Source: Trichosphaerium sp. ATCC 40318 (Eukaryota > Protista > Tubulinea). From it: a stretch of 64,000 nucleotides of DNA. Position 1 is the first letter of the stretch; each line of letters starts with the position of its first letter. Below the pieces are notes generated by a model. That model saw only the letters and a list, made by a program, of their open reading frames with translations. It did no database searches and was not told the DNA's origin. Below, piece after piece: positions 1-64,000 of this stretch. The stretch spans positions 434,001 through 498,000 of the forward strand of contig JALMLS010000578.1 in NCBI GenBank assembly GCA_038496445.1, given 5' to 3'. Position numbers and translations under genes: made by a program.

Positions 1-251
1 GTCATATTTTTTATTGCCAGCGAGGGTTTGCGCTATGGCATCAGCAAGACCGTTTATAAATCCAGATGTTAACGCCTTATTTAACAATTATGAAATGATG
101 AACTTATACTTCGTACTCTAGTGCGTATAGGATTGGTTTGCAATGATCTAACAGTAAATTTAGCATAAAATAGATCAGTTTAACCGCCAAACCTGAGATA
201 AGCTGCCCAAAGTAATGTGAGGGTACCTGGAGCTTTAGATTGAACGCTCAT
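1..251 (-). CDS. Mpv17/PMP22 family membrane protein (5' part; runs off the window)
   Basis: Splicing two GT-AG introns from the ATG at 251 gives MSVQSKAPGTLTLLWAAYLRSLQTNPIRTRALTSGFINGLADAIAQTLAGNKKYD, which fits the family N-terminal motif Y-x-x-x-L-x-x-x-P-x-x-T-(K/R)-x-x-T-S-G...D-x-x-A-Q. Confidence 0.85.
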
Positions 252-827
252 AGCGAAGAAAGTGCGGTAGAATTAAAAATACCGTTGGGAGATAAAACGA
301 AAAAAGTCATGCTGTTTATTTTGTACGCTTCCGCCTTTGTATGGGCCTTACATGCGTAGAAGAGCCAAGTTCGACTATTTGTATGCATTTCAGGAGCGTT
401 GTGAGCGAGATGCAAAAAGGCCGAAAACAGTGCGAGTTTTCTTTGTAAACACACCAAAAAATGACAACTAACGCTAAAGGAAACTCGCAATATTCGCCTT
501 TTTTGCCGCAAAGCGGAAATGTTTCAGATGCACTAAAGACGGTGCATGTAAACAGCTATTCAACTGACGTTGTTAAAGCGTCGAGTCATGACTTGACTGA
601 GTCGCTGTGAGTACATAGCATCAATATCCATTTAGTGCGTCGTAGCACTAAACTGAGCGAAAGACAGTTTAAGGTGTCACGTGTTTATGCCTAAACCAAA
701 AACCGACAATGTGGGACACCGGACGCATCAGTACAGCACAGTGCGTTCTTCTAATAACTTAATAACTAGTCAAGTAACGTCTCTCAAGCACATTTCGTCC
801 AAAGCTTTTAGATTCCCAAATAACGCA

Positions 828-2465
828 ATGTCAGCAGCATCACTATTCAAAGGTACATCTTTTAACACTCCCCGTTTTACCTATCACGTGACTCATACCC
901 GTTAGAGTTCACCGCAAAAACTTACAAGGAGCAAGGAAAAGCGTACGTTACTTTGTTTTCACTAGGGCTCTTGTGTTGAAGTGTTTTGCTAGCTTTCTTA
1001 ACGCTTATTGGGGTGAACACCAAGGCACGCAGTATAGGGGTTATAAATACATTCTTTCGCTTACAATAGTGTAGGTGAAGCCGAGAACGTATGGACCTGG
1101 GCAGCAAGTGAGTCATTTTTCTGTTCGTTTTTTTTCTGTTTTGTTTGACACGTGAAAACCAAAGAGTTCGCGGAGCTAGACTTGGACAAAGCCGAACAAG
1201 GGAGTGACTTGGTATGATTTAAAACGTTTTAAAAGGTATAGATGTCTAAGAGACTTGTAGGATGAGTTTAACGCTCATCGTTTCTTGGAGAGTCTCAAGG
1301 AGACTAAAACTGTCAAAGAAATGAGAGTTGAGTTATCTGAAGCTGATTTAGACTTTAACAAGCGAGTTGGTATGCTTTACTGAAGATTGCTCATCCTGAC
1401 TCACTAATGCACCCTTTAGCGCTTATTGAGTACTGTATTTGGCGCTTCGGCCATACTGTGAGCGACTTTGTGAAACGTCCTCAGGTGGGTTTTTGTTCGA
1501 GATTTCTCCTTTTAGTTAACCTTTTTTCCTACAGGGTGGAAACGCAGAGGGTATATATACACCTTAATGTTATTGTACTTATATTGTAAACAGAGATTAA
1601 CAGATGTACGAAGATGATGGAGGAAGTACAATCTCTTCTTGCGTCAGCTATTGAAAAACGTGACAGCGCAGCAAAGGCTGAAGGTATGAACATGACTCAC
1701 GATTCACAACAACAAAAACTAAACGCCTAAATATAGCCGAACTAAAAGCAGCTCTTGCGGAGCTCAAAGCTCAAGAGGATGCGTACCACCAAAAGACCGA
1801 AACATTAAAGGCTAAGGTAAGACTAGACGGGCACGTGTTAAATACTGAAACTGTGAACATAGAGCGAACAAGGAGGTGTTGTTTCAAGAAACAGAGCTAA
1901 AGCTGAACTCGCTCAGCACTTAGGTACGTATAAATCAAATCGTCTTCAGTTTTTAGTTTCTACTTCATCGTTATTGATTAATTTCGTATAGCTGAGGATC
2001 CTATGCCTTTGAGAAGAGCTAAAATCACTCAAGTATGACAATATTATTTGCCTCTATTTTTTTTTTTAGACTCACGTGACCAAAGGAAGCAGCGACCAAA
2101 AAAGCTGAAAAGGCAAGAAAACTTGCCGACGATGCTGTAGACGCCGCTCAGGCAAAGATGGCAGAAGCAGAGGTACAACAGAAACAAAAGAAAAATAAAA
2201 AAACAATCTTGTTTACTTAAACCGCCATTTAGGAAGCTCTTCAACGCGCCAAGCTCCAAGGTGGTGACGCTGGACAAGGAAACCTTTGGTACGCTAAAAT
2301 AAATTTGTTCTTTTGTAAAATCTTTTGTTCTCACGTGATTGGGTAGGTGGATGGAACGTGATCTTACCGAAGCCAAAAAGTACGCATCTTTTTAAAAAAC
2401 GAGTTAAGTAACATTTTTTTTTCTTCAGGTACATGCCAACCAAGAAAGGTGGTATCAGAAAGTAA
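828..2465 (+). CDS. Calcium-regulated actin-bundling protein (Dictyostelium 34-kDa ABP/abpB family), many short exons
   Basis: The spliced product contains FLNAYWGEHQGEAE, LDEFNAHRFLE, an EF-hand-like ADLDFNKRV..IEY, a coiled-coil, and the family C-terminus GDAGQGNLWWMERDLTEAKKYMPTKKGGIRK*. Confidence 0.85.
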
Positions 2466-3030
2466 TCCCTCCCTGTTGGTTCCTTCCAATAAAGCTTGTA
2501 TTCAGTTATACAAAGACTGCAATATTTTGACGACTTCATCTGAAACCGTCCCTGGTTTAGAAAATAAGTGAGCGTGGCGGAGTGCAGAGTTTAAGTCAAG
2601 TTTAATTTCAGACGGCAGTTCAAATCCATGCCAACGAATTTTTGTAAACTTTGCAACTTCACTCTACTCGCACTGGCGGGTATAGTTTCTGCGTAATTTC
2701 GCATAAACAACTCCAAGCAGTATAAAACAAGCTAAATTTACAACTCACCACGTGACGGGTGATAAAAATATCGAAATCTTGTTAAGTAATTTCTCGTATT
2801 TTGGCTATGTCCTTTTGTTCTTGTGTCTATCAGTTTCTGGTTTCAGTACATTGTCAAGGTCCGTGCTTTTTGTATTGGGTTGGAACACCGAATCTGCTTC
2901 GAGTTCAGAAGAGCTCAAAGGTATTATTATATCTCTATTGAAAAGCATCAAAGTTTCCACAAGAAAGGCATCAACGCAAGTCAATGGTGTGAGGAATATT
3001 ATTTTGTTAGAGGTCCGGCACGCCAAACAC

Positions 3031-3658
3031 ATGTCAATAAAAGAAGCTACACCGCTTCAAGAGCTACCACCAGAGACATTAACACATATATTGAGTTATT
3101 TAAACAAAATTCAACGTATTAGAGCTTCTACAGTATCTCATCTTTTCAATAACATCATCCGTTGTAATATTGGTTTCGATAACATTATTCTAAAAAAGAA
3201 ACCAGATTTCAGAAATATCTAAGGAAGTCCTCTGCTCAACAACACTAACATTGTTGTTTGGCCATTGAAACTTTCAAAAAAAAGACTTAGAATGCTTATT
3301 TGGAGTTCATACTATAGATTTTGCATACACACAGATCACAGATAATGATATACTCTTACTAACACAAGGAGGAAACCACAACATTCATAGCATTAACTTG
3401 GACTCCACATATATTACTGATATCTCATTAAAGGCACTCAAAGGTGTTCACACACTTGATGTTTCCAGGTGTTCTATTACCAATACAGGTTTAAAACATT
3501 TAGTAAACCTTGAGCATCTTAAACTTTCTTATTGTCCTGCAATTACAAGTGATTGTTTCAAACACTTGAAGTTTCTCAAATCAATATCAATCAAGGGAGA
3601 AAACACAAAGATTAGACGAGAAGATGTCGAAGCATTAGGTATTTCTTGGAACGTATAG
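3031..3658 (+). pseudogene. F-box + GVHT-type leucine-rich repeat gene, disrupted
   Basis: F-box LQELPPETLTHILSYL; in-frame TAA at 3220-3222; a frameshift at an A8 run near 3276-3283; then LRRs (GVHTIDF, GVHTLDVSRCSITNTG); no introns. Confidence 0.7.
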
Positions 3659-4830
3659 AAACGTGTAAAATGTTTGTTCTTATTGCAACATAGCATTTGT
3701 AAGCAATAAAATATATACAATTAGCCAGAAGAATACAATCAACTCCAGCAAGTGCTTTAACGCCTTCATCTGTCACAATAGTGCTTGTAAGATTTATGGT
3801 GTGAACTCCAGCAAGTGCTATTATACCTTCATCTGTCACTTTAGTGCTCATAAGACTAATGGTGTGAACTCCAGCAAGTGCTTTTACGCCTTTATCTGTC
3901 GCACATGTATTATCAAGATCAATTGTATGAACTCCAGCAAGCGCTGCAATACCCTTATCAGTTATGAAACAACAATCAGCCAGATTAATGGTATGAACTC
4001 CAGCAAGTGCTTTTATGCCTTTATCGGTCACATTAGTACTCATAAGATTAATGGTGTGAACTCCAACAAGCGCCTTAATGCCTTTGTCTTTCACATGTGT
4101 ATTACTAAGATCAATAGTATGCACTCCAGCAAGCGCTTTTATACCAATATCTGTTATGTAAGTACACTGACTCAGATTAATGGTGTGAACTCCAGCAAGC
4201 GTTGTAATACCTTTGTCTGTCACACGTGTATATGTGAGATCAACTGTATGAACCCCAGCAAGTGCCGCAATACCCTTATCTGTAATCTTTCTACAACTAG
4301 CCAGATTAATGTTATGAACTCCAGCTAGTGCTTTTATACCCTCATCTGTTACAAAAGTGTGCGCAAGACTAATTGTATGAACTCCAGCAAGAGCTGTGAT
4401 ACCGTCATCTCTAATACCCTCACAACCTCCAAGATTGATGGTATGAACTCCAGCAAGCGCTTGTATGCCTTCATCTGTCACTTGAGTCTGTATAAGACTA
4501 ATGGTATGAACTCCAACAAGCGATTTGATATCTTTATCTAGTACTCCACTGTAATCAAGATCAATAGCATGGACTCCAGCGAACAAGCTAACAAACCTTG
4601 AAGGAATAGAATGAGAAAGCTTAATTTTTGTGTTCTTCAACGAACTACTGTGTTCAAGTAACAATTTTACTCCTCTGGTATCTTGAATTGTTACTCTTGT
4701 ATATCCAACAATATCGTGAATAATAGAGGCGAAGGAATGACATGTCTGGCAAACCGCAAATCGAGCTTTTTTGTTGTAAACCGAAATATATAAACTATTA
4801 TCTCCATCGGCATGTCCAACAGACTCGTTT
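3612..4830 (-). pseudogene. F-box + ~14 LRRs (AGVHTI(N/D/S)L...TD(K/E)GI(K/A)AL), frameshifted within the F-box
   Basis: The 350-aa LRR frame extends upstream to YNKKARFAVCQTCHSFASII. The F-box start SLLDMPMEIIVYIF is in another frame (1-nt loss near 4779). Intronless. Could be a sequencing indel. Confidence 0.7.
3740..4580 (-). repeat. Coding tandem repeat, 63/66-nt units (21/22-aa LRR)
   Basis: Recurrent gaactccagcaag...atc units on the + strand. Confidence 0.9.
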
Positions 4831-5830
4831 TAGTGGTACTAGAAGGATATTTAGAGCTATGAGGTTTATATCATGATATTAGTACAAACCCTATGGGTGG
4901 TTTTTTGGTACTCCTTTTGGCATGCTTATTCCCCATGCTAGGTGTTTTGAATAGCTGTTTTTTTTCAAACCTTGTGATTATAATCCCAGGCAGTACGTGC
5001 GCCCAAGTGCCTATTAATTTACCTGTTTTTAAACAGGTGGCTTAAACTGAAAACGTGTCCCCAGTGTTGAAAACACAGGTTTCTTCTTAACATGCTTAAA
5101 ACGCATTTAAGCCTGTTCGTTTCATGTGATCATTTGACAACGATACAACTTGGATCTTGGATCTTAAACAAGAGCATCGTACAACTAGACTGTAATTTCT
5201 CTTCCAAAACGTAAACTCCACCAGCACAACGTAGTCGAAAACCATTCACACCTAGATCGTTACTTTTCTGCGTTTAAACAAAAGCAATGACGTAATAATC
5301 AATCCTGCTGGGTTTTTTTTTGAGCTGTCACAAACAATGCAGTGCATTCCTAAATCGGTATCGTATTCATTGCCTAAATAGAAATTGCCTTACATTTCAT
5401 TTGGTTGCATTCTCACAAAGAGCCGTCACAACAGATAACATTACGTAACATATTATAATTACACCGAACAATACTTGTTTTATTTAATTATTTCCTTTGT
5501 ACAAAAAGACTTATTCGGTTTCTTTTTTTTTTTTGGTTTACATTTTTTTTTGGATACTTAAAATTGTTTTTTTCTTCTTTTTTTTTTTGCGTCTTAGTAC
5601 TCACAAAAAAAACGGATAGTTCGATCCCAATCCAATTAATTAATCAATGATCACATATGAAAGAGCGTAATATAATTACGTAACACCTAATAAAAAAATA
5701 AGCAAACAAACTTCAAACCAAAAAAAATCGGAAAAAAATCAGAAATAAAAAAAAAACCAAACCATTTGGTTGTTACGTACTGCGTCTACAACAAAAATTA
5801 TAACACTAAAAAATTCAGTGTTTTATCCCT

Positions 5831-8800
5831 TTACATCTCTGCTGCATTCTCAGGTTTCATCCAGTGCATCATAGTGAGTGTGAGTTGGTTCATCTCATCA
5901 ATCTCTAATTCTTCCTTCTTTTCGTTTCTAAGGTGCCGATATATATCCTCTTCCCAATCAAGTATGAAAGAGTTTGTAGGTATAGCAGGTAGCGTAGGCA
6001 TTATAGACTCAGCTTCTTTAGGATCTCTAAGCTTTGGGTCGTTTAATGCCTCAGCATAGTAAAAACGCTTATCACGATCAACTTCTTCTTCAAACATCTT
6101 AACCTTATTTCTGAACCACATTTTTTCAGCGTAAGTTCTACCATCCATAGCCTTATCAAGTCCTACAAAAAAAAAATCGTAAGAAAACGATTTGTAACAA
6201 GAAAAAAAAAAAAAAACAAAAAAGTTTCAAAACGCACCTCTGACATCACCATGGCAAACACGTAATAAGGTATATTCATCAAATAGAGAAGTAACATAAC
6301 GGTGATCAGTCTCGTGTGGGTGGTAGTTGTATCTAAAAGAGAAAGGTTAGTAAGAAGAAAAAGAAAACAAGTCGAAACGAAGAAGAAAAGAAAAAAAAAA
6401 AAAAAAACATACCTTTGGATCAAACGCTGATAAGCATGTTCAACGTTATCCCAAGTACCAAGCTTGAAACACAAACGAAGTATACGACGTGAAAAGAAAG
6501 CAGGGTCATCAAGAACTCCAAGTTCGCCGTCAAAGCCTCGTACCATCAAGTCATACTGGTCAAGAACATGCCATAAATCATCATGAGGCTCAGCAGTTTC
6601 CATATTAAACTTCTCTGCGAGTGCCGAGTCTACAGCCATTCTGTCAACACTTAAGTCTTCTTCAAGATCCTTTCCGTGGTTTGCTGTACTAACAGGTTCC
6701 GGAAGAATTGGTACTTCTCCTTCTTCTTCATATATTCTATCAACTTCAGCTTCGATTGCTTTTCTAGCAGCCTCTTTTCCTTCGTGTGTACCGACGATAG
6801 ACTTATCTTGTTTTATAGTCAAAGGTCTCAGACTTGCCATAGACTCATCAACAAGATCTTGGTGACTCTCTAAATAAAGAGACTCTCCTCCAAACTTAAG
6901 AAACTTCTTAGCATGGGCTGTGTTGTTAGGATCTAACTCAGCCTTCTTGTCACCGTCTTCAGGTTCGAAATCTTCATCACCGTAGTAGCTATCATCGAGT
7001 TCTTCACCTTCTTGTAAGCTGCTCTCAAACTCTCCTTCGCCTTCTTCGTCCATCATATCTTGCTCATTTTCTCTCTCTTCAAAACCCAGTTCTGACTCTT
7101 CTTCATCATCTTCTTCGACTTCAACTTCTTCAATCCTAGAAGTAAGTCTTCTTCTAATATCGTTCTTTCTCTTCTTCATATAATCAAGACAATTCGCTAC
7201 ATATTCATCCATAGCTTGGGTAGGTTCAGGTTCTGTTGGAGGAAGAGTAGTCCACTGATCTTGAACATCAGTATCCGGATCAAGTAATGGTGTATCCATA
7301 ACTAGTGGGTTGATACCTTTCTCCACCCACTCAGCCAAGTCATCAGCTGGAAGTACGAGACCAAGTGGAACAGGACCGTCATCAAGTTCTTTCTGAGCAA
7401 TACCATAATCAGGATCATCTTCATCCATATACCTTTCAATACCGTCATAAGTTTCCTCATCATGAACATCATCTTCATCTTCATAAATTTCTTCATCAAG
7501 ATCTTGTTGATTAAAGATAGTATCATCTACATCTCCTATTTCTAGGACAACATCTTCATCATCAGCAAGAACAGGCTCAGGCTCATCATCATCAATAAGA
7601 TCGATTGTATCATCTTCGTCTTCATACTCTAAAGCTTCTTTTCTAGCATCTGCTTCATCTTGACGGTATTCACTTGCAAGTCTGTTGTTCGCAGGGTTTT
7701 TAAAGTCGTAGAAAGGATCTTCTACCTTTGAGAGAAATCCAATATCATAGTCACTCATCTCATCTTCAGGTTCGTCAATTTTGAATTCCTCGTCGAGTTC
7801 ACGTTGTTCGTTTTCGTCGAGTTTTAAGTCATCATATATTGTCTCAGGATCAAAGTCAAACTCAGCTACGACTTGATCGCCTTTATCTTGTTCTAGATCA
7901 TCATCTTCATCAATAGCTTCGTCCTCTGCAACAACAATACCATCTTCCTCGTCTTCGTTTTTCAGTAATTCGTTAACGCTCTTAGACCTCATAACTTCTT
8001 CTTCGATCTTATCAAGGAGTCCGTCATATTCGTCGTAATCTTCGTCTAATCCGTCGATACCACTCGTAGGAAGAGAGAGTGTACCATCATTTGAAGAAAG
8101 TAACTTGTCATCCTCGTCTTCAATTTCGACGTCATCAATATTATCAACGTCTTGGAAATTTATCTTTGGTGTAGCTTCAGGAGATTGATACTCGTCTTTC
8201 AACTCATAAATGTTCTCAGAATCGCCTTCCTTTGTATGAAATTCAATAAAAGGTGGGTCATTGACTTCACTTGGAACACCATCGATATCAGCCTCTAAAG
8301 CCTTAACAATGTCTCTTAATGCTTCAGGACTCTTAGGAGGTTCTGGAATATCAAGTCCCAAGTGATTAACTGAAGCATCAAGTTTGTCACCCATTTCTTC
8401 ATCAGGATCAAATTCTTCACCACAACCAAAGATATCGTTTTCTTCGTCATCTTCTTCATCGAAAGCCTCCTTCGCCTCAATACCGCGAACACCAAGCTCA
8501 GCATTCAATTCAATACCAGCGTCTTCAACGGCCTCAAGAGCCTGAGCAGCTTTTGCTTTCTTTATTTCCACATGCATATGAGGTATAGCGGAAATTCTAC
8601 TCTCAAGTGCAGCAACGTGATCATTAAGTTGAATAGGACGATTAGCCATTGTTTCGTTAACAAAAGCTTCGTTGCTTAGCCAGTATGAAGTAGGAAGAAT
8701 TCCTTTTTCGATCTTTTCTTCATACTCTCCGTAATCCATGTTCATTACGATCTGAGCAACAGCAGTAGAAGCTTGGATCGCATGTCGGCGTAGGTAATCT

Positions 8801-11800
8801 TCTTCACCACCATGTATCCATTGAATAGTACTATTAAGTAATTTCATTAGCACAGGCAGAGAAAGTAAACCAATAAAGAAACGAAAAAAAAAAAAAAGAC
8901 GAAAAAAACGCTTTCTTCCAAAAAATCCATCTACTCGAATAATACGCGTAAAAAATTAAAACTACGCGTAGATGAATTATTTCGCGTAGCCATCTATCAA
9001 ATCTTCGGAATTTTCTTGAACTTTTTTAAAGAAAAAAGCAAAAAAATCATTTTTGCGATGAACGTACTTTCTGTAGGCTTCTGGTAGCATTGCTTCGTCT
9101 TCAGCAGATATTCTAGACATAGCCCATTGAGTATCAGGCTGTTGTTCGTTATAACTTTCGTTCTCACGGACTGCTTCATACAGATCTCTTTCTTCTGAAC
9201 CAAGTTTACCCTTTGGCATCAAGTCGGTTATTCTATACTCTTCGCCTGTGTACTGAGGCATAGAAGCCATGAGAGGGCTGTTCTCCATACCATCGGTACC
9301 CAAGACCTCTCGGGCAGCTTTTTTCGTGTAAGGAGACAAAAAGATACCTTCACCAAGCTCTTGTTCGTTCATAGCATCTAAAGCTTCTGGTTCTTCGAAA
9401 GCAGCGTTATTACGAGCGTAAACATCAGGGTGATCCTCATAGAGTTCTGTGAGCGGTTGGTCTCCCAAGTCTATGCTTCCTTCAAAGTAATCTGGGTCAT
9501 CCTTCATATCTGTAATCATTTGATCCATTATAACATTAACTGGATCTTCATTATAGAATTGTTGTTCAGTATCAACAAAGTCTTCATTATCAGTCTCCTC
9601 AACACCCTCAAGAAGGTCCTAGAAATAAGAAAAACAACTATTAGTACTTGAAAAACGTGAAAGAAACAAAACAAACAAAAAAAACAAAAAAATTCTTCGA
9701 AACCTTTCAGAAAAAAAAAGAACGTACTGGACTCTCAAGAGTCTCTACAGACTCAATAGCTTGGGCATACTGTTCACGAGCAAACTCGTATTGCTCTAGG
9801 TTCGTCATATCCTTTTTCATCCTTTTAAAAGCGCTATCAAAATGTTTAAACATCTTATGCTGTTTTTTTCCGGCATATTTAGGATCATCTGGATGATAAT
9901 CTGGATCAAGCTCATCAGGTAAAGGAATAGGACCATTCAATCTCTGAGGATCAGGGTCTTGTTTATGATGAACAAGACGCTTATTAAGCTCTTCCATCTC
10001 CTCTTTAATCTTCATCTGGTTCTCCTTTGTAGGGTTCTCAAAACGCTTTCTTATGACTTGAATTAAGTCAAGAGTTTGGTGAATATATTTCTCATTCTCC
10101 TCAATAGATGGATCCTTAAGACGGTTAAGCTTATCAGCCTCATTCAGTCTTAACATATCCTTTTGAGGCTTCAAAGCAATCTTTCCAAAGTAGTATGTAT
10201 CATAGAGGTAGAAAGCGGCCTCACCCCATTTTCCATTATAACCAGTTAAAAAGGTTATGAAAAATGATCCGAGGGCTTCACGATCTTGGAAGATTTCGTC
10301 CTTTGGTTGACCACCACGGATCATGTACGTCCTGAAAAGCTGGAAGATTTGCTCTGCGTGAGCTTCTCTCTTTGCTAGTGATCTAAATCGAATGTATAAG
10401 CATAACTCAAACTAGACAAAACAGAAAACGAAGTTGAGGTTTTTTTCCTTTTTTCTTCAAAAAATGAAGTAAAGCGTACTTCAGCATTAACGATGTTTCA
10501 AGCGTATTAACACCATAGTACGCATCATCATTATCAAGATCACACATTTCTTTAAAGAAACGATCAGCGTATCGCTTAATATCGGAGTAAAATATAGTGA
10601 TATCCAACTCCTACAAAAACATAGTAAGCAAACTAAAAAATTCCAAGATTTTTTTGTGCGTATTAATAAGACGTACAGTATCATTACCCTCAATTGCATA
10701 AGGATCATCTTCTTCAAGAATGTCTATCTCATCTTCTTCGCAATGGAAGTTGTACTCATCAAGGGTTTCAACTACATCAATGAGATGAGCTACAAGACGA
10801 CACATTGCACCACCGCGAACAGCAGGTGGGTAAATCTAAAAAAAGAAACATCAACAAACAACGAACACCCAACAATAACAGCAAAATATCGTACGTCGTT
10901 ATCGACATAGAATTTAATAGCTTCGACATCAGGAGCGCTCTGGAATTGCTTCTAACAGAAAAAGTCAATAATCATCGAAGAGAAAAAGAGGATAAAAGAA
11001 AAAAAAAACTCAAAAAAACAAAAACCAAGATAAACTCTCTTCAGAACTCAAAATCTAATGCCTTGTGGCATCAAGTTGATATCTGGATGCCTCAAGGTTT
11101 TACATGTGCATGACGTAGTAAAATAAAAGAGTAAATTGGAGAAGAAGAAAAGGAGAAAACGAAGAAAAAAGCTTACGTGGAGCAAAGACCTGAAAAAGTC
11201 AACATCAGATAAGTGAGCCAAGTGAGAATTAAAACGTTGCTGAGAAAGCTCGTTTTTCTCTTTCTTTGCCATCTCAACATTATCTACAATCTCTTCTTGC
11301 ATTAGCCTATCATCTGCAAATGATCTTCGAGTAGAGTTATCTCCAAGATAGTGTCTCTCGCGCTCCATTGCCTCATCGAGATATTGACGTGTTTTGGCTT
11401 GTTCCTCAGGTGTATCGCCACCTGCATTAATAATTTCTATATAAATGTAAGTTAAACAGTTCGTTGCAACAAACAAGAAGAAGAACAAAAAAAAAACTCA
11501 CCTTCAAGTTTCTCTTCAGACATGAGAGATAAAGGTTTGTATCCAACTTCAATAGGATCTATTTTCTGATCTAGAGCCTTATCACGGAGCTCAGGGTCGA
11601 GGTAATTAAACCTTAGCTCTTGATCAAGTTCAGCAGTAATTCTGTCAATCTCTTCCTCTTCCTCTTTTGTAAGAGTTTCATTTTCTCCTAAAACAACACT
11701 GTCAACAACTGTAAAGGAACGGAAGAGAGAAAATCAAAAAAAAAAATAAAAAAAATGAAAATCCTCTTACCAGTTTCTGCAGCGCCAACATGTTTAGAGA

Positions 11801-14800
11801 TTTCATCTATAGCATGCTCTCTGGCGAAATTCAAATCATCGACTCTCTTTCTAGTTGCAATCTCAATATCTCTTTCTTCAAGAGACATAACTCTGTCTAC
11901 TTCGTTAGTACTAATAATACGCTCTCCAGCTTCTTCACCGAGTTCATGCTATAAAAAGGAACCTCCAGTGAGTAATACGTTCGGAGAGAGAGAAAAAAGG
12001 AACAAAAAAGAACTTACAGTTATAGCAATTCTAGCTTCAGCTGCTTGTTGGCTTTTAACCTCAAGATTGTCTTTGAGCGTTTGCTTGGTATCAAGTAGTT
12101 CTACACTACCATCTGGGTTTCTGAACTTCATCTTCTCAGGTAAATAACCTGAAGAAGCAGCAAGACTCATTGCAAGATCTTCATCAAGTTGTTCCTTGTC
12201 CTCAGGATTTTCCTTTTGAAAAAAAAAATTAGCAAAAAAAAAAAACTTCGAGAAAAAAACAAAAAAATGTTTAACGACGACATACAGCTGCAGCGACACC
12301 AGATTCTCTGTACATGTTCCAAAGTATCTCGTATTTCTCTGCAGATGTGAGAGGCTTAGCATCCTATTTAAAAAGCAAGGTCAGTACACCATACACAAAG
12401 AAAAAATCTGTTTGTTTCACATTTCATATTTCTTGTATCAACGCCGATCGTACCTTTGACTTTTCAGCAAATATCCTGATGTGATCACCTTCTTCTGGGT
12501 CTTCCATAAAACGTAGTGTTTTCTCAAGGTCTTCAGGAGTAGAGATATCACCCAAATTCTTCATGAGGTCACTCTGCTTAGCGTACTTTACGCGATATCC
12601 AGCCTTAGGTAAGTTTCTAACAATAGCTTCGTTATCCATTACGGCGGTTTGTTTAGCTTCGAATGCATCAAGTTTAGATTGTAAGAACGTTTCACCAGCC
12701 TCATCTCTATCTAATTGGTCAGGATCGTTAACCCTTTTTTGAATAAACTCCAAGAGTTTCTGTTCGGTATAAGAAAACTCATCATCCTCAACAGGTTCCG
12801 GAGCAGATGTTTTCTGTTTCTCAAGCTCAGCTGCATGTAATTCTGCAAGGACTTTTTCAATCTTCTCAGGAGCCATGCCTTTAGCACGGTACTAAACAAA
12901 TAAAGGTTAGTACGACAACCAAAAGGAGAAAAAACAAGCACAAAACCAAAAAAAAAAAAAGAAAACAACGAAAGAAAGAAAAAAAGAAAAAAAAAGAAAC
13001 TTATTATGTACCTTCTCTGCGAGAACCTCCTCTTGGTAAACATCACGAACACGAAGCTCTTGTATTGTTGTTTCATCATGTACTTGTTGAACAATACGAG
13101 CCTCTTCATCAGGAAGACGTTTAACAAAGTTATCAATTTCTTTATCATAAACTGCTCTTTCCTCTTTTTCAAGCTTTTCTTCCTCTTCGTTTGTAACAAC
13201 TCGTCTTTCTTTAATCTCTTCAGACTTCATTTGGTTCGTAATAATAGAATCAATGAGCAACGTTGATAGTGTTGTGCTTTGTTCATGTGCAGTTATAATA
13301 TCTACATTCTCTTTACCTTCAAGTTCAGATAGGATTTCCATTTGTCTCTCGTTAAAAACAAACATTTCTCCGCGCATTATAGCCGCTTTAAAAGATTGAA
13401 ACGAGTTTCTGCTTGGTTCATAGTGTGCGACATCTGTGCCCTCACCAATATAATACTGTTGTAATGCTCTTTGCCTGTATTGTGGCTCATTATTCTTGGC
13501 AATCTCTGCAGCAGCCTTAAGATCAGTCAAAGGTCCTGCAAGACCTTTTACGAATGCTGTTTGTTTAGACATGATAGTAGGTTGTATTTTAATGCGAGCT
13601 TTCTCATCCAAATCGCTAGTATCAGCTAGCCTTGGATCAGCAATATCTTTTTCCATAGCTTCCTGTTCTTCTACTCCGATAGTATCAACATCATCATCAT
13701 CAAGTTGTACTTCAGTGAGCGTAGTGCTTTCGCTGCCTTCAGTTGATTGCAGAGTACTTTCTTCTGTGCCTTTAGCTGATGTAGAAACACCAACAGAGCC
13801 AAGAGCAGCTACAGGTTCCTCTATAGCCGCAACAGGGTTATCCTTAGATACGGAAGGAATGTCACCACTAGGATTTAGTGCCTGGGTTTCATCTACAGAT
13901 ATGTATCAGTAAAACGAAGGGAAAAAAAAACCAACAACATTTTTGAAAGAAAAACAAAAAATAACGTACCGACTGGTGCAAACTTTTCTGGATTTGCGAT
14001 ACGTTCTTGGTGTTGCTTGTAATACAACATTTGTATATTAGCACGTCTTTCAATTAATTCCCACTCTTCAGGAGTATAATCCTTTGCATTTAGAAGGACA
14101 TCTCTAGGATGAGCAACAAGTTTGACGTCTAGAAAGAGAAAAAAAGTAAGCACAAAGTCAAACCAAAGAAAAAGAAAAAAGAAAAGAAATAAAAGCAAAG
14201 AAAAGATGAACGTACTGTTCTTCTGGTATAGTATCCTGTTACCAAAAGCGTCTTGCTTGTATTTCGGCTCAGCACCTTCAAGGAAATCATCAAGACTGAG
14301 AGGTTCAACCTTATCAATGATTTCTTGATCTTCAGGCATAGAACGATCTCTAACAGCCTGAGTAGAGTCTACATAAGAAATAGAAGACTTCTTCAAACTC
14401 AAGTCCGTTGTGTTCACTTCTGGTCGCTTCTTTGGTGTGCCCTCAAAAGCTCCAACATCACCAAGTAGCTTTTGTGTATTAACATGCTCATCATAAAGCT
14501 CTTCCCACAAAGCTTGTTCTCTTTCCTCAGGATCTGCATCTTCTTTTACGAATTGCTCTTCAGCCAATTGAATAGCAATATGCTCTTGAGGTTTGCCTTT
14601 GTTCTCAATACCTTTGAGTGCCTTCTTAAGAAGACCATTCAGAATCTTCTTCCTTATTGATGATAACTTAGAGTTCTTTAATTCCTCGGTAGCATAATCG
14701 CGAAGTTCTTCGCTAGTCATAATCTTATAATCGGTACCAACAAGAACTCGATGTGTATCACTATAAATATACTTTGTAGTTCCTCTATCGAAGTGAATAC

Positions 14801-17800
14801 CAGCGCGTTTAGCAGTAACTTTAGGCATACTAACTGGCGCCGCATCTTCATGAACAACGCTCTCAATAGTCTTACCGACATGACGTAATTGTGAAGCAGT
14901 AGGTGGATTTGAAACATCGATGATATCGCGAATTGTTTTTTGTTCCAAAGCGCTTAAACCATCTTCATTGACAACATCTTGGTCAAATATAGTTTGATCG
15001 TCTTCTTCATTCTCTTGGAGATCATTCTCTTCACCAGGAACCTCTTCATCATCAAATCCGGCGAACTTATTGACTTCTCTCTCCATGTCATCGCACACTT
15101 CTTTTAATTGCTTGTACTTGTCTGAATCAAGTTCACCTGAATCTTCCATATCCTTAAGTTCCTTCTGAACCTTAGAGAACTCGCCAACAAGCTTAGCATG
15201 TTCCTTTTTCTTCAACTTATACTCAGGAGTATGTATACTCAATGATTCAAGTAGTTCTGGGTCTTCTACTGTATACTTTCCTTGTCTAATGGCTCTAGCA
15301 AGAAGTTTATCATTATGCTTATAATTCTCTCTGAAAAATCGAGGTTCTGTAAGAACAGGATGCATCTTATCTTTCTTATCGCGCCAATACGCTTCAACCT
15401 TACGTTGCGTATCAGACGTTATATCAGAGACTAAGCATCCTTTCCTCTCAGCTTCTTCTTCATAAGCTTTATTCCTCTCTAGCTCGTCCAAGTACTTATC
15501 AATACCGATACGTAAATCCATGTACTCTTCAAGTTGATCAGTCAAAAACTCGGTATCAGATGATACCATCTTATCAGCAGGTACGAGTTCTCTTTGTCGT
15601 TGTATTATATTAATAGCCTTTCCGTAATCCTCAGACATAACAGCTGCATGCATAGCTTGGAATGAGAGCGATGCGTTACGTATAGCAGCAGGTGTTTGGT
15701 CAAAGAGTTCGACAATATCGTCATAATCCATAACTAGGCTATCCAAGTTCTCCATAGGTTTAATCTCTTCAGGGAAAGCCATACCCCTCGAGTTATCAAC
15801 GTTCTTTAGGAAAAGCTCAATCTGCTCCTGAGCAAGGACATGCTCTCTAATGACACCTGAATCCATCTCTGTAGAATCAGGAAGACCGTCAAGTTGATAA
15901 GCGGGCAGGTTTGCTATAAAAAAAGATATTGTTAGAACTTAGTTCGAAAAAAAGAAAAAAAAAAGAGCGAGCCAGCAAAAAAAAAGTCTTTTGGACTTAC
16001 GATCATCTGGTTCGAAAACAACACGTTGTGGTGTTTCATCATAATATTCGGCTTCGCCTTCTTCGTTTTCTTCTTCTTCATTTTCGGCGAAATCGACTTC
16101 ATCGAGCTCAACAACAGGTTCATTGGACTCAACTGCTGTATCAGCCGTTTCAGCGGAATCAATTGCTGTGTCTGCCGTTTCAGCGGACTCAATTGCTGCG
16201 TCAGCCGTTTCAGCAAGAGATATCTCGTGATCTTCATCTTCTTCATCAAAGATTTCTTCATCAAAGATTTCTTCGCTAGGAGCTACCTGGTTTGAAATTA
16301 CCTCAGTAGCCTCAACAAGGTTCATATCAGGTTTTTCTACAGTGTTATGGAGACGTCTAAAATAAACAGTAAGAAAAAGAAGAAAAACAGAAAATAAATC
16401 GACAAAATAATCCAAAAAAAAAGAAAAAAAAGATAAACGGAAGAAAATAAAGTAAAACCACGTACGGATATAAACCTGCATCTGGACCAACATGTTTTGT
16501 CTTTTCGAATGATTCTATCAACTCTTGTTCAGTTTGTCTAAGAAACAAAAAATAAGATTAAAGTGACTACAACTCGCGAGAAGAGTAAAAGATGAAAAAA
16601 TTTAGAAGAAGAAAAAAACTTACGGATAGTCGCTTTCTCCGTGTTTACGAACAAAGGCACGAATTGTGGCTTTTGGATCTTTGCCAAGGTGTACACCAAC
16701 AACATCTCTTGCCTCATCAGGATTCGGTAGCTTGTGTAATGGAGTTGATTCGCGAATTGCTTTACCTTCAGCAATAGCACGTTGTAGAACTTCACGAGCT
16801 TCCTTGCTTTCAAAAACAACATCATCTTCAAAGAGATCTTCAGGAACAATATCAGAAGGAATCTTTGCGGCTCCCTTGAGCTGTATTGGCTTTCTATTAC
16901 TCTCAATCATATTCGAGATAATCTCAGCATCAGGGTCGAGAATTTCTGGGTCTTGATTTGCTTCAACAACATTGCGCCTTGGTCCTTTCGCAAGGTCAGC
17001 TTTTTTTGCCTCCACCTTCTCTTTCATGACAGCATCGTATCCGATTGTTTTACTTGAGTGACTCGCAAAGTCGCTCTTCTGAAGTACAGACTCGACACAC
17101 TCTGGATCGTTTGCTTCTTGTTCCAGAACACGTTTAATAACACCTTCATCGACCTTGAAAGTATTACGCTTTTCGAATTCCATACGAGCCTCTTCAACAA
17201 TAAACTTCTCTGCTGTCTTCCTCGTTTGAATGAACAACTTGTATAGCTCTTCCATTGATTTAGGACGCTCTTGTTCATGCTCATAGCGTTTATATTCGGT
17301 TGCAACTGTTCTAAACTCTTCAGGAGTAAGTTCCTCGCTTGCAGCCTTGTTAAGGATTCGCTTAATCTCAGCGACTTCTTGTGTCTTGCCGTCCTTCTCA
17401 TGTCCAGCAATAATATCGCCCATAGCATCTTTCATTTTCTTACTGTGAAGCTCAGGAACAAAGAGGTTTTTGACAACAGATTGTTCATCAAGAGGCAAGT
17501 TTTGTCCACGTTTATGTTGTTCCATCAACAAAGATAATGCGTCTTCTCTTCCTGAAGTGATTATAGCTTCTTCTTCTTCATTAAGCTTTCCATCACGATA
17601 GACACGATCACATAGTTTAAGTAGATCAGCAGACTTTGTCTTATCACCTGCATCGCTTGCCATTTTGCTTAAAGTACGCAAAACAACAACACGTTCATTC
17701 TTCTCGCTCTCTTTACCCAATAAAGCAGAAGCCATAGCACGTGTAGTCATCTCCTTCAACTGAGCTTTCTTCTCAGCGAAAAAGTTTCGTTGTAATCTAT

Positions 17801-19607
17801 TTTCAATCTGAATATCAAGCTCTACTTTTGGTATAGCTTCAACACGTTGTTTCCTGTATTCAGATAGAATCATAGCACCATCTTCAGTAACAGCTTGAGG
17901 GTTTCCTTCCTTGCTAAGGTAATCAAGCTCCATAAGCTCACCATCTCGGTCTTTGTCATACTCGAGCTGACCTGCAATGTCATAGTTTGATGCAAATTTA
18001 CCAGTACTCTTATCGACACCAGTAACACCTCTTTCCATGAGGGCTTGAACCTCGAGCTCTGTGGCTAAGCCTTGGTCCACGAGCGAATCTGATACATCTC
18101 GTTCCTGTTCGTATATTCTAACATTTCTTGGGTCCATAGCTGGATCACGGTAACTGCCGTGTTTATCGTAGAATTCTTCAAGTTTTACGAGTTCATCAAA
18201 GAGTTCTGGGTATTTTTCTTTGTTCATGTTAGGTCGAGCTAGAACACGTTCTTCTGGAGTCATAGAATCTCTATGTTTCTTTTTCTGTATAACAGGAGCC
18301 TTCACATCTGGATGTTTAGCGAGAAGAGCTTCTTCGCGCTGACTTTCTTTTTTGTCGAGTAACTCGTAGTACTCCATCTTTCTATCGAACTTCTTACCTA
18401 GATATAACGGTTAGAAAGATCAATACGCAAGAAAAATAAAGAAAATCAATAAAAACTCGCTGATTTTGTTTTATAGCGTTGGTTTTTGTAGTATGAGCGC
18501 AAGCGCATTCAATAGAATAGTTTTGCGCTATCAGAAACGCGTTCAAAGGCATTCATAAAAATAATTTTTTTTGAAATTAAAAAGCGCGTACGCATTGCCG
18601 CATAAGCTGCAATTTCTTGTTTTTCGCCTAACTCGTCTTCATCGAAGTGCTCGCCAATCTCCTCTTCGTATCCGACTTCATCCAAATCATCATCGTCTAA
18701 CTCGTCTAACTCGTCTATAGGCTCAAGCTCGTTGTCCTGGCCTTCTTCGTTGTTGTCGTATAACGAATCTATAGCAGCGCCAAAACCAGCTGATTCATTT
18801 GTGTCACCAGTAGCGATTCCAGAAGGTGTATCAAACAGATCCTGGTGCAAAACGTAAGAAAGTAGAACCAAACAAAGAAAATTCTTTCTGAAGACTCTTT
18901 CTATCCAAAATACGCTCAAAAGAGTGGAAATTGGTAGAGATAGAGAGTTATTGAGCGAAAAGAAGCAAAAAAAAAAAAAAAAGGCGCATTCGAACGTACC
19001 ACTTCTTCTGGTGCTGAACCTAGTTGGGTTGCTGCGTCTTGTGAAAGCATATCCATATCATGCTCTGGAGGAGGTGTGTATGATGATACAAAATTTGTTT
19101 TTGGTTTGACTTTCACTTCAGGCTGTTTGTACTGTCCCAAGTCTCTACGTTCGGAGGCTTGCATAAAGTTTGATGCGTCACCAAACGCAGAAGTGACGAC
19201 TGGCCGCTTTGGTTGCTTCTTTTCGATCTTGCGTTGTTTTTTCGCTTTAACGAACTGTTGGAGGTCCTTAATAGTGGCAGACGGCTTGGTTGCGTGTAAG
19301 GTTGGAGCTTGTTCCTGTTCTGGCTCCTCCTCTTGCTCTACGGTCTCTGGTTCTTGCTCTTTCTTAGCTCCAGGCGTGAAATTTTTGAGCTTGGAGAAAA
19401 AGTCGCTCATAAAGCCAGACTTCTTTCCATCATCCTAGATTATCGTGTAAGAGCGTGGAAGCGAAACTTGGTCGTACTTTGGTTGCGTAGTGGCGATTGT
19501 GTATCCGTTGCGCCTTGGGGCGTACGCTAGCCCCTTGGCTCTTTTGTAGTGTGACTGCGCGCACTAACTTTGGGTTAGAACTAAAAACTATAATCTACCG
19601 TACGCAT
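5831..19607 (-). CDS. Giant (~3,800 aa) highly acidic orphan protein with a predicted mitochondrial presequence; about 23 introns
   Basis: The minus-strand ORF blocks join in frame across canonical GT-AG U-rich introns (most junctions checked). N-terminus MRT|CAVTLQKSQGASVRPKAQRIHNRHYATK|DDGKK; ends MMHWMKPENAAEM*. The start exon is less certain. Confidence 0.8.
16124..16276 (-). repeat. Short coding tandem repeats (AETADxAxxS x3; EEIFD x2 plus a partial copy) in the giant gene
   Basis: 30-nt and 15-nt direct repeats are visible in the DNA. Confidence 0.8.
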
Positions 19608-20212
19608 GGTTTATAAGTCTCAGTACTCCCTAGAATAAGGGAAACAGAAGCACAGAGATTTAAAAATTTGCTACCCGCTAAAAACACAATTAATAACGCG
19701 TAAATCGTAATTCTTTCTACCTGCGACAGCTTGAGTTCAGCCCTTTCGATATTGGCCCTGGTCAAGTAGAGTCAGGAAAACAGAAAAAAAAGTGGAAAAT
19801 TTACGAAGACAAAGCGCGCATGGTTTTTTTTTAGCCAACGACACCACTTTAGAGTGTATCGTCAGTGCGTTCAAGTATTCAAGCACTAGTGCAGTATTTA
19901 GCATCAACAAGCTGCTTATTTGCTTCGTCCGCGTTTGTCCGGCAGTTATGTGGCGATCACGCAGTAGTGACAACAGGAACACAGGTTTTGACAACTTTGA
20001 AGTTGTGGACGTTTCAGTCGCTACTGTATGTGGCCTTTCGCACTATGTAGCAAGCGTTTAACGCCAAAAAGAACTCACTAGTTAACTTTAAGACTTTTAC
20101 GAGCGCGCCTTCTATTCTGAGTGAGACTATCTACGTATTCATCGTTTTAAAGTACCTACCATTCACAAAGCGGAAAATTGTCACTTGTTCAACTTCAGTT
20201 TTATTGGTTTCC

Positions 20213-23200
20213 ATGACACCCACGTTAGCTGTTAAATCAGTATTAATACTATTACTCATCAATGTTGTTTGGGTACGTCAGAAAATAGCTAAAAGCATTT
20301 TTTGTAAACTCTTTTTGTTCCTTTTACAACCTTGCATACAATCCACGCTTGTTGTAATAGTGATGATCGCTTCCTAAAAACACACGTGATTAACATTTCA
20401 TGTAAAACAAGATAAACTAGGCTTATTCCAATCTACTATGCGTTTTTTCGTCTCAAATCGAGTGTTTCAGCAATGTTGTATGTTATTTATTGTTTATTCA
20501 TTGGTAGTAGGTTACTTTGGCTCAAGTCCCTTCAATTGCGCCGGTAGATACTCCATCAGCACCAATAGAACCAACTACGAATAGTACAATGCCAATTTCT
20601 CCTGTCTTTCCAACTACGAGCCCTGCAAGCGTATTGCCAGCGGCTCCATCGGCACCAGTCTCACCTTCTATGGCTCCTAGTGAACCTATCACACCTTCTG
20701 CTCCTACTACCTCGTCGCCTGTTGTCCCAGGAGAACCAATCACTCCAGCTTCTACCACTGTTCCTACACAATCTCCAAGCGAACCTATTATCCCAGCGGC
20801 GCCAGCGTCACCTGTCACTCCAGTGGAGCCAATCACACCTATCTCTCCTACTATACCAACAGAGCCTCCGTCGCAACCTACCAGCCCATTTGTTCCATCT
20901 ATTCCGCCTCCAGAGACACTGCATTGCTACATTTCTCCAACTGGATCATTCCTTGTACGCACTTCCAATTGTTGAGTACAATTAAATGTCTTTAGAATAA
21001 CGGTACCAAAGAATCTCCAAAGTTCTATATAGGAGACTGTGTAAAGACAATAGATAGTTCGCCAACACAGAAGACTTTTATCATTCACGTAGAAGGTAAG
21101 AGGACATACAATAAAACTCTTGTATTAGGGTGTATCAACAATTTCTTTAACTTTTTCTTTTGACAGGTGGTGTCTACAACTACACCAACACAAACTCTGC
21201 TCCTGTTAGTAGTCTTAATCTCATAGAGTTAATAATACAATCACAAGAAGTTGGTTCACAGAGACCTATATTCCAAGGCAAACGAGGTCTGGTAAGCATA
21301 GAAACGTACATAACAGAAACCAAATTGTTGCTGATTTATTATTATCTAGCATCTTTGTTTTGAACGATATGGATTTCCTCTTGTCTTTCAGAACATAGAA
21401 ATAAATATATTTAATCTATGTAGTACTAGTTCTGGTAGTATGGGTAAAGACACTTCAATCAACATCACTAATTGCGTAATCAATGAACGTTCGTACATTG
21501 AATTTTCCTTTTTTCTTTCTTAACTTTCGTTTAAGTGCAAATCGAGACTAATTTCCTCAAACTGTTGCATATCGAGAATTCTGAACTAAGTGGATCACTT
21601 ACATCAAGCACCGCGAAGTCCGATGCGATCATTATGAGTAACGTCAATACAAACAATGCACGCTTGGGTAAGTAATTGAGTTTTTTTCTTGATGTGTTTT
21701 TGATGTTTTATTTAGTTCAGAGTGTTGAAAACGTAGTATTCAATGACTGTAAGATAAACAATTCTACTATTACTCTCTCACAAGCTAACTGTATGTATTT
21801 GACTCGCATGGTATACCTCTAACAGTATTTACAGCGACCACGTTCCACTCAAATACCTTCACAAATTCTTCATTACAAGTAAGCTCTAAAGGAATAACTA
21901 TTGAGGAATGTACTTTTGATTCATTTGGTCCAAGTTCTTCTGTACGACATGTATTATATTCAGTCGATTATCTAACTTAAAAATTAAAGCCAGTACTTGC
22001 TGTTTCACAAATGGTTAAACTTTCAATCATAGATACAATGTTTCAAAACAACACGTACAAAATTTTGTCTAAAGTTTCCGTTTAAATTTGTTTTCTCTCT
22101 TTTTTCTTCGTTTATCTTCGTTCACTTATTTCCCTTGCTAGGCTATCTGCTATTAAAAACCAACAGACATTCTTCTCTACAGTAATGATTGATGGAAAAT
22201 TCTTTGGTAACCCAAGTAATAACAGTGCAATGATTGTTGGATGTAATTTTATAGATAACTTTATTGAATATAATGGAGAGCTCCATAGCGTTCCACCAAT
22301 AGGATCAAATGGTAAAAACATGGATTGGCCCAATGGAAGTGATGTATCTATACAAGTTACACCAACACCAAGTATACACAGAAGCTTGAAAACCAACTAC
22401 TAAAACGTTTGTCTTAGGTTGTGTTCCAGGAACAAGTGAACGCTTTTTGAATCAGTCTTGCCTTGTTTGCCCTGGTGGAACCGCTTCCTCAAATGGTACA
22501 AAGTGTATTGATTGCTCAGAAGGGCATTACTCCATAGAAGGTGCATCAATGTGTGATCCGTGCCCAATCGGACAATTCCAGAACGCAACGAAAGTATCCA
22601 GATTAGCTACTATTTCTTAGTATATTAACGCCTTGTAGTGGACAGACAACGTGCAACAAATGCGGTCCAGATCAAATAGCGCCTAATAATGCATCTGTTT
22701 CATGTACTCTATGTGAAGCAGGATATTTTACTACATCTAAAATATATTGTGTTGCATGCCCTGCTGGTGCGTTTCGTTGAATTTAGTTTATGAGTCCTTC
22801 ATTTCTTTTTATTTCAAATTTGACTGTTCAGAAGGTTTCCATTTTTAATTTTTTGTTATCGTGTGATTAGCTACGTGTACTATCCCATCTTGTGAGGGTA
22901 GATTGTAAAAAAAGTGGAAAAAAGAAAGGCGCTGTTTTCGAACTTCTTTTTTTTTTTGTTGGACTTTTCATTCTGGAAAGAAATTAGTGGTTTTACTGAT
23001 TGTATTTTAAGGATCTATGAAAAGAAGCGATAATGAATTATGTGTAAAATGTGACTGGTATGAAAATTCAAAAGAAGCATCAGTTGTATGTCACTGTACG
23101 TTACAAAACAAAAGAAGAGATGTGTAATTTTTCTTACTTTGTGTAGTTGGAAGCCCTCTTTTTTATGGTTTGGTTAGCGCATTTGTGGTTCTCCTTTCAC

Positions 23201-23313
23201 TCATACCCGTTGTTATCATAATTGTAATACTCTATAAACGACGTAAACCGGAAGGGGGTGGTGAGTACTCACCTGTTGACCAATCTTATTGGGAATCGGC
23301 TTATAAATCATAA
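20213..23313 (+). CDS. Type-I surface protein: signal peptide, P/T/S mucin-like region, probable beta-helix region, GCC2/GCC3 (ephrin-receptor-like) Cys repeats, TM helix, short tail
   Basis: Spliced N-terminus MTPTLAVKSVLILLLINVVW|VTLAQVPS; CLVCPGG, CIDCSEG, CDPCPIG, CTLCEAG repeats; TM FYGLVSAFVVLLSLIPVVIIIVILY followed by KRRK; tail with YSPV. Confidence 0.75.
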
Positions 23314-24112
23314 ATAAAACAATTTTCAACAAAAAAAATCCACTGTTGTCTGTTATTGTACGATGCAAGAATGTCTATCTTGGCACCAAAGATATTATAG
23401 CTCAGCGGGTGTAAGGTCATCATGAATACTAGAACTATTGAAACCTAATTGCTAGGTATATCAACTTTATTTCTCACGTACAGGATGCGATAAGACAAAC
23501 AGACAGTGGCTACCACTTTAACGTGACTGACATATCCTAACTAATACTATGTTTGTGTCGGTATTACGGTTGTTTGTCTTGGTACTCAATAAAGGTCAAG
23601 GCGCTCAAGCACAGTAAATCCAAGCCTTTACATAACCTCACCTGTAACATCATTCAATTCAACATACATACGATTCAATTTAGATCCAAACTGTTGTGAT
23701 AACAAAACACACCCACGTGTACACAAAACCATATTCTGAGATTACCATTGAATGGCTGTAACCCGTGTCCAAACGGTTAACACATTGTAGGGTAACCTCT
23801 TCATCTTGCGGTTCCGCCATAAATCATGTGTATTGGCTGTAATCTCTATATTTTGACGAGTTCAGTTAAGGAAACAATTTTACTAAGTCGTTGCTGGACA
23901 CAACTTAGTGTCTATCTGAAAAACCCAATGGGCGTATGACTTTAAATAAGACAAGAAAAAGTGCAACACAAGAAAAAGTACAAACCAAAGAAGCAGGTGG
24001 TACAAGACCGAGACACGAAAACTAACTTCCAAAAAAAAACATTGAAAAAAAAACATTGAAAAAAAAACGACAAAAATATGTATCTCAAAGTTTGTTCTTT
24101 TTTTTTTATTTC

Positions 24113-25492
24113 TTAGTACATTAAAGTGAAAATAAGGCTTAGTACAACAAACATCAAACAAACATTAACATTGAATGCGCTTGATGGAGTATCACCAGTT
24201 GTAGGAGGAGCAGTGGTACCAGCGTCAGTTGGAGGAGCAGTAGTAGTATCAACAGGAGCAACAGGATCAGCAGGAGCAGCAGTGGTTGGAGGTTCAGCGG
24301 TCATTGTAAAGTTAACGCAGTGCATATTAGGAGACCAACTACCTCCTCTGTGAGTCAACTTATTCCAAGCATCAGCAAAAGCAGTATCGAGAGCAGCTTG
24401 ATCAGCAGCAAATTCTTCAACGATAGCTTTGAAATCGTCATCCTTAATAAGAGCAATATCGGAAGTCAACATAAGAAGGTCTCTTGTACTGTTAGCTATC
24501 CTCCATTGATTTTTATCTCCAGGTCCAATAAATACTTCGTATGTCTCTTCAACAAGCAACCTGAAGTATTGGTTACTCCATTTTTCCGGTGTATCAGTCC
24601 AAGCGCCTTCAAAACCGCTAGTGTACGTATCCGCGCCTATACCTGTACCGCATTCACCTGCCCAAGGATTTGTAATGTTTTCTTTTGGTGGTACACCAGG
24701 TCCAGCAGGACAAGGACCGTGGCACTTACCGAAAGCATGTCCACCGCCAATCAAAGCAACAGTTTCTCTGTCGTCAAAGTCCATACGTTTGAATACTTCG
24801 CGGACTTGTACTGAGCTTCTAACTGGGTCTGGGTTGCCCAAGAAACCTTCTGGGTTGACGTAGATCAATCCAATAGTAGATGCGCCCAAAGGTTCAGAGC
24901 AGTTACCGTTTCCGAAAGGACAAGCCATGTCAGCTTCTGGACCAGGTCCAAGAGGTGCGCTAGCGCTTCCATCGGCTTCATCAACACGTCCAGCACATAG
25001 TTCGCTAACAGGACCCTCCATATCGAGAATAGCGGCAGTACCAGCGAATATCATCAAATCACCCCAACTTAATGCATCACCGAACTCTTCCTTAATCTCA
25101 GCGAGTAAAGCGCGAGCTTTATCCAAATTTGTATTATCTTCCCAACTTCTTTCTGGTTCGAATCGTTGTCTTCCACCAGCGCAACCACCAAGATCGTCAC
25201 TAGTACGGAAGGTACCAGCACAATGCCAAGCAAGTCTGATAAATAGAGGTCCGTAGGTGTCTACGCCGTTAAAAGTATCAGCGGGGAAGCAAGATTGTGA
25301 TGATCTGATAGCTTGCTTAATTCGGGTGATAACAGCCATGATATCGAGGTCTTTTACCGCGTTGTCGTAATCAGCGGGAGATGGTATTACAGCGTCGTTG
25401 GAAGGAGGTGTACCGGCAGCTAGGCCAGGGCATTGAGCGTAGATTACGCATATAAGAGACAACAAGCAAATTAGCGAGCTGAGTTGTATCAT
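24113..25492 (-). CDS. katG: Secreted, probably GPI-anchored, single-domain catalase-peroxidase (class I heme peroxidase); intronless
   Basis: YGPLFIRLAWH, NLDKAR, LSWGDL, GLIYVNPEG, FKRMD..DRETVALIGGGHAFGKCHG, TSGFEGAWT, MLTSDIAL, AWNKLTHR; signal MIQLSSLICLLSLICVIYAQ; T/P stalk and hydrophobic C-terminus. Confidence 0.9.
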   Translation of the reverse strand: MIQLSSLICLLSLICVIYAQCPGLAAGTPPSNDAVIPSPADYDNAVKDLDIMAVITRIKQAIRSSQSCFPADTFNGVDTYGPLFIRLAWHCAGTFRTSDDLGGCAGGRQRFEPERSWEDNTNLDKARALLAEIKEEFGDALSWGDLMIFAGTAAILDMEGPVSELCAGRVDEADGSASAPLGPGPEADMACPFGNGNCSEPLGASTIGLIYVNPEGFLGNPDPVRSSVQVREVFKRMDFDDRETVALIGGGHAFGKCHGPCPAGPGVPPKENITNPWAGECGTGIGADTYTSGFEGAWTDTPEKWSNQYFRLLVEETYEVFIGPGDKNQWRIANSTRDLLMLTSDIALIKDDDFKAIVEEFAADQAALDTAFADAWNKLTHRGGSWSPNMHCVNFTMTAEPPTTAAPADPVAPVDTTTAPPTDAGTTAPPTTGDTPSSAFNVNVCLMFVVLSLIFTLMY

Positions 25493-27901
25493 CTGTGTTT
25501 GTTTAGTAATTCTGAAGAAAAACGCCAAATATCGCGGAGCGTATTTCAAAATGTGAGTCCGGACAAACATGTATATCACGTTTATTCTGTTTGTACACCG
25601 TACATATTAGTGAGGATAGTGCAGTAATTCTGTGCTACTGCACAGCTTCATATAACATCTAAAAATGTAAGGTGATGTGAGTTTTTTTTTCAAAATGATT
25701 CGTGATCACTCGTATACTTTTACAATTATGTCACGTTTCGGTATGTTATTGCTACTGTTAGCGGTAAATTTCGTTATTGGTCGTGATTGTGTACACAAAA
25801 AAACGTGCTGATAAAATGCGCTAGCAAGTAAAAGTAATTTGAAGACTTTTTTTTGATTGCAGTTTTTTTTGTGTGGCCGTAACAACGTGGCTTGTAGTAT
25901 TCTCCAAATAGTTCCTCGTTCCTCCTAAAACGTATAAAGGTAGCGCACTATAAAGCAGGTACGGTCCATAAAACACAAAAAAGAATAAAAGTAAGAGGTT
26001 CAAAAAAAAAAGAAGAACGGAAGGCACGTCAAGCTTCAAGTCCGCGATAGAATTAGTATCATAACTAGCGTTGACGTGCTTTTATACAATGACAGGTATG
26101 GGTTTTGGAATAAACGACGTTTATGACGTTATCAAAAGGTGAGATATTACGGAGGCCTTTCTTAGAGATTCAACCAATAGCCAAAAAAAAACCCCAAAAA
26201 AACTTCTTTTGAGAACCATTAGTTTTACAAAAAGAACCTTCTCGGGACTAATTGTGGATTGTAAAAGTATCAAATACGCGCTAAGCTTTGAAGGTTAGTT
26301 TTTAAAACTGAAAACGTTTTTTAACCGACTTTTACGCTAATTATTTTCGGAACACGTTTTTTTAGCGTAGGTGAAGCGTAGGAGAACAAAAAAAAAAATC
26401 ACGTGATGAAAAACGTGCGTACAGAAAAATAGAAAACGTCATCCCGGGAAAACACTAGCGAAGAAACGCCATCGGAGAATTAGATTAACCACATTGTAAA
26501 ATATGATTACTGACACTTTGGAGTGCTAGCACATCAACAATAATAGAAGTAAGTATTTCCGCTAAAGAAAACAATTACAAATTACTACGAGCCAAAAGCG
26601 AAGTTTTTTGCGCACTCGAACTATGCAGAAATCAAATCTTTTTGCTCAATGCACATACCACACTACGCAAACTACGAGAAAATAGTGATGGTAGCTTTCA
26701 TATGAGCTTCATTTGGGTGAGTGTATCTTTCTGCCAATAGTGTTTTTTTTTTCATCACAATGCCTCCACAAGCATTACCGAGGGCTTGCTTGTACGTAAA
26801 ATCGCTCATTATGAAGTTTAGGTACACATTATGGCAAGGAACATGAACGCAATACATCTTATACGCCAAAGACGCCTATACACAGGTCAATTAGCAGTCG
26901 AAAACTCACACCGAAAAACGTTCGCAGTACACTCACCATTAATCATTAGAGTGCTTTTTTTTTTTGTGTTGTAGACAGTTCGGTTTTCCTATTGACGCCA
27001 TCTAGGTGTTCAATTTAAACTGCACAGTGCGTGTATGTTTTCTATAGTGTAGTTTTAGTCATTAGGTTACAGAAATTGTAGTACTTCACTAGTAGTGAGC
27101 GGATATAAGCGATTTGTTATGAAATGAAGGAGAAATAAAATTATAATTATAAAAAACAAGTTGGAGTACTTAGGGTGCTCACAAACGCTATAATTCAACG
27201 TACTGGCATACATTACTTCACGATGTATTCTAGTTCATTATTCCGCTTGTGTATGACTATTACCTTCGCACAGCGTAGAGGTTTAAAGGGAAGAGAAGAT
27301 ATTGTAAATAGGAAAGTCTCATTTTTTAGTTCAACGGTTTTGTAGTAATACACATATTCATTTTGTGTCACCACAGTGATACGTGATGTGGGTTAAAACC
27401 TTCTGTAAAATATTACTCGTAGAAGTGGGTCATAATCGACTTTAATCCTTACAAATACTATATTTCGACAATGTCTCACATTACAGATTTACACTAGCAA
27501 CAAGTTGTTGGTACATGTCACGTTTCTAACTCTTGATTACATGTAAAGATTTTACCCTGGTGATGCACTTGACGTTTTGTGTAAGTAGCGTGGCCTGAAA
27601 CAATATTGCGAGATCGTTTCAAAGCGATTTTTGTGTCGGTAGTGATAAAATAAAAAATTCAAAAGGAAAAAAGAAATTAACACAGTAACGATGCTCTTCA
27701 TAAATAATAATAAAATCCGCACTAGTTTAATCTGAATAAAAACAATCTATACAATCTCAGAATATTCAACCATATTGCGTGGGAATGGGATAGAGAGGAA
27801 GAAAAATTAGGATTTTAGGATTTTTCCCTTTTTTGTTGTATCCCAAAACACCAAGCGGTAAAAACTTTCGCCGCCACGTGCTCTTCTTCCTTTCTTCTTT
27901 T

Positions 27902-29483
27902 TTAAAATACAATGTTTCTTCTTGATCCAACATGTTGACCTCGTGTTGCTGTGCCTTTATGTTTTCTTCTTCTTTCTTCACCAGGTCCTCGTACTGTATT
28001 GAATCCTTTAGGTACTTGTCTTCTTGATGTCTTTGGCCTAAATTGATTTTTTAGTCACGTGTCAACAACCTTATAATCGAAAAACAAAATTGACAAACGA
28101 ATGAATTTCAGACAAATAAAAGAACCTCAGAGAGTAGTTTTTTTGAGAGGTAAGATTCGGTTGTCGAAAAGAAACAAAGATTTGAATGGCAGAGATCAGG
28201 GAAAACAAAATTAAAGGCTACACATGTTTTTTTTTCTATTTTAGCGTCATTTTTTCATAATCGTGTTTCCTGACGTTTAAAAGTAGCCTAAAAGTGTAGA
28301 AAATATGGACAAGTTTGTTAGAGACGATATGTTAAAAGGTGACGACATAGTCGTGTCAAACCGTCGTTTCAAAAAATTGTTCAATGTTGAATCGGCAAAA
28401 AAATATTTACCTTTCTTTTACGGTGTTTCTAGGACCTGTGTTTCTCGCTTTTCTCAAGTCAATACTTGGAGAAGGCGTTCCAAGACTTCTAGAACGTCTT
28501 CTAGCTGCTCTTTGCTTTCTTTCATAGCTGTCACGTGGACTTGGCCTTACAGGGAATCCACCGCTATCTTTCTTCTTTGCACCTGGAGGAGGTGGTAATG
28601 CGTCTAGATACACATTCCTCAAGCTATCAGGTTCTGTCATTGTTCTCTTATGTTGATTTCTTGGTGGCTTTTTGGGTTGGGTGCTTTTTTTTTGTCTTTG
28701 TTGTTTTTCTTCTTCTGACGCTTTACCAAGAGCGTTAAATAATGTGTTGTATTGTGAAGATAGCTTTCGGATGCCTTCTGTTTTGGAATCTGTTTTAGGT
28801 ATAGACGCAATAGGTAAGTTTCCAGAGGATTTTATACTTCGTGTGATGGGTGTTACTTTTCCCGAAAAGTTTTCGTTGGACGATTTCGCGATTCGTCTAG
28901 AGTTCTGCGCATCGTTATCGCTTGTTACTGTATTAGAAGGTGCTTTCGATCGATCGCTATGTATAGAATGTGGTACAGCAGGTGGTGAGTGAGTAGGCGG
29001 TTCGCTTGTTGACCTTCTAATTAAAAAAATAAGTTTTTTGCCTTTTATGCGAACGTCATTCGTTTTGACGTTTCGTCTCACGTGCCCTCTTAGTTCAGCT
29101 CGTTTCTTCAATATTCTTTGTATTATTCCAGTCTTATCGCGTGATTCTGGTCCAGTAACGTTTACAAGCAGCTGAGAAGCCATAAACTGAACTCTATCGA
29201 GGGGCATCCTTTGAAGTGTAATTTCCAAATTTTCCATCCGTAAAACCATGTCCTGAAGCTTCTTACGTTTCATTTCACTCGCTATCAATGCCTATAAAGC
29301 AATATTAAACAAATATAATGGAACAAAAATAAAAAAATGCAAAGAAGCTTTACCTCCGAACGCGGACTATTCGAGTGAGCGTCTAGGTCACGTGGTTAGA
29401 ACTATTAATGTATATTGTTTTTTAGACGTACTTGATGATCCGTTAGGTGCTTTACCCATACGATTGGTTGTATTGTTATGCAT
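27902..29483 (-). CDS. Uncharacterised basic, low-complexity protein (multi-exon)
   Basis: Exons from MHNNTTNRMGKAPNGSS join in phase to the 293-aa frame; the last exon is inferred (…GSRRNIVF*); no recognisable domain. Confidence 0.55.
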
Positions 29484-30420
29484 TTAATCAATGTGTACGC
29501 CAAATTAAACGGAAGGTCCGCTAGTGGGGTTGTAATTCAGCGGTAGTTTTAAAATAAAATGAAAGAATGTACAAGTTTCTCCCCTAAGTCAATCCATTTA
29601 CCCGTTATGTCATAGCGCCTTATTCGATAGTATGGCCTATATCGCAATCTCTCGCCCACTCTAGAGAAACTTCCCGAATGACGCGATAATCTCAAGCTGT
29701 TGTTCAGTTAAATTAGGTTAATTAGTATGTTATAATTTAGTTATGTTTTTTTGATTTTATGAAGCTATACACGTGTCGTAAAGTGATTTTAGCTTTTAAG
29801 GCAATTATCTCATGAACGGTGCGTATTAGGAACTATCAGATCATGAATTTTAAGATACTTCACGTGAAGTACGACACGGTTTTGTGGAAATAACTTCAAC
29901 GAAATTAGAGAAAAAAACAACCCAACCAATTCTATCTGATCTTTTTTCTTGAATTCTAAAATTATCCTGTGTGATCATGATCACAGTGCAGTACTTCACG
30001 TAAAGGTACTTGAAACTACAAAGTGCTTTTCCACAGAACTTTACCAATGATAGTTTCTTCCCTTATCCTAGAATTTCTTACATAAATATCACGTGTCTGA
30101 AATAGTGAAACAAGTTTTTTTTTTAATGATAATATTCATGCTTCTCAAAAAAAAAAGGCTTCACCCAAGTAAAGAAGAAAAATTTTAGTCAAGCGACGTG
30201 ATCGTTTGAAAATGACGAACCTAAAGATCAAATTCATATCTTCACTTTTTGTACTTAACAACGTGGTGCTATGGAAATGCAGCTTCTAGCCGAGATTGCT
30301 GTCTACCCTCACCTATGTTAATAAGTACTACTTCGGATTTTGATACCTCTCATAAGCGTGTCACATGTGATTTTGGCAAGTCATTTTGACTTACGTTGAT
30401 ATTTGTTTTATCGGTTACAC

Positions 30421-30887
30421 ATGTCAAACAAGAAAGTAGGTGCTAAAAAATACAGTAAAACGTTATGTAACATTCAATACAGCTAAATTTAAAGCTACTA
30501 TCCACAAAGATGGCTGTATGTAAGCTACCACCCAACTCAGGTATACCAGAGTGGCTAGGAAACCTTTCTAAAGTAAAGCCAATGGTATCTATCACGTATA
30601 CGCCAAACGAGCTTTCTATCATTTGTCCTGAGGATATAGTGCCAAAAGAAATAACAACGGAGCGTAATTGGCGTATTATAGAGTTTCAAGGGCCACTAGA
30701 CTTTTCCTTGACTGGTATTCTCAGTTCCGTTTTGGGTCCACTGGCAGATGCGAAAATAAGCGTATTCGCTCTTTCAACTTATGACACCGATTATTGCATG
30801 GTTAAAGACGATAAAGCTCTTGATGCTGTTAAGAAACTAAGGACATTCTGTAATATCACACTTGAACCAGAGAGTATCAACGCTTGA
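30421..30887 (+). CDS. Small ACT-domain protein (bacterial COG3603 / CASTOR ACT-like)
   Basis: SITYTPNELSIICP, WRIIEFQGPLDFSLTGILSSVLGPLADAKISVFALSTYDTDYCMVK; one intron after MSNKK. Confidence 0.88.
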
Positions 30888-31431
30888 TCTCAATCACTGT
30901 ACCAACAAGTTTTTTTTCAAAGACAATAAAATGTATGCCTCTTCGAGCGCGCTTTATTTCTTCAACAGTTAAGTTAACGTAGCCATCAAGGAACATATGT
31001 GCAAGTAAGGCTAATGTTATGAACGCCTTTAAGAGCTTTAACTCCTTTATGTAAGGCAACATAGCGTTTCAGGAATTCTGTAATTTTTGCTGAAAACAAT
31101 GAGATTTTCAAATAAAAACTTTGCTAAGACTGTCAGTACGGTACAGCAAACCCGAATTGCCACAGGAAAGAGTGATTATAGTATTTTAGCTACATGTGGA
31201 AAGTAGCAATTGAGCGTATGATGGTTCTGAGGTGAGTAAAACGTCTCAAAGATTCTCGAAATAATCTCGAAAATATCAAAAATGTTACGGAAAGGTCTCA
31301 AAAGCGATGCTGCCGCTTAGTGCATAATTTCATTTTCATGGTAGAAAATGAAAAGTATAGTGGATATCATGCTTTAACTTAGAAAAGTAGTAAATTAATG
31401 CAATTGTGCGAAGTTAAAAGGTGTTCTTTTT

Positions 31432-31823
31432 TTATTGTTTAGGGCATCCAACACCAATATCAACTTGTTCAACATACTGGCAAGCTGTCTCGACAGTAAA
31501 AGTGCCGTTTCTCAAACCATCAAGAACGTTGTATATCTCTTTCACCTCTGGTGCACCACTCTGATAGTTACACTGAGCTTCACTATCAAACATCAAGCAA
31601 ATACTGAAGAGTATGTCTCTTATAGGTTTGTCTGGTACTTTATCGACAATTTGTTTCACACCGCCAAGCATCTTTGAATTAGACGTTAGTTAAAGGGTCA
31701 GTACACGCGTATCGCTCTTACCAGTTTGCAAATGAGGCATGCGTTCTGTGGGGTCACCTGCGCTTTATTGTACGCAATGAAGAGAACAAGGGATAGTAGG
31801 AAAAGTCCAAGGAATCGTTGCAT
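31432..31823 (-). CDS. Secreted saposin-like protein (SAPLIP/amoebapore-like)
   Basis: Signal peptide MQRFLGLFLLSLVLFIAYNKA; CLICKL plus four more Cys (six in all) in about 95 aa; one intron. Confidence 0.75.
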
Positions 31824-32504
31824 TGTACTTGATACGAGTGTTTTTTTGTCCAACTTAAAGAAGCTGTTTTGGATCAAAATGAATTTTCCTTGTAATGTTC
31901 TGGCTAACAAAAAGCTAGCTTTGCCTGTCACTCTCCCTGGCTCAGGTAGTGTGTTATAGAGCCAGAATATGTATGCATTTCACATACTTATCGGCTTTGA
32001 TACGTATTGTTGAATGAGCAGAGCACACAGTATGTAAAATAAAGTTGTAAGCCCAAAACACAATACTCGTATTTTAAAAGTTTTGCGGGGTTTTTCGTGC
32101 GACTACCAAATTTGGTGGTGAAACTCACCAATGGTACCAAGCTACAGAAAAAACTGCAAACTATTCATTGGGCTCCAACAAACAATTTTGTACACGGAAG
32201 TGCTTTTAGGTTTTGTTCATAGAAAATTCGAAATCAGTACTTCCAAATTAAGTGCACTTAACTATTTTAGAAAAATTCTACCGTCCATTTCTCTAACACA
32301 AAACCACGTTCACTAAAATGCTCACTCACATGTGTATAGAGATATCCTTAGTACTTGATATGTGGATGTTCGTTAATGTAGAATGTCAAACAAAAACAAA
32401 TATTGAAAAAAGTTTATGTATGTTTTCTTTGTTATGTACTCTCTTGCTTGTGTATACCTTTTGTTACATTTTTTGTGATTTAGTTTTATAGTCAGGTATA
32501 TATC

Positions 32505-34250
32505 TTAATCATTAACATGCTTGTTGAACACTAAATTGCTTCTTTGCCAAACATCAGAAGTAGGAAAGTCCTTTAGAACAAAAAAAGTCAATAAACAAAA
32601 ATATCGAGGGAAAAAAAGTACCAAATAATATTTCATCATTGCATCACCGAATTCTCTGCTACTTACTTCTAAAATAGCTGCGTAAGTATAATATATCAAA
32701 ATGTCAGGATAAGGCGTACCAGGAATAAGACTTGGTAAGTGGTCAATAGCAACAATATCGATTGGTTTTTCTCCCTTTTTTGAAAAAAAGTCAGCACGTG
32801 ATTTTTTTATGTTGTTTGTGATGAGACTCTTGACGTACGTCTAATATCCTTCGTGTTGGCTTTGAGAATTCAGTATATTCCTTATAAATAGGTATAGGAT
32901 TATTGACATTATTAGCGTCACAAGATACATCAGCAACAACTGATAGCTGATTTGGTCCTTGTTTAAGTTGATCCATAGTAATGAATGGCTTTGCCATTGG
33001 AGAGTCGACGAAAACACAGTTGATAAAGATATCATGTGAGCGAATAGCAGATGCTACATCTTCACTCTTTGTTTCAGCAATATCCCATTTAGTTACCTCT
33101 AAAAAACAGTATTTAGAAATGACGTCATTTCAAGCTCCAAAAGCAGAAAACGAATGTCATTCGTCAATGAGATCAAACGTACCTACTCCAGGAACCATCT
33201 CAGAGAACTCGCAAGCACCTGATCCACTCCTAATATTGTTGGTTGTGAGAAGCAAGAATAACAAGAGTGAATTGTATTTTAACTGGATAAAAAAGTTACC
33301 TTCCTAGTGCGCCAATGACGAGCACTTTTGGTGGATTCACCTTAGCTTTAGTTATCATATCACCCACATCCTTAGCTAAAAGATCAAGTGTATTGTATGT
33401 AACATTATGATGAGAAGGAAGAGGATCTTTGAAACCAGTCAACCTCTAACAAAAAGAAAGTAAGAAATACAAAAAGACCTTTTGTTGCATCAGTACTTGG
33501 TGTGCCCACGTCTTTATACCCATCGCAGCGCCAGCAATTCCTGCTGATTTACCAAAAGCAGCAACACGTTTACCTAGTAGAGGGATTGGTATGACAAACT
33601 GGAGCGGAGTAAAAGAAAAAAAAACGGTTTTTGTTACAACTTACCATTTTCGTGTACGAGATACTCTAAATCCCATAGCTTTCCTCCTCCATTTTTAAAT
33701 CTCTTCATAAGAGCTGGACCATCTCCCTGACCTTTGTATGCATGTCCAAAGTAGATATGATTATGGATTAGTTTGGGTGGTTCTTCAGGAAGTTCTTTTA
33801 ACCTTAGAGTATAAATATATCTGTTTTACGTGAGTATTCGAAGGTAGTACCCGATTACGACTGCGTCTGCAGGCGATTGCTCCCATGTAGCTGTTTCTGC
33901 CATTTCAGCTCCTACTGCTTCATATGCGCTATCTGGTACGCACCTGAGCGAACGAGTGAGTATTTGATTGATGTAACGGAAAAAGATCACCTGACGCTAG
34001 ATTTTTCAACTGTTACTTTGTGACCTGCGTTTTGGAGTTGTTTAACGTGTTCTGGGAGTAATGCTGATCGAGCTTCGCTTGGTTTAACTTCATGACGAAG
34101 CCAAAAGTGCTGAGGCGCTCCACTACTATAAAATCTACGCGCTTTTGCAACTTTTAGTTCGACAGTATAGTTATTTCGTTAAATGGTACCTTTGTGCGTC
34201 GTACGGCTTACTGAGGCAGCGTATGTGCTAGCCTTCTTAACAGTAAGCAT
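32505..34250 (-). CDS. LYS1: Saccharopine dehydrogenase (NAD+, L-lysine-forming) with a mitochondrial presequence
   Basis: WLRHEVKPSEARSAL, IGLKELP, HIYFGHAYKGQ, LWDLEYL, RVAAFG, VVADVSCD...NPIPIY, IAIDHLPSLIP; N-terminus ...AKARRFYSS. Confidence 0.9.
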
Positions 34251-35259
34251 TTTAGAATGATTGTATTGTTGTACTGGTCACATGCAGTCGTTGACATAAA
34301 CCGCTTATTTTTACTTACAATGCGTGCTATGATGTTCCACGCGTTGTTTTCATTCCTGCCGTACTGTGGCGTTTCCTTGGCGCTTGGCTTGGTACACTAC
34401 AACCGAACTAGTTAGAGATAACATTGTAAAGGCAATGCTATGCCAGCTGTTTAGTATGGTTCTCCTAGCGCATAGCGCAGAAAGCCATAACTCACCAATT
34501 CCACCTGAAGTATGTAAATACATTCGCTTTAAAATTAACGCTTAGATTAGGTGCAAGGCGTACTGGTACCAGTTTTAAAACACTGGAGCGCATTATTAAA
34601 AACATGGTATGAATAGTTGCTTAAATAGCAGTTTTGCCTCACGTTTTAGTTACATACGCGTAGGTATTTAAATTTATGGCTTTTGAGCGGTCTAGGATAT
34701 CTTACTGTTGGCATTCAATGGGCACAACTCTTAATTACCGCTACAATAATACTACTCGCAGCGTACAAGGGCTACCCGGACTTTGTTGGGTACAATACAT
34801 AAGCACCTACAACGATTTTTTTAACAGTTACTCAGAGCCATTCAATTCACGTTACAAGCGGGTTTAGACGCGTCGCTGACCATTGCAAAACAACAAGACA
34901 ATGAAAAGAAGGAGCAGTAACATAAGAAAGTATTTGCAACAAGGACCGGCATTAATATTCAAAAGAGAACGCGCCACATTTCTTCTGGTGTAAATTTTTA
35001 AGGTGTATGTATTGTTGCTCTAGTGTAAGAGTGTAAAATAATTATACTATCGTAGACCATCACGTTAGTACATGTAGTTAGATAAAAGATAAAGATAAAG
35101 ATGCATATTTATGAAGTTTTCTCGTTGCATCTTTTTTTTCTCGCTTTTTTTTATAACTGACAGCAGCTAACACAATTTTGTACGTGGCCATGTGTGCAGC
35201 TAACCAAATTACCAAGATCTGTGTGAACAAGAGGTCTTTTTATTTGTTGTACTTTAAGT

Positions 35260-36700
35260 CGGCGTCATAGCCATCCTAAGGTACCTTAGAGTTCGCTGTG
35301 TAGAGATGTGCTTTTTGTTGGAAACGTCTCCCAGTCAACTCGCCCAATTTGTCCCTCTAATGTTTATAGTAAGGTAGTAACTATTCATACTATGAAAACG
35401 AAAGGATTAAATGGTACTGAAAGAATAACTATCAAAAAAAAGCCGGACATTAAACTAATGCTATTGTAGTGACTTCGACGTCAGTTTTAGCGACTGCAAT
35501 GGCTATACAGCCCATGCACGATTTAATTAAATGACGTAAAGAGCTTGCCGACTTGAAAGGAAGGCAGCACATCGTAAAAAGATCGACAGTAAAGTTGTAA
35601 CTCATCCTGAGACAGCAAAGCGTACCTGTACTTTTTGAATAAAAATAGTCTCTACGGTATCTTTATGTACGGTGTTATCGACCAACGCATCGTGGACAAG
35701 CGTTTAAACAAGGTTTGACCATTAGAGTCAAGATCAACAAACAAGGCACTGTTTTACTTGTGTATTCGACTATCTATCCTCTGGATGCCATCTACGAATT
35801 ATGTAGACATCACGTTCCTTGTGGACCGGCCGTAAAACTCTGTAGAGTCCTAATTGTCGAGAATGGCTTAAATGTCTTACTAGTAAAGAAAAAAGTGTCA
35901 GAAAAATACGTGGCGGCGTGTATGAATTGTTTCCATCAAGTGGTTCGCTCATAAACTCTTTATAGAACACGACAAATACATCTTTCGCCGTTAACGTCAG
36001 AAAATCGTTTGGAAACATAATGGCTATAAAATATCGTACCTGCACGTTGTTTTGCATTTGTTTTTGTGCCCAAACGCACAAATAAAATCGATTAAAATCC
36101 CAAATCTCATAGTTATGCGCTCTCTGCATTTTTAAACGCAAGGAGAAATCTGTGAGGTAATTATTAAAGACGAAGCGACATAACCCAATTTCCTTTTTAG
36201 TTCGAATTAAAGAAAAAAAAAGCCTGGCTAAAAATCTGCTGATCAGGTGGCTTACTTTCAATAAAAAGTGCAGGAATATATCTTACTTGGTTATTGTTAA
36301 CGCTGGCTTTGCACCACCGACATCTCAGGCGTCTTGGTCCAATGGCAGCCGTTGTGAAACAATGTCTTGTTTGAACACTTTGGCGGTAATATCTTTGGTT
36401 TCATCGTAAACAAGTACGTTCTTTGTCGTCTCGTCAAGCTGAGCGAGCTCTTTCTGCAGCAATCTCTAGTACAAATGTCACGCTTTAAAGCACTTTCTGA
36501 GTACAGTGGTACCTTGAGTTTTCTTATTGTCGTCGGCACATACAAATAACGCCGGAAACGTACGGAATGGTCCACCTTGTACTAACAAAGCTTGGTTTTA
36601 GCGGATGCAAGGCATGTTGGTACGTACACGCGTTTTTTTTCACTATACATGCTTTTGTTAACCTCATAATAGGCATACTACAATAATTGTAGGTCATGAG
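35260..36700 (-). other. Unresolved exon-like fragments (diverged gene or pseudogene)
   Basis: Short protein-like frames flanked by GT/AG sites, but no consistent gene model and no recognisable domain. Confidence 0.2.
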
Positions 36701-37147
36701 ATGCTTCAAATGTATGCTTTGCGTAATATAAAGTCCAAAGCTGTGATTTATATTGAAAAGTTGACTTAAGAATAACAATTTATTTTTTTATTGTTAATTT
36801 TAAGAAGGGCTGGTGTAGTGGGGATTCAGCTATGAATTCACAAAGAAATCTGTTTCGGGACATCGAAAAAAAAAGTCTCCGAGTGTGAACAGAATAACAG
36901 TTTTTTTCATGTTTTCCGATCAACGTGCAGATTCTTTCTTTTTCTAGCAGCATTTTTTAAAACGCTCGGAAACAATATGGTTGAGGTATAAATTGGAGGT
37001 TAATCGTATTAACAGTAGTCGTACAACTGACAAATATTATTCTTTATTAGATTTTTTATTAAAACTGTATGTAAAATGCAATAGGGAGGGTTATAGTCGC
37101 ATGGATTGATTGCATGGCGTATTATTTCGTTTCTTTTAGTATTAGTT

Positions 37148-37996
37148 TTACTTAAACCAACACGGTTGGTCTACTGTTGGCTCGTATTTAGGAAATTGAA
37201 CCATAACCTAGTGATTTGTTGAGAAAATAAATAGGAAAAAGTTTCGGCAATTTTCCAATTGGATGTACGGACAAATTGCTTCCCGACTTACCAGAATCAG
37301 TGGCTCGTCTCCAACGACTTCGGATTTGTGACCTAGAGTTGCTCGCTGGTCATTTCCAAAATATAAATCACCTTGCTTAAAGGTATGTTCTGTTCCGTCC
37401 ATAGTCGTCCATTTACCACCTAAGTGCTCCGTTACATGTTGTTTGTGCGTTATATATAGGCAAGTTGGTTTTAAAACACATACTTCCAGATAAGAATACA
37501 ACCATTTGTGGTACAGGATCTATCAGAAGAGACTAGTTAGTCTCAATACCAAAATTGGTTTTTTTTTTGACAACTTCCTAAAAAAAGTTTACTACCTGAA
37601 TGATACGCTCCTACCCACCCAACAGGTAAAATAGCAAAGTTTATATTGGCTCCAAGTTTTCTGTCAATCCATAGAGGAGGCATTCCTTTCAAGTAATCAA
37701 CGTAAGTCCACTACAACACAAGTTACAAAGAAAAAATGCGAACAGCTCAAATCACTTTTGTAAAAAAAAATTCGCTCAGTCTTATCAGCGTACATTGGTT
37801 AGAGCGCACTCTGCAAAATGACTTGTTCCATTTGAATCTGCCCAATTATGCCAATATGTGTATTTAGGTATCGATGGGATTGTGACATCGCTGGTGGCTG
37901 ATGTTAAGGCGAAACTAGCCAAAACGATAGCTACTATAACTGTTACAGTATTCTAATGCCCAGTAAGTACTAATAAGCTCCTTGGGTGCGCACCAT
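37148..37996 (-). CDS. Secreted cupin-fold protein, bacterial type
   Basis: M|NTVTVIVAIVLASFALTSA...YWHNWADSNGTSHF...LPVGWVGAYHSDPVPQMVVFLSG...MDGTEHTFKQGDLYFGNDQ...GHKSEVVGDEP...QPCWFK*; five introns; the first coding exon is ATG only. Confidence 0.8.
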
Positions 37997-38199
37997 GTTG
38001 ATTTTTGACTAACAGCTTGTACTCAATTCAACAAACTAACGAATTCGTTAAGTGTGTATTCGTGGCGCTTGCTCCTTTCTTGGTTGAGTAAAGTTAGCTC
38101 TTGGTCAAAAAAACTGTAACTTGTGTTGATTTTTACAGAACTTTTCATTCACACGTGCGTCGTACGACGGCCAAAGATAAATGAAAAAAAAAGCTGTTT

Positions 38200-41100
38200 A
38201 TGGCAGAATATACAGCACAATCTGATAGTGTAGACTCATGCATTGGCCTTACAGACATGGTTGAAGGGAATCGAGGCCTATTAGATGATTTTGAACTCGT
38301 AGAAGCTGAAGAGTCCCCTGAGTCGTATTCTAGCGCCTATGAAAAGAAAGCAAAGGTAGAAGCGCGAATTGTTTACCAACCTGAAGAAATGTTTGAAGAC
38401 ACTCGACATACGGTACATAAAGCTTTTGAGACATCACCTGGTGTTGGTTTTCTCCAAGTGTCAGTTTGTGTGTTCTGACTTTTCGGCTAGTTCTACAAAA
38501 TCGAACTAAGCCGCAATGGCACCTCGTACGCGCTGCACAATCGTATTAGACTATTAACTAACGCGTAAAATGCTAGTCAATTTGCAAAGCGACGATACAG
38601 CGAACTGTTACTACTGCATAAATGGGTACTACAATCATATGCCAAATAGCAAACAAGCGGCGTTAATAATATCCGATCGTTACTTTAACCGTTAGTGGTT
38701 GACATGCGTTTTTGACAGCATAACACGCTGCTGTGTAGCGAACTCGAAGATCCAGTTCTAACTATTTTTTTTTTTGTAGATTGGCTCAACTTTTCCTAGT
38801 CTCTCATTTCCTACTTTTCCTCATGGTGGCTTATTTGTGAATAAATCAAAAAGACTAAAAAAATTAAAGAGATGGTTGGATGCAGTCTCATTAGATCCTA
38901 TTATTCCAAACTCTTTTGAGTTCCTAAACTTCTTTGAGTGCGTTGCTTTTCTTATCTCGAAGGATTAGTTATGGCTACCTAACTTTGTCAAAAGAGTAGA
39001 ACAAGAAAAGTTTATCACTGATCTTGATGGTCCACTGTGTGGTACTTTGAATGTGCATGTTATAGGTATCTATGGCTTAGCTGAGGCGTACAAAGGTATA
39101 AGATTTATTTCTTCTCTCCATTGAATTTTCTGATCGATTGTTTGAACCACGTGGTTGAAATACTTGACTTTGTGTCCCTTCAATCTTTTTTTTACAAGAA
39201 CAAATCTTTTCAACCCACGTGATTTGTTTGAAGACTTTTGAATAAGAGTAAACATCGTACAATTATACCACTTGCTTCAAAGTCTTACGATTTTATGAAG
39301 ATATCTATTGCCAATTCACACAGGCGAGACCAATTTGCTTAGAACTACTGGTACGTTGAACAGCAAATTCTTTCAACAAAAAAAATAGAGTTTACAATGT
39401 GTTGTTTAAGAATGAAGACTTTGGAGCAGTACCTCGCCCTACAAAGATAAATACAGACAAGATAAGCGGACCGACAAAGAATCCAGAGTTTCACAGCAGC
39501 TTTCAGTTCTCTATTGTGAATACAAAAGCACCAGTACAGTTTACTTTTATACTGAATGACCAATATCATGTGACATGCTTCTAATTTTGTAATAGATGCG
39601 TTTGCATGTATTTTCTGGATGTAAGCGACTTGGGTTTGCTACATTATGCCCACGTGCCGCCACATCTCAAAGCAAATATTTTTGGATTGATATTAAAGTA
39701 AGTAACAGCGCTAGAGTATACAACACCCATCTCCCTCAATGGCTGACTAGGGTCCCCAAGGAGGTTTCCCAGTTTCTGGAAGTATAAAGCTACAAATACA
39801 GTTCAAAGCAGGCATACATGATTTGAAAACAATTGCTGTCAGCAAAAAACAAGATAAAGCAGTAGTGCAGCTAGACAAAACAACACTATTCCTTGGAGAA
39901 CAAATAGAAGGAACTGCGACTTTTCAATTAAACAGTACTGATGTAGAAAAACTTATCAGCTGTCGGATAGCTTTCATAGGTACTTGCTTTAGGTTTAATT
40001 GAATGCATGATAACACTAACTCCAAAAAAGGTGTTCAACATGTTTCTTGGAGCGACGGAAAACAGACTTACAGGTAACACTATGATATACGATATATGAC
40101 TTATGCACACATCGGTAGTAAAACGAAAACTATCCTTGATCAAACTCTTTATAACATCACACAACTTGACAGTGTTTTTGTTGTATGTAACATTTCTTCG
40201 AAACAACATTAGTGTGATAGTTTTTCTCGTAGCCTGGTGTACAGACTGTAACATTCAGTCAACCGATTCCTTTTGATATGCCACCGACTTTCGCGTTTAA
40301 AGATTTAGATGCTAGTGGATGGACGAGGTACAGTGTGAACCTTTACCTCAAAAGAAAACGAGCAGTTGGCACTTCATTAAAAACAAGTACGCTTACTATA
40401 TCCTTGTGCTCTCATAATGTTTGTTTTCAGTAAAGATACCAGTTATATTAAAAAGATGCATGCTTGCACAAGAGAAGCCAGTTCCAAACGTGTATCAAAG
40501 ATCAGATAGCATCTCAGTTCGAAAAAATCAGAGAAGAAAACTAAAAGTTAGCTTTGATAAGAAGTTCATAGTACCTGGACAAAGTATAAACGCACGTATT
40601 GTACGTGTAATACCTTATTGACTATTCCTCAAAATCTTTATTCAACAAAAGCCCTTGTAAACAGAATTATCCAGTCACTAGTGACTGCTGGCTTTTTGTT
40701 CTATGAAGTTAAGTCCTGTTACTTCTCTAATTTCTTTAGTGTCTTTTCAACAGCACAGAATACACAACAACAAGTCTACAAGTAGTCTTAAATACAGTAA
40801 GGATAATGAAATCATGCAAGAGCTATGAATCAGCATGGACACAAAATATACAGACTAAGAAACTATGGAAAAACAAAACCAAGTGCCACTGTGAGCCAGG
40901 TCAAACGTACACGTATTTCTGTTTTGTAACTTCAGTGTACTAATTTTTTTTGTTTATATGTATAGTGTGAATTTGTGCCTTTGTATTAAGCTACCTAAAT
41001 CCTGCTCTGTTCCTACTATAGATACACCCAAATCCCCTCTTGTAGTAAAGTATAATGTTAGGGTTGTAGTTAATTTTAAAGAATTACTTGTAAGGTACGA

Positions 41101-41209
41101 TGATAGACTCTTTTTTTTTTATTCCTTTTTATTTTTTACAACTTTTTCAAGTAACATGGATACAATTGCACCTATCACTGTTTTACAAAATGAACCAAAT
41201 AAAGACTGA
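38200..41209 (+). CDS. PX-C2-arrestin(N,C) domain protein
   Basis: PX: KRRYSELLLLH..FPTFP..LKRWLDAV..FLNFFE. C2-like: GTLNVHVIGIYGL..NPEFHSSFQF. Arrestin: LDKTTLFLGEQIEGT, PPTF, FDKKFIVPGQSI, IKLP..VPT..VVKYNVRV. Confidence 0.7.
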
Positions 41210-41482
41210 AATTGTAGTCAAAAAATAAAATGTACATATGTATATTGCTTATGCGGATTTCTGTTGTTTTTTCAGCAAGTTTGAGACTTACACTTTTTTT
41301 CTTGTTAAGTTCGAATGCAGAAAAACGACAACATTTCACAGAATTTATTCTATCCATCTTGCTGACATACGTGATTACGGCTTTATTATGCTATTTTAAG
41401 TTACTGAATCAATAGTCTTGCATTTTCGTTTTTTGTGTTTGCAACAACCAAAAATAACACCCGAATACAAACCAGTACGCCA

Positions 41483-43661
41483 ATGAGTACGTTTCCACGT
41501 TATATAATTAACAAAAGGTTAATATTGTTTAAAAAGGTAAGGAGCCTATAAGTATTGAAACTGATGCGTGTTTGAACGTCTGTTACCACTGGAAGCAAGC
41601 TAATACATCTTCAAACCAATTCTGTGTACCTCCTCATGTTTACGATATAGACATTGCTGTAACAGCATTCGACGATGTGCGTAGTACCTAACGCGTATTC
41701 GCATGGCGTTTACTGGCCTTTAGCACGCGAATGCCACAGAAGCCGTATTTTACAACAACAAGAGGAACTCCGGCGGCAGCATAGAGTTTCTGGACGACGA
41801 AGACGACTTTGATCAAGTTATAACTGTAGACTTTGCAAAATTAGAGCAAAGCATCAAATCACTTGCAATAACACTAACATGCCATGGAGGATTCAGTCTT
41901 AAGGATATCAACGCCGCTAAATGTTCTATTTACAACGCTGACACAAATCAACGCACGCCACATTTGCTTCAAATTTGTGTCAAGTAAGCCTGACTTAACG
42001 GTAGCATACGGTGATGTCAAGGCTTCTGCTGCGGGTGATTCATCTGGTGTGCTTGTGGCCATCGTTTATCGAATGCATGAAGAGGAACCTTGGGTCCTTA
42101 AGTACCTTGCAAAACCAGTATTAGGCACGTTAACAAGTTCAATTAAGTGAACCATTGTGGTTTTTTTTGACACTTTCGCTGACTTGCCTTCAGCATGTAG
42201 TTTCGAACACGTGATACCATATGTACAAGATGTATTAAGAGATATTGGCATTGTATCAGAGACAGAGGAACCACGTGATGCGCCAACGTTTAACACAAAA
42301 AAGAGTATGTTTGTTTGTATTTTTGAAGGTGTTAACATTGGTTGTAGAGAGTGTTGTACCGTACATTGCCAGTCTTAAGTGTAACCAAGAAAAAATCGAT
42401 AGCCATAAGGAAATAACATTTGGTACTTCGTTGTGTACAGTAAACCGAGGTAAAGATTTGCCTCGCTTGCTCCCAATCACTGTCGTGAGTACCGAGACTG
42501 GTTTTCTACGGGCTATTAATACCAAGTACAAAATCTAGTGGAACTAATCATTTACTGATCTATTACTTAGAAAAAGTACCAAAGGAGCCTTTAGCATGGA
42601 GAGTAAGAATGTAGGTCTTCACTCTGATAATAGAATTCGGACTGTTACCATACGACCTTCAAAGCTTCCCTTGGACATCACTGACGTGTTTGTAGCGGTG
42701 CGCACGTGCTGTCTTAACAGCACAATCCTCACCTGACTTTTGGTACTATTTGTAGGTCACAAGTGCCCATGAACAGATTAAACTCTCGCTGTGTGAGGAT
42801 AAACTTCGTGTGGGATACACTGAAGAAAGTCATAAGTGGAGAAACATATTCCGTGCTAGTACAAACAGAGTTTTAGTGTTCTAGTCATGACACTAATAGA
42901 TTTCTTTTCTAGAGGGTAATGTCAACACAGCCACTCTTGGGGCTTTAATATGGACAAAGGAAGGTTGGGTACTGTGGAAGCTTAGGTAAGTAGATCTTGG
43001 GTTGTGAAGATTTTTTTTATTTTTGCTAAGGTTGCCAGTGGTGCTGACGTCGCTCATGGGCTTGATAACCCAAATAAGAAACTCTAAAAAATACAAAGAT
43101 GCCACAAGAGAAAGGCCACAGCGTGAGAAAGAGGCTCCCAAACTCACTGAGATGATAAAAGTGTTTGGTAAGCTAGCGGATATAAGCCTTTCTTGCTTAT
43201 AGCGGAACCTTATTTGCATACAAATAGTTCACAGTGGGACTGGACTAGCTGCTAAGGATCTCAACGGTAAAAGTGATCCTTATTATAAACTACGATGGAG
43301 CAACAAGAAGGAATACGAGTATAAATCAAACACGTGCCAAAAGACTTTATCGCCAATTTGGTACAGAACAGCACATGTTAAGAAACCTACAGATTGGGAT
43401 CCAGATGTAACACTTATTATAGAAGTATTTGACAAAGACCTCATTGGGTAAAGTCATTTTATAAAGCTACAATCACTGTACTAACACAAACATAGAAAGG
43501 ATGATTTTTTGGGTGTTGTTGCAATCGATGCAAAGAAGATATTCCTTGACACTCACGTGAAGAAAAAGAAACTGACTTTAGAAGAATCTAGGAAGTATCC
43601 AGGGAAAGTATCAGGCTACATAAAAGTTTCCTACTCTGGTAGCCAGGTAAAAAAGCTGTGA
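41483..43661 (+). CDS. TerD-like x2 plus C-terminal Ca2+-type C2 domain protein
   Basis: YDIDIAVTAFDD..VFYNNKRNSGGSIEFLDDEDDFDQVITVDFAKL (TerD); a second degenerate copy RTVTIRPSKLPLDITDVFVAVTS; C2 GLAAKDLNGKSDPY..TLSPIW..EVFDKDLIGKDDFLG. Confidence 0.75.
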
Positions 43662-44116
43662 GTTTCATGCTGTGTCTTTGTTTCAACGTCACAAGCAAAC
43701 TCTAAACAGTGTTCTGACAATAATTTGCAGTCACTACTATTCAAATCTTGTTCGAAACGAATTTCTTCGGTAGCAGACTGAACCTGGGCCAACTTTAGAC
43801 CTCTGTGCCGGTGAGATAATTTTTTGGAGTAAACCCCTTTGTAAAATAAAACCACGTGTTTATTAAATTTAATTCCATGTTTTTTTACGAAGGGTATGAC
43901 GTATGCAAATGAAAGGTACAATTGAAACAAAGGATTTACAGCTTTCAAATACCTCAATGTAATGTGATGTTAAAGTAATTTTAAGGGTGTCACAAAGCTA
44001 CTATTTCAGTATGTACCAGAGTGCTATTTAATTTTGGTTTTTATTCATTTATTACAAGGCTTAACCAACTTCTAACAAACAATTTGTGCTATTATTTCCT
44101 ACCAAATCATACTAAC

Positions 44117-46110
44117 TTATAAAATAGTACAAAATCTTCTGCGTGCTAAAGAGGATAACCCAGTTAGAAAACAGAAAAGAAAAAAAAAAGGAAAAAAAGA
44201 AGAAAAAAAAAGAAGAAAAAGAAAAAAAGAAGGAAATGCCAAACCAGGTATCACGTACGCGGTGGAGCTTCTGAATCTTGTAATGATTCTGAAGTATCTT
44301 CCTCTTGTGGTTGATTAACCTTTTTCTTTGGTTGACTTTTCTTTTCCTCAGGTTTTTCTTCTTTCTTATTTTCTTCCTCTTTTTCTTCTTTCTCTTCTTT
44401 TCCTTTTTCCTTTTTGTCTTCTTCCTTAGTATCGGTGTCTTCATCTTTTGCTTGTAGAGGATCATTGACCTGTTCTTCGCCTTCAGGTGCGCTTGTAGTG
44501 GTTTGAACTTCTGTTGTTTCTTCCTTAGGTTCTTCCTCTTCAGGTGATTCGTCTTTATCATCTTCACCAGGTTTTTCATCTTCAGGTTCTTGTTCAGGAA
44601 CAGGCTCAGGCTCTTTAACTTGTTCAGATTCTGGTTCCTCTGATGGCTCTTTGGCTTGTGCAGGTTCTTGTTCAGGAACTGATTCAGGCTCTTCAACTTG
44701 CTCAGGTTCCGGCTCTTGTGCAGGTTCTGGTTCTGGTTCTTGCTCTTGTACAGCCTCAGGTTCAGGTTCAGGTTCTGGTTCTTGTTCAGGCTCTGGTTCT
44801 TGTGCAGGTTCAGGTTCAGGCTCTTGTGCAGCCTCAGGTTCTGGCTCCGGTTCTTCAACTTGTGCCTGCTCTGGTTCAGGTTCTTGTTCAGGCTCTGGCT
44901 CTTGTGCAACCTCAGGTTCAGGTTCCGGCTCCTGTGCAGGTTCAGGTTCAGGTTCAGGTTCTGGTTCTTGTTCAGGTTCTGGTTCCGGCTCTTGTGCAGG
45001 TTCAGGTTCTGGCTCTTGTGCAGGTTCTGGTTTTGGTTCTGGTTCTTGTGCAGGTTCAGGTTCAGGTTCAGGTTCTGGCTCAGGTTCTGGATCTTGTTCA
45101 GGTTCTGGTTCCGGCTCTTGAGCAGGCTCAGGTTCTGGTTCTTGCTCAGTTTCAGGTTCCTGTTCTGGATCTTGTGCAGCCTCAGGTTCTGGTTCAGACG
45201 TTTCAACAGGTGTTGTGTCAGGCTCAGGGTCTTCTGCAGGCTCTTGAACTGGTTCCTCGACTTGTTCAGGCTCTTCGACTTGTTCAGGTTCTGGTTCAGG
45301 TTCAGGTTCTGGTTCTTGTGCAGGTTCAGGTTCTTGTTCAGGTTCTGGTTCTTGTGCCTGTGCAGTTCAGGTTCTGGTTCTTGTGCAGGTTCAGGTTCTG
45401 GCTCTTCATTTTCTTTTACATCACTATCTGCTTGTTCGTCATCTTGTATTGGTTCGTCATTATCTTCATCCTTTTGTTGCTCTTCTGCCTCTTCTGTTTC
45501 TTGTGGTTTGATATTATCCTTTAAAACGAAGATTAGCACGTGTGAATAAAATATCTAAAAATAACCGAAGCATAAACAATTTTATTCCGTTATCTATCTT
45601 TTTCTAAACAACACAATCTGAAGGCTTACTAACAACCACAAATGCCATAAAAAACTTTAAAAAAAAATCATCAAAAATTATTTAGTTAATTACCTCCACT
45701 GTAGTAGCTTCTTTATCGCCGAATACATCATTTATTATCTTCCCCACCATATCTGTATGAACTCTATTATCTCCATCATCCCATTGATCGCCTACCTAAC
45801 GAACAATCGATTAAAACCGTCTCCAATTCTGATCGTTATTTTTTCCAAAAAAAATAAAACGCAACAACAAAAAACCGTTTTTGCTCAGAACCACAAATAT
45901 AATGTCACGTGACAATAATCTGGACCATAAAAAAATAATGCGTACTTTGTATTTATACTCAAAAGCGCTTTCAATAGTAAGCTTTGATTCCCATACGCCT
46001 TCGCCAATGTCATTCATTTCAACGCCTTTTTCCCAATCGCCATCAAATCCCATCAAAGTCACTTGTGTGACGTCTTCGCCACATTTTAATCGAAAAATCG
46101 TCTCTGTCAT
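44117..46110 (-). CDS. N-terminal starch/glycogen-binding module (CBM20/CBM48-like) + long EP(AQ) repeat + C-terminal polybasic CaaX (RRRFCTIL); 1-nt frameshift near 45365
   Basis: [29 protein letters not shown]|[11 protein letters not shown]. The repeat reads gaa-ctgca where gaa-cct-gca is expected. The last exon gives [11 protein letters not shown]. Confidence 0.75.
44590..45410 (-). repeat. Coding low-complexity tandem repeat (GAACCT/GAACCA hexamers; EPEPAQ units)
   Basis: About 820 bp of ggttca/ggttct/cttgtgca units on the + strand. Confidence 0.95.
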
Positions 46111-46420
46111 TATGCTGTAAGCTATATAGACGAAAGTTAGAAGGGCGGTTAGCAAGACGGTTAAACTTTCAAAACCGACACTACAAAGTCTTATTATCGC
46201 GCGAAACGGCGTCAATAACAAAGGAAAGCTCTGTTGTTAAATTGTTTTAAAGACTCGGTTGATTGTAGATCAAACACAGTTTAAAACGTCCTGATTTATA
46301 GAAATAAGGTATGTCATTGGCGTACTTGTTGATTGATCCCTGTTAGCAAAGCTCACGCGTCACAATTTTTGTATGAATTTGAGTTGACTTTTGTCTGTGA
46401 GAAAAAAAGCCAATTTGTGA

Positions 46421-48293
<1,873 letters not shown>

Positions 48294-48560
48294 TGCTACG
48301 CAGTGCTTTTCGATTTTCGTGAGACCGCCGTAAAATGATGTAGCTGCCCGTGTAAAATAAAAGTCATATTTATCGGTGTATGCGCCTCTTATGGCGATGC
48401 AATTAGTTGTACTATGCCGCGTAGTAGTGCAGTATGTCGTACCTGCGCCGAGTTAAGTAACAACCTACAAAGTACGTTAAGTTTTCTCTGGCTCTAAGGC
48501 AAAATTACTGCTTATTCCACCATTCAACAGCGCCATTTTTTAGTCTTATAAACAATACTA

Positions 48561-51514
48561 ATGAGTAGCGACGATCAGTTTGTTTTGAGTGTTGGCCCTT
48601 TTCTCCTTGGCAAAAACCTTGGCAGGTGCGTTTTTTTCCGCTTAATTAAGCTCTACGCGTTGGTATTGAGGCTAAACATAGTGGCGCAACTGGTCAAGTC
48701 AAATTGGGCGTACACAAAGAAACTGGCTTCAAAGTGGCTATAAAGATCATAGAAAAAGAGCGCATTAACAGCAAACAAAATGCCAGACGTAAAATAGACA
48801 GGGAGATCGTTGTTATGAAACTTCTTCGCCATCCGAATGTACTGCGCCTTTATGACGTGTACGAGTCTAGCAAGTACTTGTACGTACAGATCAAGCGAAT
48901 TTCTATAAAATGCACTACCTAGCGCTTTGTTCCATTTACGGAAAATGAGCGTATTCTTTTGTGTCTCTAAAACATTGCCTATAAAAGCAATTGATACACA
49001 ACAACACCTAACAGCTATTTTTTTCTTCAGATTTCTGGTGTTGGAGTATGTTGACGGAGGAGAGCTATTTGACTACCTAGTAAAGCGTGGCGTGTTGCCT
49101 ATGTCTGAAGCGCGTAAATTTATGCTCACACTAATATCTGGCCTTGATTATTGCCATGCGCATATGATATGGTACGTACTACACGATACGATAGTTTAGA
49201 TCCATTAACTCGTTTTAGTCACAGAGATTTAAAGCCAGAAAACCTTCTACTCACTAGAGACCCAGTTAAAGTGCTCAAAATAGCAGATTTTGGTATGGCT
49301 TCTATTATGCCAGAAGGTAAGCAACAACCAAAAGCGACAAAGAAGAAACCCGCAGTATATTTTTTACGCATTTATGTCTTATTATTCTTTTAGATGCTCT
49401 ACTAGGTACTTCTTGCGGTTCCCCGCATTACGCCAGTCCAGAGGTACGTTTTTTTTTTTTTTGTAATTGCGACATAGCTTGATTAACCTGTATCTTTTTA
49501 AGGTTGTGAAAGGTATAGAATATGATGGTACTACATCAGATATATGGAGTTGTGGCGTTATTTTGTACGCTTTAGTTACTGTACGTCGGTTTTTTTTTTG
49601 ATTTATGCTTTTTTTGCGAAATCGCTTTATTTGCTTTGTTTTATCGGAAAATCAATCATGTTAACGTTTTTTGTACTCATTAGGGTTCCTTACCTTTTGA
49701 TGATGACAACATTAAAAAATTGCTCTTGAAAGTAAAAGAAGGAAATTACACGATACCTGCCTTTGTTGATGACGATTGTCAAGATTTAATACGTCGTATG
49801 CTTACAATTGCTCCTGGATTACGTATCAGCATAAATGAAATCAAGGTGAGTAGACAAAAACCAAGCGAGTAAACCAACAATTTCGGAGATTTTTTTTATT
49901 TTTCATCATTTTGATTTCTCATTTTTTTGCTCACCATTTGACGTAGGAACATCCTTGGTTCGTTAAAGCAAATGCTGTATGGCCTGAAAATAAGGTGACA
50001 GAACAAGAACTTCAACAACCAATACAAGAAGAACAACTCAACCAGGAAATACTTAAAAATCTTGCTGCGTTAGGGTGGGATATTGATGATTCTCTGTTTG
50101 AAGCTTTAAGAGCAACTACGTACGTTTCGATTTTGGGCTTTTTATTTTTCTATCGCCTAAATTGTATCTACAACTTACTGATTAACGTAGAAACAACAAA
50201 GAAAAGGTATTCTATCGTTTAATAGAGGAATGGCAAAAAAAGTCTCAAGAGGAATCGTACTATCACGGTAGTAACTACGACTCGCCTAGAGTGTCAGATA
50301 ATATGCAAAAACCTTCACCTCTTTCATCTCCGCGTTCACCTCTCAGACTTCGCGTACGGACGATTTTTCGAAAACATTTCGCCCAATAAAGCGTAAATTA
50401 ACTCCTTTTATAGCGAAGAAAATCACCTTCAAGGAAGCCAGCATCACCACGAGGTGAAGAAAAGGCTAGAGTGAAGGAAATATCTAAACGTAAACGATCA
50501 AACTCGAACAAACTCTTCAGAAAGAACAGTATTTCAAAACCAAAGGTAAGTAAAAGATTGTTTTATAACAGCCAAGCGATTTATTTCGATTTTCTCTTTA
50601 CTGACGAGTTTTCTTTAAAAGGACATCAAAGCATCGTCTCCAAGGGTTGTACCAGTAAACTCGCGACGAAAACGTACATACACAGCTGGTGTTTCAGCTG
50701 GCGCTTCGTCAGTTGGTTCTGACAGTACGTTTGTTTTTGTTTATGATTCATACTGAATTCTGTGTTTCTAATTAGCTCTTGTAGGTCCACCATTGAGGCG
50801 TAGAGGTAGTTCTGGTCAATTCGAGCAAATTGGTGGAGAAGACACTATTGTGTTCAATAATGGAAAGCTAAAGCTTCCTTTACCTTCAAATATTGAAGAT
50901 GAATCTGATTATCAACTTGTTGGTTCTACACCAAAGCGATCTTGGTTTTCTGGCATTTTCTCATCTCCAAGACCTACCAAAGAGAGTGTACGCATTAGAA
51001 TTCAGAAGAATTTCGCTTTTGATGCTTTGTATTCTTGACTCTAATCATTTTGTAGTCTACGTACAGACAGTTTGGCAAATTTACGACAATGGGCCCAACG
51101 AATGTACACATGGAGCTTCAAAAGCAGTTTGAGAAACAAAACATAAACACGGTTAAAGTTACTGACAAAAAGATTCGTGGTAAATACACTGGCGCTGGTA
51201 TGTGACATACAAGGAACACTGTTTTTTTTTTTCAATGGTTTGTTGCAACAAACAAAAAGAGTTAGACTTGACGGTCCAACGAAATCTTCGCTGGGTTTTT
51301 TTTGAATACAATTGGGTCGTATTCTTACTTACTTTATTTTTTAGATTCCAGAGCCGTAAAGTTTATCGTTGAATTGACTCACCTCGAGAATGGAACTTTT
51401 ATGACGTTTATACATCGTGAGGGTCCTAAGAAGACCTTTTCGAATATATTTAATAAAATAGATGAAGAGTGGCACGGTGGACAAGCACCAGTTGCAGGTG
51501 CTGCCTCTGAGTAA
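48561..51514 (+). CDS. CAMK-group Ser/Thr kinase, BRSK/SAD-Nim1/GIN4 type, with probable UBA and KA1 domains
   Basis: [70 protein letters not shown]; C-terminal PKRSWF and KA1-like VKFIVEL..FIHREG. Confidence 0.92.
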
Positions 51515-52140
51515 AAAAAAAAAAGAAAAAAAGCAGAAAAAACCCAAACGCTGAAAAATCAAATGGCAAGTTAACACCAACATTTCTTCTTGGTGTCATT
51601 ATAAAAGGCCAAAACATATACCTAATTACCCTACTCAATACCTTGACCACCTTCCCCCTTGTATTTTTATGATTGAATTGTAATATTAATAAATTCTTTG
51701 GATATCCATGTACTCTGTATTTCGTTGATTGACCCTAAACATCTACATTGTTTTTGGGTTTATGTGTAGAGACAAACGGCACTGCACGAGTTTTAACTAT
51801 TTTGGGATTCAATGACCGTGCTCCATTTACATCGAAATATAGACAATTCAGTTTGCGACCTGAGATGATCTGGCGTAGCTCTTGAGAACGACTTTGTGGA
51901 AATACAACCGTGGAACAGTTCTCTGACTAGTTTTTAAGAATATTGTGGAAAGTACCACCCAAGTAGTGAGATTTTAGAGTTTTGAGAAAGGCAGAGAGGT
52001 TGAATATCAATTTGTTTATTTCATGAAAGTTACATTTACAAAAAATTATCATTTACATTGACGGCCAACTCTCTTTATCACTGTATGAAAAGGATTTTTA
52101 GGCCTACGGGTACTAAACACTGTTGAAAGCTTGTTCATGG

Positions 52141-52426
52141 TCAGACCATATTGTGGGAGTACTCCATGTTGATTTCTTTACCATCAGCGAATGCAGCTTT
52201 ACCATTTTTTGACAGATATGCGCTTAGATGTTCAACATATAGCTTGATGATATAGACCTCAACAGCCACTAGCAATACTATAAGACATTAGTTGATAGGT
52301 ATTCCATGTAGATATAACGTACAGCACACAAGGTGAGGATCATTTTCTGATATGAGCTCGCTCAATTGACATGATATAAGATATGAGGTAGTGAGAATTA
52401 CAAAGATGAAGATAAGCTGTTGCATC
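52141..52426 (-). other. Possible small secreted protein or gene relic
   Basis: Signal-like MQQLIFIFVILTTSYLISC and one plausible GT-AG intron; no recognisable domain. Confidence 0.25.
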
Positions 52427-53765
52427 TGTTTGAGTTTGAAAATAATGGTTGTTTTCACGTTGATAGATAATAAAAAGTTGATTGATTTTTGGATCATTCA
52501 AAGTATGAATTCGTTTTAACCAATGTTGTGAAAGAAACTTGTTATTGAGATTACATTTATATACTCGTGCAGACACAAGATTCAAAGTATTACATACAAG
52601 ACAAGAGTCTATCACTCAAGGAAAACAGTTCAAAGAATTCCAGTTGTCAAATCAATCAACACTGATTGAAATTCGCCAAAGTAGGTGTTTTTCGCTCTAC
52701 GTCACTGACAGAAATGACAAGGTCAATTTCACTCAGGATCTTGCTACATTGCTTCTACACATTCGTGTGCCATTGGGTACGCTGGGTGTACGATAAATAA
52801 AAATGCTTGAGTACTTCATTTACCAATTTATAAATTCAATCTTATGTTATTGCAGACTCTGATAACAGTATTACGTTACAAAGGCAACATCAACATGTAG
52901 TCAAGACGTTGTTTGCTCCAACTACAATTACACCAAGTGCCATGCCAACAAATACTCCTTTAACACAAACCATGACCACATATCAAGATTCTTTTCAATC
53001 AAACTTGTAAGTATTGATCAGGTTACTTTGTTTGGTTTGCGTCAGCTATGACTAAAACTTGTCATTGCATAAACTGCTAACTTCATTTTTAGGTTTAAGT
53101 TAACGTACCTCGTTCAGTAATTGCAGCATTATCACCTGCTCTTTCGTATCTCGGGCTATATGTACATGCAGATTATTTTCATTTGGGCCTATTTCACCTG
53201 CTTTGCCGCGAATACTAACATCTGCCCCTGATTCTCGCTTTACTGTTTGTATTGTGGCTCCTCTTGGATGGAATCAGCTTCAAATGCAAACAAGATCTCC
53301 TTCAACAAAACAGGCAAAGAAATATAGGGCCGTCAACACATGTATATCTAGAGGAACACAAGTACTTGAAACAGAACAATAAGTTACTTGTATCACGCGA
53401 TAAAATAGCAGTACAAACTCACATTGATGTAAACTCTCAATTTGGACTATGACAATTACACAAGGTGCAAAAATAATAGAAAAGCGTGTACTGTTCATCA
53501 GCTATAAACAAAAATCGCAGCTGTTTAAAATGAATAGCCTACCAAACTTGTGAGCACAGTACTGATTCTTCACTTGGCATATCTTGGATGTAACTTTACG
53601 CCACGTGATTAGTATAATACTCAACTATTATATTTTACGGCGCTTTTTTATTCCATTGTTTCTATCTACTGTAGATAATATGTAAAACTGAAAGACTCCA
53701 ATAATCAAAAGAGGCAAAACAACTACTCATGTTTAAGAACGCTTTTTTATGTATGTCACACACAA

Positions 53766-55030
53766 TTAATGGTATAGTTTCAGGCCTGCTATTCTTAGCG
53801 CTTGATAGATTGGTTCTTCAATGAGATAACAAGAAGGCACGACAATATACCAAAACAGACATAGTACCATAGGAAAACAACAAATGAAGAAAGCTCCAAA
53901 TGCAAAAGGAAGAAAGATCATGTAAATACTAACATACACCAATCCTGACATTGAGAAGAAAGGTACCATAATAGTCAATAGTCCCATTGGTATTCCAAAA
54001 TAAAGGTATGGCCAATCACTCAGTATTTTCTAAAACGAACTTTTTAGTGTTGTCAAAAACTGCGAAAAAATATTGTCCGCTATGTTGTTAGAATATTGAC
54101 ATAAAAAACCACGTGGTTTATTTTGGCTTTAATAAAAGACAGCTTGCTGGACTTTTGGATGTTGGTTGATACGTACATTGCCCATATTGAATATGATAAA
54201 GTGAAACATGAGTCCTTGTTCGTAAGTAAACAAGAAAATCATGTGATCCAAAGAAAATCTGTTGGTTAGAAGATCAGTGTCAAAAAAATACCTAAAGGAA
54301 ATTACTGGTGTTAAGAATTCAAGCAAACTAAATAACAGGTACCGTCAAATGTACAAAAAGCTATATTCATAAAACAACAGTGGTACCATAACGCTACATT
54401 TAACAATCCAAATATTATCCCGGCAATAAAACCTCTTATTATGCTGCTAAACTGAATATTCATTTTTGTCTTTGGATTGGTTGTCTATTCTGTGTTCTTA
54501 TGCGTTGGTGGTTGTGCTTTCACCTGTTTCAAATCGTTATTATATTTGCTGACGTTGTACAAACGTCTTAAAACCATTCAAAGAATATTGACAGCAAGAA
54601 TGCTAAAAGCTTGGTTTAAGTGCTTCCAAAAAGAGACCATATGCCCCGTCAGTGATTATTTATCGATGATCACTTGCACAAGTAGGTGCTTTAGCCAGTT
54701 CTTCTGTTTTACTTAGATTCTGGATACAGTTGTACATCAAATTCTCGTGTGCGTATCCAATGATAAACGAGAAGGCGAATGCAATTTTATGATGCAGGCA
54801 ACTATGCAAAAAGTTAATGATACAAGGCAGGGTAAAATTTGGCATTTAAATGGTCAATTATGGGTAGCTGCGTTATCAAGGCTAGGAGCAACCCAGAATT
54901 TCCGCGGAGGAGGCTCACTAGGTATAACAGGATTGGCAAGAGCTTGTTCCATCCAAGTGTGTTTTGAAAAATTATTACTTTATTTACTTTTATAACGATT
55001 AAATCCATGTGGAACAAGAAGTCATCAAAC
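53766..55030 (-). pseudogene. Degenerate multi-pass membrane protein gene
   Basis: Hydrophobic C-terminal frame (…GIPMGLLTIMVPFF…RIAGLKLYH*) preceded by protein-like frames broken by stops and frameshifts that introns do not explain. Confidence 0.35.
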
Positions 55031-55983
55031 ATGTTTTAAACGATTGAATATACAAGTGTAAGCAATAAACTTATTATTTTTGGTAAGATTTTTATTGTTA
55101 CTTCAAATAGCTCTAAAGGGATATAAAAACACGTTGTAGAGGTACATGTTTTCGAACAATACTTTTTCGAGCAATTTCGAACTTTCACCTGATACCATCG
55201 GTTGCTGTAGTTATTTCTCAACAATGTTAATATACAAGTATTGCCGTATCACTAAGATAAAATAACGTTTATACGTCCACGTGCGTGACAAAACAAGTGA
55301 TTCAAAAAGTGGCTAATTTTTTTTTTTTTTGAAGAAAGTAAATTCAAGAATAAGCGAGCCCTTTGTTACTTCCTGTGTGTAGACATTTGTAATTCTAACG
55401 TTTAGCGATCCTTTAATAAAGAAAGTTGTCTTCAAAATTTACAAATTTTTTTTTCCATCGCTTTCACAACTTTCCACGATCTGTAATATGACTAGTTGAC
55501 GTTTTTATAATATTCTTTGACAACTACTTTACTACATGAATTGTGATTTCTTTTTTTTTGTTGTTATCACAACTTTAACTCACGTGCACTAGGGATTGTC
55601 CTGTGGGTTTTGGTAAAGATCGCGTGATTAAAGTTTTATGAATGTTATCAACTGCCCATATCGGTTGCCGTTTTAATGTAGTTATCTACCTCACAAAGAC
55701 GATACAACTGTTAGCGCGGCGCTTAGGTAAAATAATGTTTGTATTATATTATGTCCACGGGAGTGAAAACAAGCGATTCAAAAAGTGGGTACTAAATATT
55801 TACCTTTTGAAATTATTTTGTATTTTGGACGCTGTAAAGCATTAATTAATCACGTGGTTTTTCTGTTTTTGCGACAATGGCTTTTGGTAGTTTTTTTTAT
55901 TTGTAGTTTTTACGGAATGCGTCACGCAATAGTAAAACTGTGTACTCTGTTTCTAGTACACTAAAAACCTCACTTACACGGAA

Positions 55984-58900
55984 ATGGCACCTAATCGTAG
56001 CGTGTTGTTTATCGCTCTTGTATTATACGTAATACGTACAACGGCATCTTGTAATTGTTGCTTGCCGCTACAAGATAGTGTCTATACCTGGCTAAGAGGT
56101 GACTCGTATGATGATGTTAGCAAAGTATGGATTGATGTATCAGGGAATGGCCACAATTCTACGCAGGTAGGCGGTAGCCCAATGATACTACAAAATACGT
56201 ATGAAAATGGTAAAGTATACAAAAGCGTAGCAGGAGGACAAGCAGACTCTCTGGACTTCGATGGAGCAATAGGTGAAGCCATGACGTTCTTTGGCATGAG
56301 CAGGTACGAAATTATTGATACATTTCGAGTGTTCACTGTAGCAATCACGTGACTGACTTGTACTGTAGGTATGCTGGTCCAGCTCGTGCACGTATCTTTA
56401 CATCTAGAGAACCAACGAATTGGTTCTCTGGACATCTTGCGATGTATGCTGGAGTTGCTGGGAACGGTTATACCGCGGCAGGCGGAGCCGTTCTTCTTAC
56501 AGATTTCACAGACACTTTTGGAGATTCTTGGCTTTTGTCGGTATCTCAAAGAACAAACTACAGAGGAAACGGTTTGAATCTGACTCGATCATCTATTGAA
56601 GGTGTAACCAATTTCACTGATCATTTCACAATCAACAACTACCAATCTGAATCAAAACAGCGCTCGGATTGGGAAGTTGCTGAGGTGCTTATATATGATA
56701 GAGTTCTCAACGCACAAGAGATAGAGATGGTTGAAAGCTACTTTAACACTCACTATGGCATCACAAATAACATTCCTGTCGATGAAATGTCCTATGGAAG
56801 TTGTTATCCGCCTATATCAGCTACTCCCCCTACAACCATTAATTGCTTACCGCACAGTGACAGTGTATACACATGGCTCACAGGAGACTCATATGATACT
56901 GTTAGCAAAGTATGGGTTGACGATTCTGGGAATGGTCATAATTCTACTGCAACAGGAGGAAATCCACAAGCAAGGCCGACAGCTTTCGAAGACGGCAAAA
57001 TCTATAAAACAGTGTCGGGTGAACTTGAAGATTCCTTTGACTTTGATGGAGCCATAGGCGATTCAATGACATTCTTTGGTTTAAGCAGGTACGAGCACAG
57101 AAACAAAATCTACCTTCTTCATTACTGACACTTGATAATAGATTAACAAGTGATTTATATCGTCAGAGAATTATCACATCTCGCGCACCAACAAACTGGT
57201 ACTCTGGACATGTTTCAGGGTTCGCTGGAGTTGGTGGTAATGGATACAATCAGGCAATTGGTGGTCCCGTTTTTCTTACAGATGAAATGGATAGATACGG
57301 AAATGAATGGGTGTTGTCTGTATCTCAAATTCGAAAATACAGAGCAAATGGCATAGACCTCACAATACCAAATCTAGAAGGCATTCCTGCTGATCCAGAT
57401 CACTTCACAATCAACAACTATAGACTGCCTTCTGAACAATTATCGCAGCGTTCTCACTGGGAAGTTGCTGAGATTATTGTATATAACAGATTACTCAATA
57501 CACAAGAGATAGAGATGGTCGAAAGCTACTTCAACACTCACTATGGCATCACAACTAACATTCCTATTGATGAAAGGGAATATGGACTTTGCTACCCTCC
57601 TCTTGATATAAGTTGTTTACCACTAAGTGATAGTGTCTACACATGGCTAAGAGGAGACTCATATGATCCGGATAACAGAGTATGGATTGACGTATCAGGG
57701 AACGGCCATAGTTCTACGCAGGTAGGCGGTAGCCCAATGATACTACAAAATACATATGAAAATGGTAAAGTATACAAAAGCGTAGCAGGAGGACAAGCAG
57801 ACTCTCTGGACTTTAATGGAGCAATAGGTGATGCAACGACGTTCTTTGGCATGAGCAGGTACGAAATTATTGATAAAGTATCAATCACATGACTTACTCT
57901 ACTGCAGGTACACTGGACCATCTCAAGCACGTATCTTTACTACTAGATCACCAACAAATTGGTTCTCTGGGCATCTTGTGACGTTTGCTGGAGTTGCTGG
58001 GAACGGTCACAACAGTCTTACAGGTGGACCAGTTCTGCTTACAGATCTTATAGACACTTTTGGAGACTCGTGGGTATTGTCAGTGTCTCAAAGAACAAAT
58101 TACAGAGCGAATGGTTTGAATCTGACTCGATCATCTCTTGAAGGTGTCACCGACTTGCCTGATCATTTTACAATCAACAACTACATGGCAGGTTCACAGC
58201 GTTCGGATTGGGAAGTTGCTGAGGTGCTTGTATATGATAGAGTGCTTAACGCAGAAGAGATAGAGATGGTTGAAAGCTACTTTAACACTCACTACGGCAT
58301 TACAAATAACATTCCTGTTGATGAAATGTCCTATGGAAGTTGTTATCCGCCTATATCCATTGCTACACCTCCACCTACAACAGAACCGCCAGCTTTTACA
58401 AATCCACCAAGAACAGACCCTCCGACAAATCAACCTATTTGTTTACCTTTAAGCGATAGTGTGTATACGTGGATAACAGGAGACTCCTATAATGATATTA
58501 GTAAGGTATGGCTTGACATTTCTGGTAATGGTCATAGTTCTACCTTAACCTCTGGAACCCCTATATTATCGCCAATACAATTTGAAAATGGTAAAGAGTA
58601 TTTTACTGTATCTGGAAGACAAGAAGATATCCTTGACTTTGATGGAGCGATAGGAGACTCAATGACATTCTTTGGACTTAGTCGGTACACATTCAACTTT
58701 TTTTTTTTCAAGCAACTAAATCACGTGTTAACCCTTTCTGTTAACAGAACCACAAATACTGCTACTCGGGGTCGTATATTTACAGCAAGAAACCCAAATA
58801 ACTGGTTCTCTGGGCATGACGTTCAAAAATCTGGGGTTGCTGGAAGCGGCGATAGCTCATCTCCAGTGTTTATCACAGAACAAGTTGACTCATTTGGAAA

Positions 58901-61016
58901 TGGATGGGTATTGTCTGTATCTCAACGAACAAATTACAGAGGAAATGGTTTGAACTTAACCCTTCCAGTGATTAATAGCGTTCCTGTTGACACTGATCAC
59001 TTTACAATCAACCATGTTGGTGACAGGATCACTGCACTCAGCTCAGAATGGGAAGTTGCTGAAGTTATTGTATACGACAGGTTACTCAGTACAGAAGAGA
59101 TAATGATGGTTGAGAGTTACTTCAATACTCACTACGGCATCACGAATAATATTCCTGTTGATGAAGATGCATATGGAAGCTGCTATCCGCCATTATCAAT
59201 CACTCCAATAGCTCCACCTACCACAGAGCCTCCAGTCACGGAACCTCCAACAGCTCGACCTCCAATTATTCCGAGCGAAATTTGTTTGCCACTAAACGAT
59301 AGTGTTTATACATGGCTGAGAGGAGACTCATTTGACGATGAAACCAGGATATGGTATGACCTTTCTGGTAATGGCCATATTTCTACTTCAGTAACGGGCT
59401 CTCCAAAAGTGCGGCCACAGAACTTTGAAAATGGTAAACAGTACAACACTGTTTCTGGTCAGCTTGGAGACTCTGTAGACTTTGATGGAGCGATAGGGGA
59501 CTCAATGACATTCTTTGGACTTAGCCGGTACGAAACACACGGCAGAAAAGTGTATTAACTCTTTTTTATAGTTACTCATATATTACTCGAGGTCGTATCT
59601 TTACAGCAAGATCCCCTGTTTTGTGGTTCTCTGGGCATGAAATTGATAGATCTGGAGTTGCTGGAAACGGGGTGTCTACTCAAGTCTTTATCACAGAACA
59701 AGTTGACCGGTTTGGATATGAATGGGTACTATCTGTGTCACAACGGACAAATTACAGAGGAAATGGTTTGAACTTTACGCTACCAGTGTTACAAGGCAAT
59801 CCTACAGATCCTGATCACTTTACAATCAATGGATTCCTCGGGGAGCTTTCTACGTACAGCTCAGAATGGGAAGTAGCTGAAGTTATTGTATACGACAGGT
59901 TACTCAGTACAGAAGAGATAATGATGGTTGAGAGCTACTTCAATACCAACTATGGCATCACAAATAACATTCCTGTTGATGAAGATGCATATGGAAGCTG
60001 CTATCTGCCAATAACATTTACTCCAATAGAATCACCAACAACAGAACCGCCAGTAACAGAACCTCCGACTACAGAAGCCCCAACAACTCAACCTCCGGCC
60101 GCAATCCCTTTTCTACCACGACTAGATTGTATAACAGATAATCGAAATGGTACTTTTACTGCACACTTGGGATGGACGTCCCCAGAGCCATCTACTCCTG
60201 GTACTGTTTTTCGAAACATCCTGTACTTACTTTGTACTAAACAGATCCAAATTTGATGTTTCCACCAGGCTTGAATAGTGTACCAACATCATTTGGTCCT
60301 ACGCCTGCGTTCTATCCCGCAGATGGAACTTTTGATTTCTTGTTCACTATACCTTCACTGTGGATTGTTGGCGTATGTCGCTAACTTAGTTAATGGTTAG
60401 AGTTTTCGCTCATTGCTTTATTTAGGATGGTAGTGTTTTTATTAATTCTACTGACCCAAGCCTTGCATGCCCAGAGCAACTAGGTTTGATGAGAACTTTC
60501 TTGCTTTCTTTTCTTATTTTTTTCTTAGCTATCATACGATTCATTATTGACTTGTTATCTCCAATACAAAGTGATTTATTGAATACACTACTGAACACAT
60601 TGCTACAGTTTCTTGGATTACCGCTTGGTTCCGGAAGTGCTTCTCAGAGTAACTTTATCCCTGACTTATCTAAACGACAAGTTGGAACAGTTGTTGATAT
60701 TACGATAAATTCGAATGGAGGTAAACACACTTCTTGCAGCACGCCCTTTCTTACTGTTGTTCAAAGGAAGTACATTAAGTGTTGCTGAAATTGTTCGTAA
60801 TTTTCTGAGTGACCCAGATGCGGTTGCAGCGTTCATTAACGCTCTAGCTGATATGAATATTGAAGTCATGGTACATCAAGCTATTAACAACCTGTTACCC
60901 TTCTCTAACTTTTATAGTCTGGACCCACTACTGCACCTCTTCAAGTACCTATAGTGATGGAACCGCCTGTATACGCTACTGGGCGTACATCCTGCGTTAG
61001 ACGATTGAGCATGTAA
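55984..61016 (+). CDS. Large secreted protein with five ~260-aa LamG/ConA-like repeats, P/T linkers and a C-terminal Ig-like region
   Basis: Signal MAPNRSVLFIALVLYVIRTTAS. Each repeat has C-LP..DSVYTW..GDS..W.D.SGNGH..., NWFSGH, and WEVAEV..YDR.L...EI.MVESYFNT.YGI. The 3' end is approximate. Confidence 0.8.
56059..60010 (+). repeat. Five tandem ~780-840 bp domain duplications, each with an intron at the same position
   Basis: Near-identical DNA blocks (e.g. 56070-56320 vs 57625-57875; 59040-59190 vs 59858-60005). Confidence 0.9.
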
Positions 61017-62282
61017 GTATGACTAAAACACAAAAATAAAAAGAAATAAGTTAAGGACATCTTTCGTGTATCAACAGCTCCCTAATAGCTACTCTAGAAA
61101 CCTTTTTTTAATGTTGGTTTCTATTTTGTTGTTCAATAAAACGAGGGCTTAAGGGCGTCATCTCAGATTAGTGTTTACTAAATTGTACATGCTTTGATTT
61201 ACTTTAAACTTTTGCCACACTACAAACACGTGTATACACAGCTCTGTGTAAAAAGTTGGCTTTGAATATGAACTTCGAGCATTATGATGTGCTTTTTTTA
61301 GCAGTTTTTTTTATCTCAATTGTACATCCTCAGATTTTCCTTAAACTTTATATTCAAAGTCTGCACACATATTTAAGGTGTTTTTGGCAATATCAGCTTC
61401 GAATATAAGGTTTAGGGATTGAATTTTTCTTATTTTGGAAAGTAAATCTTAATTTAGTATTTTTTCTTTTTTGCAGATGCTTGAATTTGCTTAATACGCT
61501 GATATACGGTTAATGTATGTGTGCTAAGTGCAGTCATCAAAAATGAACTTCAAATACAGGTTTTGTCTTTAGTAATAATGTAAAATAGCCTAAAATGTGT
61601 TTATATGATAGTAAAACGCGTTTTAGACACTTTTCGGTTTTGGCACATCAGTTTAAGCAGTTTTTTTTTTCAATTTTTCAAAGGCGACCTGTGTTGCTCT
61701 AAATCGCTATGGAGGATGCTTTGTGTGTCTGGAATGCATTGTGTAAAAAGTAGCAAATTCTGTACGCTGGGTCTAATCTGAGAGGACGCCCTTAATAGAA
61801 AATAACTCCGTGCTTTTTACCTATTTAACTATGCTCAACAAACTTTACATCAATGCAAATCTACACGGCTATGGTTTTTGAGACGAAAACAAAATACAGC
61901 GAACTAGATTCTTCTTTCAACAGGGTTTGTATTATAGACCATTGCTTAGAGCTAAATACAAGTAAACCAATTTACCCTAAACCCGTTATCACTATCTGTA
62001 GTCGTAAGACTCTGTAATGTGTTTAAAACTGACAAAAGAGAATAGTCTTTGTTGAATGCAAAGAAATCACGTGTTGACATTTCGCCAAAAGTAAATATAT
62101 AAGAAAGAGCGTACAAAGGAAGTTTTGTAAAACCTTTCACGGTGTTTTTATTCAGCATTTGTTAAACAATAAAAACGTTTCTCCTACAGTGCGTATATAA
62201 AGGTACTAACTATTTTATTCTTTTACATGTGCCTGCAGTTCTTATGACCAACCACTGCTTTACGGGATTAAATACTCTGTTA

Positions 62283-63930
62283 TCACTCGATTCTTGTTGT
62301 TTCATCTCTCACTGTCTTCAAGAAGGGAATTAAATCGGTACCTAGATGAAAAATGTTAAACGATTTTTTTGTTTGTTTTTGTTTGTATTACCTCCTGTTC
62401 CAGCCTCTTTTGTTTGTTTTTTTGCTTTCTTAGAAGGTATAATTATAAACCTTGCTACTATTTTAATATGATCTGATCTGAACGTAGAAAGAGCTTGTAC
62501 ACAACGATTGTATGTGTCTATGAAGTAGTGAAGGAAAGAAACAAAAGAGCTGACACAAAAAATAAAATGTAGGCAAAAAAAGGATACCACTCAAAGCTTT
62601 GTGATTTTCATGAGTTGAAATGTACGTTTGTAATGATGGTGTGAAGCTTCTAATGTATTTCACGAAGTCTCTGTGTTCAGGTGTAGTATATTTTTCATGC
62701 ATTTCTTCAAGCCACTCGGACTTATGTTTTATACCAAAGCAAGCATCAAAAGTCTAAAATAGTTCCTGCTTAGTTTCTTCCTTTAAGTTATAAAACCTAC
62801 TTGTAGTAGCGCTGATTGTGCAGCACTCCCTCCATAGAATAACTTAGGTTTATCATCAACTCCCTCATAAATCAAACCATCAGGCATTTCTGGATTTGCC
62901 TTCCAACCAGCAAGAAACGGACGAACTATGTAAAAAAAAAGTTAAAAAAAGAACCAATAGAGCAAGAATGCTTGCGTGTGTTGTAGAATACATCAGGCGT
63001 TAAATGCTCCGGCATACGCGCAAAAACCTTTGTAATTATTTCCAGAATATCAGTAAGCGCTTCCATATGAGATACTATAACATCTGTGGCAGCTCCTAAA
63101 CACAAACTAAGTTTTTCTAAAACTCCAAACAAGCCCATGTTTTACCGTCTCTAATACCATGTAACATCTCAGTAATTATTTTACAAGCAGGTCCTCCTTT
63201 AGCTTCTATCTCTACAGTAACTAAAAAGAACCATTTTTCGCCTTCTGAACTAAAACAAGAGTAAGAAAAAACTAAGAAACAAAAAACCGTCTAAAAAACA
63301 AGTACAGCAAGAATCCGTTCGGCATGTCAATGTTACCAAGGTAAGGAGGTTTGTTTGCGTCGAGAAGTCTGTAATTATTACAGACAAGTGATCCATGACT
63401 TATTATAGGTGTCCTATTTAACTTACCAGCTACTTTACACCAAGGTACTGCAATACCCTTGAAAAGAGAAAAACGTTAAGTGAATGAGAAAAAAAAGATA
63501 ATGGTCATTGTACTTTAGGTAATTTCGCAAGAGGTTTTTGAGAAATGTCTCCAGCTACGTAAGCATGTGCTATTAATGCCAGCAAGAGTAATGCACGTTC
63601 CAAATGAGCCTTTTAAACCAAAGTTAGAAAGGAAAACATTACAAAAACAAGCAAAAAGCGTTATAATTGATCTAACGTAGTTTAATAATACCGAAACTGG
63701 CGTCATTGTATTTAACGTACTTTGTCAGTTAATGTTTCGACGTCTAAAGGCTCTAGTTTATCTACAATCGCTCTCAAACTGCGCTCTTGTATCAATGTAG
63801 GCAAATTGTTTGCTATTTCTTCCCAAGCTGTATAAGGTGTAGATAGACGCTCTATTGGTGGCGGAAAACGTAGAAATCCATACAAAGGACTTATATCGTA
63901 TGTTGATAGCACTTTAGCTGCTTCTGTCAT
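62283..63930 (-). CDS. IDO: Indoleamine 2,3-dioxygenase
   Basis: ISPLYGFL, AWEEIANNLP, IAHAYV, IAVPW, EKWFFLVTVEIEAKGGP, VFYNTLRPFLAGWK, GGSAAQS, FRSDHIKIVARFII, GTGGTDLIPFLKTVRDET. Confidence 0.95.
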
Positions 63931-64000
63931 TGAGTTGATTTTTCTTCTGAAAAAGTTTGAACTATTGTCTTTCTGGAGATGCACAAGTTTCTGGAACGTT

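Follow-up and report, generated by a model that had tools for sequence, protein, structure and literature searches.

Does the series of open reading frames on the minus strand between 19607 and 5831 of the window (the whole 64-kb stretch of DNA that we analysed) make up a single gene, and is its very large acidic product directed to mitochondria by its N-terminus? We find that 19607-5831 holds a single genuine nuclear gene of 24 exons, which is transcribed into an mRNA that starts upstream of 19741, and that its coding sequence is under purifying selection. Targeting of the product to mitochondria is probable, judging from the composition of its leader and a cleavage motif at the leader's end, and what the protein would do there can be proposed with considerably less confidence.

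A single transcribed gene of 24 exons

The gene runs on the minus strand from a start ATG at 19607-19605 to a TAA stop at 5833-5831. Its 24 exons are separated by 23 introns, every one of which is GT-AG and 40-237 nt long, and the CDS of 11,469 nt encodes 3,822 aa in one frame. A preliminary description of this DNA had joined more than 20 ORF blocks at 5831-19607 into one frame, and the 24-exon model matches that span exactly at both ends. The features of the gene, with the basis for each boundary, are as follows.

5831-19741, minus strand: transcribed unit as seen, from a 5'UTR that begins at least at 19741 to the stop at 5833-5831; one X1 RNA contig reaches 19741
19678-19720, minus strand: 5'UTR intron, 43 nt, GT..AG; joint 19677/19721 in an X1 contig
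19604-19607, minus strand: exon 1, CDS part, ATG plus C; in-frame TAA two codons upstream
19478-19563, minus strand: exon 2, leader residues 2-30 (L RAVTLQKSQGASVRPKAQRIHNRHYATK); joints 19563/19604 and 19433/19477
19000-19434, minus strand: exon 3, with the second in-frame ATG and a basic cluster; RNA contigs
18592-18841, minus strand: exon 4, D+E 37%; RNA contigs
16624-18397, minus strand: exon 5, 591 codons; RNA contigs
16466-16537, minus strand: exon 6, 72-nt mini-exon; joints 16537/16624 and 16356/16466 in X1 and X2
16001-16356, minus strand: exon 7, D+E 37%, tandem repeats; RNA contigs
14216-15913, minus strand: exon 8, 566 codons; RNA contigs
13970-14128, minus strand: exon 9; X1 and X2 contig ends at 14128, 295-nt X1 contig
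13012-13892, minus strand: exon 10; joint 13892/13970 from RNA, donor at 13011 computed only
12454-12891, minus strand: exon 11; computed only
12286-12363, minus strand: exon 12, 78-nt mini-exon; computed only
12018-12212, minus strand: exon 13; computed only
11771-11948, minus strand: exon 14; computed only
11502-11708, minus strand: exon 15; computed only
11177-11436, minus strand: exon 16; computed only
10895-10951, minus strand: exon 17, 57-nt mini-exon; computed only
10677-10835, minus strand: exon 18, where a more hydrophobic middle island begins; computed only
10480-10610, minus strand: exon 19; computed only
9728-10382, minus strand: exon 20, carries the island AEQIFQLFRTYMIRGG; computed
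9068-9618, minus strand: exon 21; computed only
6413-8830, minus strand: exon 22, 806 codons, D+E 31%; computed
6238-6332, minus strand: exon 23, 95-nt mini-exon, GTGCG donor; computed only
5831-6162, minus strand: exon 24, ends in the TAA stop at 5833-5831; computed

Contigs from two RNA runs (X1 and X2) contain joints that read CT..AC on the plus strand, which is GT..AG on the minus strand. These joints cover the 5'UTR intron and the introns of exons 1-10 except for 14215-14129, between exons 8 and 9; no joint is listed for this intron, which is based on contig ends and on one 295-nt X1 contig that fits 95, 159 and 41 nt of exons 8, 9 and 10. The contigs connect exons 1-4, 4-5, 5-6-7, 7-8 and 8-9-10, and the three joints at the 5' end come from one contig of one run.

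The RNA comparison covered 13850-19849, and the boundaries of exons 11-24 were computed: the 14 junctions after exon 10 were placed by a codon/splice dynamic programme, and all are canonical and preserve the frame. An earlier choice of acceptors by the longest ORF, made greedily, was dropped since it missed mini-exons 6, 12, 17 and 23. The programme also spliced past the stop, from a GTAAAG at 5834, to an extra 3' exon at 5599-5488. We rejected this candidate, as its donor is weak and the supposed exon, part of an A-rich 3'UTR, owes its score to Lys codons alone.

Since the RNA comparison covers no junction below 13012, two or more genes might chain in frame, with, for example, exons 11-24 belonging to a separate transcript. 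We consider this very improbable. The 14 computed junctions all have GT-AG ends, pyrimidine tracts and branch-like motifs in addition to a maintained frame. The longest intron is 237 nt, while the intergenic spaces that flank the gene measure roughly 0.8-1.2 kb, and thus an intergenic gap would not fit inside the span. Furthermore, run X1 contains 56% of the words sampled from 10000-19900, as expected if all of 10000-19900 is exonic RNA. Codon usage likewise argues for a single gene: it is even along the entire length, and the frame of the model is the best frame in 23 of the 24 exons, well beyond chance, with the 28-codon exon 2 as the exception.

The allelic differences between the RNA contigs and the window indicate that this reading frame is maintained by selection. 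We counted 17 synonymous and 8 non-synonymous differences, while only 21% of random changes are expected to be synonymous (binomial P ~4e-7), and thus the giant protein is constrained. In exon 8, 11 of the 13 allelic differences are synonymous, and the other two are D1257E and a stop at Q1317.

Start codon and leader

The first donor lies directly after ATGC (ATGC/GTACGG), and the spliced RNA gives an N-terminus of MLRAVTLQK.... The preliminary description had begun the protein with MRTCAVTLQK..., which has to be replaced, but the rest of the leader that it quoted (...SQGASVRPKAQRIHNRHYATK) stands as written. The first intron proposed by our own programme (19598..19555) was likewise dropped in favour of the RNA-supported 19603..19564. 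In the RNA contig, introns of 40 and 43 nt bring the ATG at 19607 into frame with the large body of the protein, and it is this position in the spliced mRNA that places the candidate signal at the N-terminus. ATG 19607 is the first AUG in the known leader mRNA and has an A at -3; the 91 nt of known 5' leader contain no other ATG, and the in-frame TAA precedes the start.

The leader differs sharply in composition from what follows. Its first 30 residues include 7 K/R, 2 H and no D/E, while none of the 3,161 other 30-aa windows in the giant protein is free of acidic residues. At 19489-19484, R25-H26-Y27/A28 forms an R-3 motif, a predicted MPP/Icp55 site. The acid-free leader ending in R-x-Y/A that had been described from the initial inspection is therefore borne out, as R-H-Y/A in frame with the first AUG. 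Presequences comprise the N-terminal 20-60 residues, are rich in Arg or other basic residues and have almost no acidic ones, and MPP cleavage motifs are of the R-2, R-3 and R-10 types (PMC7723863); the leader of the giant protein fits these presequence rules on length and composition. Its hydrophobic moment is modest, reaching 0.51 in windows of 11 aa and 0.29 in windows of 18 aa, and G12 and P17 fall within the stretch assessed for an amphiphilic helix.

If translation instead started effectively at M39, the second in-frame ATG (19410, in exon 3), then the 38 codons from the upstream ATG would share the frame accidentally or be used only in a minor isoform. The upstream frame stops at 19432 when unspliced, as for example when the 43-nt intron 19477-19435 is retained, and initiation at M39 could yield a leaderless isoform, in proportions that lie beyond what the contigs show. 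Exon 2 also has an atypical GC content of 57% and lacks a codon-usage signal in all frames. Nevertheless, the sole RNA contig across the region is spliced in frame, and the A at -3 of the first AUG compares with a T at -3 of M39. Moreover, chance would give an upstream ATG an in-frame, open run of 38 codons with a probability of ~0.035, and an acid-free leader with one of ~0.14. We therefore regard a start at M39 as unlikely, and take ATG 19607 as the start in what follows.

A predicted helical polyanion without detectable relatives

The product has a mass of 438 kDa, a net charge of -458 and a pI of ~4.2. As first noted from the open reading frames (~3,800 aa, D/E-rich), it is giant and acidic: D and E make up 24% of the 3,822 residues (E 13.9%, D 10.1%), and it is poor in Cys and Trp. 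We found no transmembrane segment, membrane anchor or stop-transfer sequence, the best 19-aa Kyte-Doolittle mean being 1.08. There is a sole strong basic cluster, the NLS-like KAKKQRKIEKKQPKRP in exon 3 (~19198-19254), ~60 residues past the leader. Both ends of exon 22 are more hydrophobic islands, of which the C-terminal one contains FFSRRILRLCFKLGTWDNVEHAYQRL.

The protein is predicted to be mostly alpha-helical without a confident compact fold. AlphaFold models built without an alignment for exons 5 and 20 have helices throughout at a pLDDT of 50-54, a level of confidence at which a search by fold would not be meaningful; exon 5 is predicted to be almost wholly helical without a confident fold, and the model of exon 20 is all-helical (mean pLDDT 53.6). 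We found no internal repeats or domain duplications between or within exons (BLASTP, E<=0.01). The gene contains only three tandem repeats, all short. Exon 7 holds two of these, one with three 30-nt units (16125-16214) and the other with 2.4 units of 15 nt (16239-16274). Acidic-aromatic and DPF/DPW linear motifs are not notably enriched, and DP and PE are mildly in excess.

Homology searches were performed exon by exon, with word searches bounded by length, and the large protein collections were searched with ~1,360 of the 3,822 residues, namely exon 5, exon 8 and a 200-aa part of exon 22. Exon 5 has no relatives among 1.84 billion proteins in an exhaustive HMMER search and none in the word search. 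Exon 8 has no matches in the word search, the JGI metagenomes or the ESM Atlas, the N-terminal 200 aa of exon 22 have none in the word search, and exon 20 has no ESM Atlas match. No exon of at least 20 aa matches Pfam, including PPR, TPR and MAM33 (E<=1), comparison with PDB sequences gave no match, and there is no paralogue in the rest of the 64-kb window. Similarly, our reading of the literature on giant acidic mitochondrial proteins turned up nothing relevant. The orphan status proposed at the outset thus holds in exon-wise searches of Pfam, the PDB, the Atlas, metagenomes and protein collections, and the best reading is that the gene is lineage-restricted, that is, without a homologue detectable in such searches outside its lineage.

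The suggestion that its helical islands look PPR/TPR-like fared differently. Both islands quoted in the preliminary description occur as written in the translated model, but the absence of any Pfam match at E<=1 and of internal repeats, together with helical models of low confidence, leaves such a likeness unsupported.

Destination of the protein and its likeness to known systems

Our preferred reading, to which we give about an even chance, is that the gene encodes a lineage-restricted, soluble helical polyanion that is imported into mitochondria by a presequence. Residues 1-27 would be the presequence, bound by TOM and TIM23; MPP would cut after R25-H26, and an Icp55-type peptidase would then trim Y27. 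The helical protein that reaches the matrix in this way would be soluble and polyanionic. Judged from its composition, it would most plausibly act there as a passive polyanion or scaffold. It might balance the charge of basic partners, such as mitoribosomal or nucleoid proteins, as a counter-ion or might chaperone them, or else it might bind polyamines and divalent cations; activity as an enzyme appears less likely.

The same gene model is also consistent with a nuclear, nucleolar or cytosolic polyanion, for example one that binds histones or similar basic proteins. In that case the N-terminus would be nothing more than a basic leader, or else it would contribute to a nuclear or nucleolar signal, and targeting might be dual. 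The NLS-like cluster, the extreme size and the negative charge lend such a fate some probability, although we rate it lower than import. To our knowledge, a 438-kDa precursor with a charge of -458 would be far above any characterised presequence substrate in size, and the inner-membrane potential works against entry of acidic segments; size and charge are thus both unfavourable to import. The modest amphiphilicity of the leader and the failure to find mitochondrial domains of any kind in Pfam point in the same direction. Against this, no other 30-aa window among the 3,822 residues is acid-free, and the leader begins with ML-R, finishes in an R-3 motif and is close to the presequence of COQ5 from the same genome.

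If import does occur, then we can tentatively propose that the mature protein is a 435-kDa matrix polyanion, restricted to the amoeba's lineage, that would be by far the largest and most negative presequence substrate known. Such a protein would act in bulk, as counter-ion or scaffold, on cations or on the basic proteins of mitoribosomes or nucleoids. A working leader would make the giant protein a test of how large and how charged a substrate of the TOM/TIM23 route can be, and would suggest that amoebozoan-type mitochondria have a polyanionic component specific to their lineage. Should the leader fail, the protein becomes another large orphan from a poorly sampled protist, yet even then it is a clean case of purifying selection without a recognisable domain. 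In either case, the intron directly after ATGC and the leader on its own mini-exon make the putative targeting signal a separate exon module.

Among known systems, PPR and TPR proteins consist of tandem 34-35-residue hairpins. Short, amphipathic pairs of helices in the giant protein such as ...LRLCFKLGTWDNVEHAYQRL... resemble one PPR-type hairpin by eye, but the protein has no profile match, no tandem repetition and no confident repeat fold. Calsequestrin is a polyanionic cation buffer of the ER/SR, with a signal peptide and thioredoxin-like domains. Like calsequestrin, the giant protein might, by analogy, bind divalent cations with low affinity and high capacity through its high D+E content; unlike calsequestrin, it lacks thioredoxin-like domains and Pfam or PDB similarity, and its leader is presequence-like.

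The p32/C1QBP/Mam33 proteins are presequence-bearing, acidic (pI ~4), soluble matrix proteins, whose negative surface is thought to act on basic partners. The giant protein shares with them a very acidic, soluble character and a predicted presequence-type leader. However, p32 is a compact trimer of ~30-kDa subunits, while the giant protein is ~15 times larger and helical, without a confident fold, sequence relation or MAM33 match in Pfam.

The closest likeness in the leader itself is to a COQ5 homologue encoded in the same window (~46436, plus strand; Pfam PF01209, E 4e-12). Both leaders start with ML(A)R and extend for ~24-27 residues, among which K/R, S/T and A abound and D and E are absent; both finish in R-(x)-Y, after which comes S/A-T. 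The two proteins are otherwise unrelated: COQ5 is a conserved enzyme of the 30-kDa class that is mitochondrial in other eukaryotes, while the giant protein is a 438-kDa orphan and, unlike COQ5, carries its leader on mini-exons of its own.

A single expressed, spliced and selected gene

A giant acidic helical protein is encoded by one expressed, spliced and selected gene. The preliminary description had proposed one giant spliced gene, and this is borne out by RNA contigs for exons 1-10, by frame continuity and by codon usage. The ORF lists contain a minus-strand chain of long open frames at 5.8-19.6 kb, and the spacers between these frames are T-rich, with GTA(C/A)G at the start and YAG at the end. 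The gene was modeled by a scan junction by junction, then by a small dynamic programme that set codon log-odds against intron composition together with splice scores, and the model was corrected by RNA contigs. The resulting gene has 24 exons (numbered 5′ to 3′) and 23 CDS introns of 40-237 nt, GT-AG throughout, with GTACG as the donor in 13 of the 23; the CDS of 11,469 nt encodes 3,822 aa. The modeled start and stop match exactly the gene limits proposed earlier, and the gene is bounded by an ORF on either side (3612-4664, minus strand; 20517 onward, plus strand).

Limits and neighbours of the giant gene
19607-19605, minus strand: start ATG
5833-5831, minus strand: stop TAA
3612-4664, minus strand: leucine-rich-repeat-like ORF of 350 aa, directly downstream
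20517-20975, plus strand: Pro/Thr/Ser/Ala-rich, mucin-like ORF (...PITPSAPTTSSPVVPGEPITP...)

The downstream ORF consists of ~24-residue repeats (...ALAGVHTINL..TDxGIxALAGVHTI.L...). The mucin-like ORF is divergent from the giant gene, and the two would have an upstream region of ~780 nt in common.

The RNA sequencing runs containing the stretch were compared with 13850-19849. Contigs from two runs, X1 and X2, skip nine stretches, which are introns of a minus-strand RNA because they have CT..AC ends on the plus strand.

Stretches skipped in X1/X2 contigs (CT..AC ends on the plus strand)
13893-13969
15914-16000
16357-16465
16538-16623
18398-18591
18842-18999
19435-19477
19564-19603
19678-19720

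The intron at 14129-14215 has no listed joint because the repeat there was skipped; it is supported by the X1 and X2 contigs, which both stop exactly at 14128, and by a 295-nt X1 contig made up of exactly 95, 159 and 41 nt of exons 8, 9 and 10. Overlapping RNA contigs join exons 1-4, 4-5, 5-6-7, 7-8 and 8-9-10. The junctions of exons 11-24 are based on canonical splice signals, frame continuity and codon usage rather than on RNA contigs, and each of these 14 exons gives a clear codon-usage signal in the frame of the model. The 5′ end of the gene (19435-19720, minus strand) has a group of three introns of only 43, 40 and 43 nt, while the remaining 21 are 59-237 nt long; an intron after ATGC parts the start codon from the rest of the CDS.

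The RNA contigs differ from the window at 25 single bases in the CDS, 17 synonymous and 8 not, where 21% synonymous would be expected of random changes (P ~4e-7). In exon 8, 11 of 13 differences are synonymous. All four allelic differences in the repeat-bearing exon 7 alter the residue, and thus its evolution is freer than that of exons 5 and 8. One contig from a third run, X4, has a stop at codon 1317 (window 14942; G>A on the plus strand, CAA (Gln) to TAA on the coding strand), at a depth of ~6 and 79 letters from the contig end. X1 lacks this stop, which could reflect a null allele in the X4 sample or an error of sequencing.

Composition and relatives of the protein

The protein is 437.9 kDa, with a pI of ~4.2 and a net charge of -458 (920 D+E versus 462 K+R). 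Its residue shares include E 13.9%, D 10.1%, L 8.2%, A 7.4%, K 7.3%, W 0.4% and C 0.3%. No membrane segment was found in it, and a single basic cluster, KAKKQRKIEKKQPKRP, is NLS-like. Low-complexity expansion was considered and ruled out by three observations: no similarity was found between exons of the gene, hydrophobic residues make up ~28% of the protein, and the CDS has only three in-frame tandem repeats, all short, of which exon 7 carries two.

In-frame tandem repeats of the CDS
within 16125-16274, minus strand: exon 7, 30 nt x3, SAETADxAIE-like units
within 16125-16274, minus strand: exon 7, 15 nt x2.4, EEIFD
18693-18717, minus strand: exon 4, 9 nt x2.8, LDE units

By a hydropathy/charge proxy, the more ordered-looking islands are exons 8, 10, 18-20 and both ends of exon 22. 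AlphaFold without an alignment predicted exons 5 and 20 to be helical nearly throughout, with no confident fold for either (pLDDT 50-54, pTM 0.24-0.46). A PPR/TPR likeness suggested earlier for the helical islands is unsupported, as Pfam on all exons of at least 20 aa gave nothing near threshold.

An exhaustive phmmer search of 1.84 billion representatives with exon 5 (590 aa) gave no match at E≤0.001. No relative was found by word searches with exon 5, exon 8 or the first 200 aa of exon 22, by a JGI metagenome scan with exon 8, or in the ESM Atlas with exons 20 and 8; exons 5, 8, 10, 20, 22 and 24 had no match among PDB sequences, and the rest of the window holds no paralogue. The label of orphan holds within these searches, which covered ~1,360 of the 3,822 residues in large protein collections, exon by exon.

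A presequence-type leader

A presequence-type leader lies at the true N-terminus of the predicted product. The spliced mRNA around the start is ...TAA ACC ATG C|TG CGC GCA GTC..., and the leader (the first 30 residues) thus reads M-L-R-A-V-T-L-Q-K-S-Q-G-A-S-V-R-P-K-A-Q-R-I-H-N-R-H-Y-A-T-K, followed by DDGKKSGF-MSDFF.... The beginning MRTC given in the preliminary description had the first donor misplaced by one codon; the rest of its leader agrees with the spliced RNA. The TAA is in frame two codons 5′ of the ATG, and there is no other ATG in the 91 nt of known 5′UTR. All three 5′ joints come from a single RNA contig. A 6-codon upstream ORF (ATG CGC GCT TTG TCT TCG TAA; 19801-19821, minus strand) lies ~60 nt 5′ of 19741, the last base seen in that contig, and its presence on the mRNA depends on the transcription start.

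The leader contains 7 K/R, 2 H and no D/E, and none of 3,161 30-residue windows elsewhere in the protein is acid-free. Residues R25-H26-Y27|A28 form an R-3 pattern, as expected for MPP cleavage then Icp55 trimming, and the leader agrees with the presequence rules on length and composition summarised in PMC7723863. Its amphiphilicity is modest, and exon 2 (GC 57%) is without codon-usage signal. The probability that an upstream ATG would be in frame and open across 38 codons by chance is ~0.035, and that 30 codons would be acid-free by chance ~0.14.

We consider the chances that the protein is mitochondrial to be evenly balanced. If so, it would be imported into mitochondria, with cleavage at 26-28, and, as a soluble polyanion, could be a scaffold or counter-ion. 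Counting against the mitochondrial reading are the NLS-like cluster and a second in-frame ATG (M39, in exon 3), as are a size and charge that, to our knowledge, are without precedent among presequence substrates. For presequence style, the genome itself offers a useful reference in the leader (~45 residues) of a COQ5/UbiE methyltransferase homologue in the same window (~46436-46699, plus strand; PF01209, E 4e-12). This COQ5 leader, with 24 residues and then |ST, is very similar to that of the giant protein.

Follow-up and report, generated by a model that had tools for sequence, protein, structure and literature searches.

Results

A candidate glycogen-to-membrane tether encoded on the minus strand

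We propose, with a probability of about 50%, that positions 44117–46110 (minus strand) of the window, i.e., the whole 64-kb stretch of DNA analyzed, encode a protein of about 518 aa that is cytosolic, has a head-spacer-anchor architecture, and tethers glycogen granules to a membrane of this marine amoeba. The head, an 89-aa module of the CBM20/CBM48 clan, would bind glycogen particles. The spacer of about 420 residues, mostly an acidic E/P/Q/A repeat and then K/E-rich, would be disordered or extended and would hold head and tail apart as a ruler. Finally, the Cys of the terminal RRRFCTIL would be geranylgeranylated by GGTase-I and then processed, and the prenyl group together with the RRR patch would insert into the cytosolic face of the presumed target membrane.

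All features described for this locus in the sequence-only reading were present, and the length of ~520 aa claimed there agrees with the spliced and base-restored model. Exon 1 (45946–46110) supplies the ATG and 55 aa (MTETIF...EYKYK) comprising the first part of the module with GDW, GVW, and EYKYK; in the alignment it starts at the same position as its relatives. An exact look-up of the exon 1 ORF, from ATG to stop, showed that it is absent from the protein collection. Removal of intron 1 (45796–45945; 150 nt, GTACGC..GTTAG, 43% T) joins EYKYK to VGDQW with the K-to-W spacing seen in bacterial CBM repeats and keeps the alignment to intron-free relatives going. Translation of exon 2 (45694–45795) completes the module with 34 aa (QW, DGDNR), and the two exons together yield the string EYKYKVGDQW..GDNR that had been quoted from the sequence. 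Exon 2 aligns with the latter half of the domain of the relatives P0041, P0046, and P0052 and, taken alone, was matched by the family profile in a search of the amoeba's own genome (38.2 bits, E 7e-8). Intron 2 (45519–45693; 175 nt, GTAATT..CTAAT..TTAAAG, 46% T) runs from phase 0 to phase 0, and the first part of exon 3 (45366–45518), 51 codons of an acidic linker passing into the first repeats, is in frame with exon 2.

The N-terminal head resembles alpha-glucan-binding modules

Exons 1 and 2 appear to encode a divergent CBM20/CBM48-type alpha-glucan-binding module, for which the sequence evidence is marginal. In an exon-by-exon Pfam scan, exon 1 matched CBM_48 with E 0.0029 and 18.3 bits, under the cut-off of 22.4; no CBM_20 match was obtained for exon 1 and no match at all for exon 2. 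In the ESM Atlas, exon 1 was placed with CBM_48, AMPK1_CBM, and CBM_20 clusters at 0.96 (179 features in common). A phmmer search with exon 1 against 1.84 billion representatives retrieved bacterial CBM48/CBM20 repeat proteins along with P0041, P0046, and P0047, the three eukaryote-type relatives being 42–48% identical. Matches of exon 1 alone to the PDB were at chance level only. A eukaryote-only family profile searched against 177,635 PDB sequences returned the glucoamylase CBM20 first (E 0.05) and the STBD1 CBM20 second (E 0.09). Among the relatives, the P0046 domain passes the Pfam threshold for CBM_20 (PF00686; 24.3 > 23.3 bits), while P0041 and P0052 are sub-threshold. Scans of the own genome with AMPK1_CBM (PF16561) listed 19 stretches at at least 10 loci, the window locus not among them, and the locus was not listed in the scan with CBM_48 (PF02922) either. 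The head lies in the same clan as CBM48 and AMPK1_CBM, but by score it is a member of neither family.

Structural matches were determined for P0041, a 273-aa protein from a JGI environmental contig and the closest relative, and rest on it and not on the window protein, to which it is 47% (exon 1) and 35% (exon 2) identical. The AF2 model of P0041:1-100 (pLDDT 87) superposes on the beta-sandwich, about 90–100 aa in size, of solved CBM20 domains. In Foldseek the STBD1 CBM20 (8x8k) was the top match, together with the glucoamylase SBD; ranks 1–12 were all alpha-glucan-binding modules, and AMPK-beta CBM structures were also among the matches. VIA-align of the model against CBM20 structures gave Z values of 9.8 and 9.7 over 86–87 residues, with STBD1 (8x8k) second by Z. 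The earlier claim of an N-terminal CBM of the starch/glycogen-binding type is supported at the level of the family, which has the STBD1 CBM20 among its top matches by sequence as well as by structure. In the window protein the canonical CBM20 site residues W, K, W, and N and a second-site Trp are kept, with GDW, GVW, EYK, QW, and DGDNR standing in aligned columns. When the profile is aligned with 1ac0 and 8x8k, the window motifs GDW, GVW, EYK, QW, and DNR are paired, and we take them to correspond to glucoamylase W543, W563, K578, W590, and N595. On the basis of this likeness the head would be expected to bind glycogen.

It is very unlikely, in our estimate, that the protein is anchored while its beta-sandwich serves another glycan or a protein, with the spacer functional in its own right, e.g., as a cation-binding or repulsive membrane brush. 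Such a head would fit the sub-threshold Pfam scores, a common fold is no proof of function, and P0041 lacks two of the aromatic positions in the alignment. Yet the window protein itself retains the full set of site residues, the twelve best structural ranks are confined to alpha-glucan-binding modules, and a paralogue in the own genome (contig C84) has the module ahead of GH31-like alpha-glucosidase exons.

The acidic spacer and the break in its reading frame

Downstream of the linker, exon 3 continues as a repeat spacer (44640–45363) of about 240 codons rich in E, P, Q, and A and built of EPEPAQ / EPEPEQ units, followed by a non-repeat part (44259–44639) that is first acidic, then K/E-rich. 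Over 315 codons the composition is E 38%, P 27%, Q 11%, and A 7%, with a net charge of −123. The repeat is free of stops and of aromatic or hydrophobic stretches, and its variation falls mostly at codon position 3; the plus-strand Gly/Ser frame fits this wobble argument equally well, though that frame has stops. ORFs on the plus strand of the repeat (frames LVQ, GS, and RF) were judged to be mirror artefacts of a stop-poor repeat. A nearby gene has a CBM48 joined to a similar EPEPVKEPEP spacer.

Protein searches were conducted with 44419–45363, 44419–44850, or 44260–44358 as queries. The 315-aa spacer query matched unrelated proteins by E/P composition alone and retrieved neither the protein itself nor an ortholog in the range of 173–551 aa, the non-repeat C-terminal part gave no match, and no transcript-derived protein was found in the collection by these searches. 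The name "procyclin-like" given to the spacer from sequence describes a compositional likeness only, as the comparison with Trypan_PARP (PF05887) gave E 3.3 and 8.1 bits vs. a cut-off of 100. Like the trypanosome procyclins (EP/GPEET) and the TonB-type EP/KP spacers, the window spacer is a (Glu-Pro)n sequence of extended, acidic, rod-like character. In contrast to procyclins, however, the window protein begins with the CBM itself, lacks both a signal peptide and a GPI signal, and is taken to be cytosolic; computation on the whole protein also gave no hydrophobic segment.

In the assembled sequence the frame breaks at 45364/45365, where only two bases (c-t) are left of a Pro codon, cct, one fewer than in the repeat. 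The sequence at 45365–45364 reads gaa cct gaa c-t gca, and the E/P reading changes frame across this point. We consider it improbable that the base loss is real and the gene decaying or inactive, with translation entering an N/Q/L/K frame and leaving no functional spacer or anchor. The broken frame as it stands would agree with decay, as would the finding that the protein collection holds no intact protein of the locus; the shifted frame is moreover open to 44112, but this follows from its composition because the repeat is stop-free. Against decay, the E/P frame is open for 368 codons (45363 to 44260), about 125 of them non-repeat, and no damage is seen in either CBM exon, in their splice sites, or in the tail. 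The loss of one base in a cc pair within an array of 18/30/78-nt units is also a typical assembly error. Splicing of a 62-nt intron (45419–45358, GTAAAA..CACAG) would restore the frame without any repair and the arithmetic works, but we judged it unlikely because it has 10% T vs. 38–64% T in the introns of this genome. We favor an intact gene in which one base has presumably been lost in assembly.

A putative last exon with a polybasic CaaX box

Exon 3 ends with ..SEAPP and a single base, the first of a Pro codon that splicing would complete. Behind it lies a putative last intron (44146–44258; 113 nt) that starts with GTACGT, is 64% T, and has CTAAC 17 nt before TTTAG. The putative last exon (44117–44145; 29 nt) encodes (P)RRRFCTIL and TAA, a polybasic patch followed by a CaaX box ending in Leu. 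Two AATAAA-like motifs read from the sequence at 44040–44053, about 65 nt past the stop, are possible poly(A) signals. The introns of COQ5 share the 5′ site and the CTAAY motifs with the putative last intron. Use of a second AG, 7 nt beyond the putative acceptor, would give a non-CaaX tail, and the unspliced reading ends in ..APPRT-stop with a TGA at 44253–44251.

Substrates of GGTase-I carry C-a-a-L at the extreme C-terminus, often after a basic cluster. The predicted tail is, as had been claimed, a textbook polybasic CaaL: the Cys is at −4, a2 is aliphatic, X is Leu, and the stop follows directly. In the six frames of the window (128,000 codon positions) a polybasic stretch followed by C-a-a-[LF]-stop occurs once, and this occurrence is RRRFCTIL; motif counts lead us to estimate that chance would produce a polybasic CaaL-stop about 0.4 times per window. 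The genome holds three prenyltransferase beta loci (C36, C104, and C20), a number that fits the usual trio of FTase, GGTase-I, and RabGGTase, and it encodes a GT3 glycogen synthase. Among the relatives of the window protein none was found with a CaaX end, and our literature search retrieved no paper in which CBM20 and prenylation come together in one protein.

The same stretch could be read as the end of a soluble, glycogen-coating protein that has no lipid anchor. The last "intron" would then be 3′ UTR, the protein would stop in ..SEAPPRT at the TGA of the unspliced reading, and the acidic spacer would serve as a bristle of entropic or electrostatic nature, keeping glycogen granules dispersed or recruiting cations. 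This stop codon falls within the GTACGTGA site, UTRs are also expected to be T-rich, the relative P0052 has no recognizable anchor, and the chance expectation for the motif is the 0.4 given above. On the other hand, the CaaL motif is the only one in the window, and its phase is correct; it is preceded by a consensus 5′ site, a CTAAC at 17 nt, and a long pyrimidine tract, and the first AG following this tract would be the acceptor. The closest relative, too, carries a C-terminal membrane anchor. We regard the soluble form as rather unlikely and retain the reading in which the CTIL exon is used and the tail prenylated as the more plausible one.

The head-spacer-anchor plan recurs in the closest relative

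In P0041 the CBM is followed by a 131-residue E/R/K single helix (pLDDT 88–96) and a hydrophobic transmembrane tail anchor (KD 2.47). The motifs TIF, GDW, EYKYK, NR, and D-x-W/F-G are common to P0041 and the window protein, whose modules belong to one CBM subfamily. The plan of a head, a stiff charged spacer, and a C-terminal membrane anchor recurs in P0041, although there the spacer is a single helix and the anchor a transmembrane segment, vs. an E/P/Q/A repeat and a predicted CaaX box in the window protein. Other relatives are arranged differently: P0052 (P0047/P0052) consists of the CBM and a charged region, and P0046 has about 95 extra residues ahead of the module. With P0041:1-100 as a query only P0041 itself was found. 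Searches of metagenome contigs gave no relative for the exon 1 query and, for the query with alignment A3, nothing beyond the P0046 contig and a CBM protein of 96 aa from a bacterium.

Discussion

Proteins of the STBD1 family have a hydrophobic membrane segment at the N-terminus and a CBM20 at the C-terminus, with Atg8-interacting motifs between the two. In addition, STBD1 carries a lipid modification, N-myristoylation (PMC5358331, PMC9249846). Both STBD1 and, with its predicted anchor, the window protein link a CBM20-type module to a membrane via a disordered middle region and face the cytosol. The order is nonetheless inverted, with the CBM N-terminal and the anchor C-terminal in the window protein. 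The anchor is a predicted prenyl group with a polybasic patch instead of a transmembrane or hydrophobic N-terminus, and the spacer is far longer, being an acidic E/P repeat. Aligned by structure, the relative is only about 14–18% identical, so that orthology with STBD1 is not indicated. In line with the initial picture of an inverted STBD1 analogue, the head is apparently of CBM20 type and the order is reversed; with its N-terminal CBM and a chain free of hydrophobic segments, the window protein is analogous to the STBD1 family and not one of its members. An STBD1-like role in glycophagy is not indicated: the spacer, over its roughly 420 aa, has no W, F, or Y and thus no Atg8-interacting motif.

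AMPK beta is likewise a single cytosolic polypeptide with both a lipid anchor and a glycogen-binding module of the CBM20/CBM48 clan, as predicted for the window protein; in AMPK beta, however, the myristate is N-terminal, the module is a CBM48, and the rest scaffolds the kinase with no long spacer. Polybasic CaaL tails like that of the window protein are found on Rho/Rac/Rap GTPases, whereas here the tail is carried by a carbohydrate-binding protein.

To our knowledge, animal STBD1 and myristoylated AMPK beta are the main examples from which the positioning of glycogen granules is understood. If the proposed architecture is true, a CBM protein that is anchored by a prenyl group and has a spacer of roughly 420 residues would represent an independently evolved way for a membrane to hold glycogen, and a rare CaaX client beyond the GTPase, lamin, and kinase families. 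The head and the plan are the same in the window gene and P0041 while ruler and anchor differ, which suggests selection on the architecture itself, and given this pair the "spacing" idea is testable through ruler swaps. We put forward, tentatively and as somewhat less probable than an even chance, that amoebae have an undescribed class of C-terminally anchored glycogen tethers. These would be composed of a CBM20-like head, a stiff charged ruler, and a membrane anchor, in which the ruler (E/P polyproline-type rod or E/R/K single helix) and the anchor (geranylgeranyl CaaX or transmembrane tail) are interchangeable. In this amoeba the tether would be part of a wider set of CBM fusions on glycogen (RNA ligase, PARG-like hydrolases, and coactosin), with the granules as an organizing platform at membranes. 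The tether, if true, would add to the signs that glycogen in the amoeba is a scaffold for many unrelated activities.

Gene Structure of the Candidate Tether Locus

The candidate tether locus was read, from the sequence and its translations, as a eukaryotic gene of four exons on the minus strand. Exon 1 (46110-45946; 55 aa, MTETIF to EYKYK) and exon 2 (45795-45694; 34 aa) are separated by a 150-nt intron 1 (between 45946 and 45795; GTACGC..GTTAG), and a 175-nt intron 2 (between 45694 and 45518; GTAATT..TTAAAG) leads to exon 3. The latter starts at 45518, its opening part being an acidic linker plus the initial repeat units, and is interrupted at 45365-45364 by a frame break, where a Pro codon is reduced to two bases. 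From 45363 to 44260 a Glu/Pro (E/P) frame, different from that on the upstream side, extends over 368 codons with no stop. A putative 113-nt last intron (GTACGT start at 44258, TTTAG end at 44146) precedes a putative last exon of 29 nt, which completes a split Pro codon and encodes RRRFCTIL followed by TAA. Once one base is added at the frame break, the predicted product has ~518 aa. The description given by the sequence-only reading was thus accurate.

On the opposite (plus) strand, a gene for a COQ5/UbiE-type methyltransferase, whose N-terminus looks mitochondrial (window 46436-48200), starts ~325 nt from the ATG of this gene, and a divergent promoter region is therefore probably common to both. 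Splice signals were judged against the introns of the methyltransferase gene (56 to ~430 nt; GTAAAT, GTGAGT or GTACGT at the start; CTAAT/CTAAA toward the 3′ end).

The N-Terminal Module Belongs to the CBM20/48 Clan

For sequence searches exons 1 and 2 were used as separate queries. Exon 1 alone matched Pfam CBM_48 with an E-value of 0.0029 and 18.3 bits, below the 22.4 cut-off, and the ESM Atlas feature search returned CBM_48, AMPK1_CBM and CBM_20 clusters at 0.96. In phmmer against 1.84 billion representatives exon 1 gave 18 matches, the majority of them multi-repeat proteins. Four multiply matching proteins were scanned and contained CBM_48, AMPK1_CBM and CBM_20 or, in one of the four, filamin repeats. 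Three single-match eukaryote-type proteins were found at 42-48% identity, all from JGI environmental contigs: P0041, the closest relative, P0046, which passes Pfam CBM_20, and P0047 (with a longer cluster-mate, P0052). In these relatives, which are free of introns, the latter half of the domain aligns with exon 2 through the shared motifs W-E/D-x-x-x-N-R and D-x-W/F-G/N-x-P/K-x-x-T-x-x-E, and the K-to-W spacing over the exon 1/2 junction equals that in the CBM repeats of the proteins P0050 and P0051. Homology thus supports intron 1 and the end of the domain, and also the start codon, which matches the position where the relatives begin. When the family profile was run against the organism's own genome assembly (70 Mb, 642 contigs; the window is C18:434001-498000), exons 1 and 2 were matched separately with 93 and 38 bits. 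Taken as a whole, we have little doubt that the locus is a real CBM gene.

A eukaryote-only profile compared with the PDB gave as top match the starch-binding domain of Aspergillus glucoamylase (1ac0, E 0.05), followed by the CBM20 of human STBD1 (8x8k, E 0.09); the E-values are weak, yet the profile points to the right family twice. The AlphaFold2 model of P0041:1-100, built on the eukaryote-only alignment, was confident (pLDDT 87) and all beta. The best Foldseek match was the STBD1 CBM20, followed in order by glucoamylase, CBM41, GDE5 CBM20, AMPK-beta CBM48, branching enzymes, CGTases and laforin, and VIA-align gave Z-scores of 9.8 (2vn4) and 9.7 (8x8k) over 86-87 residues. In the alignment, the CBM20 sugar-site residues GDW, GVW, EYK, QW and DNR are kept in the window protein, which is more canonical there than P0041, where two aromatics of the sugar sites are lost. 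The head is thus classified, with indirect fold evidence from the model of its relative P0041, as a divergent glucan-binding module of the CBM20/48 clan. The profile, the model and the kept residues support the starch/glycogen-binding type of module proposed earlier, binding itself being predicted from sequence.

The Acidic Spacer and the Frame Break

The composition of the E/P frame, taken across 315 codons, is 38% E, 27% P, 11% Q and 7% A, with a net charge of -123 and no hydrophobic windows. The underlying DNA is an imperfect repeat array with periods of 18, 24, 30, 48 and 78 nt. In the E/P frame the third codon position is the most variable (GAA/GAG; CCT/CCA/CCG). As this is also the wobble position of a plus-strand Gly/Ser frame, codon variation alone leaves the strand unfixed. 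The Gly/Ser frame has stops and no support upstream or downstream. On the minus strand, the reading runs on from the CBM exons, which homology supports. The absence of T-containing stop triplets from the repeat explains the long open frames elsewhere (N/Q/L/K, minus strand; LVQ, plus strand). ORF lists are misleading at the repeat, giving ORFs of 293, 283, 156 and 475 aa at window 44643-45549 (plus) and 44112-45539 (minus). The E/P frame is very probably the correct reading. A protein search with 315 codons of the spacer, upstream of a purine-rich, K/E-coding stretch at window 44360-44416, gave 33 matches, all of them compositional only; the same applies to the procyclin likeness noted previously.

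At the break, a cct codon has lost one C compared with the repeat unit (gaa cct gaa c-t gca cag gca caa). The simplest explanation for such a single-base loss inside a repeat is an assembly error. Splicing out a 62-nt segment (45419-45358; GTAAAA..CACAG) would need no repair, as phase 0 would then connect with the E/P frame, but this segment contains 10% T vs. 38-64% T in the other introns measured and encodes in-frame EP repeats, which makes splicing unlikely. The frameshift may also be true, and the gene decaying.

The Putative C-Terminal CaaX Exon

At its 5′ site the putative last intron carries GTACGT, also used by the adjoining COQ5 gene; it further contains a 64%-T tract, a CTAAC located 17 nt ahead of the first AG, and TTTAG as acceptor. 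CTAAT/CTAAA motifs lie at similar distances in intron 2 and the COQ5 introns. Six-frame translation of the whole window yielded 53 loose C-a-a-X-stop motifs, 13 of them ending in L or F, and one of these 13, RRRFCTIL, has at least three K/R within the six preceding residues. By a rough estimate, chance alone would give ~0.4 polybasic L/F-ending motifs per window; that one should also be in phase, follow good splice signals and lie 113 nt past the end of a 1.2-kb exon is much less likely. If the last intron were retained, the protein would end with ..APPRT at a TGA inside GTACGTGA, and if an alternative acceptor 7 nt further on were used, a non-CaaX end would result. We regard it as likely that the CaaX exon is part of the gene. 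A C-a-a-L end marks a protein for geranylgeranylation by GGTase-I, and acidic membranes are bound more strongly when a basic cluster is present.

Related Proteins and Genes

The ORF of P0041 (273 aa) is complete and has 5′ and 3′ flanks on its 923-nt contig. P0041 begins with the same N-terminal module as the window protein. Its E/R/K-rich stretch was modeled by AlphaFold2 as a single helix of 131 residues (109-239; pLDDT 88-96), ~20 nm if straight by arithmetic on the model, and its C-terminus as a hydrophobic helix (246-271; 19-residue window 250-268 with KD 2.47) ending in KYKNK, by its predicted features a classical tail anchor. According to the model, the closest relative thus has the same head-spacer-anchor plan, with a stiff charged spacer and a C-terminal membrane anchor that differ from those of the window protein, and it lends independent support to this architecture. 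P0052 has the head and an E/K/R stretch, with no anchor visible; its contig ends just past the ORF. P0052 (DNA stretch L013) and P0047, which represent one and the same relative, diverge after EREKK, at a run of A in the P0052 contig; their C-termini differ (165 and 205 aa), which makes the real end of this relative uncertain.

In the genome of the amoeba, the AMPK1_CBM profile matched more than 10 loci. A C18 neighbor gene (531837-535076, minus strand), ~53 kb past the gene described here, combines an AMPK1_CBM exon of canonical type (87 bits) with a subsequent ORF of 213 aa made of EPEPVKEPEP/EPEPAKEPEP repeats. Judged by sequence, it has the same design of head and E/P spacer, and E/P spacers behind glucan-binding heads thus recur in this amoeba. 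A paralogue of the CBM20-like module on C84 (minus strand; positions 1384-1779 of stretch L015, C84:169487-169741 and downstream in the assembly G000) occupies a single exon upstream of same-strand ORFs resembling GH31 alpha-glucosidase exons (..WVTPFAV.., ..IDGFKFDAGE..), a further link between the subfamily and alpha-glucans; P0046 may be a protein of this kind as well. Three prenyltransferase beta-subunit loci (C36:378996-380347, C104:169730-171065, and C20:392820-393968), each split by several introns, fit in number the usual set of FTase, GGTase-I and RabGGTase. A GT3-type glycogen synthase is present on C257, so cytosolic glycogen is expected.

Proposed Function

In the reading that joins these parts, cytosolic glycogen granules would be bound by the head, and the prenylated polybasic tail would sit in a membrane. 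The ~420-residue spacer, strongly anionic and proline-rich, would be repelled by the anionic membrane, stay extended and hold the granules off the bilayer. We give this tether reading as a whole a probability of about 0.5. No paper that connects CBM20 with protein prenylation came up in a full-text literature search.

AMPK beta combines an N-myristate and a CBM48 in one protein. STBD1 resides in the ER membrane; it is N-myristoylated, has a hydrophobic segment at the N-terminus and carries its CBM20 at the C-terminus (PMC5358331; PMC9249846). Of the inverted STBD1 analogue suggested by the sequence-only reading, the CBM20-type head is supported, and the order of head and predicted anchor would be inverted. 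A role as an STBD1-like glycophagy receptor is not indicated, since the spacer has no aromatic residue and thus no Atg8-interacting motif as defined in PMC9249846. The window protein is a member of neither family, its sequence relationship to them being limited to the CBM clan, and it differs from both in the inverted order, the predicted anchor chemistry and the spacer. Its predicted function, however, would work as in STBD1 and AMPK beta, by coupling a glucan-binding module to a membrane anchor.
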